A stretch of 64,000 nucleotides of DNA from Corallochytrium limacisporum Hawaii (Eukaryota > Protista > Pluriformea). A model generated the notes under the pieces. It had not been told where the DNA came from. It did no database searches and saw only the letters and a program-made list of their open reading frames with translations. Below are positions 1 through 64,000 of the stretch, piece by piece. The position numbers and the translations under genes are program-made. The stretch lies in the NCBI GenBank assembly GCA_002811645.1, contig PDIP01000110.1:10156-74155 (forward strand), written 5' to 3'. How positions within the stretch are numbered: position 1 is the stretch's first letter; each line of letters starts with the position of its first letter.

Positions 1-2378
1 AAAAAAAGAGTGTGACTGACCATTGTTTTCCTACGAAAAATTCGTTTTAGAAAGGAAGGGGGCAAGGATAGTGCAAGCGTTCCCCTTTCCGGCCCTCCCC
101 CGGGGGGGGGGGGTTGGTGGGTTAAGCAAGATCGATTCACAGGGAGAGATGTGAGGCTTCGCTTTCATTGCTTGCCATATTCGGAAGCTGCCTCTTTTCA
201 GTACTGAATGTACCACGGATGACTCATGGTTGGAAAAAAAGGGGGGAGGGGGAACAGGAGCAGAGAGAGATAAAAGGGCCCGGAAGAGAAGAGAACGGAG
301 GAGCCAGGAAGAGACGGGGGGTTAAAAATTTACGAAGCGTTGCAGCAATGATACAGCAGACAACACTCGCTCTGACCTCCCCAACCTCCTCTCTCTCTCA
401 CTCTCTCTCTCTCTCTCCTCGCGCGCTGTCGCTTTTTTCGTGAGATTTCTATAGTAAGCGTACAGGTTTCTATAGTAAATGTACCTTATTGACGGGGAGA
501 TGGAAAACTAACTGTTGGGGATCTGTTCCCTGTACCCCAGTACACGACCACTGCCGCACTTCATTGGCCAAAGGAAAAGGTAAAAAAAAATATCTCCGGG
601 GATCACTTTTCCGTCCGAGCCAGTATCGGCCGGCAATGAAAAGATGACCAAAAAGAAAATTGACAGAGCGAGGGAAGAAAAGGGAAAAAGAGTGGGGAAA
701 GAAACCCCCCGAGGGGGGAGGGGGAGGGGGGGGGGTTCAAGAAGCGGAAGGTCTGCCGGTCCGAATGGTAGGGCAACCGAGAGTGTGAGGGAGAACACCC
801 TGACTTTCTTGGATCAGTGTACCGGATTGTCCAACCACATACTAGAAGAGGAAGTATGGCAACATATGGCTTCGTCTGATCGTGTGCGTGTGTGTGTGTA
901 TGTGCGTGTGTGTGTGTTCGTGTTTGTTCTTATAGGCATCAAGATGTGACGTAAAGCCAATGGAGACATGAAGCTTTTTGTGAAGATTGCAACCGTCGGA
1001 CTATCTTCCGCTCTTTACCCCTTCCATGTCCGACTCTGTGCAGTAGGGATCGGGGTTGTCGCATGGTATCTGCCGAGACCCACCACTGGCCCTTGGAGTT
1101 TTCAGGGCGTCCCAACAGGTTCATCCCCCAACTTGGCAAGAGCACCTGGAGTATACAAACTGTGAGCATCTTCAGGACACGACATGGACAACAAAGTGCT
1201 TCCGCAGGCTATATGGCTAGTCCCTGTCTCTCTTGTCCATGCCAGATGCGCTCTCCCCCCCCCCCCTTCACTCTCTCTTTTCCCGTCGTATTGAGAGCAA
1301 CCTCCTCTATATATTTGCTATACAATCTTGGTTCCGTCCGGGCCGTTCACTGATGCTGTCTCGGAAAATCGTCAGCCTGATTCACTCCGATACGGGCAGA
1401 GGCGCATCCTATGCCATGTACTATCGGATCTTTATACTAAATGTACTACTTTGTGAGCCAACGGATTAGGGAGTGCTCCCGACGGGTTTTACCCACTCCG
1501 CCCCTTCCTCCCCCTTCGAAAGGGACTTGCCGGCCCGAAATGCCGCGGCGATTGGAGAGGGGAAATTTCCGCTGTTGTACCTAATTTTTTTTTTCCTTTT
1601 TTTTTTCGTTCTCTTGCTTATTCTTCGAAGGTCATTCAATGACCTGTCAGCCAATGATGAATAATCTGCCTCGGCTCACAAACTTGCTACATATATATCT
1701 CTCTCTGTGTCACACACACACACACACACTCTCTCTCTCTCTCTCTCTCTCTCGCGCTTCCGGCACTTTTTTGACCAAGGTTTCATCGGCCATTTCACTT
1801 TTTGCCCTCTCTCGGCCTTGCTGCTCAGTCGTGCGCGTGTAAACAAAATTTAGACCGCCAATCAAACGCGTGATGACCCCTTTGGGGGCGGGGACAGGAG
1901 CTGCATGCGCCGTTGGCTCGGCATGCCAGTATACATTAAGTACTAACATACGCGGCCCATGAATCACCAAGACACACAATCAGAAAGAAATCCAAAGCCT
2001 TCTGTTGTTGTTTCATTTAGAAAAATTCTCTCCCTTTGTGCTACCTCTTCCATCGGAAGCTGGCACTGTTGTGTTCATAAAAGTACACGTCCGCTGCTTT
2101 TCTTTTGCGCAAGCATCCGCTTTCTTTTTGCTGCTGCTGCACACATGGCTTGGCTCTCTGCGCGTATAAAACCCGCTCGCATGGGCGGCGCGTTTGGCAG
2201 GTGGTACCGTAGATAAATAGAAGAGAAACAGAGACACAGACAGACAGAGAGAGAGAGAGAGAGAGAGAGGGGAGAAGAGCACCACGGCAGAAAAGGCCAA
2301 TGAAACGATTCAAAAAGAAAATAAGAAAAAAATAAAAGACCAGAGCGAGCAGTGAGAGGCGTTTACGAGAGTTGGGGG

Positions 2379-2639
2379 NNNNNNNNNNNNNNNNNNNNNN
2401 NNNNNNNNNNNNNNNNNNNNNNNNNNNNNNNNNNNNNNNNNNNNNNNNNNNNNNNNNNNNNNNNNNNNNNNNNNNNNNNNNNNNNNNNNNNNNNNNNNNN
2501 NNNNNNNNNNNNNNNNNNNNNNNNNNNNNNNNNNNNNNNNNNNNNNNNNNNNNNNNNNNNNNNNNNNNNNNNNNNNNNNNNNNNNNNNNNNNNNNNNNNN
2601 NNNNNNNNNNNNNNNNNNNNNNNNNNNNNNNNNNNNNNN
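2379..2639. other. Assembly gap (N run)
   Basis: Run of n, directly preceded by a G run. Confidence 0.99.
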
Positions 2640-4652
2640 GGGTTACGGGGTTTGAAGGGTGAGGCACCGTGGACAAGCCGTCCGAAGGGGAGGTTGACAA
2701 GGGGAGAAAGGGGGCGGGGGGGTTTAGGTACCGAGACACCGGAGATCCTCACACTTCCGGCGCTTCTAAGTCGCCTTCCTTGCGTCCCCTGGTTGAGCAC
2801 CAATTTTTTTTCTTTTCTTGTTCCCTCGAATCATTCTGACGTGCGACAATGTTGGGTCTTTCTTTGGAGATGAGTACCGTATTTGTATAGGGGTCGTCTG
2901 ATTGCTTGCTCCTGAAGGCATTTGCTCGCCTGGCTCATCATTCACGATCATCTCCATGATCGCGGGATTTTTGGACATGCCCAAGCCCAGAAGCCGGAAA
3001 GACCGCGGGAGGAAAGGAAGGAAGGAAGCAAGGGAAGCATGATGGTTACGATGGACACAATATGGATGGTGCCTGCTCCCACCATCCACGAGAGAGCAAG
3101 AGGCTATCAACCCTCCGACGGTGGTGTACGTAGGTCCCGTCTATTAGACACTCGCGATTCTGACATCGTTTCTGCTTGATGATACGGGTGATGAAGACAA
3201 TGATGATGTATGATGCAGTGATGGCGGATCACCGCATCCGCAGTCATAGGTTGTTGCTTCTTTTGGGCCCTATAGACGATCCCTACCGACATCTGCCATG
3301 TGCGGATGGATGGTCCTTCTGCATGCCCTGTGTTTGAGAGTGTGATCTTGGGCACCGGTAGCCAATCCGTTTAGATTGCTTCCGCTTGCAGTCCCTTCCG
3401 AGTGCGGTTAATGGGTGTGTTCTCGTGTGGTCTTCGCATGGACGTCGGGTGTGCGCACCAAAAGTGCGCAAATATTTTCTGCCCAGAGGTCCGAAAGAAA
3501 AGTAATGCACATGCTAACGACGAACAAGGGACACGAAAGGTACACTGGCGAACCTGGCGATGACAGATGGAGCATGACTTCCAGAGACATATACACAGAG
3601 AGCGACATGGAGCGAGAGCAAAACGATAGCCAGGGGTTCAAGAGAAACTGAGCGAGTTCAGTTTGCGAACGGTAGGCAAAACTCAGACCGGGACCAGCGC
3701 AGGAAAAGGGAGGGGCTTGAGGCCCAGGGCTTGGGGGAGTTGTGGTTGAAGGGAGGGAGGGGGCCGGCCAGCCTCTTTTCACTTTTGCGGAACAAAAAAA
3801 AAAGCCACACTCCAAGGAAAGGAGGGGGGTGCTGTGCTTCGGCCCCTGGCCCCCCCCCCCCGGGGAAGAGAGAGGAAGAGGGAGCGCAGCAGGGAAAAAA
3901 ACCGAGGGAAGGGAATGTGGGGGGGGGGGAACTCGGGTGGTTCGACGGGGGGGCAGCTGAACCAAGGACGAAAGCGAAAAAAAAAACCCCAAAGCCTAAC
4001 CTGAGCAAGGGAGATAAACAAAGGGGAAGGGAGGAGAAGGGGGGGATTGGGCAAATCAGGGCATTGCCATAGTGGAAGAACTGTATCTCGCACGCCAGTG
4101 TATGTGTCCGGTCGCCTCTCTTGGAGCAAAGCAAGGAAGGCAGGAAGGGGGAACCCCCCCCCCCGGGGGGGGCCTTTAAGTTTCTTTCCACTCCGTGCGT
4201 TGGACCACTTGCTGTTGCCACCGTTCGGGCTCAATGCAGCAGACTTAGCGCGGCGGAGGGTTGCGCACCAGAGATAGCGAGCAGTGAAGGGAAGGCGAGC
4301 GAGCGAGAGAGAGAGAACGAGAGAGGAGGGGGGAGGGACGGCAAGGGCACGGATGGCAGAGATATCGTTGGAACTCTCGGTAGGATGGTTCCTGCTGCAG
4401 TCTTAGGCAAAGGGCCCGCACAGCCAGCGTGATGGATGCCGTACTTTCGATCATGATATAGGATGATCGGTGGATAGCCAGGATGGACTGAGGAGGAACC
4501 TTTGAGACAGATGATAGCTAAACTGTGACTGGATGGAATCGATGGATGGAAAATGGATGGAAATGTATTCTCATTTGTCTTCTCAGTTCAAGTGCAATTG
4601 TGTGTTTCGAAAATGGTACAGTGGTGTTTCTGTGTTTGTTGGGGGGTTGCTT

Positions 4653-5997
4653 TCACGCAGACTCACTGGCCTTAGCGTTAAGCTGGTCGAGAGTTAGCTT
4701 CGGGAGCAAGGACTTTGTCCCGGTTGCTGCGCCAACCGGCGGGTTGTTCTTCATGAAGCGAATGTATATGTCCGCTTCCTCGAGGGCCTCATCGTAGCCC
4801 TTGAAGCGTTTTGGCTTCTTGCGCATGTCGAAATCGTCCCATGGGGTAGTCTGTGAGGTGGCAACGGAATTGTGCTCGTAGGTGCCAAAGAATATGACAT
4901 CCACGGTACCCTTGTCCTCGCCGATCACCCGAGCTGGCCAAGCAGGGTAGCCTCGCACCTTGGCAAAGACGACTCGGTAGTACTGGCGACAAGCATTGCA
5001 GAGCCAGTCATCCTCAGGAATGTCAGCGAGGCCGATACAGTCAAGGTGGAAGCAAGACGGGCAGACGGAGCACTGAATCAGTTCGCCACCTTCGCCACAG
5101 ACGCGACATGTCTCTTCCACAACCTTCGCAGATTCCTTGTTACAGTCGTCACAGACAAATTTTTTGTCGTCCTGCGTGAGCTTGTGGCCCTTACATGACC
5201 GGTGATAGGCTTTGCTACATCTCGTGCATTTTTCGACGTGGCCGTCCTTCTGCTGGCAGTACTGGCACTTCGGCTTCACGACTAGGCGCAGGGACTGCTT
5301 GGGAGCCTTGGCGTCCGGCTTCAGGTACGTGTTCTCGAGAGTCCACAAGTGGATAAAGACAGCCGACAGAGTCTCCGCAGCCTCCAAAGTTGCCGACCAG
5401 TCCACACTGACGTCCTTCCAAATGTCCTGGAAGGCGGAGGGATCAACAGCATTGGCAAGAACCTGCAGGGAAGAACGAAATGCCGCCACCGTAGTGAACT
5501 GTTCCACCTGATTTTGCCATGCATCAAGAGAAGACCCGAACATAGACTCATTCAGCAAACGGCGCGATCGGTAGCGGTTGGCCAGATCATTGATGCCGAC
5601 GCTCAGTTTCTGGGCGGCATACCCATTCTGGGCCACAGCATCGTTGCCGTTCAGGTCATTTGCGACCTTGGTGACAAGCTTGCCAGGTCCGTCCTTCTTC
5701 TCAACTTCAGCCAACTCAATGCCATCACCAATGGACTCTCGGTAGAGCTGCAAGTTCCGTTTCAAAGCCTTCTCTCGCGAGCCCTCATCCATGAGCACGG
5801 CAATCAGAGCGTCGATGGCCTCCGTAGTGTTCAAGTGGCTCCAATCATGGTGTACACTACGTGCCTTCTTGTGAGCCTCAATGGCAGCTGACAGGTTGTC
5901 CTTACCCAGAGCAAAGAACTTGCCGCGGTCCTTTAGGTCCTCGTCTTCTTCTTCCTCTTCTTCCTCTTCTTCTTCCTCTTCTTCTTCCTCTTCTTCT

Positions 5998-6038
<41 letters not shown>

Positions 6039-9000
6039 TTCTTCCTCTTCTTCTTCCTCCTCCTCTTCGTCTTCTTCATCGTCCTCTTCCTCATCGTCGC
6101 CAGATCCCGCCGACTTTTCGCTTTTGGATTTGACGCTCTTCTGCTTCTCAGAGTCAACATCCATGGCAGTGTCAGTTACCACCTCATCCTCCTTCTTTAC
6201 TTCGGTGTTCTCAGGGGTCTTGGCCGTCGCAACGGGCACGGTCTCCTCTTCCTTCTTGGTAACGTCAGGCATTCCGGCAGACTCTTGGACAGGAGCCACA
6301 TTTTCCTTCTCGTCAGAAGGTTTATCGGTATCCATGGCATCCTCTGTCTTTTCAGGTTGACATGCAGCGTCCGCTTCGGCTTCGATTTCCTCTTGCTCGG
6401 GCTCTTGGGCCCGCTTCAGGTCATCTTCGAAGGCAGCCTTGTCCTCATCGTAGTGTTGGAGAGCAAGTTCGTAGACTTTGAGGGCATCTTCAGAGCTCTT
6501 CTGCACCACAACGCCCGGGACTGACTCAAAAGCATAGTACCTGTTGCAGTAGCGATCCATTCCCAGATAGGAACCAGCCGCCAAGGGAAGATCTTTGAAG
6601 GCCTGCTTGCCGAATTCCAGAATCTCATTTTCTAAGGAATTGATCATGGCCTGGTCCTGGGCAGCTTCACTCATTCCATCCATGAACGCATCGGAGGTGT
6701 TCAAGTCAGCAGTTTCAGGTTCGGGCTCCTTGCTGCTCTCGTTCTTTCCCTCCTTGGCCCTGCGAAGATCCGCAGCCACACGAATGTCGATGATGCGACC
6801 GTTGAGCTTGGCAATTTCCTTCAGACTGTCCTCCCATCGGTCCATGGCATCGGAGACATCCATAGAGAGCTCCTTGGAGTTCAGAAGTTCGTCAATGAGC
6901 ATCTGAACGATAGAGGTGCGTTCTTCAATGGACAGATCCCACACGTTGGCTTTGCTCAAGTTGCTCACCACAGTACCGTAGATTTCTCCCACGTCATAGG
7001 TTTCTTGAAGCAGAGCGGAGTAGAACTTCAGAATTTCACTCATAGTCATGTCATCAATTGGCAGCTGTGCCCACCACATGGTACCAGCATCCCTCACCAG
7101 CAGAGGCCTCATCAACAAATTCACAGTGTAAGCGAAGAGTGCGACGCTGAGCACGTTCTGGCCTTCCAGCATGGTCACAATTTCTGAAGGAATGAAATTC
7201 AGTGCGTTTTTGGGGATCTTCGGACCTCCCTTAATGCCGGTAGCGGAGTACATGGATTGCACATGGTCACCCAAGAGGGTAAAGAACTCTGAGAGTTGCA
7301 GTGCGTCTCCCACATTGGCATTTTCCAACGGGTTGAAAACATCGATAGCATCCATCTTCGGAAACTTCTTCACCTCGGCCGGAATGATCAACAAATCTTC
7401 CGTGCCACGGTCTGCACGCTCACGCTCTTTCTCTTCCTTCAGCTTCTGCTTGATGGCGCGTTGCTTCTCACGCTGCTTTTGCTTGGCAAGTTTCTCTTGT
7501 TCCTTCTTCTTCTGTTTCTCTTCCCGTGCCCTTGCTCTGGCTGCTGCAATCTTTTCCTTGCGTTCTTTGATAGCAGCCAGACGGGCCTGTCTGGCCTCCA
7601 ACTTCTTTTGCCTCTTCTCCTCCTTGGCTTTGCGCTTGGCTTCCAGGATTAGGCGCTTTCGCTCTAGGCGATTCTTCTGCGCCGCCATTTTTTCTTCCAT
7701 CTTCTTCTTCCGTTCCTCCTCACGGGCCATCATCTTGGCCAGCTTGACTGCCTCCGCCTCCTCGGCCTTTGCCTCCTTCTGGGCACGGATCTCTTCGAGG
7801 CGCTTCTTGAACATCTCCCGCTCCAGCTTCTCCTGTTCGGTCAGCTCGCGATCGGGCAGAGCTGGCAATTTAGCAGAAGCGCTCTTGGGTTTTGGACCAG
7901 GTTTAGCACGCTCTCCTTCCTTCTTCTCGCTCTTGGGCTTCGGAGTGGCTCTCGCAGCTCCCAGTGCCTCTTCTAGAGCATTGGCCTCTTCGACGACCTG
8001 ATGGTCAGTGAGGAAAGAACGGTCAAACCCGCCTTTGAATTCTTCAGGAAGACTTTCGTGTGGTTTCTTTTCCATTCTCTTATGACGTTCCAGCTTGTCC
8101 GCATCAGGCATGTGCTGCATGGTCCAAAGTACGTCCGGGTTGCTCAATCCGAACGCTTCCGGACCGCTGATGGCGGCCGACGACCGCGTACTGCGCTTCG
8201 CATTGCAGGCCTTAAGAATGGAAGACCACGGCGCCGTGGCCGACGTCGCCGTTTCAGTCGCCTCGGGAGCTGTCTCGCAGCTCACAGTGAAAATAGGCAG
8301 TCCTCCACCGTTGGGGTCCACTGAAATACGGCTAATGTATCGCGCTCGCTTGTTCTCTGGATCATTGTAGTCGAAGAACATGCGACTCGTGATGTAGCCA
8401 TCGGGGTAGATATACCGATCCGTGTGATGTAGATTTTTGTCTGTGACAACTCTTCCAAAAGAGTGATAGGTGATGCCTTTGCTCTTGAAAGGGAATTTGA
8501 TATTTCCGTTCTCGTCCATAGGGATCCTAGGTCCCGACGAGGCGGTCCGCCTTGTGCGGGTGGTTGCCGGTGACTTTTTCTTCGAGTCCGTCTCACCGCC
8601 CGCTGCTTCTGCTGCTATTTTGGCAACTTCTGGTGCCTTGGCAGAAGCAGAAGTCGCCACAGAAGCGCGCCGGCTTCCATCGTCATCGTCAAACAAGTCG
8701 GCGACAGCCTCTTGTTTAGCACTGGCGACTTTCTTTGATTCTGCCTTCGCCTTGATGGCCCCCAGCATGTCATCGTCGCTGTCATCAAAGGCATCCTTCA
8801 CTGTCTTGGAAGCAGAAGCAGCGACAGGAGCAGATGAAGTCGCGGTTACCGCAGCAGGTGGTGGAGCTGCCACGGGAGCTGTTGCAGGTTGGCTGGGAGC
8901 GCTCTGCTTCCGTTTCTTCGGCCTTGGCCACTCATCGTCACTATCACTTAAAAAACCAGCGTTCTGTGTCTGTTGTGGTGTTGTTTCAACGGAAGTCTGT

Positions 9001-9272
9001 AAACTTGTGGCTGCAACAGGCGCCTGTTGCGGTGCATATCCATGTTGCTGCTGTTGTTGTTGGTAGTACGGATCATGCTGAGGCGGTGGTGCCTGTCCTG
9101 GAGGGGGTGGTTGCTGCCCGTACATGTTAGGATCATAATACTGTCCCGGCGGCGGTGGTGGCGGCAAGGGATTCCCGTACGCGTCGTATCCATATGGTGC
9201 GTTGGGATCGTACCCGTAACCATATTGCCCTTGGTGGTAGGCGTCACCCGGTGGTGGTCCGTGGTAACTCAT
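4653..9272 (-). CDS. BAZ/ACF1-like ISWI-accessory chromatin protein (QPGY-rich N-term, FYRN-FYRC, coiled coil, DDT, WHIM/WSD, poly-Glu, 2x PHD, PWWP)
   Basis: 1539-aa intronless ORF. FYR motifs 'SFGRVV..HTDRYIYPDGY' and 'ISGPEAFGLSNPDV'; DDT 'VGDALQLSEFFTLLG'; WSD 'LGMDRYCNRYY' and 'EGSREKALKRNL'; PHD 'CRVCGEGGELIQCSVCPSCFHLDC..DWLCNAC'; PWWP 'VFAKVRGYPAWPARV..VIFFGT'. Confidence 0.88.
5941..6095 (-). repeat. Coding (GAA/GAG)n repeat encoding a ~50-residue Glu/Asp tract
   Basis: tcttcc/tcttcttcc tandem units within the 4653-9272 ORF. Confidence 0.95.
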
Positions 9273-10588
9273 GATCTAGAACTGTTTAAAATGGGATCTA
9301 TACAATAGTTCTTTTGGTCGACATTATATAACTATTTTAACTACTTTGTATAACTGATGTAGTACCCGAACTGGTAGTAAACACTAAAGTTCTTCAGCGT
9401 CGTTCAATATTTTTAAAGTTTTCATACTTTTGAACCATGAATACCACTCACATCATTTCATCCGGTAACTTTGATCCGGATTTCCAGATCTGTATCACTC
9501 TCTATATTGGTGTTGCCTGCCGTTCCTTCTGGCCCGGTGCCAAGAACGTTCCAGATCCTGCCCGTGGTCTCACACGGAGCAAAGCTTTCTCCAACACTGC
9601 TTACATCCCAAAAAAAAAAAAGCCGCCCAAAAAAATTATTGGAATCCGCGAAGCCTGCGGGAACTTGGCTATGGCAGGAACCCCCCTCCCTTCCTTCACC
9701 ACCTCCATCCCTCCCCCGTGGGGCGCATATGACCTCTGCCAGCCCGACAACTTTTTTGCTTGGTTTGTGCTTGATCCATACATTCAGTACTGATCTACCG
9801 AATTGGAATTCATTTTCTCACTATCGACCGGAGAGTAGGAGTAGGCCGCTGCGATGTTCAATTGATTCCAGGAAATGGTAGGTTTCTGCCGTCTGGCAGG
9901 CATTTTGTGCGCGAATGTGCGCCCCGGAGAAGCGAAGGATGGAAGAAGAGTGCTCCAGGTGGTGCCATGGATGAGGCAAGCAAAGAAGTTGTATAAGCCG
10001 TGGTTGATGCGCCATCACAAGAACACCGTAGAGGATGCTTGCAGTGGATGTCTGCAATGCTTGGAATTCAATGGCCGTGGCCGATATGTCACATGGGTCT
10101 GGCACGGGCACGAAAACAAAGATAGAGTTTAGCGCGCACACCACCGTGACCCATTCCAGCGAGGGAAGGCTCGAAAGTCCGAAAGCTGCGGTCAGCCGAG
10201 AATTCAGCAGAAAAAGCACACAAAGCAACAACAACCCTTCATTTCTGGTCCCCGACGTGAATCCCATACATTCACTATACATTGACAAGAAAATTTCAGA
10301 AGAGGAGCCAACAAGAATTTTGGTCCTTGTTGGCAGGGGTCAGCGCCCCCTCAGCAGAGGACACAAACTGGGCTGGGCTCCACACTTCCGGGGAGGGGAA
10401 AGTAGCGCGAAAAGAATTGGAGAGAGTCAAATGGGCACCCCACCTAGCCTGTGAAAATCAATAATCTGTAAATATACAAATACTGCAGGACTAGAAATAC
10501 TGAATCAATCAAAAGCAGCAGATTATCTGAATATATTCAGAAGATTTAATGATAGCTATTGTACGCATGAAGGTGAACTGAAGGGCAG

Positions 10589-11275
10589 TCAAGCATTCCC
10601 CAGTGCCTGTCGAAGCTGACGACGTCGCTTATTCCGCCGTGAGACAATCTCTGCAGGCAGCTTACGTTCTTTGATGGTCGTGGAGATATCGGCTCCGGTA
10701 TCTTTTGAACCCTTGGTGCTCTGATTCAGTGCCTCCGAGTACTTCCAGAAGTAGCCCACCGTGGGCGTGAACCGGGAAGCCGCGGCTGTGTCCTTCATTG
10801 CGCTACGCAGAAAGTGAAGGCTGTTCAGCAAGCGACTTTTTACGATAATGTCTAGCGTTGGCGCCAAGAATATGGACCCATCAACACAGTAGTAATACGC
10901 CAACGTTGAGATCTTCTCTGGGCTGGACCGAAAGCGTTTCTCAATAACAAACACCACGGGTGGAACCTTACTGGGTTCCGTTCCCGGTTTGGGCGGTGGC
11001 GACATGTATACTAGCTCATATTCTGTTCCCTTGTATTGTCTTCTAGCCTGAGGATCCTGCATTGCCTGTGCTGCTAATTCATTGGTACATTGCCGGTCGT
11101 AGAACGGACTCAGCGAAAAGTATTCCAGAATATTATGAGGATGCAGGCCTCCACGGGCCTGAATAAACCCTTTGTCATAGAAGTTAAACCGCAAATGAGA
11201 GTTAACACCTTGGTACTGGTTCTTTTGTTCCTCAATAGCCTTTTCCTTTTCGGCTTGAAGTGTGTCGTCAGCCAT
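10589..11275 (-). CDS. MED6: Mediator complex subunit 6
   Basis: 'NILEYFSLSPFYDRQCTNE', 'GTEYEL', 'FVIEKRFR', 'LAYYYCVDGSIFLAPTL..IVKSRL' match the Med6 family pattern. Confidence 0.95.
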   Translation of the reverse strand: MADDTLQAEKEKAIEEQKNQYQGVNSHLRFNFYDKGFIQARGGLHPHNILEYFSLSPFYDRQCTNELAAQAMQDPQARRQYKGTEYELVYMSPPPKPGTEPSKVPPVVFVIEKRFRSSPEKISTLAYYYCVDGSIFLAPTLDIIVKSRLLNSLHFLRSAMKDTAAASRFTPTVGYFWKYSEALNQSTKGSKDTGADISTTIKERKLPAEIVSRRNKRRRQLRQALGNA

Positions 11276-11779
11276 TGTTATTAGCTTTCTAATTTTGCCT
11301 GTGTTTTGTACTGATCATTCACATGGTTCTCAATAATCTCGTCATAAATCCACAAATATTCACTTTAAATTGTCTCGAACGTTACTAAAAAATGAAAACT
11401 ACAAAACTCTCATGGGTCCAAAGAAAATTACACCCCCAAAATACCCCATGCGAGCAACATGAGTACGCCAAACAAGTAATTTTCCTTTCCATTGGCCCAG
11501 CACAGTGCGAAGGCACCAGCGCTTCTCTTTCCCCGCTTCTACCGGTGTGTTGTTCTCAGGGACAACGTTTGGGAAGCCCGAGCCAGGTTAGCACTGGGCG
11601 GGAGTTGGGGGGGGGGGAAGGTGTCCGGATGTGAAACTGGGGGCCGAATTTAGGTGTACGCGGTATATTCACCAGAGACCGGGCGGAGGAGTACGTAACT
11701 ATATACTTAATTCTTTCAAATACTTTCTCTCCAGGATTATCTAACACTGTGTAGTCAACGAGTTGTCAGTCATAATATA

Positions 11780-12852
11780 CCGACCTTTCATAAATTTGGG
11801 GGTCGGCATTCGTGTCAGGAGGAGTCACTGGTCGCCTTGGGGGATGGCGGCGGGTCTCCACAGCCCGAGACTGATGATACGGTTGCTTCGCGCATCATCA
11901 CGTACTTTGCGAAGACACGAACAGACAGTCTGTGGCGGCGAAAGTACACACCAGATACTTTAATTGAAGAATTTGTTGATCGCGAGGACCATATGATTGA
12001 GCGCCGGACAGCACTTAGCGCACCGTTCCATACAAGTTTAGACCCCAAGAAGGAGATTGACCCCTATGTCATTGTGGAGACATATAAGGTGCAAGAAGGC
12101 AGACCACCACAAGAGTGCATGCACCGCATCAAGTATCTTGTTGCTGAGCGGCTGGTCTCTGTCGACATGCATGTTGCAGCGGACCGGCTGCTCCCAGAAA
12201 GCCGGCAATACAGCGTGAAAGAGCAGCTCTTCCGTAAATGTCAACAGTTCGGATCCAAGTCCAACGGAGGTTAAGGTCTTTGAGCGCCTGAACGAAAAAG
12301 ACTGGCTTGTTGAGCACGAGGCCAACATTACCAGCCAAGTCCGCCAGGCCTACGTGGAGCTCACCGAATGGCTCGGCCATCGCTGGGCGGCCGCTACTAA
12401 AGCTGAGCTGGACCGTCTCATCTACGAGATTGCTCGCGACCGAGACGTCATTGAACGGCGCCGTGAGGCCGAGCGCCGTGCACAAACAGAGAACGACCGG
12501 GCCAATCCCAGCGACTAACTCACTCCATTCCTGCTCCGTGTTGATGACCCCGAACTGCTGACTCCCAGGTTGCGGCCAAAGTCCGTGACGACTGCCTTCA
12601 GGATCTCAAGGAGCGGCTGATCAAGCGCGCACAGCGCATTCAGAATCGGTTTGAAGAGGAATCTGCTGATATTCAACAGCGCCGACAGTGGCACCAGGAG
12701 CGCCAGGCGACTTTCACCGCCTCCGAGGAGCCGGAGTATGTCACCTGCTGCAGGTCCACCGTCTCGAACATCACAAGCAACGCGCTACCGAAACATATCG
12801 AAAGATGGGCAAGCATTTGCAGACTGATCCGCGTCTGGCACATCTGTTGTAA
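11780..12852 (+). pseudogene. DRC7: Dynein regulatory complex subunit 7 (DRC7/CCDC135) pseudogene, C-terminal third only
   Basis: Pieces in three frames reconstruct the DRC7 C-terminus: RIITYFAKTRTDSLWRRKYTPDTLIEEFVDREDH; LIYEIARDRDVIERRREAERR..D*LTPFL; DDCLQDLKERLIKRAQRIQNRFEEE..QQRRQWHQE; RLEHHKQRA..LQTDPRL*. Frameshifts at ~12219-12271, ~12564 and ~12752; TAA at 12516-12518. Confidence 0.88.
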
Positions 12853-13061
12853 AATATTACAGACACTTCTTCCAAGCAAAGCGAGTGGTTCATGGAAAAT
12901 TCATACATTTCTTTAATTGGGCTATTTTTTAACTTACAATGACTGACTGATAACATACAACATCCCTTCTAAATACATATCTAGTTTCTTCCCAACATGA
13001 AAGTCAGCACGAACATGAGTAAGATAACGAAGACAAAGGGATTGCTGACACTGTCCTGCAG

Positions 13062-13184
13062 TCAACTGCGAGGGCAGTCGCAGCGCAGATTCTGGGGCAC
13101 ACTGGCTAAAGCCTGTTCAACGTGGCCACCGCATCCGGCCCAGGTAGGCTTTTGGCACTTTCCGCACTTGGTCTGGTAGCACAT
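13062..13184 (-). CDS. Conserved 40-aa Cys/His-rich microprotein (putative metal binder)
   Basis: ATG at 13184 gives MCYQTKCGKCQKPTWAGCGGHVEQALASVPQNLRCDCPRS; the C-x4-C-x2-C..TWxGCGxH..RCxC pattern resembles an uncharacterised small family I recall from fungi and actinobacteria; AT-rich 3' flank. Confidence 0.82.
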   Translation of the reverse strand: MCYQTKCGKCQKPTWAGCGGHVEQALASVPQNLRCDCPRS

Positions 13185-14288
13185 AGTTGGTAAATGGTGG
13201 TCCTGTGTTAGTACAACCGTATTAATATGGAGGAGTCTGAAGATCTTTTGTACACCTATTGTAAAGTGGACCAAGGAGTGGCCCATTAAATACCTTGAAA
13301 GCTCTGGGCGCGAAAGGACATCATACCATCTTCCACGCCGTGCTCACGTATTCCAGATACACGTATCAGCAATACACTTACTTGTCCCATTCAGTATCTG
13401 CTGTTCGCTGAGACGCATCGGTCGGCCTCTATCCGAAGAGACAAGGGTGCCGTATCGACCACCGACCCCAGCGCACGGTGGCTGAGGCGCCCTGCCAGGG
13501 GCAGGAGGCGTGTGTACGAAGGGACGAAAGTTTTCCGTCGTCCGTTCCCACTGTCTTTCTATGCAAGTCACCTCCCCCGGGGTTCGTTGCCCTTGCCATC
13601 CCCCCCCCGGGGGGTCTCCCCCTCTCGCACGCTCTGTCAGAGTTTGAAGGGTGCTCCTTGGCTTTTCTCACTTGGTCCCTCCCCCCGAACCGGGGAACCT
13701 TTGTGGCGCAAGCCCGGGCTTTATTCGTCTCCAAGTTAGCTGCCCAACGCTTTATCTCCGTACTAAAACAATTGACAAATTTTCCCCTTTGTTCGTGAGC
13801 AAACCACCGTGTGTCAGCAGAGCGCAGTCGGTGTTTTTTTGTGTTGCGCTTGGGCCCGACCCCCCCCCCGGGGGGTCGAGGGGGAAATGACCGAGCTCGG
13901 GGTTCATGGGCGGGCCAGGCTTTACGCTGAGCACCTAAGGCCCCGAAGAGCAAGGCTCCCCCCCCCGTTTTGCCCTCCGGCTTAGACCCGCCATTGGGGG
14001 CCTAAATTATTCGTAGCTCTAAAAATATATCCGGACCTTTTGTTTCTCCAGGTTCAACTGGCTTGAAATCTATCGCGCGATGGTAATGGGCCATTGATGG
14101 CCGGTCAATGTGTCAAAGGTCATTCCTTAGGTATGGATACCAAAATTCATAAGGTTAGGTGTATTGTTACTTTGTTTGGTGGCATTCTTTCCCGATTCGC
14201 TGCAAAGTGTATGCATGTTGTGAACATGTCAGCGGGTATGCCAAAAAGATGGAAAGTTATGCTGCGCTATCTAAGTTTCGTTTCCCAC

Positions 14289-15539
14289 CTACACGACAGC
14301 GGCGGTTTTCAGGCGTGCTTGTCCCTTGGGTTCGTTGAATGGCTTGTTGATCTGCGACATCATCCAGTCCTCCTCATCCGCGGCCTTGTGCCTTGTTCCT
14401 TGTTGATAAGAAGGTAGGACTTCCCCGGCGTCCTTTGCAGTGCGTTTCAGATAGACATAGGCATCGGTGCCGTAGCCTTCCATACTAATGAGCTGCAAAT
14501 CCCCGCCAAAGTAACGCGCATACAGACGACTAAGAGGGAGACCGTAACCGAAACCGGCCAGAGGGGCATGATTCATATCGGTGGCAGCGCCTTCTTCGAG
14601 AGCCGGGGTGGAAGCAGTGGTATACAGATAGGTGAACAGCTGCTGGATGCTCTTACGCGGAATACCACCGCCTTCATCGCTAAGCTTCACAGTGAGGTCC
14701 CGTTCTCCCTCGACAATGATGCACTTGACCGGAGGATAATCGACGGCATCCGGGCCGTAGAACTCAATGGTTGCCCGCAACGAATTCTTCATGATCTCAA
14801 AAAGGATGTGGTACAGATGCGACGGCACGTAGGGGAAAGTCACGCGGTCCTCCCGGTTCGGGGTAATGACCTGTACATTGGGGGATGCAAAGTAGTACTG
14901 CTCGCAAAGGAACTTGGCTGCCTGCGCTGCGTCCTGTGCGATCGAGTTCACGTCACAGTTGAGGTCAATCACGCCCAATCCAGGGGTCTTCTTCACGCCA
15001 AATAGTTCCACATGCTGAGCAATGAGCATACGGATACCAATACGGCTCATGTAGAATCGGTCCAGGAAGGTGTGAATGCTGGCATCCAGGGCATCCTCGC
15101 CTGCGTTGTTCCGCAGTTCCATGATGCCTTGTGCCATGGTGGTCACAACCGGAGCGTGGCGCGTACGGATAGTTTCGAGCAGGTCAGTGAATCCGTGCAC
15201 ATACTCTTCACCCTTGCGCTCAATCTCTTCTGCTGGGGGCCACTTCAACAGCTCCTCAAATGACTGAATATACCATGACCTCACCTTCTCGACGGAAGGC
15301 ATGCGCAGCAACTGTCCCGGAAGCGCATCGAATTCTTTGACCATATGGGCCAGACGAACAGGGATTTCATTGCGGAGGAACATGCAGCTCCGAATGGGGG
15401 CGTCGTGATTTTTGTTCGCAGCAAATTCTGCGAACTGGTGAATGCTGACCGGAGTCTGTTTGTACCTGGCGTACTGTGCCAAAGATTCGCTGACGTTCGG
15501 TGTAGCGCACCGGCGAAGGACGAAAGTAAAGCGAACCAT
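14289..15539 (-). CDS. PDK: Mitochondrial pyruvate dehydrogenase kinase
   Basis: 'FLRNEIPVRLAH', 'FLDRFYMSRIGIRMLIAQH', 'HILFEIMKNSLRAT', 'SDEGGGIP', 'PLAGFGYGLPLSRLYARYFGGDL'. Confidence 0.97.
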   Translation of the reverse strand: MVRFTFVLRRCATPNVSESLAQYARYKQTPVSIHQFAEFAANKNHDAPIRSCMFLRNEIPVRLAHMVKEFDALPGQLLRMPSVEKVRSWYIQSFEELLKWPPAEEIERKGEEYVHGFTDLLETIRTRHAPVVTTMAQGIMELRNNAGEDALDASIHTFLDRFYMSRIGIRMLIAQHVELFGVKKTPGLGVIDLNCDVNSIAQDAAQAAKFLCEQYYFASPNVQVITPNREDRVTFPYVPSHLYHILFEIMKNSLRATIEFYGPDAVDYPPVKCIIVEGERDLTVKLSDEGGGIPRKSIQQLFTYLYTTASTPALEEGAATDMNHAPLAGFGYGLPLSRLYARYFGGDLQLISMEGYGTDAYVYLKRTAKDAGEVLPSYQQGTRHKAADEEDWMMSQINKPFNEPKGQARLKTAAVV

Positions 15540-16225
15540 GGTGTTTCAAGATGTTTCAATAGTAATTCGCTCTTCTCGTTCGTGCAATTTGTTTTACCTT
15601 GGGTTTATAACCTTGGTTGAAGATTAAGACAATTGTTTTTGATACCGTTTTGTATGGATGCGCAACTCTACTGAATAGGCTTAGGCAGGCAAATGCTCCT
15701 GTTTTTCATCAACGATTTGTATGTCCTGGGTTTCTCCATGTCTTTCCCGTTACTGGTCCATTTCCTTGATCGTTTGTCGTTTCCGTCTGATCTTCTTCCT
15801 TGTCTATGTGTCAGTAGGGTTGTGAAGAAACAAACCATTGGGTAGTTCATTTGACGAAGACGTGATTCACGAAGTACCTGCAGCACCACAAACCCAAGAA
15901 GAAACCACCAAAATTTGAATTTATATGCTTGGTTTTGTGTCTCCACTTTAGGGTTGTATCTTGTCTCCTTTTGTATTCTTTGAAAACCGCCGCCGGAACC
16001 CATCTGCTGTCTCATCAACACGCTCACTTGCACGATCACCAGAACTGTCCGCAGAAGCTCGCTCGCTTCGCCCCTAAAACTGCCTCTTCTCTTGCTCGCT
16101 TCTTGCTCTCTCGCTCGTTCAGTTTTCGTCTCGTTCCATCCGCCCACCCTTTGGTCCCCGTGTTCCCCTTCATTCTGTGAGTGCTAAAAAAGGTGCAGGT
16201 CTTGCAATCCGCCCAACACCCGTTC

Positions 16226-16285
16226 TCCTCTCTCTCTCTCTCTCTTTCTCCCTCTCGCTCTCTCTCTCCCTCTGCGTCTCTGTGT

Positions 16286-16380
<95 letters not shown>

Positions 16381-16403
16381 TCTCTCTCTCTCTCTCTCGC
16401 TCT
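16226..16403. repeat. Compound microsatellite (CT)n-(TG)~45-(CT)n
   Basis: Seen directly; TG run ~16289-16379. Confidence 0.97.
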
Positions 16404-19400
16404 CGTTTTATCATCTTGCCATTTTCCATTTTTGTTTTTTTGGTTCAGAAGAAGTGGAGAGGGGAAGAGCATTGATTGTGACGGAGGAGAGGATTCCATT
16501 TCTTTTTTTCTTTTTTTTTTCTTGTTTCCCTCTTTTTTGTTGACTGTCCGGTCGTTGAAAATCTGGTGACTTCCTCGAATCTGAGAGGTGGCTGACATCC
16601 CTCACCATAATGGAGACCGCCACCACCATAAACAATACTAAAACTGTGTATACGTAGACCTTAGATGTGGCAATCGGTGAACTTGGCCTTACGGGAGACC
16701 GTGTCACATGTGCCCTCCGTTTCCTCTTGGTCGGCGAAGCACCGGGCTGCTGACGATCCCGTCCCTGTGCTCAACGCGGACCCGTGCCGTTTGTTTCGGT
16801 TGGTCACGTCTCCGTCGTATTTCTCCTAACATTAAATATATGCATGAGGTATTTCGACTGAGGTCGTCCACATTTCCTTGTTCTTTTACCTTTTTAGATT
16901 CCAATTTTCAGTGTGTTCATCCAATTCTCCGGTTCTCGCTGGACGCAAACGGACACCACGAAATTAACCAACGAGAACACGAGAGGCGATGGAATCAAGT
17001 ACTTAATATACTGTGTATACCAGACCCGCGGCAACTGCAGTGATTTCAATTCCAGCAAGCCACACAACGAAATTACAGGACAGCAGGCAGCACACTACGC
17101 ACACGCCTCTCTTCTCCCGATGTGGAACAAACAACGACTATGGATGATGGATGATGAGTGAGAGGAGTATTGCAGGACTAATAGAGAGGAGTAAGGACGG
17201 ACCAAGGGAGAGACGACGGAGAGAGACAAGGAGTGAGAGAGGGGAGAGGGAGGGCGCACCCGTGACGCACCATGTCACGAGTAAGGGACGGTGTGATTAT
17301 GAAGATGGGCCGCGGTGGTGGTCAGATGACACGCAGGAGAGAAGAGAGGGGGGGGGGACCGGGCCAAAGCGAAGAAGAGTCAGCAGTGGTGTTTGGTGCT
17401 TGGGACAAAAGGAAAGGAAAATGAGGGAAGGCACACGCAATTTCTTACCGTAGCTCACTTTTCTTCCGCCATCTCTCATACAAAAATCACGGGTTGGACA
17501 CTAAGAACGAAACAAAAGAAATACAACAAAAGGGAGAAGGTTCATGGCAAGGAATTCAAACACACACACACACAGAGGCGCGGGACTTCGGATTAAAAGC
17601 AGACGATCGAGCCGAGCGTGGCGACATTGAAAGCGAAAGGAGAAACTGTCCGCTCATATGTTTTTCTTCAAATGCTAAAACAGAATCGGTCCACTCTGGT
17701 AGCATCGTTGCGCGTACCCCCTAACCCACCCCTTCCTTTTTCTCAGTCTTTTCACGCCGTAGGCAGGCGATGACCGATGCAGAAAATTTGTTCCTCGGTG
17801 GGTGGTGTTGGCGAACATCTCGTCGCAGCCACCAACAAAACCCGGTCCTTGGAAGAGAAACGAATGGAGGATGGTAAATGCTCAATGCTACCTATGCTGG
17901 GCACCGTTTTTAACACTATCTTATCATCAAAATTGAAAGGATTACGAACGCAGGTACGGAGAGTATGGGTAGCATGGTACGCTGACAGATGGCGAAGCGC
18001 ATCGCTCGGGTCCGCCCCGCGACCCTGTGCCCATAGGAGAAATTTTGTTGACTATTGATCAAGCGGCTGCAATAAATTTCAGTATATTTACTACTGAAAT
18101 CATTAGATATCACTCCAGGATTGGTTCCACACCAAAATGGGCAGGCGGAGATCCATTTGCGGTCCTTTCCAGAGGTTTGCCTTGTTTTAGTATAGACACG
18201 AATTCTCTGCCGTCTCTCGGGGTCACCGAGCAGTTTTATCTCCCCCCCCCTAAGCCTAACAGTTGCGATCCCGGGCGGGTGTCACCAGGTGCCCGGCGTA
18301 TATTTCAATACATTCACTACTTCATTCTGGGTTATGAGTAATTCGATGACGGTGCAGAATTTGTTCTATCGGCACGATTAGCACAAGGACCTCGCGAAAA
18401 AAAATACTGAGAAAGTTTTGAACTTTCCCTTTTACCTTTGGATATTCCGTACATTTGTTCAGTATCAAAACATCCCAACAGCACTAATGTCGGCATATCC
18501 TCCCGACCGTCTTGTCCCGCTGGGGGGGGGGGAGACGGAACGATTTCTTTATAAACATCTTGGCCACGCGCAAGCATTTGAATGATGCAGCCCGAAGCAC
18601 AACACACACTGGCACCTAAAACGGCGTTTTACTGCTTCTTCTTGCAGGTGGAACTGACATGGTGGTCGGGCCTTTTAAACTCGCATTCACTGTCTTATCT
18701 CAACCCTTCCCCTTTTTCTTAATTCCTTTTTATTTTCATTATATTCGGCACTTTCACACATAAAGTTAGTACTGAACTAACGACACGGAAACAAAGGCAG
18801 ACCAAGACCACGGTAACCCACACACAAAAAGAGAACCGAAATTAAACGTACAAGAACTCCCCCGAAATAAACACAAAATGAAATAGAAAAGAAAGAAAAA
18901 CAGGCTAAAAAAGAAAGACAAACACAGAAGAAAGAATTATTAAAGGAAAAGGGTCGCACAAGAACACCCAACAAAGAATGTTTTCAACGTAGGGCGGTGT
19001 TATTTCCGACATGTGATGCTGGGGTGATCTAGCGGGTGGTGGGACGCAGACCGGTAGGGTAATATGTCAAAAAGATGTAAGATGTACACGTCAGCACATT
19101 GATCAGCAATTCTTTACCTACGCTCATTATATATTAATCTCTGCTACTGTGAATTAATCCTGGGAAGAGGTATAGCAGTAGCAGGGGATTGGCCAGCTGG
19201 GACCGGGTCTCGACCCCGTGATAGCGGGGGGCATGTGCCCGAACGTGTTCGTCACACCGTGGCTTTTTAATCTCTCTCTCAGAGCTCGCTCCCCACTCCT
19301 TCCCTCTCCCGACCTCCCCCCACTCTCTCACTATCTCTCTCAGTGTGCTACTTCTCTGTTAATTTTCAAGTGTTCTTCGCCTCAGCGGGGCCCCGTTTCG

Positions 19401-19440
19401 TGCTTCCCCCATTTCCTTCCTTCCTTCCCCCCCCCCTCCC

Positions 19441-19870
19441 NNNNNNNNNNNNNNNNNNNNNNNNNNNNNNNNNNNNNNNNNNNNNNNNNNNNNNNNNNNN
19501 NNNNNNNNNNNNNNNNNNNNNNNNNNNNNNNNNNNNNNNNNNNNNNNNNNNNNNNNNNNNNNNNNNNNNNNNNNNNNNNNNNNNNNNNNNNNNNNNNNNN
19601 NNNNNNNNNNNNNNNNNNNNNNNNNNNNNNNNNNNNNNNNNNNNNNNNNNNNNNNNNNNNNNNNNNNNNNNNNNNNNNNNNNNNNNNNNNNNNNNNNNNN
19701 NNNNNNNNNNNNNNNNNNNNNNNNNNNNNNNNNNNNNNNNNNNNNNNNNNNNNNNNNNNNNNNNNNNNNNNNNNNNNNNNNNNNNNNNNNNNNNNNNNNN
19801 NNNNNNNNNNNNNNNNNNNNNNNNNNNNNNNNNNNNNNNNNNNNNNNNNNNNNNNNNNNNNNNNNNNNNN
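19441..19870. other. Assembly gap (N run)
   Basis: n run flanked by a C run and (GT)n. Confidence 0.99.

Positions 19871-19913
<43 letters not shown>
19871..19913. repeat. (GT)n microsatellite, truncated by the gap
   Basis: Seen directly. Confidence 0.97.
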
Positions 19914-19916
<3 letters not shown>

Positions 19917-20930
19917 ACAGAGGTGACACTTTGCCACGAGAAAGAGATACTGAACGAATGAACGGACAAGATCGCCTTTCATTCTTCCGGTACTTGGCGT
20001 ATGAAAGCTTCTACGGGCTGAATATTTCTGCACCCGCCGTTTTTTCCGTGCTCCCCCCCCTGCCTCCTCTCCGAAGAATCACGCCGGCGCTTGCCTCCCG
20101 GGACGGAGGCCATTGTTGGTACTGAACGTACCGAGAATTGCAGCGAGCCTGCGGAAGCAAGCAACCGGAAAGTGACTCGAAACACCACCAGGACTCCACT
20201 CGATGGGGCCTTCAGATAGGTATTGCAATCGATAGATGTCATAAATTCAATACTTGGCATATTAAAAATTCTCCGCTTTGACACGTATTGGGTAACTGTG
20301 CAAGAAGAATTTTCATATGCTTCTCTGCCATCACAAACTACGACATTCTCGAAAGGTCTCTGCGGAGAATTTATCAATACTGTCACAAAATATAAAGCTA
20401 TTTACTATTCAAAATGTATTCTGATGGGATGATAGAGCTATTGCATAGACGCTTTATCGCTGGCATTGTTCAACCGTCCTGTGTCCTCCTTGTCCCAGAT
20501 TAAGGAGAAGGCGAAGCCGCGAAACAGGAGAAAAAATACAGACCAGAAATTCTGCTGGGCAGTTTGTTCCCGGAGGGGGTGTGTCGCAAAAATCTTCATT
20601 GGCCCATACGCTCAGTACTGGTTTACTGCGGGCACCTATCGTCAGGAAAGTGGGAGAGTGGGAATCACACTGCCCCTTCCCCCCCCCTCTTTCTTTTTTC
20701 GGGGAGCCCGCAGAGGAAGGTCAGTGCGGGGTTCGGTAGTGGCCCCTCCCCCCTTGCCCACCGCAAGCGGGGGCCGGCGGAAAGCGAAGGGTGAAATTCT
20801 GCGGGGAAGGGGGGGTTGGGTTGGGTTGGGCTGTGTCCAGAAAGGCCCCTTTTTTTTTTGGTTTTTCTTTTCGATTTTGTCTCCGAGCGCAGGGAGACGA
20901 ACCCACGGACCCGGGCCCCGAGGGGCCAAA

Positions 20931-20934
<4 letters not shown>

Positions 20935-20982
<48 letters not shown>

Positions 20983-20999
20983 AAAAAGAAAAAGAAAAT
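20935..20999. repeat. (AG)n followed by (AAAAAG)n microsatellite
   Basis: Seen directly. Confidence 0.95.
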
Positions 21000-22340
21000 A
21001 TTTAAGAAAACGAAAACACCGGGCCGACTCAGTCTCCGGTGCGTGGGTGTGTGTGTTTGTGCTCTGTCAGGCCCTTTCCAGTGCTTTAAATGCCTCACCC
21101 TCTGCACACCGCTCCCCGCGCGGAGGGGGAGGTGTGTGTGTGTGTGTGTGTCTCTGTGTCTGTCTGAAGTGTCCCTGCACACCGTCCGTAGACTTCTCCA
21201 CGGGCACAATACCACAGATAAAACATGTGATTTCCTCGGTGCAAAAAGTTGTAGCGGGGGGAGGCTTCGGTCTCGTCTCTGTCTCTCTCTCTCACTCTCG
21301 CTCTCTTTCTTTCGTTTAACTTCCCTAGCTTTTTTTGGTGGTTCCTGTTTTATTTACTTTCTTTGGGCCCTGTCCATTCTTTTGTAAATGTTTTATATTA
21401 CTTTTACACCGCCTCTCCTGCCCGGCCGGAGATCTCTTTTTCGCCCGAGTATTCGGTATCCAATATACGGCTTCGGGAACTAATACGGTTCTTTGTCCAT
21501 CGCTTGATACGCACTCGCTTTTCTTTTTCTTTTTTTCATTTGCGCTTCGCGAGATCTCTGCTTTTTTTTTGTACTGGCCAATTTCTGGGTCAAATCTCCC
21601 GGTTTTTTTTAATATTTGTGTATGCGCGGCCACACTGGATTTTTTTTGTTTCTTTCTTTCTTTCTATCTTTCTTTTTTCCTTGCCTTGCTTGCTTCGTGT
21701 TTCTGCTCTTCTTTGGGGGGGAGGGGGGGGTGCCTAACTTTCCTTCTTCTTTTTCTTTTCATTTTTCTCTCTTTGTTTGAAACCGCCGCGCGCTTCCACC
21801 CCGCTGTCGCCCGCGCGGACCACCCCCCCCCCCAGTCCGTTCGCCCCGCACTTCGGGCTCCGGCGCGGAGAGATAGATAGTATCAATTCGCTGCTTCCTG
21901 GGGAGTGGCATCGATCAAAGGGACGGCTCCTATGTGATGTGACCTGCTTTGAGAATCGTATGTTCAGTATGTAGACAGCCACTCCCGTTCTGAGGAAGGG
22001 GGTATCACCCGCACGGTGTTTTATCATCACTGCAACCAACACACACGCTCACGCAGCGATCGACCCGCACACGTGGTGCCAGCAGCAAAAAACATTAGTA
22101 CTCCTCAATTCTATAGTGAATATATGGACTTTACACATCTTAACAGCGGGGAATCGGTCAGCAAAAGCAGCTGCTGGGAAAACAGCGACGGGTTTCGACC
22201 TAATCACAACGGACGCTGCCGTTGTGTACGTGGGTGCCTTTCTGGGTCTCCGACCACGCGTTGTTCTGTTCACTACCATGCTCGTGTGTACGTGGTCGCT
22301 TGTTACTGATGGAGACGATACCGCCGACCCATCCACATCA

Positions 22341-25300
22341 TCAATCTTCAATGTCGATGATCTCATACTCAGAACCTGATTCCGTGTCCTCGGAGCTGTC
22401 AGTGGCGGACAGGAGCATTACCTCGTCGTCTCTGTCCTCATCATTCTCTTCATAATCGCTTGTGATGTAGGTCACTTCTTCCTTCTTCATATCGCTCTTT
22501 TGATCCCCGGACAAGCGCATCTCAGGTGCGCTGACAGAGGGCTTGATAGATGACATCTCACTAATCGGTAACTCTTCCTCTTCCTTGGGGCAATCAAATT
22601 TCATGGAGTGCGCCGTTCCAGTGGTCTCCACCGTGGTCGTTGAGACTCCAGCAGTGTCCGCAGCAGCTTCTTCGGCCCCGCAATCACAGACTCGTTCCTC
22701 GACCATGGGTAAGCTCAGGTTCTTGGTCGCGAAGCGCCTCTCCACGGTATCAATACCAGTGAGTACTTCGACATGGACCTCCTTGAGCTGACCGATACGA
22801 TGAATGCGGTTGACTGCTTGATGGAAGGTACGGAGATCATCGTTGGGCTCCAGGATGAACATATGAGCGGCACAAATGATATTGATACCATACGAGGCAC
22901 TGTTCATGTCCATAATCAGAACGGAAGTGTTCGGGTCTTTGGCAAATGCTTCCAGCTTCTGACCGTATTGGTACGCATTTTCTGTCTTTGAACGGCGGTA
23001 GAAGGAAAACTTTTCAGTCACGTACGCGTTGTCTACCTTGCTCATGTCCAGACCAGCCGGTCCTTGGTTCGCCTTTGCGCGCCTCTTGTTGCGTCGCCCG
23101 CGGTCGGTTGTTGATTTGCCAATCTTTTCAGGCCGAGAGCTGACCACATTGGAGGTTACATAGAAATCGACATACTGAATTCGAGCCAATTCCAGACCTT
23201 CCACAGTGTAAGCTAGGGATACCAGATCCGAACTTATGATCACTGTCTTTTCTTTGCCTGCCACCAGTGTGCGCAGACGACCCAGCAAGTAGTCCAGCTT
23301 GGTGGACGTGGTTACAACTTTGCGAGGCATCAGGCACATGCGCTGGTGGAGACTACGGAAATCGGCCACATCCCGTGGGTCATTTCCGATGTCGTATGAT
23401 ACCAGGTCCAGGAGTTCCTCGCCCGTTTCCTCCTTGCACAACTTCTGCATGCGGGCGTCCCAGGTATTGATCTTTTCTTCGCCAGTCGACCAAAAAGCCA
23501 TTGCTCGGCGTACGGCCGTACGGTAGGCATAACCCACAGGTCCGAATATGATACGTTCCAGGGCACTTCCCGGAGACAGCGAATCGCTTTCTCGGGTCCC
23601 AAGGATAATCTCACCGGAGTAACCACAGATTGGTAGCACGTCATTGATCACATACGTTACACCGATGGCCTCTACCTTCTTAGCAAAGAAATCGTCATAC
23701 TGGCGGGCGATCAACTCTGTCATCTTCGGGCACGCGTCGATTCGCGGCGGCTTGAATTCCTCGTGCCAGCCTTCCGTCTCCTTCATGCGGAGAGGATCCA
23801 TGTAGAAGCAAGCCGCGCTCTTATCGTCTGGCATAGCCAACTCTTTGTGGCGTGCATACTCGTACGGCGACAGGGCAAGCTGGCGTGCGATGATGCGTTG
23901 CCCAGGAAGTAGCTCCTCCGGCAGATGTTCCCATCCGAAGCGGACCACAAACAGTTGTAGGTATTGTGCAGCCAAGTCAATGGATTGTTGGTCTTGACTT
24001 TCAAGAGCAATCTGCCACTTTGAACGGCTCATGCCCGTCTCACCACTGTTCCGGAACAGGCTGGACACGCCCAGGAATGCCAAAAAGGAATCCGCTTTCT
24101 CAAGCTGGGCGCTCCAGTGCGAAGAAGGCAAAGGCGTCGCACTTACAATCCACCGGCTGCCCGCATGAATGCTTTGGCTCAACATGTGGGCCAGGTTGGT
24201 GGTGAGGTTGCTCATTCCGTGGCCCTCATCGATGACAATGGATCGCCACATGACCTTCTCGAACTCGCTTCTGTCAGGGGGCTTTTGACTGCTAATAATG
24301 ATGTTGGCATATCTGGTCGGGTCATATACTTGGTTCATCGTGTCGTGTGTGACGAATACAATCTGTTGTTTGCGCATGACCTCCGCAGAGGGAACGTCGT
24401 CCCCTGGCGCAATAGAGATCACAGCGAAGTCACCTAGATCAAAGTGTTTGTAAAGCTCAGCCATCCAGTGACTCAACAGATTGGGTGGCACCACAACCAG
24501 AACCGCACAGGACACAAGTACCATTTCCATGGCATTGTTGGTAGCGGACCTGCGTGGTCGGTCAGTTTTCATGCGCCGGCCCAGATTCGTCCAGTAAAAG
24601 GGGCCCGTAAGTTTTTCGGTGATCTGATCCACAGCTGCTTCTGTCAGATAGTCGTTGCGCACCAAGTACCCAAGATTACAGCTACGCAAGACAGCATGAC
24701 GTGCCAGAGATTCCAAGGATGCAGTCTTCTCCCCTTGGCGGTCCTTGCAATTCATGCACAGCCAGGTCTGGCCCTTCACCATTGGTGGAAACTGATACCC
24801 GGTCCAGGCGTCGTGAATTTGGAACCACTTTTCGAGACACCGGACGTGAAAGATCTGTCGACACTTCACACATTCTGCCAGGTGCCGTGTCGACGTAATT
24901 TCTCGCGTGCTAAGCACATCCCCGCACATGCACGGCCTCGTGCGAGAATCACTGGCGAACAACTCTTCTCCGTTCTTGGTAACTTGCAAACCACCATACG
25001 TGTCCCAAAACTTATCCTCGCAATGGTATACTTCATTGACCGTCTCCCTGTCAATCAAGCGCATGATGTGTGCCAGCATGGTCAAGGTCTTTCCCGTACC
25101 AGTGTCCAGGCAAAGAATTCCACCCGCAGGTGCTTCCACGTGGGGACATGCCCAATACCTTCGCTTGGCATTGTACGGATGGTACCATTGTCGTGTGCTC
25201 TCGTCATATCTATATACAGGATTGGGCACCTGGCGCAACTTGTTCTCTTCCAAGCGCCACATAGAATGTAAGGACGCTTTCTGATGTTCTAGAAGAATTG

Positions 25301-25892
25301 TGTTTAAATTCGGAACCCTGATTTCTTTCATATCCTTGGTAGGTACCGGTGCGTGAGCGAAGAGGTTTGGGAATGTGGTTCGTACTGGAGACTCAGAACG
25401 GGCCGTTGACTTTGACAAACTCTCCTCTTCCTTCGCTTTGCTATCAAACTGTACTGATTTCTTCGATTTCTTCGGCTGAGATTTATTTTCCCATGACACC
25501 TTAAGTTTCCGCTTGCTATGTAACTGGCTTGCAGCGTATGCTGTAGCATGCCGGGCTATGACAACCTCATGCTGCTTTCCTGACGGACCCGCCGGAACGT
25601 ACCCTTCCTCGAGGTCTTCAATCATTTTGCTGTCACTTGTGGGGTGGTGTTCAATTGATAATGACCGAGTACCATCTGGTGCTGCCGGAACCAGTTCCTC
25701 TTCGTTAGGTATGAACGGCGGGTGTGTACGTTCGTCGGTGTCGAACACTGTGACACCAATGGCCGCTTTTGCTATTCCGTTCACGGACATTTTTCCAGCC
25801 TCGATGGCGCGACTGACAAAGCCAGTCTCGGTACTTACAGGTCCCATGAATCCACCAGACTCTCGTGTCCTGAGAGGGTCCATCACAGTCAT
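22341..25892 (-). CDS. SNF2-family (Rad5/SHPRH-related, At3g54460-like) helicase/ATPase with inserted PHD-like zinc finger
   Basis: Motif I 'GGILCLDTGTGKT', Ia 'LVVVPPNLLSHW', II 'WRSIVIDEGH', III 'RWIVSATP', V 'SYGINI', VI 'QAVNRIHRIGQ'; finger 'CMC..CVKC..HVRC..WLCMNC'. First ATG at 25892 (the track start at 25925 is GTG). Confidence 0.92.
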   Translation of the reverse strand: MTVMDPLRTRESGGFMGPVSTETGFVSRAIEAGKMSVNGIAKAAIGVTVFDTDERTHPPFIPNEEELVPAAPDGTRSLSIEHHPTSDSKMIEDLEEGYVPAGPSGKQHEVVIARHATAYAASQLHSKRKLKVSWENKSQPKKSKKSVQFDSKAKEEESLSKSTARSESPVRTTFPNLFAHAPVPTKDMKEIRVPNLNTILLEHQKASLHSMWRLEENKLRQVPNPVYRYDESTRQWYHPYNAKRRYWACPHVEAPAGGILCLDTGTGKTLTMLAHIMRLIDRETVNEVYHCEDKFWDTYGGLQVTKNGEELFASDSRTRPCMCGDVLSTREITSTRHLAECVKCRQIFHVRCLEKWFQIHDAWTGYQFPPMVKGQTWLCMNCKDRQGEKTASLESLARHAVLRSCNLGYLVRNDYLTEAAVDQITEKLTGPFYWTNLGRRMKTDRPRRSATNNAMEMVLVSCAVLVVVPPNLLSHWMAELYKHFDLGDFAVISIAPGDDVPSAEVMRKQQIVFVTHDTMNQVYDPTRYANIIISSQKPPDRSEFEKVMWRSIVIDEGHGMSNLTTNLAHMLSQSIHAGSRWIVSATPLPSSHWSAQLEKADSFLAFLGVSSLFRNSGETGMSRSKWQIALESQDQQSIDLAAQYLQLFVVRFGWEHLPEELLPGQRIIARQLALSPYEYARHKELAMPDDKSAACFYMDPLRMKETEGWHEEFKPPRIDACPKMTELIARQYDDFFAKKVEAIGVTYVINDVLPICGYSGEIILGTRESDSLSPGSALERIIFGPVGYAYRTAVRRAMAFWSTGEEKINTWDARMQKLCKEETGEELLDLVSYDIGNDPRDVADFRSLHQRMCLMPRKVVTTSTKLDYLLGRLRTLVAGKEKTVIISSDLVSLAYTVEGLELARIQYVDFYVTSNVVSSRPEKIGKSTTDRGRRNKRRAKANQGPAGLDMSKVDNAYVTEKFSFYRRSKTENAYQYGQKLEAFAKDPNTSVLIMDMNSASYGINIICAAHMFILEPNDDLRTFHQAVNRIHRIGQLKEVHVEVLTGIDTVERRFATKNLSLPMVEERVCDCGAEEAAADTAGVSTTTVETTGTAHSMKFDCPKEEEELPISEMSSIKPSVSAPEMRLSGDQKSDMKKEEVTYITSDYEENDEDRDDEVMLLSATDSSEDTESGSEYEIIDIED

Positions 25893-26575
25893 TCTACGCC
25901 ATGCTAACTTTGCGCAAAAGCTCACCGGAACTACTGCTATTCTTCCTGCTCACAACCTCGTTGCGAACCCCGGATCACCTTTGATTTTGCACTAGTTACC
26001 TGCTGGGTTAACGAAAACATTTGCCTTAAGTACATCGGGTACACACGCCGAAAGAATGGCTTTCTTTCAGAACGCGTTGAGAACCACAGAGTGACGCCGG
26101 CAGACCCGCGTTAGTGGCTGAGCACTGGTTCCGACGCGTCTCCCCGCGCGGGACTTCGACCACTCCGCGGGAGTGAGGGTCACACAGCTTGCGCTCGCTC
26201 CGAAGCGCTTTACATTTACTATGAAAATAGTGCAAGAGCATGTTTTTCACCTCAGCTCAATTCGCGGGTCCGGCATTTTTGCCGCTTTGTTCGAGAGCCG
26301 ACCGCCTATGACGTCGGAGTTCAAGGCGCGCCGGGAAGTACGGGGGGCCCGAGTCGGGGCGCCGCGATGGAGCCATCGCTACGGTGATACCCACCTGGTG
26401 CGTTGGGACACCGAACAGAGCTACTTAGGTCTCGGATGCTGTGCGCTTCGTGGCGATTCGCAAACTTTTGCCCATGGAGACAATATGGTCGCTTGATAAA
26501 CCTTTGCAGGATATGTTCTTTAGGATGATAATGCCGTGAACAGACGCGCTGAACGAAGCAGCTGAGACTGCGGTC

Positions 26576-29290
26576 ATGTCTGCAGGGACTGTGGATAGCA
26601 TCCTGCGCCATCTGTCAAGCATACTTGACGAAACAAGTAAAAGCACAAGAGGAAATGTGACGCCGCGGGCGGCCAAAGCACAAGTTGCGGGGATATTTAG
26701 AAATTTTACGAGAACTCTGTATAAGAAATATGTCAACAGCATTCCGAGTAAGGGGCGCCATTCGATCACTGCCCAAGACATCCAAGGGATCAGCAGCAGC
26801 CTGCACGAGCAAGGCTGGAATAGGCGATTAAAGCAGACGTTTGATTTGGTATTGGGACCAGTGCAAGGCACAGATCAGTTACCCGCGGTAGATAAGGCTC
26901 AGTACAATGATGAAGCGACGGCAACTCTTCTGGCTGGACTGGAAGACTTAGTTTGTGACCGCGACTTGTTTGAGCCACTATTCACCACCGAAAACCTTCA
27001 GATTATTCTTCTGCAGCTGACAAAGCCGCTGAGTGTTGGTACCGATCCAACAGGGAAGGCAGCCTTACATATTCTTTCTCTCATGTTGACATACTTTAGA
27101 ATCGGCACTGAGATCGGAGCGGAAAAACGGAGAATCATGCTTCTTCGTCCGGTTCTGCGAGAGCTTTTACGGGCAGTGATTACAACCATAGAAGACTATA
27201 GCAAAAAACTCCTGCACGAGAGGGCATATCGGGTCGTGGCTCAAGTGCTTCCTCACATGGATAGTGACGTGAAGCGAGAGATCTGGGACAACAGAGATTT
27301 CCTCCGGGTCTGGCAGCACGCTTTGGAAATGTATCTCGACCCAGCAACGGATGATCTGCACGTAGAGATCTTTGCTAGCCTCTCATCACAGGTTGAGGTC
27401 AGAGGTCTCGAAGATCAGTGGTTGAAGAGTGTTCATCTTCTTCTGCAGCGGGTGGTCAACGTCGCCGACCGTGGTCGGCGCCTAAGAGGATTGGATGCCA
27501 CGCTGAATGGCATCCACGTGCTCGATAGCAATGGTCAAGGTGTAAGAAAACCATTGATCGAGAGCCTTACATCAAAAGTGAGTAGCACAAGTGGAGGCGC
27601 TGGTACTAATGAACAGTTGTTGGCTATCCAGTGCCTTAGCCATGCCCCACGGGCTCTGAAGCAGTTTCGAGGAGAAAGTGTCGTGCTAAAGGAGACCAAC
27701 AGTATCGTCACTTCAATGATTGTGAACGCGACAAGGGAGATTGTTAATAATGGGTGGGCACTGAGGCCATTACATATTTTGGATCACTGCTGTACGTACT
27801 GGATGACCTTGTATGAGAACAACATTGTTAGCACACGGGATTTCGGGCTGAGGAATGCAACCACGCTGAAGGAGCAAGTATTTGGTCCTGAACTGATGAT
27901 CACGCTGCTCCGCTTTATTCGGAGTACGTACCCGCTAAGTGCTACGCAGGGTGTAATCAAACTGATGTTCTTGCTCTTTCACATCGATAGCTATGTTGCG
28001 CAGATGAAGGTTCCAGTACATGAGGTTTTTCTCGTTGTTGTAGATTTCATGAAGACGATAAAGAATCGCCACGACAACGCCGGACACGCTATTCTGTGGG
28101 CTCCCGAAGATCCAACATTCTCCGTGTTGCTTCATGGTGCCATACTTGGGGCTAAGTTGACGTCGATGATGGAAAGCATCGTCATGGAGCAACAAGAGGT
28201 CCGCAATGCAATCCACCAACTCCGCGCTCTGGGTGCCCACTCCACCGAATTTGAAGGCCAAAAGGGATTCATGCTCTTCCAGACATACATTGCTCTGGCC
28301 ATGGCTCATATGGGAATCTACGGAATTGAGGACAGCATCGGTAGAGACTTGTCCCACTTCATTGACAATCCATTGTTGCATGATACGAAGATTGTGGGTG
28401 GCGACGGTCTACCATTGTACGCGCATAAGGCGGTCTTAAGTGCGCGATGTGCCATCTTTGCAAATCGTCTAGAAGAGGTCTCCGCAGCCACGCAAGACGG
28501 TGTCGTAACTCTGTCTATGACAAGTATGCCAAGACGAAGCCTCCTGCACCTGCTGACATATATTTACCAGGGATATGTAGAGAACTTGACAGCAGGGGAT
28601 CAAGAAAACCTTTTGACCGTTGCTAAGAAGGCGAAGATGAAGGCCCTCCGAGATCTGCTGTCTCTCAAACGACCGGTCCTGACGGATCTCAGGACGGTAT
28701 CCGCAGATATGCAGGAGATGTACCTGGCCGACAGGCTATGTGACGTATGCATCACTGGATTCCGTGACATGGAGGGGCGCGATATCGAAGTAAGATGCCA
28801 TCGTATCATGCTCTCTCTCGGTGCGCAGTACTTCAGTGCGATGTTTCACTCAGAGGGTGTGGACGATGCCTGGCAAGAAGCCAACACCGGCAATGTGAGC
28901 TTGGGTGACTTTAATGTAGCAGTGATCCGCGCCTGTGTGGATATCTTGTACAACATGCCCATGGAGGCTGCACTCCACGGTGATGTGGCTCTGTCCCTGA
29001 AAACGGAGCTACTGCTGCAGTGGGTGATGCCCACTGCGCCAACCATTTTGCCGCAGATTCAGGACTACACCGCGCACCTGTGCGAGGATCTGATCCAGGA
29101 TGGCAATGTCCTGGAGTATCTCTGGATTCTGTCCAGTGGAACCCGTAATGATGAGGTACTGGATGTGTACCTGAATTGCGTTATCCGTAATTACTCCAAG
29201 GTCCAAGACACAGCCGCATTTCAAGATCTCGATAATCGCACCCGACAAATGATCCACCAGTTCTACCTAGAAAGTGCAAAAGGGACATGA
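26576..29290 (+). CDS. Tandem BTB/POZ protein with helical (ARM-like) N-terminus; putative CUL3 adaptor
   Basis: 904-aa ORF; BTB1 'HDTKIV..LYAHKAVLSARCAIF..LLTYIYQG'; BTB2 'CDVCIT..CHRIMLSLGAQYFSAMFH..WQEA'. Confidence 0.88.
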   Translation: MSAGTVDSILRHLSSILDETSKSTRGNVTPRAAKAQVAGIFRNFTRTLYKKYVNSIPSKGRHSITAQDIQGISSSLHEQGWNRRLKQTFDLVLGPVQGTDQLPAVDKAQYNDEATATLLAGLEDLVCDRDLFEPLFTTENLQIILLQLTKPLSVGTDPTGKAALHILSLMLTYFRIGTEIGAEKRRIMLLRPVLRELLRAVITTIEDYSKKLLHERAYRVVAQVLPHMDSDVKREIWDNRDFLRVWQHALEMYLDPATDDLHVEIFASLSSQVEVRGLEDQWLKSVHLLLQRVVNVADRGRRLRGLDATLNGIHVLDSNGQGVRKPLIESLTSKVSSTSGGAGTNEQLLAIQCLSHAPRALKQFRGESVVLKETNSIVTSMIVNATREIVNNGWALRPLHILDHCCTYWMTLYENNIVSTRDFGLRNATTLKEQVFGPELMITLLRFIRSTYPLSATQGVIKLMFLLFHIDSYVAQMKVPVHEVFLVVVDFMKTIKNRHDNAGHAILWAPEDPTFSVLLHGAILGAKLTSMMESIVMEQQEVRNAIHQLRALGAHSTEFEGQKGFMLFQTYIALAMAHMGIYGIEDSIGRDLSHFIDNPLLHDTKIVGGDGLPLYAHKAVLSARCAIFANRLEEVSAATQDGVVTLSMTSMPRRSLLHLLTYIYQGYVENLTAGDQENLLTVAKKAKMKALRDLLSLKRPVLTDLRTVSADMQEMYLADRLCDVCITGFRDMEGRDIEVRCHRIMLSLGAQYFSAMFHSEGVDDAWQEANTGNVSLGDFNVAVIRACVDILYNMPMEAALHGDVALSLKTELLLQWVMPTAPTILPQIQDYTAHLCEDLIQDGNVLEYLWILSSGTRNDEVLDVYLNCVIRNYSKVQDTAAFQDLDNRTRQMIHQFYLESAKGT

Positions 29291-29373
29291 ATTACCGGGT
29301 TGAGAATTGATCGACGATTCACAAATTACACGCATTCTTGTAATCGATTGTAATTATTTCGCAGGTTCTATGC

Positions 29374-30834
29374 TTAGTTTGGTGCCAGTTTCTCCGTGCC
29401 CTGCGGGCTCTGCGGGTTCTGATGCGACGCCGCGTGCTCGTGCTCATCCGTCAAGTGGGTGCGCAGGATTGTCGGCGGGAAGCGGACCGTGAATGTGTAC
29501 ATGGAAAACGCCTCAGTCATGATGCGTCCCGTCTGCAGATCAACCTTGGTGGGCCGTTCCCGAACGCGCGGGTCGAAGCTAACCTGGAAGCCACGATCCG
29601 TGAGCACGTCAATAACCATATCAACAAACCCTTCGTCCTCGAATGCGGGATTGTCACTGCGTACAAGACAAATACCCGCGAAACAGTGCTTGCGCAGCTT
29701 CGGTACAAAGTCCGACTCGATCAAGCGCACAGCGCTGCGGAACTTTGTCGGAGTATTTTGTTGGTAGCCGTCCAGACGGCCCACCAGGTCAGCCTTGGCA
29801 TTGCGGCTAATCTGTGATGCTAAGGGGACCACTTGCAGGGCATCAAAGGTCTCTTCGCTCAGCTCCATGCTGCTCTGGTATTCGAATTGCTGCTGAATGC
29901 TGCGTTGGACTGTCTCCAGTGAGCCTTGGGCGTTGATGAGATAGAAGGGGAAGTGCTTTCGCATTTCTAGCAGAGTATCGTAATGATCCTTGAAGATCTG
30001 GTAGCGCTTGCGAATCAGGCGCTCGTCATAGTCCGTGGCGCGCTCCTCCTTCAGTTGTCCGTGTCCCGAATCCCGTACCCGCTTGTTGTGCTCCTTGATT
30101 TGGACACCACGCTTCAGCTGACGCTCCAGTGATTCCTTCTCAGTCACGTAAAGCACCACAACACGCTGCTGCGGCCGTGGAAACAGCTCACGCAGGGCAG
30201 TGCCGAAGTAGTTGCTTCGGAGCTGTAGCATTCGCTCGTTCAGGAGGTGCAGACACCGCACCTGCACCTTTGTGCGGGGAAACCCGTCAACCAATGCTCC
30301 CTTCTGGTACTCCTCTCGCAGCAAGGTCCGGAACAGCAGCTCTACAACATCAGCGTCACCAATCATATCACCACGATCAATGAACTTCTGGAAATCCGCG
30401 TTCTTAAGTAGATCACTCATGACTATAGCTTCCGACGCAATGCCACGTGCCTTTAGTAGGAAGCCCGTGTTGGCACCCTTACCTGCACCAGGCGCACCGT
30501 TTAGCCAGATAATCTCACGGGGAAAATTCATCTTTTCCTGCCCAAATTCCTTCTCCAGGCGGCCCCAAACGTAGTCAAAGATGACGTTGGCGTCTTTAAT
30601 CTCACGCAGGCCACTAAGGTTCTCGAGGTTTTCCTTACGCAGATCCTCTGGCTCGCTTTCCGCGTCCACGGCGGCATTTACCCCGTTCGAGTAGAAGCGC
30701 CGTGTGGCGAAGACAGCACCAATCGTAGAGATTTGTCCGACTGAAGAAGCGGGACGCATGAGCTGACGCTGTGACATTGACGACGACGCCAATAGGGGCC
30801 GTGCCTGTCTCAGGCTTGCTCTGAGTACGTTCAT
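29374..30834 (-). CDS. Adenylate kinase family protein with mitochondrial-type presequence and C-terminal extension
   Basis: P-loop 'WLNGAPGAGKG', 'GDMIGDADV', 'LVDGFPRT'; Arg/Ser-rich, acid-free N-terminus. Confidence 0.92.
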   Translation of the reverse strand: MNVLRASLRQARPLLASSSMSQRQLMRPASSVGQISTIGAVFATRRFYSNGVNAAVDAESEPEDLRKENLENLSGLREIKDANVIFDYVWGRLEKEFGQEKMNFPREIIWLNGAPGAGKGANTGFLLKARGIASEAIVMSDLLKNADFQKFIDRGDMIGDADVVELLFRTLLREEYQKGALVDGFPRTKVQVRCLHLLNERMLQLRSNYFGTALRELFPRPQQRVVVLYVTEKESLERQLKRGVQIKEHNKRVRDSGHGQLKEERATDYDERLIRKRYQIFKDHYDTLLEMRKHFPFYLINAQGSLETVQRSIQQQFEYQSSMELSEETFDALQVVPLASQISRNAKADLVGRLDGYQQNTPTKFRSAVRLIESDFVPKLRKHCFAGICLVRSDNPAFEDEGFVDMVIDVLTDRGFQVSFDPRVRERPTKVDLQTGRIMTEAFSMYTFTVRFPPTILRTHLTDEHEHAASHQNPQSPQGTEKLAPN

Positions 30835-31991
30835 GGTTCCGTTATATATTCAACACGCACAGAATCCAGTATTGCTCCTTCAGCACGCTATAAACCCACA
30901 ACGGAACCTATCATCCATGTTACGGTCTCACAGTTACCGATCCAATTGTTTCCATAAAGATTCAGCTGCTTGGTTGGGATTCACAGCAACACTCTGTTCC
31001 TACCCTTTCGTACCTCAGGTCGCCACAGCAGAGTTTGGGAACGGATGTCACCATACTCGGCCGGTCTCAACGCCCGCGCAGGGACTGAAAGTGTGCGGTC
31101 CCACACGCATAACGTGCTTGCCTGCCACTTGCACTCAAACGTTGCCTCACGTTTCTGAGTTTCGGTCCGTTGTGCCCGGAGACTCGAGCGGAGAGACGCT
31201 TTAGGAAGGAGCAGAATAGGCTGCAAAGCCCGCGAAACCCGCCATTCCCCCAACCAATCATTTCCTCGCCTATCGCTGCCCTCGCCCGCGCGCGAGAGTT
31301 CGATAATCTCTGCACAGAAACCCATTATTCCATATATTCAGTATAGGTATAAACAGAAATTGGACAGAGAACACCTATCGAAAATTACGCCAAATGGGAT
31401 TCGCTTGTGCAGTTATTTTCCCACAAATCGTGAGACTCGCAATGCAGTGGAAATATAAAATACCGTATATTTACATATACACTTAACATACATTCTATAT
31501 ACATATGGATATATTACAAAATATCCGTATGAATTACTATTGCATGTGCTATACCCACGTTCATCAGTGCTCATTACGTCCATGTCCCCCACTTCTCGCA
31601 CTCCCCGTCAACTGCTGGTTTCCTATACTGAAACAACCATCCCTCTCCCACCTGGTCACCACTCGAAAGGACAAATATCATTGGGAAAGGTATCATCGCT
31701 TTTCTAATACCAGCCTCGACACGGCCCGGCCCCACGAAATTCTTCTCTGCTTTCCGCACTTTCTTTGCTTTTCCTCTTGTCTTTGTTTATTGCGGAGCGG
31801 TATAGATTCAGTTCGTGGGGGAGGGGGCCGATCTCCCAAGCTGTCAGCCCTAATTGTTGGACGCACAGGGAAGATAATGTGATTGAGGAGGCAGGCCCAG
31901 ACAAGATCTCCAACGGTAGCAGACAAATGCCATGATGTTTATTTACTATGACGTTGTTTTTGGACATGCTCATGGATGATCGTTCACAAAT

Positions 31992-32852
31992 CTACAGGCT
32001 GACCGGCTTGTAGAAGACGGTGGTGACATACTTCTTGCGATAGCGATGGGTTACTCCTAGTACCATGACACCGTCCTTTACGCTAAGTGCGTAGAGATGG
32101 TTAAGCATAACATGGTTAGGAACCGGAAGCAAGGTAGGGTCTTCTGGAGTCACCGGATCCGAGTTCAGGATGACCTGTAACAAGTGCGGAGGCAACGTCG
32201 GTGGTGCCTTGGCAGAAGCCGCAGCAAAGTTTGGCATCTCTTGTCCATACTCGCCCTCCGGACTTCCCGCCCGATTCTGTTGCACTTCCTCCAGTTCATC
32301 AGAGTTTGGCTTTTGGATGACAATGTAATTGTTCATCGTACCCGATTGATCAGGAATGGTGGGTGTATCCGGATTGACTTTAAACTCATCGTCCACAATG
32401 TACTTGTAGTGGTGCGTCCCAACAGGCAAGTCAATTATGGTCGCAAACTCTTCGTGACTGCTGCGCAAGGGAATTCGTTCCCGCCAGTTGTTGAAGGTAC
32501 CGGTGATGTAAACCATCTTACCGCCGTGTCTCCATCGAAACAGTGTTGGCACGGTTTCATCCTCTTCAGGGGACTGGTCCTCTCCCTGTGGTCCGAATTC
32601 AAAGACTTGCCTATCATTTGGACTGTTAGGCAATGATGGCATAAACATCGATTCCTTGATCGGCTCCTCCGCTGACTGCCGCACACTGCTAGTGCCACTG
32701 GATCCTCCTGTGGATCGTGAGTTACTGTCCCTCTGCTTCGCCTTCTTGATGGCCTTCTTTACTGCCGGTGGCCCATCAAAGTCTCTCGGAGACTGCTGCC
32801 AATACCGGCTGTCTATCTCCCCCTCGCGTTCTTTACTATTGCCTTGACCCAT
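31992..32852 (-). CDS. PRKAB: AMP-activated protein kinase beta subunit
   Basis: Myristoylation start MGQGNS; CBM 'VPTLFRWRHGGKMVYITGTFNNW..HYKYIVD'; C-terminus 'PPTLPPHLLQVILN..PNHVMLNHLYALSVKDGV..RYRKKYVTT'. Confidence 0.97.
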   Translation of the reverse strand: MGQGNSKEREGEIDSRYWQQSPRDFDGPPAVKKAIKKAKQRDSNSRSTGGSSGTSSVRQSAEEPIKESMFMPSLPNSPNDRQVFEFGPQGEDQSPEEDETVPTLFRWRHGGKMVYITGTFNNWRERIPLRSSHEEFATIIDLPVGTHHYKYIVDDEFKVNPDTPTIPDQSGTMNNYIVIQKPNSDELEEVQQNRAGSPEGEYGQEMPNFAAASAKAPPTLPPHLLQVILNSDPVTPEDPTLLPVPNHVMLNHLYALSVKDGVMVLGVTHRYRKKYVTTVFYKPVSL

Positions 32853-33751
32853 GGTTGAGGTGTTCTGTGTTCACTATATCTCAATTCTTTTGTTTTTTTG
32901 TTCTCTGCGCTTTCCGCTTGGCTCCTTACACCATGCCCGCGAGCACAAAGATATACTTGATTACATTTACGTCGCTCAAATCCTGTAAATATTTATTTGC
33001 TCTCGGTGCGTACGGGACAAGAACACCCTTTTGTTCACGGTAATTAACGATGATTTTTAATTTATTAGTTGAGAACTAGTAGATGTGTGTCTTCTTTTAG
33101 GTTGCCAGCACGAACCAAACAAAACTCTCAACAGCACTGTTGTGACATTCCATCGGTGCCGGAGCCAAAACACACCACCCCCCCTCCTTCCGGGGGCCCC
33201 GGTAGGGTGGCAAAAACGTCGCCTTCCCCATACAGAACCAGCGCAGTGCCACAGCAAACTTACCCCTTGGAGCGCTACTGCAGGGCCCAAATCTTTTGAA
33301 CCCCCTCCCTACCCAACCCGAGCACGAGCCGGAGGCGAAGTAGATATTGAGGAAGGGTTCGTAGTGCAGCAAGTCCCGCAAAGAAAATCCTTGCAGCCGG
33401 ATGAGTAGGGAGGGACGAGGGTCCCCTGGCTTTTGCACTGCACTGCCCAAGTCTTCCCCCTGCCCCTCTATGCCGACTTTATACCCTGTCTCCCACAGCT
33501 CTCTCATCGCCAGTTTCTCATGGGCCGTTCCATAGTAAATTACCCGTGGAGTTGTTGGTAGGCTAGTCGGTCCCCTCCCACTGGCTCCCTGTACATTCTC
33601 TCGTCGACCCCCACGGGCTGTGTGCCCGCTCGGACGCGATCTCGAGGGCCGCAGGTCCGCTCGGGATACTGCGTGGGTTCGGGTACTCCAGGCCAACGTG
33701 ACTTGGGCGACGTTGATTGATGACAAGGAGCTTGTTATGGAGATGTGACCT

Positions 33752-34195
33752 GTACCAGAATTGTATCAGAACCTACAGATGTACTCTCATAGACTATTTC
33801 GGCGCTGATGGGTGAAAATTGTGGGAAACAGCACTGATTGTGCTGTCGGACTACACACACTTCTCTACAAGGGATCTGAAGCGAATCAATAAGCGAACAT
33901 CAGGGGATGCGTACACGGACGACCCTTAGATCCCCACCGTGCGATAGCGATATTTGCCATGTCAAGAGTCAGTATGGCAACATCGCATCAGGAACGTATT
34001 GATGCCGCCTTCTTGCTACTGGATCCACTAGATACGGGAAGTATTGACGTGGATACGATGGTTGACACACTCAAGTCGAACCTCCCAGCATTCTACACGG
34101 AGCGCCGCATTGAGGTGCTCAGGGAGGACTTTGACAGAATCGCACCTTCGGGAAGGTTGGACAGACCTGTACTAGAGCAATTGATTTTCGGATGA
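33752..34195 (+). pseudogene. EFCAB11/centrin-like EF-hand gene; C-lobe ORF (33959-34195) intact, N-lobe interrupted by stops
   Basis: EF-hand 'IDAAFLLLDPLDTGSIDVDTM'; the same frame upstream reads RLFRR*..DCAVGLHTLLYKGSEANQ*..PLDPHRAIAIF, with TGA 33806-33808 and TAA 33890-33892. Could instead be a functional 78-aa half protein. Confidence 0.55.
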
Positions 34196-34212
34196 GGAGT
34201 TGAACCTCTTCT

Positions 34213-35391
34213 TTAATTGGCCCATGTAATGGGCTCTGTGATGTACAATTTACGCGCACCTGCTGCCCTACCTGGGACGGCAGTGCGAGGCGTTTGGCGT
34301 AGAGTGGTGTCTTTCACTAGCGTCCCTCCATGTTTGTCACTATCCGCATCAATTGTACGAGGTGCCGTGTCCTTGAGGAAGCGTAGGGTTTCGTTAACTG
34401 AAAGGCTCTCGATCTCTTCATACGTTGCCATATCCGACTGGGCAAGGAGGCGTAGACCACCCCGCAGATATCGACCCAACCGAGGGGCCCAAATGGGCTC
34501 TTCATTGAGATAATGCAGACGCACCCCTTTAGCATGGAACAAGGCCTCTGCCTGCTTCGTGAAACTCTCTTCCATGCGCTCTGTGAGGAACCACACGCTG
34601 TCGAAGAAGGAACACCTGGCCACTGTCTCAGCTTTCAAGCCGTTGCCAAAGAAGATCGGAGTTCGTAGACCGTTGTGATCGTTTCGGTCAGGATTGCATA
34701 TAGTATTGATCAGACCCTCCTCACCCCCAATTTCCTTCAAATTCCACAGGCGGATCCCACTGCCAGCATTCTTGCGCACCTCTGATACTTCATAAGAATC
34801 CCTACATACTACTACAGTTGAACCGCCTAACCGATTCGCAGTGTCAATCATCAATGCGGTCAACAGATCCACTGCTGTAATAACCAAAGTAAATGATATC
34901 ATTTCACTCTCTTGGCTTTGATCGTTTCCATTTGCACTCCCATTTCTCCCATAGACCGGTCCCATCCATGTTCCCAACGTCTCATACACCTGCGCACACA
35001 GGACGAGATCCCATAGTAAAGCAGCTGCCAATGTGGGCTTTAAGGATTCCGGCAAGGGGCAGACAAGTTCAACATCTGCCAAACAGTACTCTCCCAGTCC
35101 ATAATGCCCAGGTTCAGACGGTGATAGAATTGCAGCTACGACATCACCAGCTTCAATACTTGCTACTTTACTTGACACCACGGATCCCACCACCTCCTGT
35201 CCGGGATGAATCACACTGCCGTAGCCTTGGTTTCGTTTAATGGAACGGTAATGTGCAACATTAAATGGACGGACTCTGGCGGCGATGATTCGAATTATCA
35301 CTGTTGATGCCGATGTCTGTAAATCTGTGCCATCAATGTCATTGACGTGAAATTCGGGCTCGTGACTTAGCAAGGCCGAGATCACTTTCAT
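34213..35391 (-). CDS. CRYZL1: Quinone oxidoreductase-like protein 1 (CRYZL1/FERRY4-like), MDR superfamily
   Basis: GroES-like 'PGQEVVGSVVSSKV..GDVVAAIL..GLGEY..PESL..AAALLWD'; CRYZL1-like 'ALFHAKGVRLHYLNEEPIW'. Confidence 0.65.
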   Translation of the reverse strand: MKVISALLSHEPEFHVNDIDGTDLQTSASTVIIRIIAARVRPFNVAHYRSIKRNQGYGSVIHPGQEVVGSVVSSKVASIEAGDVVAAILSPSEPGHYGLGEYCLADVELVCPLPESLKPTLAAALLWDLVLCAQVYETLGTWMGPVYGRNGSANGNDQSQESEMISFTLVITAVDLLTALMIDTANRLGGSTVVVCRDSYEVSEVRKNAGSGIRLWNLKEIGGEEGLINTICNPDRNDHNGLRTPIFFGNGLKAETVARCSFFDSVWFLTERMEESFTKQAEALFHAKGVRLHYLNEEPIWAPRLGRYLRGGLRLLAQSDMATYEEIESLSVNETLRFLKDTAPRTIDADSDKHGGTLVKDTTLRQTPRTAVPGRAAGARKLYITEPITWAN

Positions 35392-35843
35392 TGTTTCCCG
35401 CTACAGTCCAATTCTTCTTTCAACCTACATATCCCTATTACCGCAATCGACTGTATGTAGGTTCGTCTGTTTTACGCAGTCCAAAGGAAGCATTGGGTTC
35501 CACAGAGCCCAAGTACCCTTTGTGATGCCCGCTGCTCACTCCTTGGCACCGCAAAGTGATAACATTACTTGGCGGGGGTCTCCTCCACACCGCCCACTTT
35601 GGGGAGGGTGGGGGGAGCGGAGCAAAGTGACCAAGCCTGAGAACGATCGAGGTGAGAATCCGTTGACAATGATCCGCCGCATTCAAAGGGTATAGAAGTC
35701 AAGTCGGTTACAATAAGCAATTCGATGTCGGGCAACTAAAGCTCCGTAAGGGTCTATCTAAATGCTGAACAAAGATGTATCCGTTTATCCAGCAACTGAG
35801 GAAAATGTTCGGTACCTGATGGCGTAGATCAAGCCGTGTAAGT

Positions 35844-38800
35844 ATGAGCAAGTTAAAGGACTTACTCAAGGGCGCCAAGGACTGCCTTGACACAGACCGT
35901 TATGAGGAAGCACTATTGTGGCTCAAGGATGCGATTGCCAAAGACAAGAATTCGTACTTGGCGTACACAATGTCCGGTGCTGCATTTGCTGGAATTGGTG
36001 ATGCAAAGAGCCTCGACAAAGCAGAACAGGCGTACCGAAAGGCTACGGATCTGAAGCCCGATAATCCTTTGGCATGGCGTGGTTTGTTCAAGCTCTATAT
36101 GGACAACATAAAGTACAATACTACAAAGAGAGCTGAAGTGATATGTGACGTTGGCGAGCACTTGCGTACACTTTCTTCGTATAGCGAGCAGCCAGTAGAG
36201 AAGCAAATTGAGATTCTAGAGGCCCTTGCAGACGCACATGCCGATCTCGGGAACCAGTCGCAGGCCATGCAGATATTTATGACTCTCGGAGAGATGTATA
36301 AGACCATAGAAAATGGAAGTAAAGCAGCAACAGCGTTTGCGCGTGCGGCCACAGTGTATGCGGGAGCGAGTGTAACGAAAGGTGATTCCATCATGGAAGA
36401 CTTTGACATCACAGATGAGTACTTAAAGTGCTTAAAGTCACTGATCTTCCATCTCTCACAGGACAGATCGAGGATAGAACAAGTGCGTGCTTCTTCTGCC
36501 AGGTTGGGCAAAGGCATCGTCACGCAGTTCCTGCAGCGTGCGCGTGGCTCAACTGAGGCGGAGCGAAATGCATTATGCAAGGCTGCACTGGAAGCCATCG
36601 ATCAAAACATGAAACGGAGTATAGTGCCTGGTGCTTTCCGACCCCATGCAATTCTCCTAGCATGTGATGACGTCAATCTGAGTGATGACATCCATGCCAT
36701 CATTGAAGATCTTCGCCAAGTCCAGGATAAATACACATCCGCGAAAGGTGGGGCCATTGGCGCAGTCAAGGAAACGGATGACCTTGACGAATTTCCACAG
36801 TGCAGTCTGATGAATCTTCCGAGTCTCTGGACCAGGGCGCTGCAGGCATCTCATCGAACAGGAACGGAAGAGGAGGACCTACGAATCATCTTGAAATGTG
36901 TTAAGCGGCTGACTGAGAATTTGGACTGCTTGAGGTACATGAAAGTGGAGACACTACTTGGTATCGTCAATGTAGAGTTACTTGCAAGTGGTCCCGCCAC
37001 GTCAAAGACGCAAGCCTTGCATATCCTGGAGGACATGGATATCATCCCTGCCCTGTGGAAGTACAAACGGTTGTTCATTATCGCCAACAGTGTAGGAGAC
37101 CAGCTTAAGGCCGAATCTGCATTAAGCAAATGTCTAGAAATCGACAACAGCGACTCGGAGCTGTGGCTGAGGCAAGCATTGTTATTGGCGAAATCTACAG
37201 AGGTCGACAAAGTGAGGGCGCTAGATGCCATCAATCAGGCCAGAAAGTTGAGTCCTCAAAATGCCCTAATACTGCGAACTTGGGGTACTTTGCATATGAA
37301 GCTGTGTGATGACGTGGAATTCAGAGAACTACAGCAGGACATTCAAAAAGCAATGCTATTGGCGGCAAGGAGGAATGCTGATGACCCAGAGTCCTTCCAT
37401 GTGTTAGGAGAGTACTACGAACGCTGTGATCAATCCCTGCAGGCCTTGAAATGTTATTTCAAGGCTGTGAAATTGAGCCCGACTACGATGTATGAAATGG
37501 GAGAGAAACTACAGGACATGATGATCACACACGGCGAGAAGGGTATGCAGCTGGAGTTGTGGCAGCTACTTAGTGAGTCGGCACCTACAGGCAACGCGAC
37601 TTGGGCATCAGAAGCATGGGGAGATCATCTTTTCTATACTTGCCGAGGCTTCAGTGGTGCAGCCAAAGCTTACCATAAGGCCCTCAGAGGTACCGAAGAG
37701 CAGAAGAATCCTTGGCTGTGGGAGAAGCTGGGGAACGCATATATGAAAATGGGTCAATTGCCTGCTGCAGCGCGTAGTTTCTTACAAGCAATAGACTTGT
37801 ACGATGACCAATCTGCGAAGGTTGGGCCGTCAGTCTCGCTAGCATACAGTTACTACCGCCAGGGGCAGGCTGCAGAAGGGCTTGAGATCTTGCAACGACT
37901 GGAAGCGTCTGAAGTTACAATGGAACCGGAGATCAAGTACATCATTGGATACAATTCTGCAATCATTCATGACTATCTGCATCGAGAGATGTTCCTAGAG
38001 CGTCGCAATGGATCCGCGTGTGACCATGCCATGGCAGCCATCAGACACTTGATCAGCTGCCAGACATACGCACACGCGGACCACACAGAGATCCTCAATA
38101 TGATCTGCAGACTGACAGTATCTTTATTCTACAATATTGACGCGAACCGTCATTTGAAAGACTTGGCATCCTTGCTGCAAGAAGCTCTTGGGGCCCAAAG
38201 CTCGGATGCCTTACATGACCGGAAATCCATCCTGAAAGCTGTGTTAGAGCATTTCAAAGATTGTATGGCGTCGGATCCAACTACCTACACACCGCGCTAC
38301 AACTATAGCACGGTCGTCTTGGAATTGATGGACGAGACGGAGGATGATGACGTCAGCGATTTGTGTGAACAAGCATTGAATGTGATGTCGGAGGCTGTGG
38401 TGCTACGTCCGGACGTCCCATCTGGTTGGGAACTCTTGGGAATACTGGCTTTGCTCAATGACGAACCATGTTTGGCCCAGCATGCGTTTATTTCCCGGTT
38501 GAAACTACGAGAATCAAGCCGTGGTTGGTGCCTTCTTGCCATTCTGTACTACCTGCAGAGGAATGTCCAGCTGGCCTTTGAATGCCTGCATCGCGGACAG
38601 ATGTCCGATGTGCTCTATGGCAAGGTGTGGACCGTTCAAGCAGTAGTGGCGGAAGATGCAGGCAACTTTGTGGAGGCCGTGAATCTTTGGCGGCAGAGTG
38701 CTGCTCTGTCGACAGAGGTCAATGCCGCCCTGGGCTATGCCGCTATCGTGCACCGTCTCCTGCAAGACCCGCCTGGTGGAGTGGATGAGGGAGCTGAAGC

Positions 38801-40562
38801 ATTGGGTCAGAACGATTTCCAGGACGCTCTGGCTGGTTTGCGTTCTTCTCTGGCCCAGAATATTAAGAATGGCGACGAGGCTAAGCCACTGTGCAACGTC
38901 CTGACATCCAAATTGTTGGAGATAAATGGTCAGTTTAAGACTGCCTTGGGCATGGTGGATGCGCCATCTTCGAAGAAATCTCCTGAAGCCCTCTTCCTGA
39001 AGCTGCGTTTGATGCTCCGTGATGCGCAGACCAATTTTTCTGGCGATGCTATGATGGCAGCCCTTGGTGACTTGGAAGCCAACATCGCTGACGATCCCAA
39101 ACATGCTGCAGAAGCCGCCTATTACCGTGGCCTAATTGCCTACTGCTCTGGCCAGCTTGATGAGGCCGCATCGGAACTACTGCAAGCGGTCGATCAGGCG
39201 AAACAAGCATACGCCAATAGGGCCATGGATAAGCACGATGTGCGGACGCTATACATGACAACCCTCAGCCTAATTGCTCTGGCTGCTGGTGATGCTGACA
39301 CAGCACAATCGATTCTGATTGAGAGTTTGGAACTTGATCCTGCATACCTAGAGGCTCTCGAAATCCTCCACGCAATGGGTATCTATATGCAGAACGAAAC
39401 AGTCATGGACGCTGCCGTCGCGGAGTACGCGAAGGCTCCTGTTGACCAGCTGTCACAGACCCGGGGCTACCACCGCGAGTTGTTGATGGCTCTGCATGCG
39501 GCGACAGTGGGTAAGAAAGACCTGGCCACTGCGCGCATACAGGCCTACATCCATGCCTATCCACATGACTGGCGTGGGTGGATGGATCTAACTGCTACGC
39601 TACTCACCAAAGACGTTGCTGGCTGCGAACCCTCCACCGTACAACGGATCGCTAAAACCGCCCTGCACTTGCAGCGGGAAGCCATGGCTAGGCAAAGCCA
39701 GGCTTGGAGCCGGAAGTCAGTGCAAGGTCAGAAGGGCCGGATTGATGGCAGTCTGCTCATGCCAAACACCGCATTGTTGCCAACGCTTGCCGCCCTGCAG
39801 ATTGCACACACACGTGAGTCTGGAGGCAGCCTGCGAGATGCTTATTATGAGGCCCTGAGCGCTGTGCATATCAAGCCTTGGGATGAGTCGTGCGTGGGTC
39901 TGTTGGCACAGACCGCAATGGCGCTCTGGGAGGTCGAGGGCGACGAAGCCGCGTGGCAGACACTTCAGCGACTACCCATCGCCGAGCAGACTGGATCACA
40001 GACGTGGGCGAATGTCCTGCAGGAGTACATTGCCAGTCACGGGCCCGACTGCGCCGACCACTTACGACAGCTCTGCGCAATCCTGCTAGACCAGGGCTGC
40101 GGTATGCTGGCAGTGCAGATCCTTGTACATAGCCTAACTGTCCGTGGACAGTATGATGCCGCAGCTGTGTTGTTGGAAGCAGCTGCAGCCGAAGAACACG
40201 ACGCGGCCACGCCCCAAACGGCCGCAAATCTCTCCCTCCAGCGCGCATACATAGCTATGCTTCGTGGTGATGTTGCTGCAGCCCAAAAGTTTTTGCAGGA
40301 CGCCAAGACCGTCTCTGATAGTGCCCCCAGGTCTTTGGAGACTAGTGTTGCCCTCTACCTGCGCGGTGTCCAGGCAGGATCCGGCCAAAAGAGCCATGCA
40401 AAACAGAGCAAACGCTTCCTGAGTCATGATTCTTTGCTGCAGACCCATGGCTACTACAGAGAATTAATCACACAGTCCGAGTCAAAGGACGATGACTCTC
40501 TTTGCAGGCAGGAGTCTGCAAATCTGTGGGAAGCTATTAAGGGATCTGCAAGTGGTGCATGA
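35844..40562 (+). CDS. TTC37: Superkiller complex TPR subunit SKI3/TTC37
   Basis: 1572 aa of TPR repeats; N-terminus 'LKGAKDCL..DKNSYLAY..AEQAYRKATDLKPDNPLAWRGL'; 'WEKLGNAYMKMG'; 'AQHAFISRL'. Confidence 0.92.
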   Translation: MSKLKDLLKGAKDCLDTDRYEEALLWLKDAIAKDKNSYLAYTMSGAAFAGIGDAKSLDKAEQAYRKATDLKPDNPLAWRGLFKLYMDNIKYNTTKRAEVICDVGEHLRTLSSYSEQPVEKQIEILEALADAHADLGNQSQAMQIFMTLGEMYKTIENGSKAATAFARAATVYAGASVTKGDSIMEDFDITDEYLKCLKSLIFHLSQDRSRIEQVRASSARLGKGIVTQFLQRARGSTEAERNALCKAALEAIDQNMKRSIVPGAFRPHAILLACDDVNLSDDIHAIIEDLRQVQDKYTSAKGGAIGAVKETDDLDEFPQCSLMNLPSLWTRALQASHRTGTEEEDLRIILKCVKRLTENLDCLRYMKVETLLGIVNVELLASGPATSKTQALHILEDMDIIPALWKYKRLFIIANSVGDQLKAESALSKCLEIDNSDSELWLRQALLLAKSTEVDKVRALDAINQARKLSPQNALILRTWGTLHMKLCDDVEFRELQQDIQKAMLLAARRNADDPESFHVLGEYYERCDQSLQALKCYFKAVKLSPTTMYEMGEKLQDMMITHGEKGMQLELWQLLSESAPTGNATWASEAWGDHLFYTCRGFSGAAKAYHKALRGTEEQKNPWLWEKLGNAYMKMGQLPAAARSFLQAIDLYDDQSAKVGPSVSLAYSYYRQGQAAEGLEILQRLEASEVTMEPEIKYIIGYNSAIIHDYLHREMFLERRNGSACDHAMAAIRHLISCQTYAHADHTEILNMICRLTVSLFYNIDANRHLKDLASLLQEALGAQSSDALHDRKSILKAVLEHFKDCMASDPTTYTPRYNYSTVVLELMDETEDDDVSDLCEQALNVMSEAVVLRPDVPSGWELLGILALLNDEPCLAQHAFISRLKLRESSRGWCLLAILYYLQRNVQLAFECLHRGQMSDVLYGKVWTVQAVVAEDAGNFVEAVNLWRQSAALSTEVNAALGYAAIVHRLLQDPPGGVDEGAEALGQNDFQDALAGLRSSLAQNIKNGDEAKPLCNVLTSKLLEINGQFKTALGMVDAPSSKKSPEALFLKLRLMLRDAQTNFSGDAMMAALGDLEANIADDPKHAAEAAYYRGLIAYCSGQLDEAASELLQAVDQAKQAYANRAMDKHDVRTLYMTTLSLIALAAGDADTAQSILIESLELDPAYLEALEILHAMGIYMQNETVMDAAVAEYAKAPVDQLSQTRGYHRELLMALHAATVGKKDLATARIQAYIHAYPHDWRGWMDLTATLLTKDVAGCEPSTVQRIAKTALHLQREAMARQSQAWSRKSVQGQKGRIDGSLLMPNTALLPTLAALQIAHTRESGGSLRDAYYEALSAVHIKPWDESCVGLLAQTAMALWEVEGDEAAWQTLQRLPIAEQTGSQTWANVLQEYIASHGPDCADHLRQLCAILLDQGCGMLAVQILVHSLTVRGQYDAAAVLLEAAAAEEHDAATPQTAANLSLQRAYIAMLRGDVAAAQKFLQDAKTVSDSAPRSLETSVALYLRGVQAGSGQKSHAKQSKRFLSHDSLLQTHGYYRELITQSESKDDDSLCRQESANLWEAIKGSASGA

Positions 40563-40623
40563 GCAGGAGAGGTGTCTACGAACCCATTAAAGTAAATGTG
40601 TACACTAGTGCTAAGTTTAATCT

Positions 40624-43600
40624 TTAGATCTGTCCATTGGTGAGGATGTACTCTCGGTATGCATTGACAAAGCGCTTCACCGTGGCAAGATTTTTGACAC
40701 CGGCAAGTCCTTGGCTTTGCAACGAAACATCCCGGCGGTCATCCACGTCGTTGAGGCCATGGAAGAGCTGGTTGTGGATCGCCGTTGAACTAGCGAATCG
40801 CAAGGAGTAGCGCTTCTTGGTCATAGCAAGCGTGAGGCGATTTTGCTTCGGGCCAAGGCGCATCTTGGCCATATTCTGTGCGGCGTCGTCAGCTGCACGT
40901 CCGCGCAGAGTTCGAATGATTGCGTGCCGCTGGAAAGTCTCGATAGGAGCGACACGCTTGATGCAGCGGACTTCTGACAGGCCCACAATCTCGCCCATTT
41001 GAAAGCAGCACTCTCCAATGACCATATCCCCGCCGGTCTTGTTCGGGTCTGCGGCGACAATCGCGATCACAATGATTGAGCTCATGACGTGGTCATCGGG
41101 TACGTCCCACTGAAAAGTCTCTCCGAAGCTGATCAGTTCGTTCGACCATGGTTCCATGGCCGTGGTTTTGTTATTGTCCAGCACATTTCGTGCGCGACGC
41201 ACCTCCGCCCGGACGGTAATGAATGGAGAGTGGTTCGGATCACCCAAACCTTCATACGGGTTGGGCAGGTTGGTGATCTGGTCAACGTCGACCGAGACGC
41301 GTGTCTTACCTTCATTGTCTGTCGGGTCCCGCTTCCGCTCCGCTTCAAGCCGCACAGTGTAGCGAATGATGCCATACTCGGCTTCCTTACTGCCCTCATC
41401 AGTGATGTTTGCCTTGTTGGCCTGCAAAAGGTAGTACTTGTCGATCAAATTATCCGTCGTGTGCTTCATGTAGTCTGCAGCCTGGAACAGATTGTGGTAC
41501 TCTTGTGTTTGCAAATCATTGTTTGTGAGTACGTGAATCTTACCGTTGACCCAGGACGTTGCTCCCGACATTGCCATATCCAGTTCCGGTGATTGGGTAG
41601 AGGACAATGTGCCAACTCCAATCATGGACATAATGTCCTCTCCACCGCGACTGTATCCTTCTGTCTGCTCCTGTTTCAGAGCAGCGTCAATAATCTTCGA
41701 CCAAACAGTGGCGTATTTCGGAGAGTGAGTTGCCATAAACTGGCGCAGCTCATCGGCGTAGAGGAGTAGAAGTTTGTATGCATTCGCACTGACAGCAGAT
41801 CCCGTAAGCGGCAACAAAATGTCGAGGATTGTGATGAGGATATTGTGCCAGAGACAATACTGGATGTGCTCATGAACTGAAGGATAGGCAAAGCTCAGCA
41901 TGACACGCAGAACCGAATCGAGGTAATTTGTCAGGGGAGCCAGTTGTTCCTCAGCTGTCTTGCCATCCGGTTCTTTGCTTCCGAAGCTGAATTTTCCACT
42001 CGTCTTGCGAATGAGGGATCCACCACGTGGACTCAAAAGCTCACCCTGAGCCGCTGCCTTAGACTCCTCTGCCAGATCCATTGGCTTACGATCGTTGCAC
42101 AAATCAGTGAGATAGGCAGAGAGCACGTTTCGTGATGGGGTAAGCAAATGGTCCACGAGACGATCTGCGAAATTGGTCAGCAGATTCAACGTTTCTGCAA
42201 CATACATAGTTTCAGAGTCCGGGTTCATCCAATCGATGCTCTTGTCCCGAACCCCTCCTTTGACGTTTCCCACGCGCAGACGCATGGCTCGTAATTTCCG
42301 CTCCACTTGAAGAATATAGTGACACGTCACAGCAATGTTGTTCAAAGCAACCACGATTTCTCCCGTGTATTTGGCGGAATGGTCTGCCTTCTTGCCAGTG
42401 AGGCGGCGCGAGTTTTCATTTTTCGGGCCCCGTGGGCTCACCAATTCATTCAGGCTGGTTGTACTACCTGCACCGCTTACACTGCTGGCGACCTGAAGGT
42501 CTTCGGTGCTAATATCCATACTCCGTCCCATGGTCAAGGAGAATTTCTTCAGCTGCTCCTCGACGCTGCTGAGGTAGGCCTGCATCAATGTGAACACAAG
42601 GGCAGCAACCTGTGCCCGCAAGCGGTCAGCACCCTGCACACTTGCAAGCTGAACTGCATCCATGGGATGCATAATTTCCTTCATGAATCGCTCCAAAATG
42701 ATCTGAATACCGATGGTATGCTTCCGGAAGTCATCTGCCTCTAATGGACACGCCGCCTCCACTACCCAAGATTCCATGTACCGTTCTAACTCCAGGAAGT
42801 ACTGGAGTATTGCAGGCTCAAAAATTGCACTGTAGTCGTTCAAAGGATTCTGAGACGATTCGTCATTGGGGATGATCACCGTAACGAGATTGTCCAGCTT
42901 ACCAAGAATCTCAAAAATGTCATCTGCACCTCCCTGTGATTCTAAACGAACGGCTAGCGTCTCAGCTTCTGCTTTCAGCGGTTTCAAGTAGCCGTTGTAG
43001 ATGCATTGGAGCAAACTGTATCCATGGGCACTAAACATCTGCATATCCTCTACTGTGGCCCTTGCACACCGCTGTGTCACTTCGTCCAGCAGGTCCAGGA
43101 AGATTTGGGTGCTCCTGCCCTCACCATACTTGATCACCAGCTGACTCTTGAATGCTGTGAAAGACTCTTCCATTTTCTTGCTAATTTCATCTGTAACGGA
43201 TGGCATGTGTTGAGCTTGAAAGAAATCTGTTTTTGAAAACAGTGCTTCAATTTCCTCAATGGCCATGAGCACGTCGTCCAAGCGCGCTCCCATGATGGCC
43301 ACTAGAGCCGGATCCACACCCGACTGCGGCTCCTCATGTTCAGATTCCACGACACTCATGCCAATTGGAGATGTGGTGGAGTAGTACGTTGACACCACCG
43401 TGCATAGGCCCTCCCGAAGATTCCGGAGGTATTGGCCCAGAGCAGTCCTGCGCCCTTGATTGGCTCGCTGCAGGCTTCTTTCGTCCAAAATGGAGTTCTT
43501 GAATCTACGGATGTAAAAGGAGTTGTTCACGGGGACCACAGTCGCATCTTTCCAGATCTGCTGTGTTAGATAGGCCAACAAAAATCCGTACATTTCGAAC

Positions 43601-44601
43601 TCCGGTAGGTCATAAAGACGGCAGTAGTGTTCCAGTAGAAGGAGCATTTCTTTCGTGACCTGTCCTTGCCAAATCTCACGACTTTCTGGGTCAAACTTGT
43701 TAGATGCTTCCGCATCTACTGTAAGGTCAAGATTTTCACTTGATATGCGAATGCGATCCGATGATGACAGGCTGGCCCGTGATCCGGAGAGCAACCCGCT
43801 CATCCTCCTCCGTATTTTCTTCTCCTCCTTCTGGCTGAGGGACGCGGCCTCATTGGATCCCGAAATGCTTGAAGCTTGGCCTATACTACCTCGAAGACCT
43901 GGATCGGGCATCGATCCGATGCTATTCTTGGTGGCTCCGAAGCTATGCACCGGCACCATCTGTGCGCACACCCTACAAGTGAGTTGTACAAGATCTTGCA
44001 AGTTTCTGCGGTTGCCCAATAGCTTCGATGGCAGCTCGCCAGAATCAACTTCGATGCGTGTCTTGAGCAATAGTTGAAATGTTTTGCCTTTGCCGATACC
44101 ACCGGGGGTCTGGAGTGTGACTGCTAGAGGTCTCTTCTCCAGCCGGTTCAGAACCATGTCGTTCATGCTAGCGACGCCTTTGCCGTAAACTCGCTGACCC
44201 CCCTCCTTCATCAAGGACACCGCCACCTTGGTGGGCAGGTTGTCCATGCTGACCTTCATCGCATTGCTGACCTCCTTCTGGAAGGGCAAGTCAAAGCACT
44301 GCGACTCCACAACATCATCTGTTCCAATTTCCACTCTTACAAATACCTTACGATCCTTATCAGGCTTATCAATGCCATTGATCCCGCTCACATCAACGAT
44401 AAGCGTCCGCAGTGGCGGAATGGGCGCCTGGTTGTCTTTCTCCAAGTTGTGCGTATCAGGGAACAGCTGATCCACCGCTTGCAATAGGCGTGACCTGCTG
44501 ACAGCAATGTCATTGGCCGTATTATCAAGACGGTTCTCTACGGCCAGCAAGCAACCGTTCCGCAGGGTCTGGGGATCTGTTACAACGTCGTCGACCCCCA
44601 T
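40624..44601 (-). CDS. Munc13/UNC13-family protein (C2-MUN-C2; Munc13-4/BAIAP3-like architecture)
   Basis: N-terminal C2-like strands; MUN motifs 'IVVALNNI', 'QLAPLTNYLDSVL', 'TTDNLIDKYY'; C-terminal C2 'FGETFQW..GDMVIGEC'. Confidence 0.78.
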   Translation of the reverse strand: MGVDDVVTDPQTLRNGCLLAVENRLDNTANDIAVSRSRLLQAVDQLFPDTHNLEKDNQAPIPPLRTLIVDVSGINGIDKPDKDRKVFVRVEIGTDDVVESQCFDLPFQKEVSNAMKVSMDNLPTKVAVSLMKEGGQRVYGKGVASMNDMVLNRLEKRPLAVTLQTPGGIGKGKTFQLLLKTRIEVDSGELPSKLLGNRRNLQDLVQLTCRVCAQMVPVHSFGATKNSIGSMPDPGLRGSIGQASSISGSNEAASLSQKEEKKIRRRMSGLLSGSRASLSSSDRIRISSENLDLTVDAEASNKFDPESREIWQGQVTKEMLLLLEHYCRLYDLPEFEMYGFLLAYLTQQIWKDATVVPVNNSFYIRRFKNSILDERSLQRANQGRRTALGQYLRNLREGLCTVVSTYYSTTSPIGMSVVESEHEEPQSGVDPALVAIMGARLDDVLMAIEEIEALFSKTDFFQAQHMPSVTDEISKKMEESFTAFKSQLVIKYGEGRSTQIFLDLLDEVTQRCARATVEDMQMFSAHGYSLLQCIYNGYLKPLKAEAETLAVRLESQGGADDIFEILGKLDNLVTVIIPNDESSQNPLNDYSAIFEPAILQYFLELERYMESWVVEAACPLEADDFRKHTIGIQIILERFMKEIMHPMDAVQLASVQGADRLRAQVAALVFTLMQAYLSSVEEQLKKFSLTMGRSMDISTEDLQVASSVSGAGSTTSLNELVSPRGPKNENSRRLTGKKADHSAKYTGEIVVALNNIAVTCHYILQVERKLRAMRLRVGNVKGGVRDKSIDWMNPDSETMYVAETLNLLTNFADRLVDHLLTPSRNVLSAYLTDLCNDRKPMDLAEESKAAAQGELLSPRGGSLIRKTSGKFSFGSKEPDGKTAEEQLAPLTNYLDSVLRVMLSFAYPSVHEHIQYCLWHNILITILDILLPLTGSAVSANAYKLLLLYADELRQFMATHSPKYATVWSKIIDAALKQEQTEGYSRGGEDIMSMIGVGTLSSTQSPELDMAMSGATSWVNGKIHVLTNNDLQTQEYHNLFQAADYMKHTTDNLIDKYYLLQANKANITDEGSKEAEYGIIRYTVRLEAERKRDPTDNEGKTRVSVDVDQITNLPNPYEGLGDPNHSPFITVRAEVRRARNVLDNNKTTAMEPWSNELISFGETFQWDVPDDHVMSSIIVIAIVAADPNKTGGDMVIGECCFQMGEIVGLSEVRCIKRVAPIETFQRHAIIRTLRGRAADDAAQNMAKMRLGPKQNRLTLAMTKKRYSLRFASSTAIHNQLFHGLNDVDDRRDVSLQSQGLAGVKNLATVKRFVNAYREYILTNGQI

Positions 44602-45489
44602 CCTGCAAATGTTCGCTATGATGTCTCCTTCAGTCTGTATCTGTATTCTGACTTGAATTCAATCACATGTTTCTAAGGGATCACACTCCCTTTCAACTGC
44701 ACCTACCTCTGTAGCTCGGTACAGTCCGGTGTCATGCCAGGCCACTTCGTGCTCGCAACTCCCCGAAATACCAGCAGGTTGCGACCGCGCATTGAGGGTC
44801 CGGCCCGCCAGCGGTCTCAACTGTTCAGGGACATATGAAAATGGAGGGGGGGGAGGAACAGTTGGTGATCGGGGAACAAACCGTAAAATCTAGAAAAATT
44901 TCAATAACAAAAGGACACAGGACAAAGGAAGGGGGAAGGGGGAGGGGGTTTATAGAATCTCCCCGCTGTATTTGAAGGAAGGCGCGGCGAAAAGTGACAA
45001 CAGGTGTGATTCCGTACTCGTTCCGTTTCTTCTGCTCCACCGAACCAGCGAGGGGAGGAGTTTTTTCTTTTTGATGGCTGGCTGTAGTATTGGGAACTGA
45101 GACTGTCTTCTTCGCAAGCATGTGTCGACTCAAGGGGGACGAGGGTTTTACGACGAGGAATCCCCTCACCGAGAACAAAACACGGGTCGTCAGGCGGCAA
45201 GCAAAATTCAGGAATTGGAAAGGGAGGAGGAAGGGGAAAAAGTCCACAGCCTCAGTACTGAATTCTCCCCCCCCCCCGGGGGCAGGGGCCGGGAAACACG
45301 GAACAAGTCATCCCTTTCTTCAATTGACCACGCACGTCGTTCGACCGGACGGTTTCATAACGGAGCCCAACCCTTCGCTAGCAAAGTGACCAGGGCCCTC
45401 GGGCATCGGCGGGGGGCCGGCGCAGGGGAAATATTGGGGAGGGCAGTGAAAGTTGGACTGCAGAATGGGAACCGAGCTTTGGACGTTGA

Positions 45490-46821
45490 TCAGGCCTGCT
45501 CGATGGCTTCGCAGATCTTATGCTCCACCAGCCAGTCGCGGTCCTGGCCCCAAGTGTGCCAGTCGTTGACCTGGAAAGATGGAACGCCCCAGAGGTTGAG
45601 CTCATTGAAGAGGATTTGACGGTTCCGCTCTGTAAGCTCATCTGCTTCAGAGTGATCTCCTTTGAGGAGCTCGGCTACTTTGTCAGTATCTAGCCCGATA
45701 TCCTTAGCGATCTGCAGAATGTTGCTATCCTTGCCCATATCAATGCCTTCCGACCAACTGCGTTTGTTGAAGAGCCAGATGAAGTCGCTGCCTTTACCTT
45801 GTGACCGAGCATACGGGTACACCTTCAGTCCGTTCTGGACGCCACCACCACGGATGGGATCACAAATGAATCCGAATGGAATTCCAATGCTCCGAGCGCG
45901 ACGGGCAGTATCCCGGGCAATGTACATTCGCTTGACATCCGGTACCGGCAGCCCACGGAGAACCATAGGCTTCACGAGATGGAAGTTAAAGTTGATGCGG
46001 TCGTCCTTCTCCCACCTTTGAATATCCGGCATTGCCAGGTAGCTGTATGGACTGCGGATCGAGTAAAATACGGCAACCTTGGGTTTCTTCTTGACTGACG
46101 TCTTGGTCACCTTGTCCAACGTCTTGTTTCCTTTTAGATTCAAAATGTGCGACCCCTTGTGACTGGCGTCTTTAAGTATACCGAGATCCTGCAGGCGATC
46201 TTCGAGGAAGTACAAACGATCAATGCCCCAGTACCACTCACCTTGATAGTAGAGCATGCCACTGAGGTAGTGACCTGTGCTATCCCTTTCCTTCGCATTG
46301 TCATCAAGGACCTTAAGTGCATCGGCATCAGTCACTTCGGAAGGGGCCTTCGACTTCAGGGTGTTCTCGTCACCTGCCCACAGAGCCTTGGCAGCATCCA
46401 AGAAACCATCTAGAGCCTGCTCATTATCGGCCTTGGCAGCAGCCACAGCAATTCTTATCGCCAGATCAAGCTGTGTCTGTGACGGTTGCTTACCGGGATC
46501 ATTGAATTGCAAGCCATAGAACGGTGCAATGTCAGCACAATCGCGGCGGTTATGAACATCCAGCTTTTCAGCCTCTTGTGCAGCCCACGGTGCTGGAGGA
46601 GGCACGACGCGAATATGCAGTTTCGATTTGTAACGCCTCGTGAACTCCTTCAATGACTGTGCGAGCAAATAGGAATGCGCATCATCAAGCTGTAGGTACG
46701 CATACACGTTGTGCTCGCTGAAAGTTCCCATGCGCACCAACTCTCTTGCGGATCGAAAAGTATTCTGTAAGGTCTCTCCCAAGAGAATCCTTACGAAGTA
46801 AGGTGCAATTGCTTGCGACAT
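45490..46821 (-). CDS. Tandem DsbA-like / HCCA-isomerase (GST-kappa) protein, bacterial type
   Basis: Two thioredoxin-like modules: 'YLQLDDAHSYL..GHYLSGMLYYQGEWYWGIDRL' and 'FYSIRSPYSYL..PMVLRGLPVP..LWGVPSF..WGQDR'. First ATG at 46821. Confidence 0.9.
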   Translation of the reverse strand: MSQAIAPYFVRILLGETLQNTFRSARELVRMGTFSEHNVYAYLQLDDAHSYLLAQSLKEFTRRYKSKLHIRVVPPPAPWAAQEAEKLDVHNRRDCADIAPFYGLQFNDPGKQPSQTQLDLAIRIAVAAAKADNEQALDGFLDAAKALWAGDENTLKSKAPSEVTDADALKVLDDNAKERDSTGHYLSGMLYYQGEWYWGIDRLYFLEDRLQDLGILKDASHKGSHILNLKGNKTLDKVTKTSVKKKPKVAVFYSIRSPYSYLAMPDIQRWEKDDRINFNFHLVKPMVLRGLPVPDVKRMYIARDTARRARSIGIPFGFICDPIRGGGVQNGLKVYPYARSQGKGSDFIWLFNKRSWSEGIDMGKDSNILQIAKDIGLDTDKVAELLKGDHSEADELTERNRQILFNELNLWGVPSFQVNDWHTWGQDRDWLVEHKICEAIEQA

Positions 46822-47742
46822 GGTGTATTGATTTTCACTTTGGTTCAACTCCTACCGGTCTTGATCGGCATTGTCACAGCGCATCAGTGGCCTTATGCTT
46901 GTACCTGAGCGCAGAATGGTACGCTTTACTACTCGTGAAATATGTAGTACCCATCTAGCCGAGGACAGGATCGTGAACTGATTTGGAGGTCACAAGCCAG
47001 CTCTACCCCCCCCCTTGCCTGCGCAAAGGTTGAGACCGTCCACCCTATAGTAAAATTATGGACTAGTTGTCGTATTCGATCCCACAATGAAATGGCGTGA
47101 GTCTGCGAACACTTTCGATCTATCTTCCCTTGCAGTGAGCTGATCCGCAGATGCATTGGTAGGTTGATGACTGTCCATTGTTCCATTGCGAAGCTATAAA
47201 TACACTCAGGCTTTTTAGATTTGCGAGTCATAATGAAGACCCCCTTCGCTGTCGGTCGGCCCTCCCCCGTTTCCTTTCTGCCGGGGGGGGGGGCTTTGCG
47301 AATCATCTTCCAGTTCGTACAATAACCGACTGAAATGATTTATTTTGATTTGATTAATTTAAGTATGGGAATGGACTTGCTGTTGGGATTGATTCGTTAA
47401 AGAATCGAACCGTCCGAACCCAGGGCAAGACAAAGTGGCATCCGACCCCGCAGTACAGCGTGTGGAGACCTTGTGGGATTTGGCGCGACAGGTTGGAAAC
47501 TGTGCGCCATAGATGAGATCCTGAGGCCCACCACAAAGAGGGCTAGACCACATTCCTATCTGGAGTACGACCTTCCTGTGGGCTGGAAGCGGTACACAAA
47601 GGCAGGTATTTTTGTGCGATGCCGGTGTCAACCATGACTGTAGCCCTCAAACTTTTGCTCGCCGCACCACAGATTGGCATTCCTCACGAAACATAATGTG
47701 GATTCATTTTGCTTTAATCAACAAGGAATCCAAACTGAAACG

Positions 47743-49513
47743 ATGACAAGCATAACCGGTACGGCTGAAGAGGTATTCTCTGCTTTGCAATTATGGCATT
47801 TGCAGCAGATTGCCATTCGTGATGGCAAAATCCAGGCCTTGCGAAAGCAGGTTCAGGATCAGAACAGTGAGATTGCGGTGTTGCAGGCCCAGCTACGTGA
47901 CATCAAGGATCAACGGGACACTGCCATTCGAGCAGCAGAGCGAGCAAAGCGTAGCCAAGCCAGATACCGGGCATTCAAAGAAGCTGTCGTCAATGCTTTC
48001 CCAGATTCTAGTCGCAGTCCGTCACCGGAAGGTCGCGCTGGCAATAGATCCACTAACAGCATGAGTAGCAGTGGCCGTTCACCACAGTCGAAGGTGAAAC
48101 CGCAGGATCTTCCGCCGCCGCCTCCTCCAGCTGGTGCAGGGGATTCATTCTATGGGCGATCGGCCACTCCAATTCTCGGAGTGTCGGTCAGCGGTGGCGC
48201 CGCTGCTCTGAATTCGACCAGCAGCAGCGCTCGGAGGGTTTGGTCATCACCAGCACCGCCGACCGTACCACCACCACCACCACCAGCAACCGTGACCGCA
48301 AGGGATGCGAGTTGGTCCATCGAATCTGGGCGAATGGACACATCAGGTGCCTCTCCCACGAGAGCGAAAGGTAAGTAACTGTTTCTGCACTTTGGGATCT
48401 ATCGTCATATCTACCCCTCCAACAGGGCCTGTTTGCATTGGGGAAGAAATTTCATATACGGAACATTTTGTATTCAATCCCCAGTGGGTGAAATTGTGCT
48501 GGGGAGCGATTCGGAGAATCAAAGGTCGAAGGTACCTCTGACCTGTTTGAAGCGCTTTGCTTCACGCTAGCTGTCAGTGTTGATGTCTGGGGGATTGTGT
48601 ACAACTGAGAGGTTTAACACAGTACATTACGCTGTGATAATTGGAAATGGAAACCAAACCTGTCCACAGTCCTTGCTCCCCCCCGCGGGGCCCCCGGAGG
48701 GGAGGGGAAGGGAGGGGGGGTAAGAGCACGGTACAAGGGATACGTGAGGTGACATACCTATACGCAGTCGGGACGGAGTAGGCGACGAACAAGACCCACC
48801 GCACCATATACATCCTTGGTATCTTTACCGCTTGGTCGGTACCACATGCCCGAAGTCTGCGTCTGGGTGTCTACGTGTGCCATTCCGAGACCGCAAGGAA
48901 ATACCTGCCATCAACTGCCTGTGAGAGCTCGGTGCAAGTGAACGCAGCTCGCACGTAGTGAAATTTGACGAGCGATGGAGAATTGGGAGGAAGTCGAGAA
49001 AAAATAGGCCCGGGTGATGTGTCACACACACACAAACGAGTACGACACACAACAACCAGACAACCCACCAGCATCAGCCCGCAGTACCTTCCGAATACTG
49101 TACTCCCGAGAGATCGATGTGGGGCATTCGATTGAAGGTGGCGGTTGCAAATTTGTGTGTGATGTCGAACCATCCGGTTGTTTTGCCTTTCAATTTGTAG
49201 CCGCTACGGTCCCCCTTACTTTTCCCTTGGCAAAGAGAGCTAAGAGATGTGGAACCGCGTGCCACACGGACCCACTGCTGCCAGGCATTTCACCACAGTC
49301 AGACTTCAGAGACCAATTCCGGACTAGGGAGAGAAAAGGGTCCCTTATCTCGTAGAGGACAAAAAGAGAAAGAAATGTGTGATGGGACGAAAAGCGTAGT
49401 TTTTCCCCAGCACATCTGTGAGTTCATATGTTGGTATGGTAGTGTCCGTGCGACATAGCATCCTGAGACGAGCTGAAGCATCTCTCGGTGGGTGACGACC
49501 ATATCCACCCGGG

Positions 49514-49546
<33 letters not shown>

Positions 49547-51192
49547 GATTCACGAAAATCACTTTTGGGCGTGTGGATTGTGGGGTTACGAAAATCCATG
49601 GGAGCTCAAAACACACCGAGGCATAGGAAGTGCCCCACATGTGGCCCTTCATCCTTTGCTTCCTCTTTCCCTATTTATTGTTTTGTTTCCCCGTCCCTTC
49701 CACACCGCTACTGGATTGGCGGCCGTCCAGGGGTTTTTCTCCCTCTCCCCTTGCGAACCGGGCCAAAAGAATCCACTGTTGTCGCTTGGAGCCGAGGGAG
49801 AGAGGGGGTGTCACCCGGGCTTAGTGGAAAAATCACAGAAGGGCCACGTCTGAGTAATTTGCTTTCGTATCTTTGACTTGGCGCTGACGCACGCAAGACC
49901 CGGGTTTTTGAACCTCCCACCGGTCCTCGGTTCAAGTTCGTTGCGGTGTTGGGCTGCGCGGAGGGGCACAGCTTGTATAGCAATGGGCATGAATTCCTCC
50001 GGTATACGGTATACTTGCCCTCAGGCACCCAGTTAAGGCGGACTCCAAGCACCAGAGAGATTGACTGATCGGCTTGGCGGCGCGGAATAGCGGCCGGGTG
50101 GGGAAGGGGGGGTATGGGGTTGGTTGGGTGGCAGTACTCTGACCAGACGGAACCGCCACACACATACAACGAGAGATGGAGCGGAGAGCGCACAAGGGAC
50201 GACGAATAAGACGACTGACCGCGTTTCATCCATCGCTACTCTCGAAGTCTGGTGTGCATATGTTCCCCCACCCTTTTTTTTGTACCACGTCCGATTTAGA
50301 TTTTTTTGTGCATTGTCAGTGTGTCTCCTCGTCCGGCCCTGCTCTCTTTGGGTGTGGGTAGGAGAGGATGAGGTGAGAGTTTCAGGCTTTTCAGTCCATA
50401 GCAGCAGCACCAGCGAAAAAGCAAGGAAGCTCCACACAAGAAAGAAAGGGCAGGGTGCAGCGCTCCCTTTCCCCCCCTCCCCTTCTCTTCTTCTTGTCCG
50501 GTCCCCCTCTGTCTCACTCGCCCCTGCAAGTGCGAGAAACCGCCAATACTGAAATTATGGAAATTGGCGAGTGAATTTTTCTCTCGCTCTTGTCTGTCGT
50601 GTCTATCCCGGCCTGTGTATCCCGGGGAGGGAGGAAGGGGCTGCTAGGACAGAGCGGTTCAGAGCCGGCGGTCTAATAGGTCCTATTTGCGATGTGCGGT
50701 AATTGATGTATTGATGATAGGTCTCTTTATTCTTTTCTCGCGAATTCTGATATCTAACTAGTTGTAATCTTCGAATCTTTTTTATATATTTACAAGGAAT
50801 GAAACGTGCATCGTTCGAACCGAAAGAATTCTTCAGGTCGGCCCACTCGGTGCTGTCTAAGGAAAAGGTAAGTTTTTTCCAATTACTCGTGCTGGACAGG
50901 AATACTGGGAAAGGGGGAAGCAAGGGAGCGTCTTTATGGTGAATCCATTGTTTTCACACTCTCACGAACATGAGATTTCAGGAAGGATTTGCTAACTTAT
51001 GTATGTTTTTATTATCTTTACAACTAAATCTTACAGTGGGAACAACTTTTGTCCATCATTAAGCAGCTTAATCACAACAAAATCAGTGGAGATGAGGCGA
51101 TCGAGGAAGCAGCACTACTTTTTGGACCAGATGACAAGGAGCTCGTGATCGACTTCTCCGTCCTCGTCGAACAACGCAAACAAACTGTGTGA
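47743..51192 (+). CDS. At4g15545/NAIP-like coiled-coil protein, spliced: exons 47743-48370, 50797-50867, 51037-51192 (284 aa)
   Basis: Exon 1 is coiled coil '..RYRAFKEAVVNAF' plus Ser/Pro linker; exons 2-3 join in frame to give 'PKEFFRSAHSVLSKEK|WEQLLSIIKQLNHNKISGDEAIEEAALLFGPDDKELVIDFSVLV', matching the family C-terminal domain pattern GKEFF..LS.E.F..FL..IK.LN..A..IFG.DN..L. Total 855 nt, divisible by 3. Confidence 0.85.
48371..50796 (+). other. Spliceosomal intron 1 (2,426 nt, phase 1)
   Basis: AAAG|GTAAGT donor; CTAAC branch point 50754-50758; T-rich tract; ACAAG| acceptor; splicing restores frame (GGA ATG AAA). Confidence 0.78.
49515..49544. repeat. (CA)n microsatellite within the long intron
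   Basis: Seen directly. Confidence 0.93.
50868..51036 (+). other. Spliceosomal intron 2 (169 nt, phase 0)
   Basis: AAG|GTAAGT donor; GCTAAC 50991-50996; TTACAG| acceptor; the join falls mid-domain without a gap. Confidence 0.9.
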
Positions 51193-51348
51193 AACTGAAA
51201 CAGGACATTCAATAACAATGACAACGCGCGTATAAGTCATGCAAAGCGAGTGTTTTGTTTATGTGTTTTGGTAAAATGATGTTACTACAGATGCGGTTCT
51301 TTTCAAATAATTTGCTATGTGGACAAGATTAGTAGAAAGACTTCGAGT

Positions 51349-52407
51349 TCATGATTGTCCACTAAGTTTCCGCCGCTTAGAGCGTCCAGAGTTGTCACTA
51401 CCCTGAGAAGCCTTGTCCTCTTCTTCCTCGTCGTGGTCTTCGTTCTCGTTCTTTTCGGGAGTGCCTTCGGCGCTGTCATCCTTGGCCTTTGACTTCTCAC
51501 GCTCGCGTTTCCGGCGTGCCTGTTCGCGCTTCTTGTCGCCCAGGGTACGTTTCAGCAAGTCTTCTAGACCACGAGTAGTGTCGGTCTGTTTCTGCTTTTC
51601 ACGTTCTGCCTCAGCAATCTTGCGCTTACAGGTTTCCTGCAGAAGCTCCATCTGCTTCTTTGACTCCTCCAGCAAATTGGTAAGTTCTTCAATGGTGTCC
51701 TTTGCTGATGTGTCCTCGTCGTCTAGCGAGTTCTTCTTGTCCAATTGTTCCTGCAGTGAGGAAATGGTAACTTCATAAAGTTTCATCTTGTCTTTTTGGG
51801 TTTCATTCTTTTCTTCGCTGTAAGTCAGGTCCTCTTCGACTCGAGCCAATTCCTTTTCCAAGCGCTTAACAGTCTTGAGGGCTCGACGCGTTTCGTCTTC
51901 GCGCTTGTCGCGTTCTCTCTCGACGTTGGCAATGTCCTCAGCGGAACTCTTGTATTGCCTTTCAATGGCCAAAAAGTTTTGAGTAGTATGTTCAAGCCGC
52001 ATACGGAGGTCATTTACCTCACGACTATGTTCATTCTTCATGACCTCAATGTCTTGCTGCAGGCGATTGATAACCGCCTCCAATTCTTCTTCACGTTCAC
52101 TGTTGCCCTTTTGCATGGGCGGAGGTGGTGGTGGACCACGGTTTGGATCGTAACCGTGACCAGGCGGTGGAGCAGAGTAGCGGTAGTCCTGCTCGTTCTT
52201 GCCGTAGGAGCCCTGGGGTGGAGGAGGACCCTGGGGTGGAGCACCGTAGTGGTGCGGTGGAGGCATGTAGTGAGCAGGAGGAGGATGGCCCTTGTCACCA
52301 TGGTCTCCGTGCTGAGGTGGAGGTCCCCAATAGCCACTGCCGTGGGGTCCTGGGCCACCATGAGGTCTCATCATATTTGGTGGCGAGTGGCGGTAGTCCA
52401 TTGCCAT
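51349..52407 (-). CDS. Uncharacterised protein: Pro/His/Gly/Tyr low-complexity N-terminus, long coiled coil, basic NLS-like C-terminus
   Basis: 352-aa ATG ORF with heptad periodicity; ends 'RSKRRKLSGQS'. Confidence 0.85.
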   Translation of the reverse strand: MAMDYRHSPPNMMRPHGGPGPHGSGYWGPPPQHGDHGDKGHPPPAHYMPPPHHYGAPPQGPPPPQGSYGKNEQDYRYSAPPPGHGYDPNRGPPPPPPMQKGNSEREEELEAVINRLQQDIEVMKNEHSREVNDLRMRLEHTTQNFLAIERQYKSSAEDIANVERERDKREDETRRALKTVKRLEKELARVEEDLTYSEEKNETQKDKMKLYEVTISSLQEQLDKKNSLDDEDTSAKDTIEELTNLLEESKKQMELLQETCKRKIAEAEREKQKQTDTTRGLEDLLKRTLGDKKREQARRKREREKSKAKDDSAEGTPEKNENEDHDEEEEDKASQGSDNSGRSKRRKLSGQS

Positions 52408-52896
52408 TTGGCAGTACGTAGGTTAGTTGGTCTTTCTTGGTGGAGTGCTTAAGCCCCCACAAAAACTTTGCCTTTTGGTGGGCTTCTTGTAGCCTTTCAA
52501 AAGCCTACTGATTCTTTTCCAAGTCGGTAAAAGTACTTGGCAACACTCAATGGCTCTCTCTGAATTCGTGAGTACTCTTAGATTCACTTTTCGCAGATTG
52601 TAAGCCAACCAACTGTGGTCTCACAGTTGATGCAATTACCTGGAATTTAAGAAAAAATGAAATTCATGAATTCGAATACCTTTACTATTTACAATCTCTA
52701 GAGCAACTCTAAACTGCAGCTAAACACATCACAGATGTCACCAAAGCATTCCTGAGATCCTAAGCAATCGCGACACGTACTTTTTACAATCCAGACGCGA
52801 CGTTTACGGTGCGCTGGTGTGGTCCTTCAAACGACCTTTTGTCTTTGCCAAAATGCTCCCCTCTGAGGGACTTGTGCCTCCCCTTCACTCCCCCCC

Positions 52897-53116
52897 NNNN
52901 NNNNNNNNNNNNNNNNNNNNNNNNNNNNNNNNNNNNNNNNNNNNNNNNNNNNNNNNNNNNNNNNNNNNNNNNNNNNNNNNNNNNNNNNNNNNNNNNNNNN
53001 NNNNNNNNNNNNNNNNNNNNNNNNNNNNNNNNNNNNNNNNNNNNNNNNNNNNNNNNNNNNNNNNNNNNNNNNNNNNNNNNNNNNNNNNNNNNNNNNNNNN
53101 NNNNNNNNNNNNNNNN
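52897..53116. other. Assembly gap (N run)
   Basis: n run preceded by a C run. Confidence 0.99.
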
Positions 53117-56100
53117 CCGATCTTCCCCCCGCGGCAGACTCCCTCCACCTTTACGGCCCTTGCCTCCCCCCCCCACTCTTCGTTTGCGGCCACCACTTTC
53201 GATTCTCCCGGCCTTTTCTCTCCCTGTGCTCTGCGCCTCCGCGACCTCCACCCTTGGGTGCCATCTGCAGGTGTTTCTCTCAACGCGAAACTTTGGTTCG
53301 GACTTTTCCCTTCCCCCCCCCCTCCCCTCCCCTCTCCCGACTCAGTGCCAATGCCTCCCTTTTTTGTGTGTTTGCTGTCTCGTCCCCTCCTCTCCCCTCC
53401 CAGACTCCTCGCCCCCACCTCTCCCACCTCTCCTCATCCCTTTTTTTTCTACTCCTCGTCTCTTCCCTATGAACTCACTTTCTTGAAAAGCCGCCTACGG
53501 ACCCCAGCGTCCCACCGCAACCCTGCTGCTGCTCCATCCACCCTCGTCGACACCTTGCCTTCCAATTTTTTTGCTTGCTCGCTGCTTTTCGCTCCCCAAC
53601 ATTTCTCCTCCCTCACGTTTTTCTGAGTCCTCTCCGTGTCTGTATCAAATCGTGAACGTTGTCCACCATTCCTTCTCCCCTCTCCGAGCACAGTCAGTCA
53701 GGGCCGGGTAGCACAGAATAGAAGTATTTTTTTTCTTCCTGCAGCTGGAGTTGAAAATTCTTTTCTGGGGTATTTTTTTTACATTGTGTTTCGCGCAGTT
53801 CAGGCAGGGCAGATATATACACACACACTGTCTCCACACCGTAACGGTCTGGGTGTTTTATTTGCTCCACACCCTGCCCACCTCTCTCTGTCTCTTCCCC
53901 CACCCCCTCCCCTTCCTTCTCCCTGTTCCTCTTCTCTCCGGATCTCTCGCTTTTTCTCGCCCTTATATTTTGTAACACATTTCGGACATATGCTACATAT
54001 ACGGGTGGACATACTCGGGAGTCCATATTCGACGGCAAGCAGCGGCATCCGGCCTGTACGTAGGAGAGACGGTGACATACCGGCTCTTCTGCCGGGAAAA
54101 AGCGAGACCCAGCCAGTAACAATATGACAGGTAGGGCCGTGGGCACCACCTGTGATTTCTTTACCAGTCGGTACACTCCATTCCACTGAGTTCCAAATGG
54201 CTCGCCTGTCTTTTTTTTTTCATACTCCCTTTCAGACGGCCCAATCGTCTTTCCCTCCCACCCCCTCCCCCCAAACAAATACCAGGAGAGGCTACGCCGG
54301 GATCTATTTTCTTGCAACAACAACGAAGTAAATAGACCACCTGCCGGGCTGCGAAAGTACACATGCAAGAGCAGATACCAGCATGCTGACCAGAATAACC
54401 GGGGCAGATGGGGAGCATAAGCACTCGGGGTTCAAGCCATCAGAGCACACACCACACCACACCCAAACACCCCACACTACAACACAGTCATACTCACGAA
54501 CGCACAAAACACACACACTCACAGGTCAACCAGCAGCGTGAGTTCGGTAGATGGTTACATACATATTATTCAGAATTTGACGCAAAATGAGAGACGATCG
54601 AGACTAGAAACAAATATTGGTGCAAGGTGAAACCTTCGCCGTCTGGTTGCATATAATATACCCCCGGTATGACGCCGACTGCCCTTCTGCGAGGGTTTTA
54701 AACCCCACCTTGCCTTCGGCCCCACTTAGTCCTTCGCGCTCCATCACCACCACCCGTCGTCTTGTCGAAAGGGTTGGGTGCTGAGGACATCAAGCTGAAA
54801 AGCTATTGGGAGGTGGGGAGAGACGCGAGGGAAAAGGTTCGCGCGTGCGGTACTTAACTGTGTAGCTACTGGCTGTCGACTCTTAGTATTGCCGTAAATA
54901 CGCGGGAAGTGTTGCACGTTTGTATGGAGTTCGAAACCGACCTATGTAGACTCAGTGCACCGGGTGGGTGGAGTACGTGGAACTCTTAGACGAAGTGTTT
55001 CTGATGAATAAGAGTAAGGCGTCAACTCTAGGAGCACGGGCAAACAAGGCGCAGGCGCAGCAAGCCAATACCAAGAGTCAGTTCTCCCAGCCGGTCTTCA
55101 ATTATTCGAGAGCGGCAGAACCACGCTTGAATTTGATTCGTGTCTGACGCTTCTAGGTTTTACCTTGGGTCCCCGACTGTTGATTCTGTTCCTGCTCTGC
55201 TTCCCCGTCATCTCCTCACCATCATCAAAACGCTTCGTGGGGAAAACCCAGAAGGACAGTACCCGATTCGCTCTTTTGTGTAGCTGCGTACTGGCTATTG
55301 AAATGAGGGCATATGTTCCTGCCACCATCGGACATGTTTTCAACTACTACCACAACGACTTGCATGCATATGTCCGGGAAAAAATATGCCTCGATGACCG
55401 CTGTGACGGCAAAGGTCGGTATTATGCCAACCGGAACTATATGGTCGTTATTGGCAATGACCAAGTGTGGGGCAGCAACAGAAGGCCCTCCCTAGCATTT
55501 TTTCCTTTCCCTTCCATCTCTTGCTGCAATCGATGAATCATACCCGGACACATACCGGGACCGTAAGCTCCATTCTCTGGCTGCCCCAAACACGATTAAA
55601 GACAAAAACACAGGGTTGTAAGGAAGCAGTTTGCCATATTCTAGAAGCGAAAAAAAAAAACGAAACTCTCCTCCTGCATGAGCGCAAGCCAAAGGGTGCA
55701 ACCGACGGGACCGCCAAAACCTACGATGATCATCTGATTACCTATCTCTAAATGCATATGATGGTGATGAGCATGCTGACCAGTGACCTAAGAGCAAAGA
55801 AATCATTGTCGCATCCCATGTCGTAAGAAGGGAAATTGACAACAGACACATGTGGTAACAAATTGTGAGTTGTTGGGAAGAATTACCGTTGTGGCTAGCG
55901 GGCACTACACCACGATCACCAACGTTTGAGAGATTACACTCCGCTCGGAATGCACAGGACAAGCACTAAGGATACCTTGTAGAAACATTCATCGAACAGA
56001 ACGTGGTATTGGCATCCACAGGAAGCCAACACTGGCGAGAACAACATGTTGCAGCCTGGTCGACGACGAATTTGCAGGAAAATTCCCGTACTGATAAATC

Positions 56101-57079
56101 TTTAACCATGTCTTGTCATTCACAATAGCTGGGTTGGACACACAAAATAAACAAGACACAAAACACCACTGTTCTAACTCTTTGCTCATTTTTCTACACA
56201 TATGCATATATTTGGTATCGGGCGGGCTCATCGAGTGGACGATGATGGGGAAGGAGGGGAGAATTATCAAAGCTTTTTCTCATCACTCCTAATTTATGGG
56301 ACGGGACGGGTTGGTACATAGACCATATATCAGCGGGACAAGCGAATACACCAGGCTGCCCGCCCGATAAGAGACGAAGGAAATGGGGAGTTGTTGGTGG
56401 TCATTCTGCTGTATAGTTCCGTTACCTTTGGGACTGTGGCAAGGAAAGCGAAAGATCTCTGAAGCTTTCGTTCTAGGGGTTCGTGTCTGAATATGGTCAG
56501 CCGAGGAGACCACACGCTGAGCATTTTCAGACTGGGGCTGCTCGCCGTGTGCTCGACCTCAGCATTCGCGCGTAAAACCTTTTAGAGTTAGACGGGTATT
56601 ACGCGGAGACGAACGAAGCGCAGGGGGAAAGCAAGGGAGTACAAAAAGAGGAGGAAGGCCCCAATCCCTGCCTAATTCTGACACATAATCAATTGATTTG
56701 AGCCGCATTCATGGCTAATCTATTGAATCATATGGTATTTCCAAGGTTCCTACTTGAATTTGATAGACAATCAATAAATCTAAGCCTAGAGACCGCTGGG
56801 TTGCCAAAATGGACTCCCCAAAGAGAAACGCTTTTTATATACTTATATTTCTGAATTTTGACACGTCCCTAACCAGCCAGTGAGTCTTGGGCCCGCGCTG
56901 GGTTCTTTGCAGGTAGTTAGCCTGCGACCATTCCGACTAACTCAAGACAGTATCCTCAGGTTGTTGAAACCTTGCGAGTGCAACCGTCCTAATTTTTGAT
57001 CCCAGGTCTAATACTAGAGATCAATGACCCAATTGTTTACACTCGCAAGTCATGAAGTGATGATAGAGTCATAGAAGGA

Positions 57080-57847
57080 ATGGAGGACAAAAAGGCCGCA
57101 GGCCGTGCCTATCGGGCAAAACAACGGAATAAACAGCGTTTCGATAAGCCGAGCCATGCAAGGAGCAAGGAGAAAGTAGTCGAACCCACACAACCTGATT
57201 CTTCCGATGATGAGGAAGCAGATTCAGATCAGCGCCGCTATGCGAAACGTGGATTGCGCGATCAGAACAAGGACGTGGACCTGGAGTTCCTCGACGTTTC
57301 CGACGTTGCTGGTGCTGGTGATCAGTACGGACAGTCTGTGCCAACGTTATGGGACGTGGTTGGAGAGCAAAAAAGAACACAGGAAAGGCAGGGTGAAGAT
57401 TTGGTGCCTGATCAAAATACCGTGTCCACTTATCGGGAACACTTCCGGGCTCTCGATCCCTCTACACTGGCGGACTGTCTCCTAACAATCCCGTTCCCGG
57501 AGCTTGTGGACATGGACGAGAGTGACTTCAACGGCCTTGAGACCCATCTATCACGAAGCCAGCAACCACTCGAAACCTGGCGGGAGAGTGTGCGGTCGAT
57601 GTATTTGCCGATAAGGGAGACAAAGGGAGATGCTGTCAGTCTTCCAGTATCCACAGGTCAATCACCGGCTCAACAGCATCGTAAAGAAGAGCCTGCCTTG
57701 ACACAGAAGACGGAGAAAGGGCCTGCTCTAGCCGAGAAGAAAATGGAATCGGCTCAGTCAGCAGATAAAGGTGTTGAAGGGGCAAGCAATGTGGACGATG
57801 TCAACGATGAGGAAAATTTGGAAGAGTGGCTAGATTCAGTACTGTAA
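57080..57847 (+). CDS. AVEN: Cell death regulator Aven-like protein
   Basis: 'RRYAKRGL', 'LDPSTLADCLLTIPF' and C-terminal 'LEEWLDSVL' parallel AVEN motifs (YSKRKI, LVRALQELPL, LEDWLDSM). Confidence 0.65.
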   Translation: MEDKKAAGRAYRAKQRNKQRFDKPSHARSKEKVVEPTQPDSSDDEEADSDQRRYAKRGLRDQNKDVDLEFLDVSDVAGAGDQYGQSVPTLWDVVGEQKRTQERQGEDLVPDQNTVSTYREHFRALDPSTLADCLLTIPFPELVDMDESDFNGLETHLSRSQQPLETWRESVRSMYLPIRETKGDAVSLPVSTGQSPAQQHRKEEPALTQKTEKGPALAEKKMESAQSADKGVEGASNVDDVNDEENLEEWLDSVL

Positions 57848-57889
57848 ATGGCATACTAAATTATGTAAATTCTTTATGTGTTTCATTGC

Positions 57890-60703
57890 TTAGCCATCAG
57901 GAATGACAAAGGGATCCTCAATCGGCACCACGATGTCCCTGACTAGACATTCAATAAGCCAGTAGCATGTCACAACGTGGACTCCGAGGCGGGCAGCCCG
58001 CTGCAGAACGGCCATGTTGCCTTTCTGACTCAGCGCTTTTCGGCCATCCCATTCCGTGCTGTCCACGATGACCACCTGAGCTTCCCGCATGCCACGGGAA
58101 AGCTGCAAGGGCAAGCGACAGTGACGAATGATGAGGTGCCAGAAGTCAATGAACTCCCTGGTACCATCAAGGCAGATTTTCATTGGCGTACCTAGTGCCA
58201 ACCCGTTGCGGTTGATGGCACCTGCAATCTGTGTGGTCGGCGGACACATGGCTGGCGGAGGAAGTTTGCTCATTTCCTTGTTGACGATCTTACAGTTCTG
58301 GCTCAGTGACCAGCCGCGGTGTAGCAGATAGTGTGATGGATCGAGCAGTTTCTGTAGCTTCACGCTTCGAAAGATCCATTCCGAACCCACAACAGGCACT
58401 CTAGCGGACAGAGCGAGCAGGAATTTTCGCGTCCGGCGGTATTCGTCGGAAACGACTGCGACCTGATGCTGACTGTAAATGGCCCTGGCAAGATCTTCGT
58501 CTGTCTCTAGTACTTTGCCGCCGTGTTTCTTTATTGCATCCGCTAATTCCTGGCCCATAGCTTCCCGTTCTTGATCCACTGCATTGACAGGGATGTCGCG
58601 CATCTTCTCAGGATCTAGACGCCCCCCGTATCTGCCGCTTCCTAAGGTGAGGCAGAACACCCACCCCTCGAAGATGGGTCCTCCCTTCTTACCACTACTG
58701 TACAGCTGCCCAGTGTTTCTCGATGTACTATGACGTCGAGGCGACATACGGCGATTGGGAGTGAGGCCAGGACCATTGTTCAGAATATTGGTCTCCAGAG
58801 TGGCCGCCTGGGTGGTGATGCTAACATCCCTCCAAGGCATTTCGACCTCAGAGCCATCAATTAGTGCAAGAATGTAACTATCTCGGCTTTTGCATGCCTT
58901 TCGCACTGTTGCGCGGATAGTGGCATGGATATTGCGCACTAAGACCTCGTTGCCCTTCTGCGCCCATTCGTTGCGAACTAGTTCAGTGCCATCCGCAGAG
59001 TGATTTTGCCATTCGCCCTTACAGTAGTACTTTACCGCATAAGGCTGGTCTCCGTCTTCGTTGGTGTAGAAGCGATCGCCATCGGCCTTCGATGCGAACG
59101 TGGCTGGGTAGTACACGCCATCATCGGGTAAATACATGAGCACTCTCCGGTTTCTGGGAGACGGTGGTGTGTCCTTCCTTTGTGGTGTACCACAAGATTG
59201 CGCGGCTTCTGTTGCTGCTGTCTCCAGTTCATCCTGAACAGAGGCTCCTTCTGTCTCCATTGGTTGCTGCGATGTCTGTACACACATATCCTCTTGCTGA
59301 GGCACCAGCTCTGCTCTTCGGCGCTTTGCCGGTATCAAATCCATGACTTCCCGACTCACATTGCTCGAGTGCGGACCAGACATTGTGTTCTTTGACAACG
59401 TAGATAGTGTGTGCCGAGCATCATCAAATGACTGATTGATCAGATTGTCCACTAGTTTACGTTTCTGCCACAGGTTAGCTGAATTTATCGCAACCGCTTC
59501 GCTTCGCTGGCTCAATAACCGTCTACTAGTGTCAACAATGTGATCTTCCTTGTCCACAATCCGGATTGTGTATATTGTTTTCTCCTCAATAACAATCTGA
59601 GCAGAAGGTATACACCTTACATCTTCCTCGCCATCATCACCGACGTCAGCGAATCTCTTACGCTTCTGCCCAGGAGTCTCCTTGTTTGTCCTCACTGACA
59701 TCGTGTAAGGAGCCCTGAAAGCGTGACTCAAAACACTACGTCCGGTATTGAACTCTCGTTCATCAGTTTCGTAGTGCGGATTCTCATCCTCTGATTCCCC
59801 TGCCCTGTCCTTTTCAGTGGACTCCTGTGCGTCCGTTTGCTGTCTCTGTGCCTGCTCAATCTGGGCATCCATGGGTGGCGTTCCAACAAGGGAATTGATT
59901 GTGTCCTGTCCACCCCAGGCAGAATTGACTGAACTCGGCACATATCCTTGGGGTGTGGGCCGCTGAGCAGGTAGTGTGGAAGTGATTTGTGGTGTTGGCT
60001 TTGGTGCTTGCTTAGGTGGTTCCGTGTGTGGCCTTGCGGCGGCCTGTGCTGTGCTTTGTAGCGGTGCGGTGCGAGTTTCCGGACCCTGGGTATTATTTTG
60101 TTGAGACACCTCATCAATGAGGCCAGAAACGGTCTCCTCGGCTACACCTACTTCACTGCAAAACAGAGAGTCATGCGCAAATGGTGGCTCGCTATCCGAG
60201 TGGTGGGGATGTACATTCTGACGCCGCTCAAGTGTACTCTTTGCTGAGTTTTCATTGTGTGATTGGGATGCGTTAGTATCAGGGACTGCTTTGAAGGCCC
60301 GATGCGGTTGAGAATCTACAAACGAACTGCTGTACATGATTACCAGATTCTCTTCATTGGACGGCAGGGACACCCTGTGAGCTTCTCCACCAGCTTTGGA
60401 TCCGTGGTGGTTACTTCCCTGGGCCCTGTCTTGGCTGTTGTTGTCAATAACTTTCAATACTATCCTCTGCGATAAACTTTGGCTCTGCAAATGGTCATCA
60501 TCTTCATCACAGTCGTGGGCTGAGCCGCGCTCTGTGGTCCCCGTGCTTGTTTTGGGGCCGATCGTCAGGGAAGGCTGATAACAATTCAACGGTGTGCGAC
60601 CCGGTTGCAACTTTAACGGCACTTGATCCCCATGCGGATTCACTAAGGTTTGGCTGTTTGGTTCTCCAACCACGATATCCGAGCAGCTACTCTGACTTCG
60701 CAT
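57890..60703 (-). CDS. TP53BP1: 53BP1/Crb2/Rad9-like DNA-damage mediator (SQ/TQ-rich N-term, oligomerisation segment, Tudor, tandem BRCT)
   Basis: BRCT 'IFEGWVFCLT', 'RRTRKFLLALSARVPVVGSEWI', 'LLHRGWSL', 'VVTCYWLIECL'; Tudor-like 'DGVYYPA..EDG'. Confidence 0.82.
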   Translation of the reverse strand: MRSQSSCSDIVVGEPNSQTLVNPHGDQVPLKLQPGRTPLNCYQPSLTIGPKTSTGTTERGSAHDCDEDDDHLQSQSLSQRIVLKVIDNNSQDRAQGSNHHGSKAGGEAHRVSLPSNEENLVIMYSSSFVDSQPHRAFKAVPDTNASQSHNENSAKSTLERRQNVHPHHSDSEPPFAHDSLFCSEVGVAEETVSGLIDEVSQQNNTQGPETRTAPLQSTAQAAARPHTEPPKQAPKPTPQITSTLPAQRPTPQGYVPSSVNSAWGGQDTINSLVGTPPMDAQIEQAQRQQTDAQESTEKDRAGESEDENPHYETDEREFNTGRSVLSHAFRAPYTMSVRTNKETPGQKRKRFADVGDDGEEDVRCIPSAQIVIEEKTIYTIRIVDKEDHIVDTSRRLLSQRSEAVAINSANLWQKRKLVDNLINQSFDDARHTLSTLSKNTMSGPHSSNVSREVMDLIPAKRRRAELVPQQEDMCVQTSQQPMETEGASVQDELETAATEAAQSCGTPQRKDTPPSPRNRRVLMYLPDDGVYYPATFASKADGDRFYTNEDGDQPYAVKYYCKGEWQNHSADGTELVRNEWAQKGNEVLVRNIHATIRATVRKACKSRDSYILALIDGSEVEMPWRDVSITTQAATLETNILNNGPGLTPNRRMSPRRHSTSRNTGQLYSSGKKGGPIFEGWVFCLTLGSGRYGGRLDPEKMRDIPVNAVDQEREAMGQELADAIKKHGGKVLETDEDLARAIYSQHQVAVVSDEYRRTRKFLLALSARVPVVGSEWIFRSVKLQKLLDPSHYLLHRGWSLSQNCKIVNKEMSKLPPPAMCPPTTQIAGAINRNGLALGTPMKICLDGTREFIDFWHLIIRHCRLPLQLSRGMREAQVVIVDSTEWDGRKALSQKGNMAVLQRAARLGVHVVTCYWLIECLVRDIVVPIEDPFVIPDG

Positions 60704-61026
60704 TATGCACTCACGCGATTACTTCCATGGTTGCCTCTAAACTGTTCACCAAGATTCTCCCTTCGCCTGGTCTTGGTCCGAGTTTCTCTCATGCAGTGCC
60801 TCGCCTTCTAAATGACCATATCGATCAGTCTTCAAATACCAAGCTGCCACGCGAAGACCTCTGCTTAAGGGATAACTAGACATCGATGTCGCTCCTTGTC
60901 GGCCCGGTGCAGTCGTCGTTGCTACCATTGTGTGGTTCTCCGCCCCACCCCGGGGCGGGCGACGAGCTGGCTGTCCGTGCCTTCTCCTGCAACAACCCCC
61001 ACCTTTTGTCAGTCAGTGAAGAATGA

Positions 61027-61047
61027 GGCGCGAAACACGCAAATTGG
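61027..61047. promoter_or_regulatory. E2F-like site (GGCGCGAAA) next to an inverted CCAAT box in the 53BP1/CENP-U divergent promoter
   Basis: ggcgcgaaa 61027-61035 and attgg 61043-61047. Confidence 0.4.
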
Positions 61048-61305
61048 CCCAGTTCTCCAGAGAAAAGGGGGGGGGTCGATTTTCATCAATCCCCTCGCTG
61101 CTCCGGCGCCCTGGGAGGGACAGGGGGGGAAGGAGCGGGACTCTCGCACCCTTAACTCAGAGTTTGTCACAGGGGTTGGTGGACCTCACTCTGGGCGCGC
61201 GGGGTAAGGGGGTCCAGGCGGGCCGCGAAGGGGGCGAACGGTCCCCAGCAGCAACTTGGGCCTGCCAAGCTGGATGGAACGGAGGGTACCTAAAGGTGCG
61301 AAGCG

Positions 61306-61905
61306 ATGACAATTTCTTGGATGTGCTGCATGGTTGCTAAGCCATGTAAAGGGAACTGTAGATGCAATGGACAAAGCATGGTGAACGAGGACGCATCAGT
61401 GCTGGGAATATTCCTGGCAGACCTGATTGAATTGGTTAGACTGGTGTGGAAGCAACTGTTACCTGAGAGTAGGGATGCGGTCCTGGACGTCCTTGAGGAG
61501 ATTGAGAGGTCCGTCACAGCACAAAAACTGCGTCTCAATGAACAGAATATGTTGGTGAGAGCGGTTCAGTCTTCGAGGCAAAAAACGAAAGACCTGCGGA
61601 GTCAGCTCTTGCTAGTACACCGGGAATATCAAGATCTTGAGAGAAGCATCGGTGATATGAACACTGAGCACGAATACAGAAGAGTCGAAATGGAACGAAA
61701 GGCTCAGGTTGATCGCGCTTTGCAAATCATGGAAGCTACTGTGACGCTGGCGGCACATCAAGGTGAATGTTCCCCAATCCGTGGATCGTCGGCCCAGCGA
61801 TCCACGGATGTTGAGGACAGCCTGCAGACTCTAGTCCACGGGCCAACGTCCGGACTAAGGGCTTTGCAGACTTTAACAGAAGAGTTGACACAATTTGGCA
61901 CGTGA
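61306..61905 (+). CDS. Probable inner-kinetochore CENP-U/Ame1-like coiled-coil protein
   Basis: 'VNEDASVLGIFLADLIE' and 'NMLVRAVQSSRQKTKDLRSQLLLVHREYQDL..EHE' resemble the fungal Ame1 pattern; true start may be ATG 61378. Confidence 0.55.
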   Translation: MTISWMCCMVAKPCKGNCRCNGQSMVNEDASVLGIFLADLIELVRLVWKQLLPESRDAVLDVLEEIERSVTAQKLRLNEQNMLVRAVQSSRQKTKDLRSQLLLVHREYQDLERSIGDMNTEHEYRRVEMERKAQVDRALQIMEATVTLAAHQGECSPIRGSSAQRSTDVEDSLQTLVHGPTSGLRALQTLTEELTQFGT

Positions 61906-61964
61906 CTACATACTTATGAATACAGGGTTTAAAGAAACACTTGCTACATTTATTCACTATTCCG

Positions 61965-63653
61965 CTACTGTTGGACTGAGTGCCCCATGAGCGCGTAGGG
62001 GTTCTTGAGCATTTTGATCGCACGGGTGTACAGGCCATCATAGCGAGTGCGGTCTCCTTTTTCAACCTCAAATTGCATGTACTCCGCCCAAAACACGTGG
62101 TCAGTGCGACCAAAATTATCTACAGCACACTCATAGAGATGCCTGTGGAGACTTACGTCATTCGGGAACATGCAACTCAGAATATCTCGCATCATATACA
62201 TAAGGGCCCGCGACAAGTAGCGAGCTTGCAGAGTGTCCTGAATTTCCTTCCTTAATGCCGCTCTGTGACCCTTGAAGAGCAAGCCAATGAGCGTCTCGGA
62301 TCGCAGTCGATTCCATTTCTTCTTGTCACTGATATCCACAGTATCAGCTTCATTATTCTTACCGACAGTAGAAAGATCGACTACATCTGGTTCGTCAATC
62401 GCATCCATCCAGGCCAGACCAACCTCCGACGCAATGTCTCCGTTGCTCTCCTCGTCGGTGCTTGGCTCCGAGGAAGACTTTTGCTCTTGTAAAGCAATCA
62501 AAGCCTCTTGCACAACTCCGACAAGTGGATCACCCGCCAGTGGAACCATCGCCAAGAATTCGTTCCAGACACCAATGCGCGTTATGATCAGTTCGTCTCC
62601 GCAGGGGCCTGCGTGTTCACCCAAGCATTCCATGACCTCCACCTGCGAATTCTCGATTTCTCGTGCAATACCTTCAAGATCTGCGTGCTCGGTCTCATCG
62701 GCCCATGCCACCCGTGCATGAGACAGCGGCCAGGCAAGGAGGATCTGTGCGATGGCCAGTAGACTCTTCCGTTCTTTTTCTTGGGCGGAGCTCTCGGTGT
62801 CTACGTCCTCCGCTAACTTGGCAAGTGTGACCCGCAGGTCCTCCCGGACGGTGTTGTGGATCGGCGCGCCAAGCCGTGAATTTGCAATGAAATCCAGGAC
62901 CTGAGTAAGATAACTATACAAAAACTGACCCTTAAGGGCCGTGGACGCGCGACGAACAAGTAGAAGGATGACTTCACCCCGCCAGAACTGCATCTCCTCC
63001 CCTTCATCCTGAAAATCAGCATGCACACTAGTGTCCTCAGGGAACCGGCCCGCAAGAATGTTACGCCGCTTCAGCATTTTTTCCCAGTACAGATACTCCA
63101 ACCGTGTGTATTCACGCCAGAGAGCTAAGTTGGTGTCCTGGGTGCGCAAGCCTCTCTGCAGCATAGTGCGAGCTGCCTGAATGTTTGCATACTCTTCGAA
63201 TTGATGCTTTGCTGCCAGAATCCACAAATCAGTCTCCAATGGATGATACTGAATCGCTTGAGCCACCACTCTATCCAAAGTTTTTGCACTGCCTGTGCGC
63301 TGGCAGAAGCTGATGTACTCTTTCCATAATTTGAGATCACCAGAAAACTTCTTCAACGCGCCCTGGAATGTGTGGTGGATTCGTTTACTTAGTCCATGTT
63401 CACTGTGCCGAATCTTTCCAACATTTGGTTTCTTACGCCGTCTAACACGCCGGATAGCGTCGAGATTGACCTGATATTGAATGTATCTTAAGAAATCCTT
63501 CTTGTGTGGCGGGCGCTTGAGTAAGGCATATTCGAATTTTGTCACATCTTTGATTATCTTGTTCACCTCTTCACCTGTAAAAATCTCTCGATTTTTCAAC
63601 TCGTAGAGCTCTGGAGAGATCGACTCCAACGTTTGGCGTACCACTTCCGCCAT
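61965..63653 (-). CDS. UTP6: U3 snoRNA-associated protein 6 (HAT repeats)
   Basis: 'MAEVVRQTLESISPEL..IFT.EEV..I..FEY..DFLRYIQY', 'DLKLWKEYI', 'ARTMLQRGLR..LWREYTRLE'. Confidence 0.95.
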   Translation of the reverse strand: MAEVVRQTLESISPELYELKNREIFTGEEVNKIIKDVTKFEYALLKRPPHKKDFLRYIQYQVNLDAIRRVRRRKKPNVGKIRHSEHGLSKRIHHTFQGALKKFSGDLKLWKEYISFCQRTGSAKTLDRVVAQAIQYHPLETDLWILAAKHQFEEYANIQAARTMLQRGLRTQDTNLALWREYTRLEYLYWEKMLKRRNILAGRFPEDTSVHADFQDEGEEMQFWRGEVILLLVRRASTALKGQFLYSYLTQVLDFIANSRLGAPIHNTVREDLRVTLAKLAEDVDTESSAQEKERKSLLAIAQILLAWPLSHARVAWADETEHADLEGIAREIENSQVEVMECLGEHAGPCGDELIITRIGVWNEFLAMVPLAGDPLVGVVQEALIALQEQKSSSEPSTDEESNGDIASEVGLAWMDAIDEPDVVDLSTVGKNNEADTVDISDKKKWNRLRSETLIGLLFKGHRAALRKEIQDTLQARYLSRALMYMMRDILSCMFPNDVSLHRHLYECAVDNFGRTDHVFWAEYMQFEVEKGDRTRYDGLYTRAIKMLKNPYALMGHSVQQ

Positions 63654-64000
63654 TTTAACCTACTCTATAATTTCTCACTAGTTGGTTCTTTAAACTACAT
63701 AGCGCCCGTTCTGGCTCCTTCCGCCCCTCTTCACACAATGTCTCCTCTGCAGGTCTATCCATACACAGCCTTAATACTATAAAGCTCATGTTCTCAACTA
63801 CCTTCATGATTTTGATTAGTACCACTTAGAGATGCAGTTTGAAACTGCGAATTCCAGACGAAAGTCCGAAAAGATGGAAAGATGAGAAACGTGGGGATTT
63901 AGGCTCGACCGTCCTTCAGCCCACCCACCCGCCTGAGACCCGCATGGCTGGCCTGCGGTGCATTTGCAGAGGGAAGGAGGCGGAGGCCCACCCCCCCCCC

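What the first reader, a model, noticed from the sequence alone, without database searches (positions are those of the whole stretch)
11780..12852. Fossil flagellar gene: multiply broken DRC7/CCDC135 pseudogene
Seen: four segments in three frames that together read as the C-terminal ~350 aa of DRC7. The conserved DYLxPFL motif is D*LTPFL (TAA 12516 at the Tyr). There is a 1-nt deletion at ~12564, a frameshift in 12219-12271, a deletion of roughly ten codons at ~12752, and the N-terminal transglutaminase-like region is absent. Established: DRC7 is a nexin-dynein regulatory complex subunit of motile axonemes. Inference: every identified neighbouring gene except the EF-hand locus is intact, so this is specific relaxed selection, i.e. 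recent loss of motile-flagellum function. If the organism is Corallochytrium-like (no observed flagellum, flagellar toolkit debated), this argues against a cryptic motile flagellated stage.
Basis: partly seen in the sequence, partly recalled or inferred. Interest (0 to 1): 0.85.

Follow-up and report, generated by a model that had tools for sequence, protein, structure and literature searches.

The report
Dead flagellum gene in Corallochytrium
A single-celled relative of animals that was thought to hide an unseen swimming stage carries only a recently broken remnant of a gene needed for a beating flagellum, one of many such remnants, so it has most likely lost the flagellum rather than hidden it.

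Summary
Confirmed. Window 11880-12852 is the only DRC7 sequence in the genome of Corallochytrium limacisporum (identified by a published peptide and genome size). It holds the last ~320 codons, broken by a frameshifting gap, a TAA at the conserved Tyr, a 1-nt and a 28-nt deletion; the first ~530 codons are absent genome-wide. The breaks stand in the DNA reads, and three stand unrepaired in an RNA contig from another study. A second strain seems broken differently (weak evidence). DRC7 alone proves little, but my genome survey found no axonemal or IFT dynein heavy chain except a ~115-codon DNAH2 remnant, and broken DRC2, probable DRC1, IFT57, IFT46, kinesin-2 and two B9 genes, whereas SAS-6, delta/epsilon-like tubulins, PACRG and GAS8/DRC4 are intact. 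Reading: recent loss of the whole flagellum with the centriole kit kept. This contradicts the published 'cryptic flagellated stage'; I found no paper reporting these pseudogenes. The kind of event is known (Emiliania huxleyi). The scan had already noted this stretch and sister relics elsewhere in this genome. Intact GAS8 is unexplained.

The parts
10589..11275 (-). Intact MED6 gene, head-to-head neighbour; probably shares its promoter with the relic (inferred)
   Evidence: Pfam Med6 E 3e-31; RNA-type contigs 10528-11303 and 10583-11206
11691..11734 (+). 44-nt intron-like element (GTACGT ... pyrimidine tract CAG), likely a leader intron of the former DRC7 transcript; splicing not shown
   Evidence: similar GTACGT..CAG elements elsewhere in the window; no RNA contig covers it
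11735..11879 (+). No significant DRC7 homology; the junction of the large 5' deletion (~530 codons) must lie at or upstream of 11879
11880..12214 (+). Piece 1: second half of the MORN_DRC7 region (human 524-638); its frame runs on to TAA 12272-12274
12215..12227 (+). Break 1: frameshift with a gap of roughly 15 codons against homologues
   Evidence: profile positions 643 to 663 over 13 nt
12228..12515 (+). Piece 2: helical region before the DYLAPFL motif
   Evidence: profile 663-751, E 8e-9
12516..12518 (+). Break 2: in-frame TAA at the conserved Tyr
   Evidence: same letters in DNA unitig and RNA-type contig
12519..12566 (+). Piece 2b: rest of the motif (LTPFL) and linker
   Evidence: profile 759-775
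12564..12568 (+). Break 3: one base missing, frameshift
12569..12751 (+). Piece 3: DRC7_C first two thirds (human 769-828, 45-50% identity to the best homologues)
12752..12753 (+). Break 4: ten codons missing, 28-nt frameshifting deletion; the second strain's contig stops matching exactly at 12752
12754..12852 (+). Piece 4: C-terminal 32 codons and the native stop
   Evidence: DRC7_C 79-109
12237..12889 (.). Stretch covered, letter for letter, by a contig of RNA-type run X3: residual unrepaired transcript (strand not shown)
   Evidence: table 8
11919..12579 (+). 661 nt skipped in one low-depth contig of RNA-type run X4 (other strain); ends GA..AA, no microhomology: possible strain-specific deletion
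   Evidence: table 5

Best explanation
A unitary pseudogene of DRC7 in Corallochytrium limacisporum, left by a recent, complete loss of the flagellum. Shown: the gene is single-copy, lacks ~60% of its length, has four frame-breaking lesions, is transcribed unrepaired, and other motile-axoneme, IFT and transition-zone genes are broken or not found while centriole genes are intact. Inferred: once no flagellum was built, selection on cilium-only genes ended; they decay mainly by deletion in a compact genome; the relic is still weakly transcribed because it sits head-to-head with MED6; genes with centriolar or other cytoplasmic jobs stay intact. Inferred age: about 0.03 neutral substitutions per site (0.2 or more is unlikely), a few times the difference between the two cultured strains.
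For: Identity and breaks. Single locus, N-terminus absent genome-wide. Breaks in reads and in RNA-type contig. Species. One dynein heavy chain only, plus a ~115-codon DNAH2 remnant. Broken DRC2, probable DRC1, IFT57, IFT46, OSM-3/KIF17-type kinesin-2, two B9-domain genes. Not found: RSP3, RSP4/6, CCDC39, IFT52, IFT81 CH, canonical CFAP20 (64, 85, 40, 69, 94, 72). Intact: SAS-6, five tubulins, PACRG, GAS8 (46, 29, 59, 68, 31, 43). Codon-position GC and codon usage of the relic equal intact genes; only one nonsense codon in ~317.
Against: GAS8/DRC4 is full length and very conserved (E 3e-165 to human DRC4), PACRG is intact, and long IFT140-like and IFT172-like ORFs are open. 'Not found' results have no positive control in this tool. 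X1 may be the source of the assembly; only X3 is independent and it does not cover break 1. The relic is more diverged (29% identity) than intact homologues are from each other (33-45%), so decay or relaxation may be older than the stop count suggests. No close intact relative was available for dN/dS.
Confidence: 0.9

Rival explanations
1. Loss is limited to the sequenced strain or arose in culture; wild populations keep an intact flagellar toolkit and a cryptic swimming stage (as some Emiliania huxleyi strains do).
For: Low nonsense load points to a young event; the hints of different lesions in X4 show the locus is still changing; precedent PMC4438323.
Against: The second, independently isolated strain also seems broken (661-nt skip); erosion is deep, e.g. 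DNAH2 reduced from ~4400 to ~115 codons and most dynein heavy chains undetectable; strains are reported as almost identical.
Confidence: 0.07
2. Only motility was lost; a short non-motile cilium or cilium-derived structure persists, built with GAS8, PACRG and a reduced IFT-A/IFT172 set.
For: Intact GAS8, PACRG, IFT140-like and IFT172-like ORFs; at the relic's break density these would rarely stay open by chance.
Against: Kinesin-2 is a relic and none of eleven intact kinesins read has its neck; no dynein-2 heavy chain; IFT57, IFT46 and both B9 genes broken, IFT52 and IFT81 not found.
Confidence: 0.06
3. The gene is functional and is repaired at the RNA level (micro-introns, editing or stop recoding), perhaps only in a rare stage.
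For: GT..AG stretches of the right phase exist near break 1 (13, 55, 61, 70 nt) and at the IFT57 break; several relic stops are TAG, two at conserved Trp of the B9D2-like gene.
Against: X3 contig is unspliced and unedited over 12237-12889; two breaks are deletions against homologues and 530 codons are absent from the genome, which splicing or base editing cannot supply; TAG ends 11 of 46 long ORFs; the B9D2-like gene also has a frameshift.
Confidence: 0.01
4. Assembly or sequencing artefact, or a decayed duplicate of an intact gene elsewhere.
For: Short-read assembly with gaps; X1 may be its source.
Against: One unitig at flank-like depth (161 vs 166) with no other letters; an RNA-type run of a different study has the same letters; profile searches find one locus only.
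Confidence: 0.01

Closest known systems
DRC7/CCDC135 (N-DRC subunit; Pfam MORN_DRC7 PF24667, DRC7_C PF24671; PDB 8J07 chain 7)
   Same: Collinear homology over human residues ~524 to the C-terminus; needed for N-DRC and flagellum assembly in mouse sperm (PMC6994161).
   Different: No N-terminal transglutaminase-like region, four frame breaks; longest in-frame product from an ATG would be a 93-aa MORN fragment.
Flagellar pseudogene 'fossils' of Emiliania huxleyi CCMP1516/EH2 (von Dassow et al., PMC4438323)
   Same: Recent flagellum loss read from dynein heavy-chain pseudogenes cut down by large deletions.
   Different: There the loss is polymorphic among strains of a haptophyte and tied to loss of the haploid phase; here it is in a holozoan for which a cryptic flagellate was inferred from the same kind of genes, and the centriole kit and GAS8 remain.
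'Cryptic flagellated stage' hypothesis for C. limacisporum (Torruella et al. 2015, as cited in PMC7147346 and PMC12731214)
   Same: Same genes seen: flagellar-toolkit homologues are present and some are transcribed.
   Different: Read at codon level many of these homologues are pseudogenes, and a transcript here carries the lesions, so presence and expression do not imply a flagellum.

Membership tests
DRC7/CCDC135 | DRC7_C domain at the C-terminus | tested here: met
   PF24671 70 bits (cut-off 28) plus the tail in the next frame; best PDB hit human DRC7
DRC7/CCDC135 | MORN_DRC7 region upstream of DRC7_C | tested here: met
   PF24667 positions 90-213 of 283, 49.5 bits; first 90 positions missing
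DRC7/CCDC135 | N-terminal transglutaminase-like region | tested here: not met
   Full-length profile matches only positions 529-844 anywhere in the genome
DRC7/CCDC135 | One open frame of ~850-950 aa | tested here: not met
   Four breaks in ~320 codons
Unitary pseudogene | Disabling lesions real in the genome | tested here: met
   DNA unitig identical over the relic
Unitary pseudogene | No intact paralogue in the genome | tested here: met
   (assembly has gaps, so not absolute)
Unitary pseudogene | No repair in RNA | tested here: met
   X3 contig keeps breaks 2-4; break 1 not covered; cultured stage only
Unitary pseudogene | Neutral evolution (dN/dS near 1) on the terminal branch | not testable with these tools
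   No close intact relative found
Unitary pseudogene | At the ancestral syntenic position | not tested
   No related eukaryote genome available to the tools
Organism able to build a motile axoneme | Intact axonemal dynein heavy chains | tested here: not met
   Only one intact heavy chain (4907 aa, cytoplasmic type inferred) and a DNAH2 remnant
Organism able to build a motile axoneme | Intact IFT-B core and kinesin-2 | tested here: not met
   IFT57, IFT46 and kinesin-2 broken; IFT52 and IFT81 not found

The most novel reading that the evidence does not exclude
C. limacisporum is a natural experiment caught just after total flagellum loss: cilium-only genes are still readable as fossils of different depth, lesions still differ between strains, and the genes that stayed intact (GAS8/DRC4, PACRG, divergent IFT140- and IFT172-like proteins, with SAS-6 and delta/epsilon tubulins) mark axonemal proteins that have an essential job outside a cilium, for example at the centriole.
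Probability: 0.45. Interest if true: 0.85.

Novelty: new member of a known kind. Interest (0 to 1): 0.72.

Why it matters
Papers up to December 2025 repeat that C. limacisporum has most of the flagellar toolkit and probably a cryptic flagellated stage. The fossils turn that into a recent independent flagellum loss in Holozoa, show that gene presence and even RNA evidence can mislead such inferences, and give a transfectable species in which the intact-versus-dead split of ciliary genes predicts which ones have non-ciliary roles.

Tried and rejected
Micro-intron repair: GT..AG candidates listed, contradicted by the unspliced X3 contig and by deletions against homologues. TAG recoding or editing: TAG is an ordinary terminator here, and the relics also have frameshifts. 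Homology upstream of 11880: none. Attempts to find the second strain's letters or a wild relative failed: protein search with piece 3, metagenome scans with piece 3 and MED6, exact look-ups of MED6 and PDK, MED6 homologue search. NYD-SP28 N-terminal Pfam search gave nothing; the C-terminal family found the DRC1/DRC2 relics. An 18S search failed technically. Torruella et al. 2015 and the journal version of Kozyczkowska et al. 2021 are not held, so the former is cited second-hand.

Full report
OBSERVATION. The + strand of 11880-12852 encodes the C-terminal part of DRC7 in pieces. Pfam gives MORN_DRC7 for the frame 11780-12271 (E 7e-13) and DRC7_C positions 6-74 (E 2e-19) and 79-109 (E 2e-5) for two later frames. 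The best solved-structure matches are human DRC7 residues 524-638 and 769-828. A profile built from 21 homologues matches pieces at positions 531-643, 663-751, 759-775, 773-843 and 848-878 in order. Reading through with X at each break gives four lesions: a frameshift at 12215-12227 with a gap of roughly 15 codons; TAA 12516-12518 at the Tyr of the DYLAPFL motif; one base missing at 12564-12568; and ten codons missing at 12752, which by codon count is a 28-nt frameshifting deletion. The native stop is 12850-12852. Only about 600 nt separate it from the start of the head-to-head MED6 gene, no room for the missing ~530 codons.

ARE THE LESIONS REAL? One unitig of DNA run X1 spans 11474-13450 at depth 161 (flank 166) with no other letters; its only gap is a G-run at 11606 outside the gene. 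X1 may be the source of the assembly. RNA-type run X3, from another study, has a contig over 12237-12889 with no differences, so breaks 2, 3 and 4 are present unspliced and unedited; its contigs fall on MED6 and the relic's 3' part and not between, as transcripts would, though strand and RNA status are not proven. Run X4 differs from the reference at 2 of 624 letters in MED6 and 4 of 185 near 13000, so it is another strain. Its single relic contig (depth 3.3) joins 11918 to 12580, skipping 661 nt with non-splice ends and no microhomology, and stops matching at 12752, exactly the deletion junction I inferred independently, leaving five letters unplaced. This hints that the second strain has a private deletion and lacks break 4; it rests on one weak contig whose last letters I could not see. 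Searches of the whole genome with DRC7_C and with a full-length alignment find this locus only, positions 529-844 of 879.

ORGANISM. The genome is 24.11 Mb in 286 contigs; the published C. limacisporum assembly is 24.1 Mb and almost intron-free (PMC5560861). The N-terminal peptide of C. limacisporum Src printed in bioRxiv 10.1101/2020.11.12.379420 is encoded exactly once in this genome. The same paper describes two almost identical strains, Hawaii and India, which fits X3 and X4 (inference).

THE REST OF THE FLAGELLAR KIT. One broken gene does not show organelle loss, so I surveyed the genome. Dynein heavy chains: three Pfam domains find one intact 4907-aa chain (taken as cytoplasmic dynein 1), a weakly matching 4871-aa AAA protein that reads like midasin (from memory), and a remnant of ~115 codons whose best match is DNAH2, the 4427-aa inner-arm I1 beta chain, beside a DMC1/RAD51-like gene. 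N-DRC: DRC2/CCDC65 lies in several frames and a probable DRC1 likewise. IFT: IFT57 is split by a frameshift and stop, IFT46 is a C-terminal fragment, IFT52 and IFT81 were not found, and the kinesin-2 is an OSM-3/KIF17-type relic with frameshifts and a large internal deletion; none of eleven intact kinesins I read has a kinesin-2 neck. Transition zone: both B9-domain genes found carry in-frame TAG stops, one also a frameshift. RSP3, RSP4/6, CCDC39 and canonical CFAP20 were not found; these blanks lack a positive control. Intact: alpha, beta, gamma and two further tubulins that I read as epsilon and delta (names inferred from motifs and 28-35% identity to the others), SAS-6, PACRG, GAS8/DRC4 at full length, E 3e-165 to the human protein, and long but weakly scoring IFT140-like (1240 aa) and IFT172-like (1847 aa) ORFs. 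At 2 breaks per kb, half the DRC7 density, GAS8 would stay open with probability 0.05 and the IFT172-like ORF 1e-5, so at least the latter are under selection.

HOW OLD? The relic keeps coding-like GC by codon position (0.66/0.40/0.60 against 0.36-0.46 between genes) and codon usage like intact genes (0.82 against 0.78-0.84; other frames 0.72-0.78). One nonsense codon in ~317 is what simulation gives at about 0.03 substitutions per site; 0.2 or more leaves at most one stop in under 3% of runs. The strains differ by 0.3-2%. Against this, identity to homologues (29%) is below that among intact homologues (33-45%), so a long branch or earlier relaxation contributes. Deletions, not point mutations, did most of the damage.

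MECHANISM. Shown: a dead, single-copy, still transcribed DRC7 among many dead ciliary genes. Established: DRC7 is an N-DRC subunit needed for flagellum assembly in mouse sperm (PMC6994161). Inferred: the lineage stopped building a flagellum; cilium-only genes were released from selection and are eroding at rates set by deletion; residual transcription comes from the promoter region shared with MED6, where a 44-nt intron-like element survives (11691-11734); centriole genes stay, in line with the open mitosis and centriole-type gene profile discussed for this species in bioRxiv 10.1101/2023.05.10.540163. Why GAS8 is intact while DRC1, DRC2 and DRC7 are dead is unexplained; a non-ciliary role is my preferred reading.

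RIVALS. RNA-level repair fails because deletions and a 530-codon absence cannot be spliced or edited back, the RNA contig is unrepaired, and TAG is a normal terminator (11 of 46 long ORFs). Artefact or duplicate fails. A non-motile cilium is unlikely without kinesin-2, dynein-2, IFT-B core and B9 proteins. A strain-limited loss cannot be excluded without the second genome, but the depth of erosion and the X4 hint speak against it.

KNOWN CONTEXT AND NOVELTY. Flagellar pseudogene fossils marking recent flagellum loss are known from Emiliania huxleyi (PMC4438323), so this is a new member of a known kind. [quoted passage not shown] Searches for a paper reporting these pseudogenes found none; Torruella et al. 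2015 itself is not held, so I cite it second-hand. Earlier notes of this scan flagged the same stretch and several sister relics; I checked DRC2, kinesin-2, the dynein remnant and GAS8 myself and treat the others as untested leads.

VERDICT. Real, correctly identified, and part of a genome-wide pattern that answers a standing question for this species. Interest 0.72.

Noticed in passing
L012:811-2274 (G000:C233): GAS8/DRC4 is intact and highly conserved over its full length although DRC1, DRC2 and DRC7 are broken.
   Followed up: partly
L039:4168-7890 and L040:3669-9212: IFT140-like (1240 aa) and IFT172-like (1847 aa) ORFs are open but score weakly in Pfam and lack clear N-terminal propeller hits: possibly repurposed IFT proteins.
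   Followed up: partly
L050:6671-7261 (G000:C261): About 115 codons of inner-arm dynein DNAH2 survive between a long ORF and a DMC1/RAD51-like gene.
   Followed up: yes
L055 (G000:C70:23246-23563): B9D2-like relic has TAG at two positions that I recall as conserved Trp, plus a later frameshift; several relic stops are TAG, possibly a G-to-A mutation bias.
   Followed up: partly
L020 (G000:C143:189353-189398): At the IFT57 break a 13-nt GT..AG stretch has the phase to restore the frame; probably chance, not tested against RNA.
   Followed up: no
window 13062-13184 (-): 40-aa Cys/His-rich ORF without Pfam match; an abundant X4 contig covers 12922-13106.
   Followed up: partly
window 13860-14290 (+): G-run plus pyrimidine-rich CAG at 14051, like the region upstream of the DRC7 relic, but no recognisable gene follows on the + strand: perhaps another lost gene.
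   Followed up: no
window 9785-10454: Open frames of 140-172 codons on both strands between the chromatin gene and MED6, no Pfam match.
   Followed up: partly
window 4653-9272 (-): 1539-aa chromatin protein with FYRN/FYRC, WHIM1/WSD, two PHD fingers and PWWP.
   Followed up: partly
window 10792-10942 and 11125-11275: Marine metagenome run X5 holds MED6 fragments with the same two variant letters as strain X4, so Corallochytrium of that type occurs in the wild sample.
   Followed up: no

Follow-up and report, generated by a model that had tools for sequence, protein, structure and literature searches.

Zipper stems have been described in the 5'L introns of Saccharomyces cerevisiae RPS17B/RP51B, RPS6B and APE2, and in RPS17B pairing between segments near the two ends of the intron shortens the branch distance for the spliceosome (PMC2536676). 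In Yarrowia lipolytica, where introns reach 3,478 nt, retention of first introns, with premature stops, is the rule, and a zipper stem has been suggested as a possibility only (PMC2911113). Poor splicing is also general in reduced red algae, Cyanidioschyzon and its relatives, where mean splicing efficiency is 42-50% and U1 has been lost (10.64898/2026.05.17.725761); introns there are short, with a mean of ~250 nt in C. merolae.

In the published annotation of the unicellular holozoan Corallochytrium limacisporum, 7,535 genes share 380 introns, which total 68,637 nt and have a median length of 94 nt with an upper quartile of 178 nt; of the surveyed ancestral intron sites this lineage has lost ~99.6%, and of the four exon-junction components three, as well as the majority of SR proteins (PMC5560861). 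Our search, for which subscription journals were mostly out of reach, turned up no publication dealing with the structure or the retention of Corallochytrium introns.

Within a window of 64,000 nt from this genome (the whole stretch of DNA that was analysed), a gene with an exceptionally long intron resembles the NAIP1-3/At4g15545 family, which has been reported from plants, algae and protists but not from fungi or animals (PMC9314129). Arabidopsis NAIPs self-associate via a coiled coil and bind partners via an HHD-like domain, and a role in ER-derived vesicles is known from Arabidopsis only (PMC9314129).

The host gene and its two introns

The original prediction called for two introns in an 855-nt CDS, the long one with canonical signals, in a window whose large genes are otherwise intronless. 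Both parts are borne out: the big neighbours are single ORFs, seven of ten ORFs tested in the window are identical to database proteins, and the two introns are supported by the reading frame and by junctions in RNA. The RNA evidence comes from unstranded contigs of two public runs from separate studies, probably RNA, here called X1 and X2. X2 is identical to the window, whereas X1 departs from it at ~0.7% of intron 1 positions and presumably stems from another strain. The gene is laid out as follows.

47668-47742, + strand: 5' UTR; the contigs of both runs begin at 47668, preceded in X1 by adapter-like letters
47743-48370, + strand: exon 1, 209 codons plus one base, with a coiled-coil-like N-terminus (~aa 15-90) and a Ser/Pro-rich linker
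48371-50796, + strand: intron 1, 2,426 nt, phase 1, U2-type (GTAAGT/ATCTAAC/AAG), single copy, non-coding
48371-48378, + strand: donor GTAAGT; in a retained intron an in-frame TAA at 48376-48378 would end a 211-aa product
50752-50758, + strand: branch site ATCTAAC, with its branch A at 50757; the commonest form is TACTAAC
50794-50796, + strand: acceptor AAG; 18 of 26 other candidate introns end in CAG
50797-50867, + strand: exon 2, 71 nt, carrying Met211 in frame at 50799 and the first At4g15545_C helix
50868-51036, + strand: intron 2, 169 nt, phase 0 (GTAAGT/TGCTAAC/CAG), no retained form detected
51037-51192, + strand: exon 3, the remaining At4g15545_C (HHD/PAH-like) domain and the stop codon
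51193-51231, + strand: short 3' UTR, to the X2 contig end at 51231

Joining 47743-48370, 50797-50867 and 51037-51192 gives an 855-nt CDS for 284 aa with one terminal stop; the join was translated as a frame check, and homology searches were run exon by exon. A word search with exon 1 retrieved a single protein, EukProt Clim_evm15s12 of C. limacisporum (284 aa, Pfam PF25972, At4g15545_C): the 284-aa gene model is already published. Skips of 2426 and 169 with GT..AG ends are present in contigs of both runs, and in X2 both junctions lie on one 969-nt contig. These junction contigs rule out a split gene. Joints at an alternative donor at 48720 or an alternative acceptor near 48570-48580 are absent among those listed. 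Transcription probably starts sharply near 47668-47669, judging from the contigs, and at the other end the 3' UTR abuts or overlaps the 3' end of the convergent neighbour, the two genes being merged in one X1 contig.

The encoded protein is probably a NAIP/At4g15545-like adaptor with a coiled coil, a Ser/Pro linker and an HHD-like domain. The C-terminal domain is recognized both by PF25972 on the stored protein and by exon-wise profiles, which place exon 2 at family positions 191-207 and exon 3 at 210-253; exon 3 matches with an hhalign probability of 96% and is divergent from the family (32-41% identity). Exon 1 matches the family N-terminus weakly (E 0.03), at the correct position. Like NAIP1-3/At4g15545 (PMC9314129), the protein has a coiled-coil-like N-terminus, a divergent SP/TP-rich middle, a C-terminal HHD-like domain and a similar length; unlike the plant NAIPs, this copy sits in a unicellular holozoan, and the plant partner NAI2 is Brassicaceae-specific. 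The two-intron join does give At4g15545_C, as foreseen, but the domain is not completed across the long intron: it lies entirely in exons 2 and 3, so that the 169-nt intron 2 splits it while intron 1 falls between linker and domain.

Apart from its extreme length, intron 1 is an ordinary spliceosomal intron of the U2 type, with a GT donor, a branch motif, an AG acceptor and removal from RNA at exactly these borders. It is 26 times the genome median of 94 nt and makes up 3.5% of all annotated intron DNA, and the assembly (24,109,830 bases) contains no second copy of it. Concerning its age, word searches, a profile-library search and a metagenome scan yielded no intron-bearing orthologue, the homologues found being transcript contigs or intronless genomic copies.

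A predicted stem between the ends of intron 1

The two ends of the intron are predicted to pair with each other through the following segments.

48394-48440, + strand: predicted 5' arm of a zipper stem, beginning 24 nt into intron 1
50669-50725, + strand: predicted 3' arm, ending 32 nt before the branch A

With this stem the donor-to-branch distance would drop from 2,387 nt in linear sequence to 56 nt (24+32). Taken by themselves, 80-nt arms following the donor and preceding the branch fold together at -42.3 kcal/mol, a value that one of 1000 dinucleotide shuffles equals, and arms of 60 and 100 nt are matched by 9 and 10 of 1000 shuffles; the stem was found after several other intron features had been screened. 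In the whole-intron fold, 48394-48433 pairs with 50675-50725 with a pair probability near 1, alongside a helix between two inner tracts described below. The merged stem has 39 bp, and nine shuffled introns reach at most 28 bp. Folding stability over the whole intron is only z -1.7, and competing folds exist since 28 of 806 G-rich noncoding windows, one of them inside intron 1, pair with the 5' arm at least as well as the 3' arm does. Both arms are identical in the second strain, where, the strains being near-identical, less than one change would be expected by chance. A separate candidate, masking of the donor by pairing with the acceptor tract, appeared in the bare-intron fold and was rejected when it was lost with exon context (P = 0.01).

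Complementary ends could also be the decayed terminal inverted repeats of an old DNA transposon or MITE that landed in a ~95-nt intron. Removing 48394-50725 does leave an intron of normal size, and TTT flanks both ends, but TTT is trivial in such T-rich flanks. Pairing is strong on the sense strand only (z -3.5, against -0.7 antisense), and 8 of 44 pairs are G-U, which fits RNA pairing and not DNA terminal repeats; moreover, no further exact copy of the arm pattern turns up in the genome, intron 1 itself is single-copy, and the same geometry recurs in unrelated introns of unrelated sequence (below). Strand-asymmetric arms and the lack of further copies are not what a transposon with terminal inverted repeats would show, and we consider this origin of the stem quite unlikely, although an insertion could be the remote origin of the length of intron 1.

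For comparison we used about 25 other Corallochytrium introns, predicted from sequence-pattern searches and fetched loci, in genes for tubulin, RPL18A, RPLP0, ATP synthase subunits, cofilin, Arf, histone H1 and the like. These candidates fall into two classes, near 90-110 nt and 220-410 nt, as in yeast. In the short ones the linear donor-to-branch distance is 47-77 nt with a median of 56 nt, the very distance that the predicted stem would give intron 1. Eight of the eleven other candidates of at least 223 nt close to 46-63 nt (P = 0.0014 against shuffles, roughly one in four of which comes down to 80 nt or below); the exceptions are an uncertain ATG16 model (401 nt, without a stem) and introns of 236 and 366 nt. 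When six long introns, intron 1 included and one doubtful model left out, were folded with their own arms, the mean z was -2.9, against -0.23 (sd 1.09) for swapped arms and 0.13 (sd 0.99) for 113 pseudo-introns. Some mid-size introns contain snoRNA candidates, and the stems that flank these might be mistaken for a zipper; strong stems are also predicted in the tubulin, RPL18A, RPLP0 and ATP synthase introns, which have no snoRNA candidate. Other long introns of Corallochytrium therefore appear to use the same device, as far as predicted structures can tell.

Intron 1 combines a linear distance above 200 nt, end complementarity beyond chance on the RNA strand, and a short distance restored in the predicted structure. 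The best reading, at the level of sequence, is that it works like the zipper-stem intron of yeast RPS17B, and the predicted end-pairing stem is, for intron 1, newly described. For the intron as a whole we favour, with a probability of about 0.68, a long U2-type intron with a predicted zipper stem and leaky splicing. The nascent RNA would pair 48394-48440 with 50669-50725, as the folding statistics suggest, looping out ~2.2 kb and leaving the 56 nt from donor to branch that is the spacing of the ~90-110-nt introns; since the stem would give this short-intron spacing, a yeast-like intron-definition spliceosome could assemble. Splicing may leak because transcription reaches the 3' arm 2.3 kb later than the 5' arm and because the ATCTAAC branch and the AAG acceptor are off-consensus; in the 26 other candidates the base before CTAA is A or G in 20 and T in 3. 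Retained RNA would meet the stop at 48376 and either decay or give a 211-aa coiled-coil/linker protein lacking the partner-binding domain.

Partial retention and the interior of intron 1

In X1, depth is 96 over exon 1, 44.6 at the spliced junction, and 40 and 31.6 on two contigs that span intron 1 from border to border, which corresponds to a retention of 41-47%. In X2, where exon 1 has a depth of 24.5, cover of intron 1 is patchy and mostly 3-6, against 4.5 upstream of the start; retention is at most 11-20% and may be background. A retained-intron pattern, with intron 1 kept and intron 2 removed, is thus seen in X1 only. Depth over intron 2 is zero in both runs, a value with which bin arithmetic reproduces the observed depths exactly, and the intergenic stretch 46894-47087 is empty; these two zeros argue against DNA carry-over and read-through from a neighbour as the source of the X1 signal. 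As the contigs are unstranded and contig depth is a poor measure, all these RNA levels are rough.

Retention could be a regulated state, with the stem and either the inner helix or a competing G-quadruplex acting as a splice switch that depends on conditions; this would supplement the zipper-stem explanation and set the full-length adaptor against decayed RNA or a coiled-coil-only, dominant-negative form. The contrast between the two runs is in its favour, since none of the listed X1 differences touches the donor, the branch, the acceptor or either zipper arm (48692-48724, in the G tract, being unreadable), as are the placing of intron 1 exactly between the coiled coil and the binding module (domain roles from PMC9314129) and an inner duplex in the top ~0.5% of controls. 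However, the two runs come from different strains, studies and libraries, and the contrast may be technical. In Yarrowia it is usually the first intron that is retained (PMC2911113), inefficient splicing with 5'-biased stops is general in intron-poor genomes (10.64898/2026.05.17.725761), and with retention so common in Yarrowia and red algae, retention alone is no proof of regulation. Furthermore, the stop at 48376 is a by-product of GTAAGTAA that recurs in two of eight other phase-1 candidate introns, and the inner helix is of low complexity. We regard regulated retention as a tentative addition, and the leak as probably a by-product rather than a switch. The predicted retention product is 211 aa long and without the binding domain; by the domain roles of the Arabidopsis NAIPs it could, if translated, be a dominant negative, and decay of the retained RNA is at least as likely as its translation.

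The interior of intron 1 had been described as promoter-type DNA, with G/C tracts (48678-48720, 50097-50122 and 50470-50482) and a CA repeat, which are indeed present at the places given.

48687-48734, + strand: G/purine tract, with a G-quadruplex motif at 48699-48720 and a predicted partner at 50455-50505
49515-49544, + strand: CA microsatellite, no function inferred
50096-50119, + strand: G tract with a G-quadruplex motif, no function inferred
50455-50505, + strand: C/pyrimidine tract, predicted partner of 48687-48734

The inner helix between the first and the last of these is equalled in stability by 0-1 of 233 controls. It is a low-complexity purine/pyrimidine pairing. Intron 1 has 4.1 G/C runs per kb; the window's intergenic DNA has 3.7 and its coding DNA 0.4, so that in tract density the intron does not stand out from ordinary spacer. 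A sigma-70 promoter scan was set aside as irrelevant to a eukaryote.

A nested promoter, with the in-frame ATG of exon 2 starting a separate 74-aa domain-only protein, might draw on Met211, two bases past the acceptor, and on the AT-rich DNA before it. Yet a single X2 contig joins the three exons at flat depth with no step, no X2 cover of ~50545-50793 appears among the listed contigs or in binned depth, and no X2 intron contig reaches exon 2; in X1 intron depth falls from 40 to 31.6 towards exon 2, and the tract density is that of background. Such a promoter, which the original prediction had raised, is very improbable.

The loop might also host an undescribed ncRNA, an antisense RNA or another independent transcript, which would explain both its length and its RNA cover. 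Other Corallochytrium introns contain snoRNA candidates, X1 covers the whole of intron 1, and X2 shows a local rise near 50180-50310. Against this, intron 1 has no Rfam match at E <= 5 except two low-complexity ones, and neither a tRNA nor a C/D box pair was found in it, so that the hosting of a known ncRNA or snoRNA finds no support. Local hairpins are not in excess (windows at z <= -2.5 make up 3.4%, against 3.2% in the background). The X1 intron contigs join exons 1 and 2 at the intron borders, spliced and unspliced depths are additive (44.6 + 40, against 96), and antisense read-through from the neighbour would cover intron 2 too, where depth is zero. Overall, a hosted transcript seems unlikely. 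Nested protein genes were rejected as well: all nine ORFs of at least 100 aa in or overlapping intron 1 score negative for codons, the second strain frameshifting four and adding a stop to one.

The interior of intron 1 thus looks like ordinary non-coding DNA of the Corallochytrium genome. The predicted stem would point to selection for the spliceability of the intron, and is no demonstration of a job for its 2.2-kb interior. A regulatory use of the intron, as first proposed, is conceivable in view of the non-random sense-strand end pairing and the partial retention in X1, whereas the nested and hosted elements put forward with it are not supported. It is doubtful, though less so than a hosted transcript, that the 2.2-kb loop is a regulatory RNA module (inner helix against G-quadruplex, or an undescribed RNA) acting as a life-stage or stress splice switch that toggles the adaptor between full-length and coiled-coil-only forms. 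If this were true, it would mean splice regulation by RNA structure alone, in a holozoan lacking most SR and exon-junction factors.

Comparison with other intron-poor lineages

Corallochytrium shares with S. cerevisiae an intron-poor genome, a strong donor, a TACTAAC-type branch site, and short and long intron classes with long introns in housekeeping and ribosomal-protein genes. Complementary segments after the donor and before the branch shorten the branch distance in yeast and, by prediction, here. Unlike in S. cerevisiae, where the longest intron has 1,002 nt (PMC2911113), the loop alone would be ~2.2 kb, and unlike RPS17B the host of intron 1 is not a ribosomal-protein gene and its stem is predicted. 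As Corallochytrium is a holozoan, the likeness to yeast is presumably convergent.

With Y. lipolytica it has in common an intron-poor genome, long introns, and retention of the first intron of a multi-intron gene with a premature stop made by a splice-site motif (PMC2911113), although Yarrowia belongs to another lineage and has another donor motif. The reduced intron set, the inefficient splicing and the 5'-biased stops are also those of Cyanidioschyzon and relatives (10.64898/2026.05.17.725761), whose introns, unlike intron 1, are short. In our gene intron 2 is fully spliced, so that the poor splicing of intron 1 is not gene-wide.

These results place in a unicellular holozoan a NAIP-family gene, a kind that fungi and animals are reported to lack. 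If the predicted stem works, a close relative of animals would have independently reached the solution of budding yeast, with a fixed donor-to-branch spacing of ~56 nt, and in intron 1 the zipper device would span more than double the length of the longest intron of S. cerevisiae. As the rule is quantitative and genome-wide, it would make the idea of a structural branch distance testable outside yeast.

The gene and its flanks

The gene at window 47743-51192 is a member of the NAIP/At4g15545 family in a unicellular holozoan; fungi and animals are reported to lack this family (PMC9314129). The closest sequences found to it are transcript contigs of marine origin and GC-rich, algal-like copies that lack introns. 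Its surroundings include:

45490-46821 (-), DsbA-like/HCCA-isomerase-type gene (Pfam match)
51349-52407 (-), orphan coiled-coil gene with high RNA cover
52550-52690 (+), strong local hairpin (z -5.2 in 120-nt windows)
55900-56049 (-), strong local hairpin (z -6.8 in 120-nt windows)

Upstream of its start, low RNA depth (3.5-4.6 in the public RNA runs X1 and X2) at window 47257-47665 falls in the divergent intergenic region common with the DsbA-like gene, whose C-terminal half gives the one significant Pfam match, to the DSBA domain. Downstream, the convergent 3' ends of the NAIP-family and coiled-coil genes are very tight (window 51193-51349), their transcripts being merged in a single contig in X1 and separated by a gap of 60 nt in X2.

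Both hairpins, which lie in the 52.5-57 kb non-coding block, weaken in wider refolds (z -2.8 and -2.4, respectively), and an Rfam search of the two returned zero matches.

Intron clusters and snoRNA candidates elsewhere in the genome

The predicted introns of Corallochytrium are concentrated in a small number of genes. At one such locus, L065 (G000:C172:4600-7700), three short introns of 86-92 nt are predicted inside 3 kb, at least one of them in a phosphomannomutase gene. Other introns contain box C/D snoRNA candidates:

L012:5624-5722, peptidase M16 gene, snoZ122-like, slightly below gathering score
L087:1503-1581, Sas10 gene, SNORD126-like, weak
L092:1556-1824, eIF3d gene, from a C/D box pair

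Predicted end-to-end stems in long introns

Folding statistics give significant end-to-end stems in five predicted introns of 232-411 nt:

L009:1230-1600, tubulin
L010:1514-1849, RPL18A
L071:1457-1827, ATP synthase c
L083:1517-1927, RPLP0
L094:1515-1746, ATP synthase alpha/beta-family

With the stem closed, their donor-branch distance is 46-63 nt. From these predicted introns and predicted stems, a yeast-like zipper rule appears to extend across the Corallochytrium genome.
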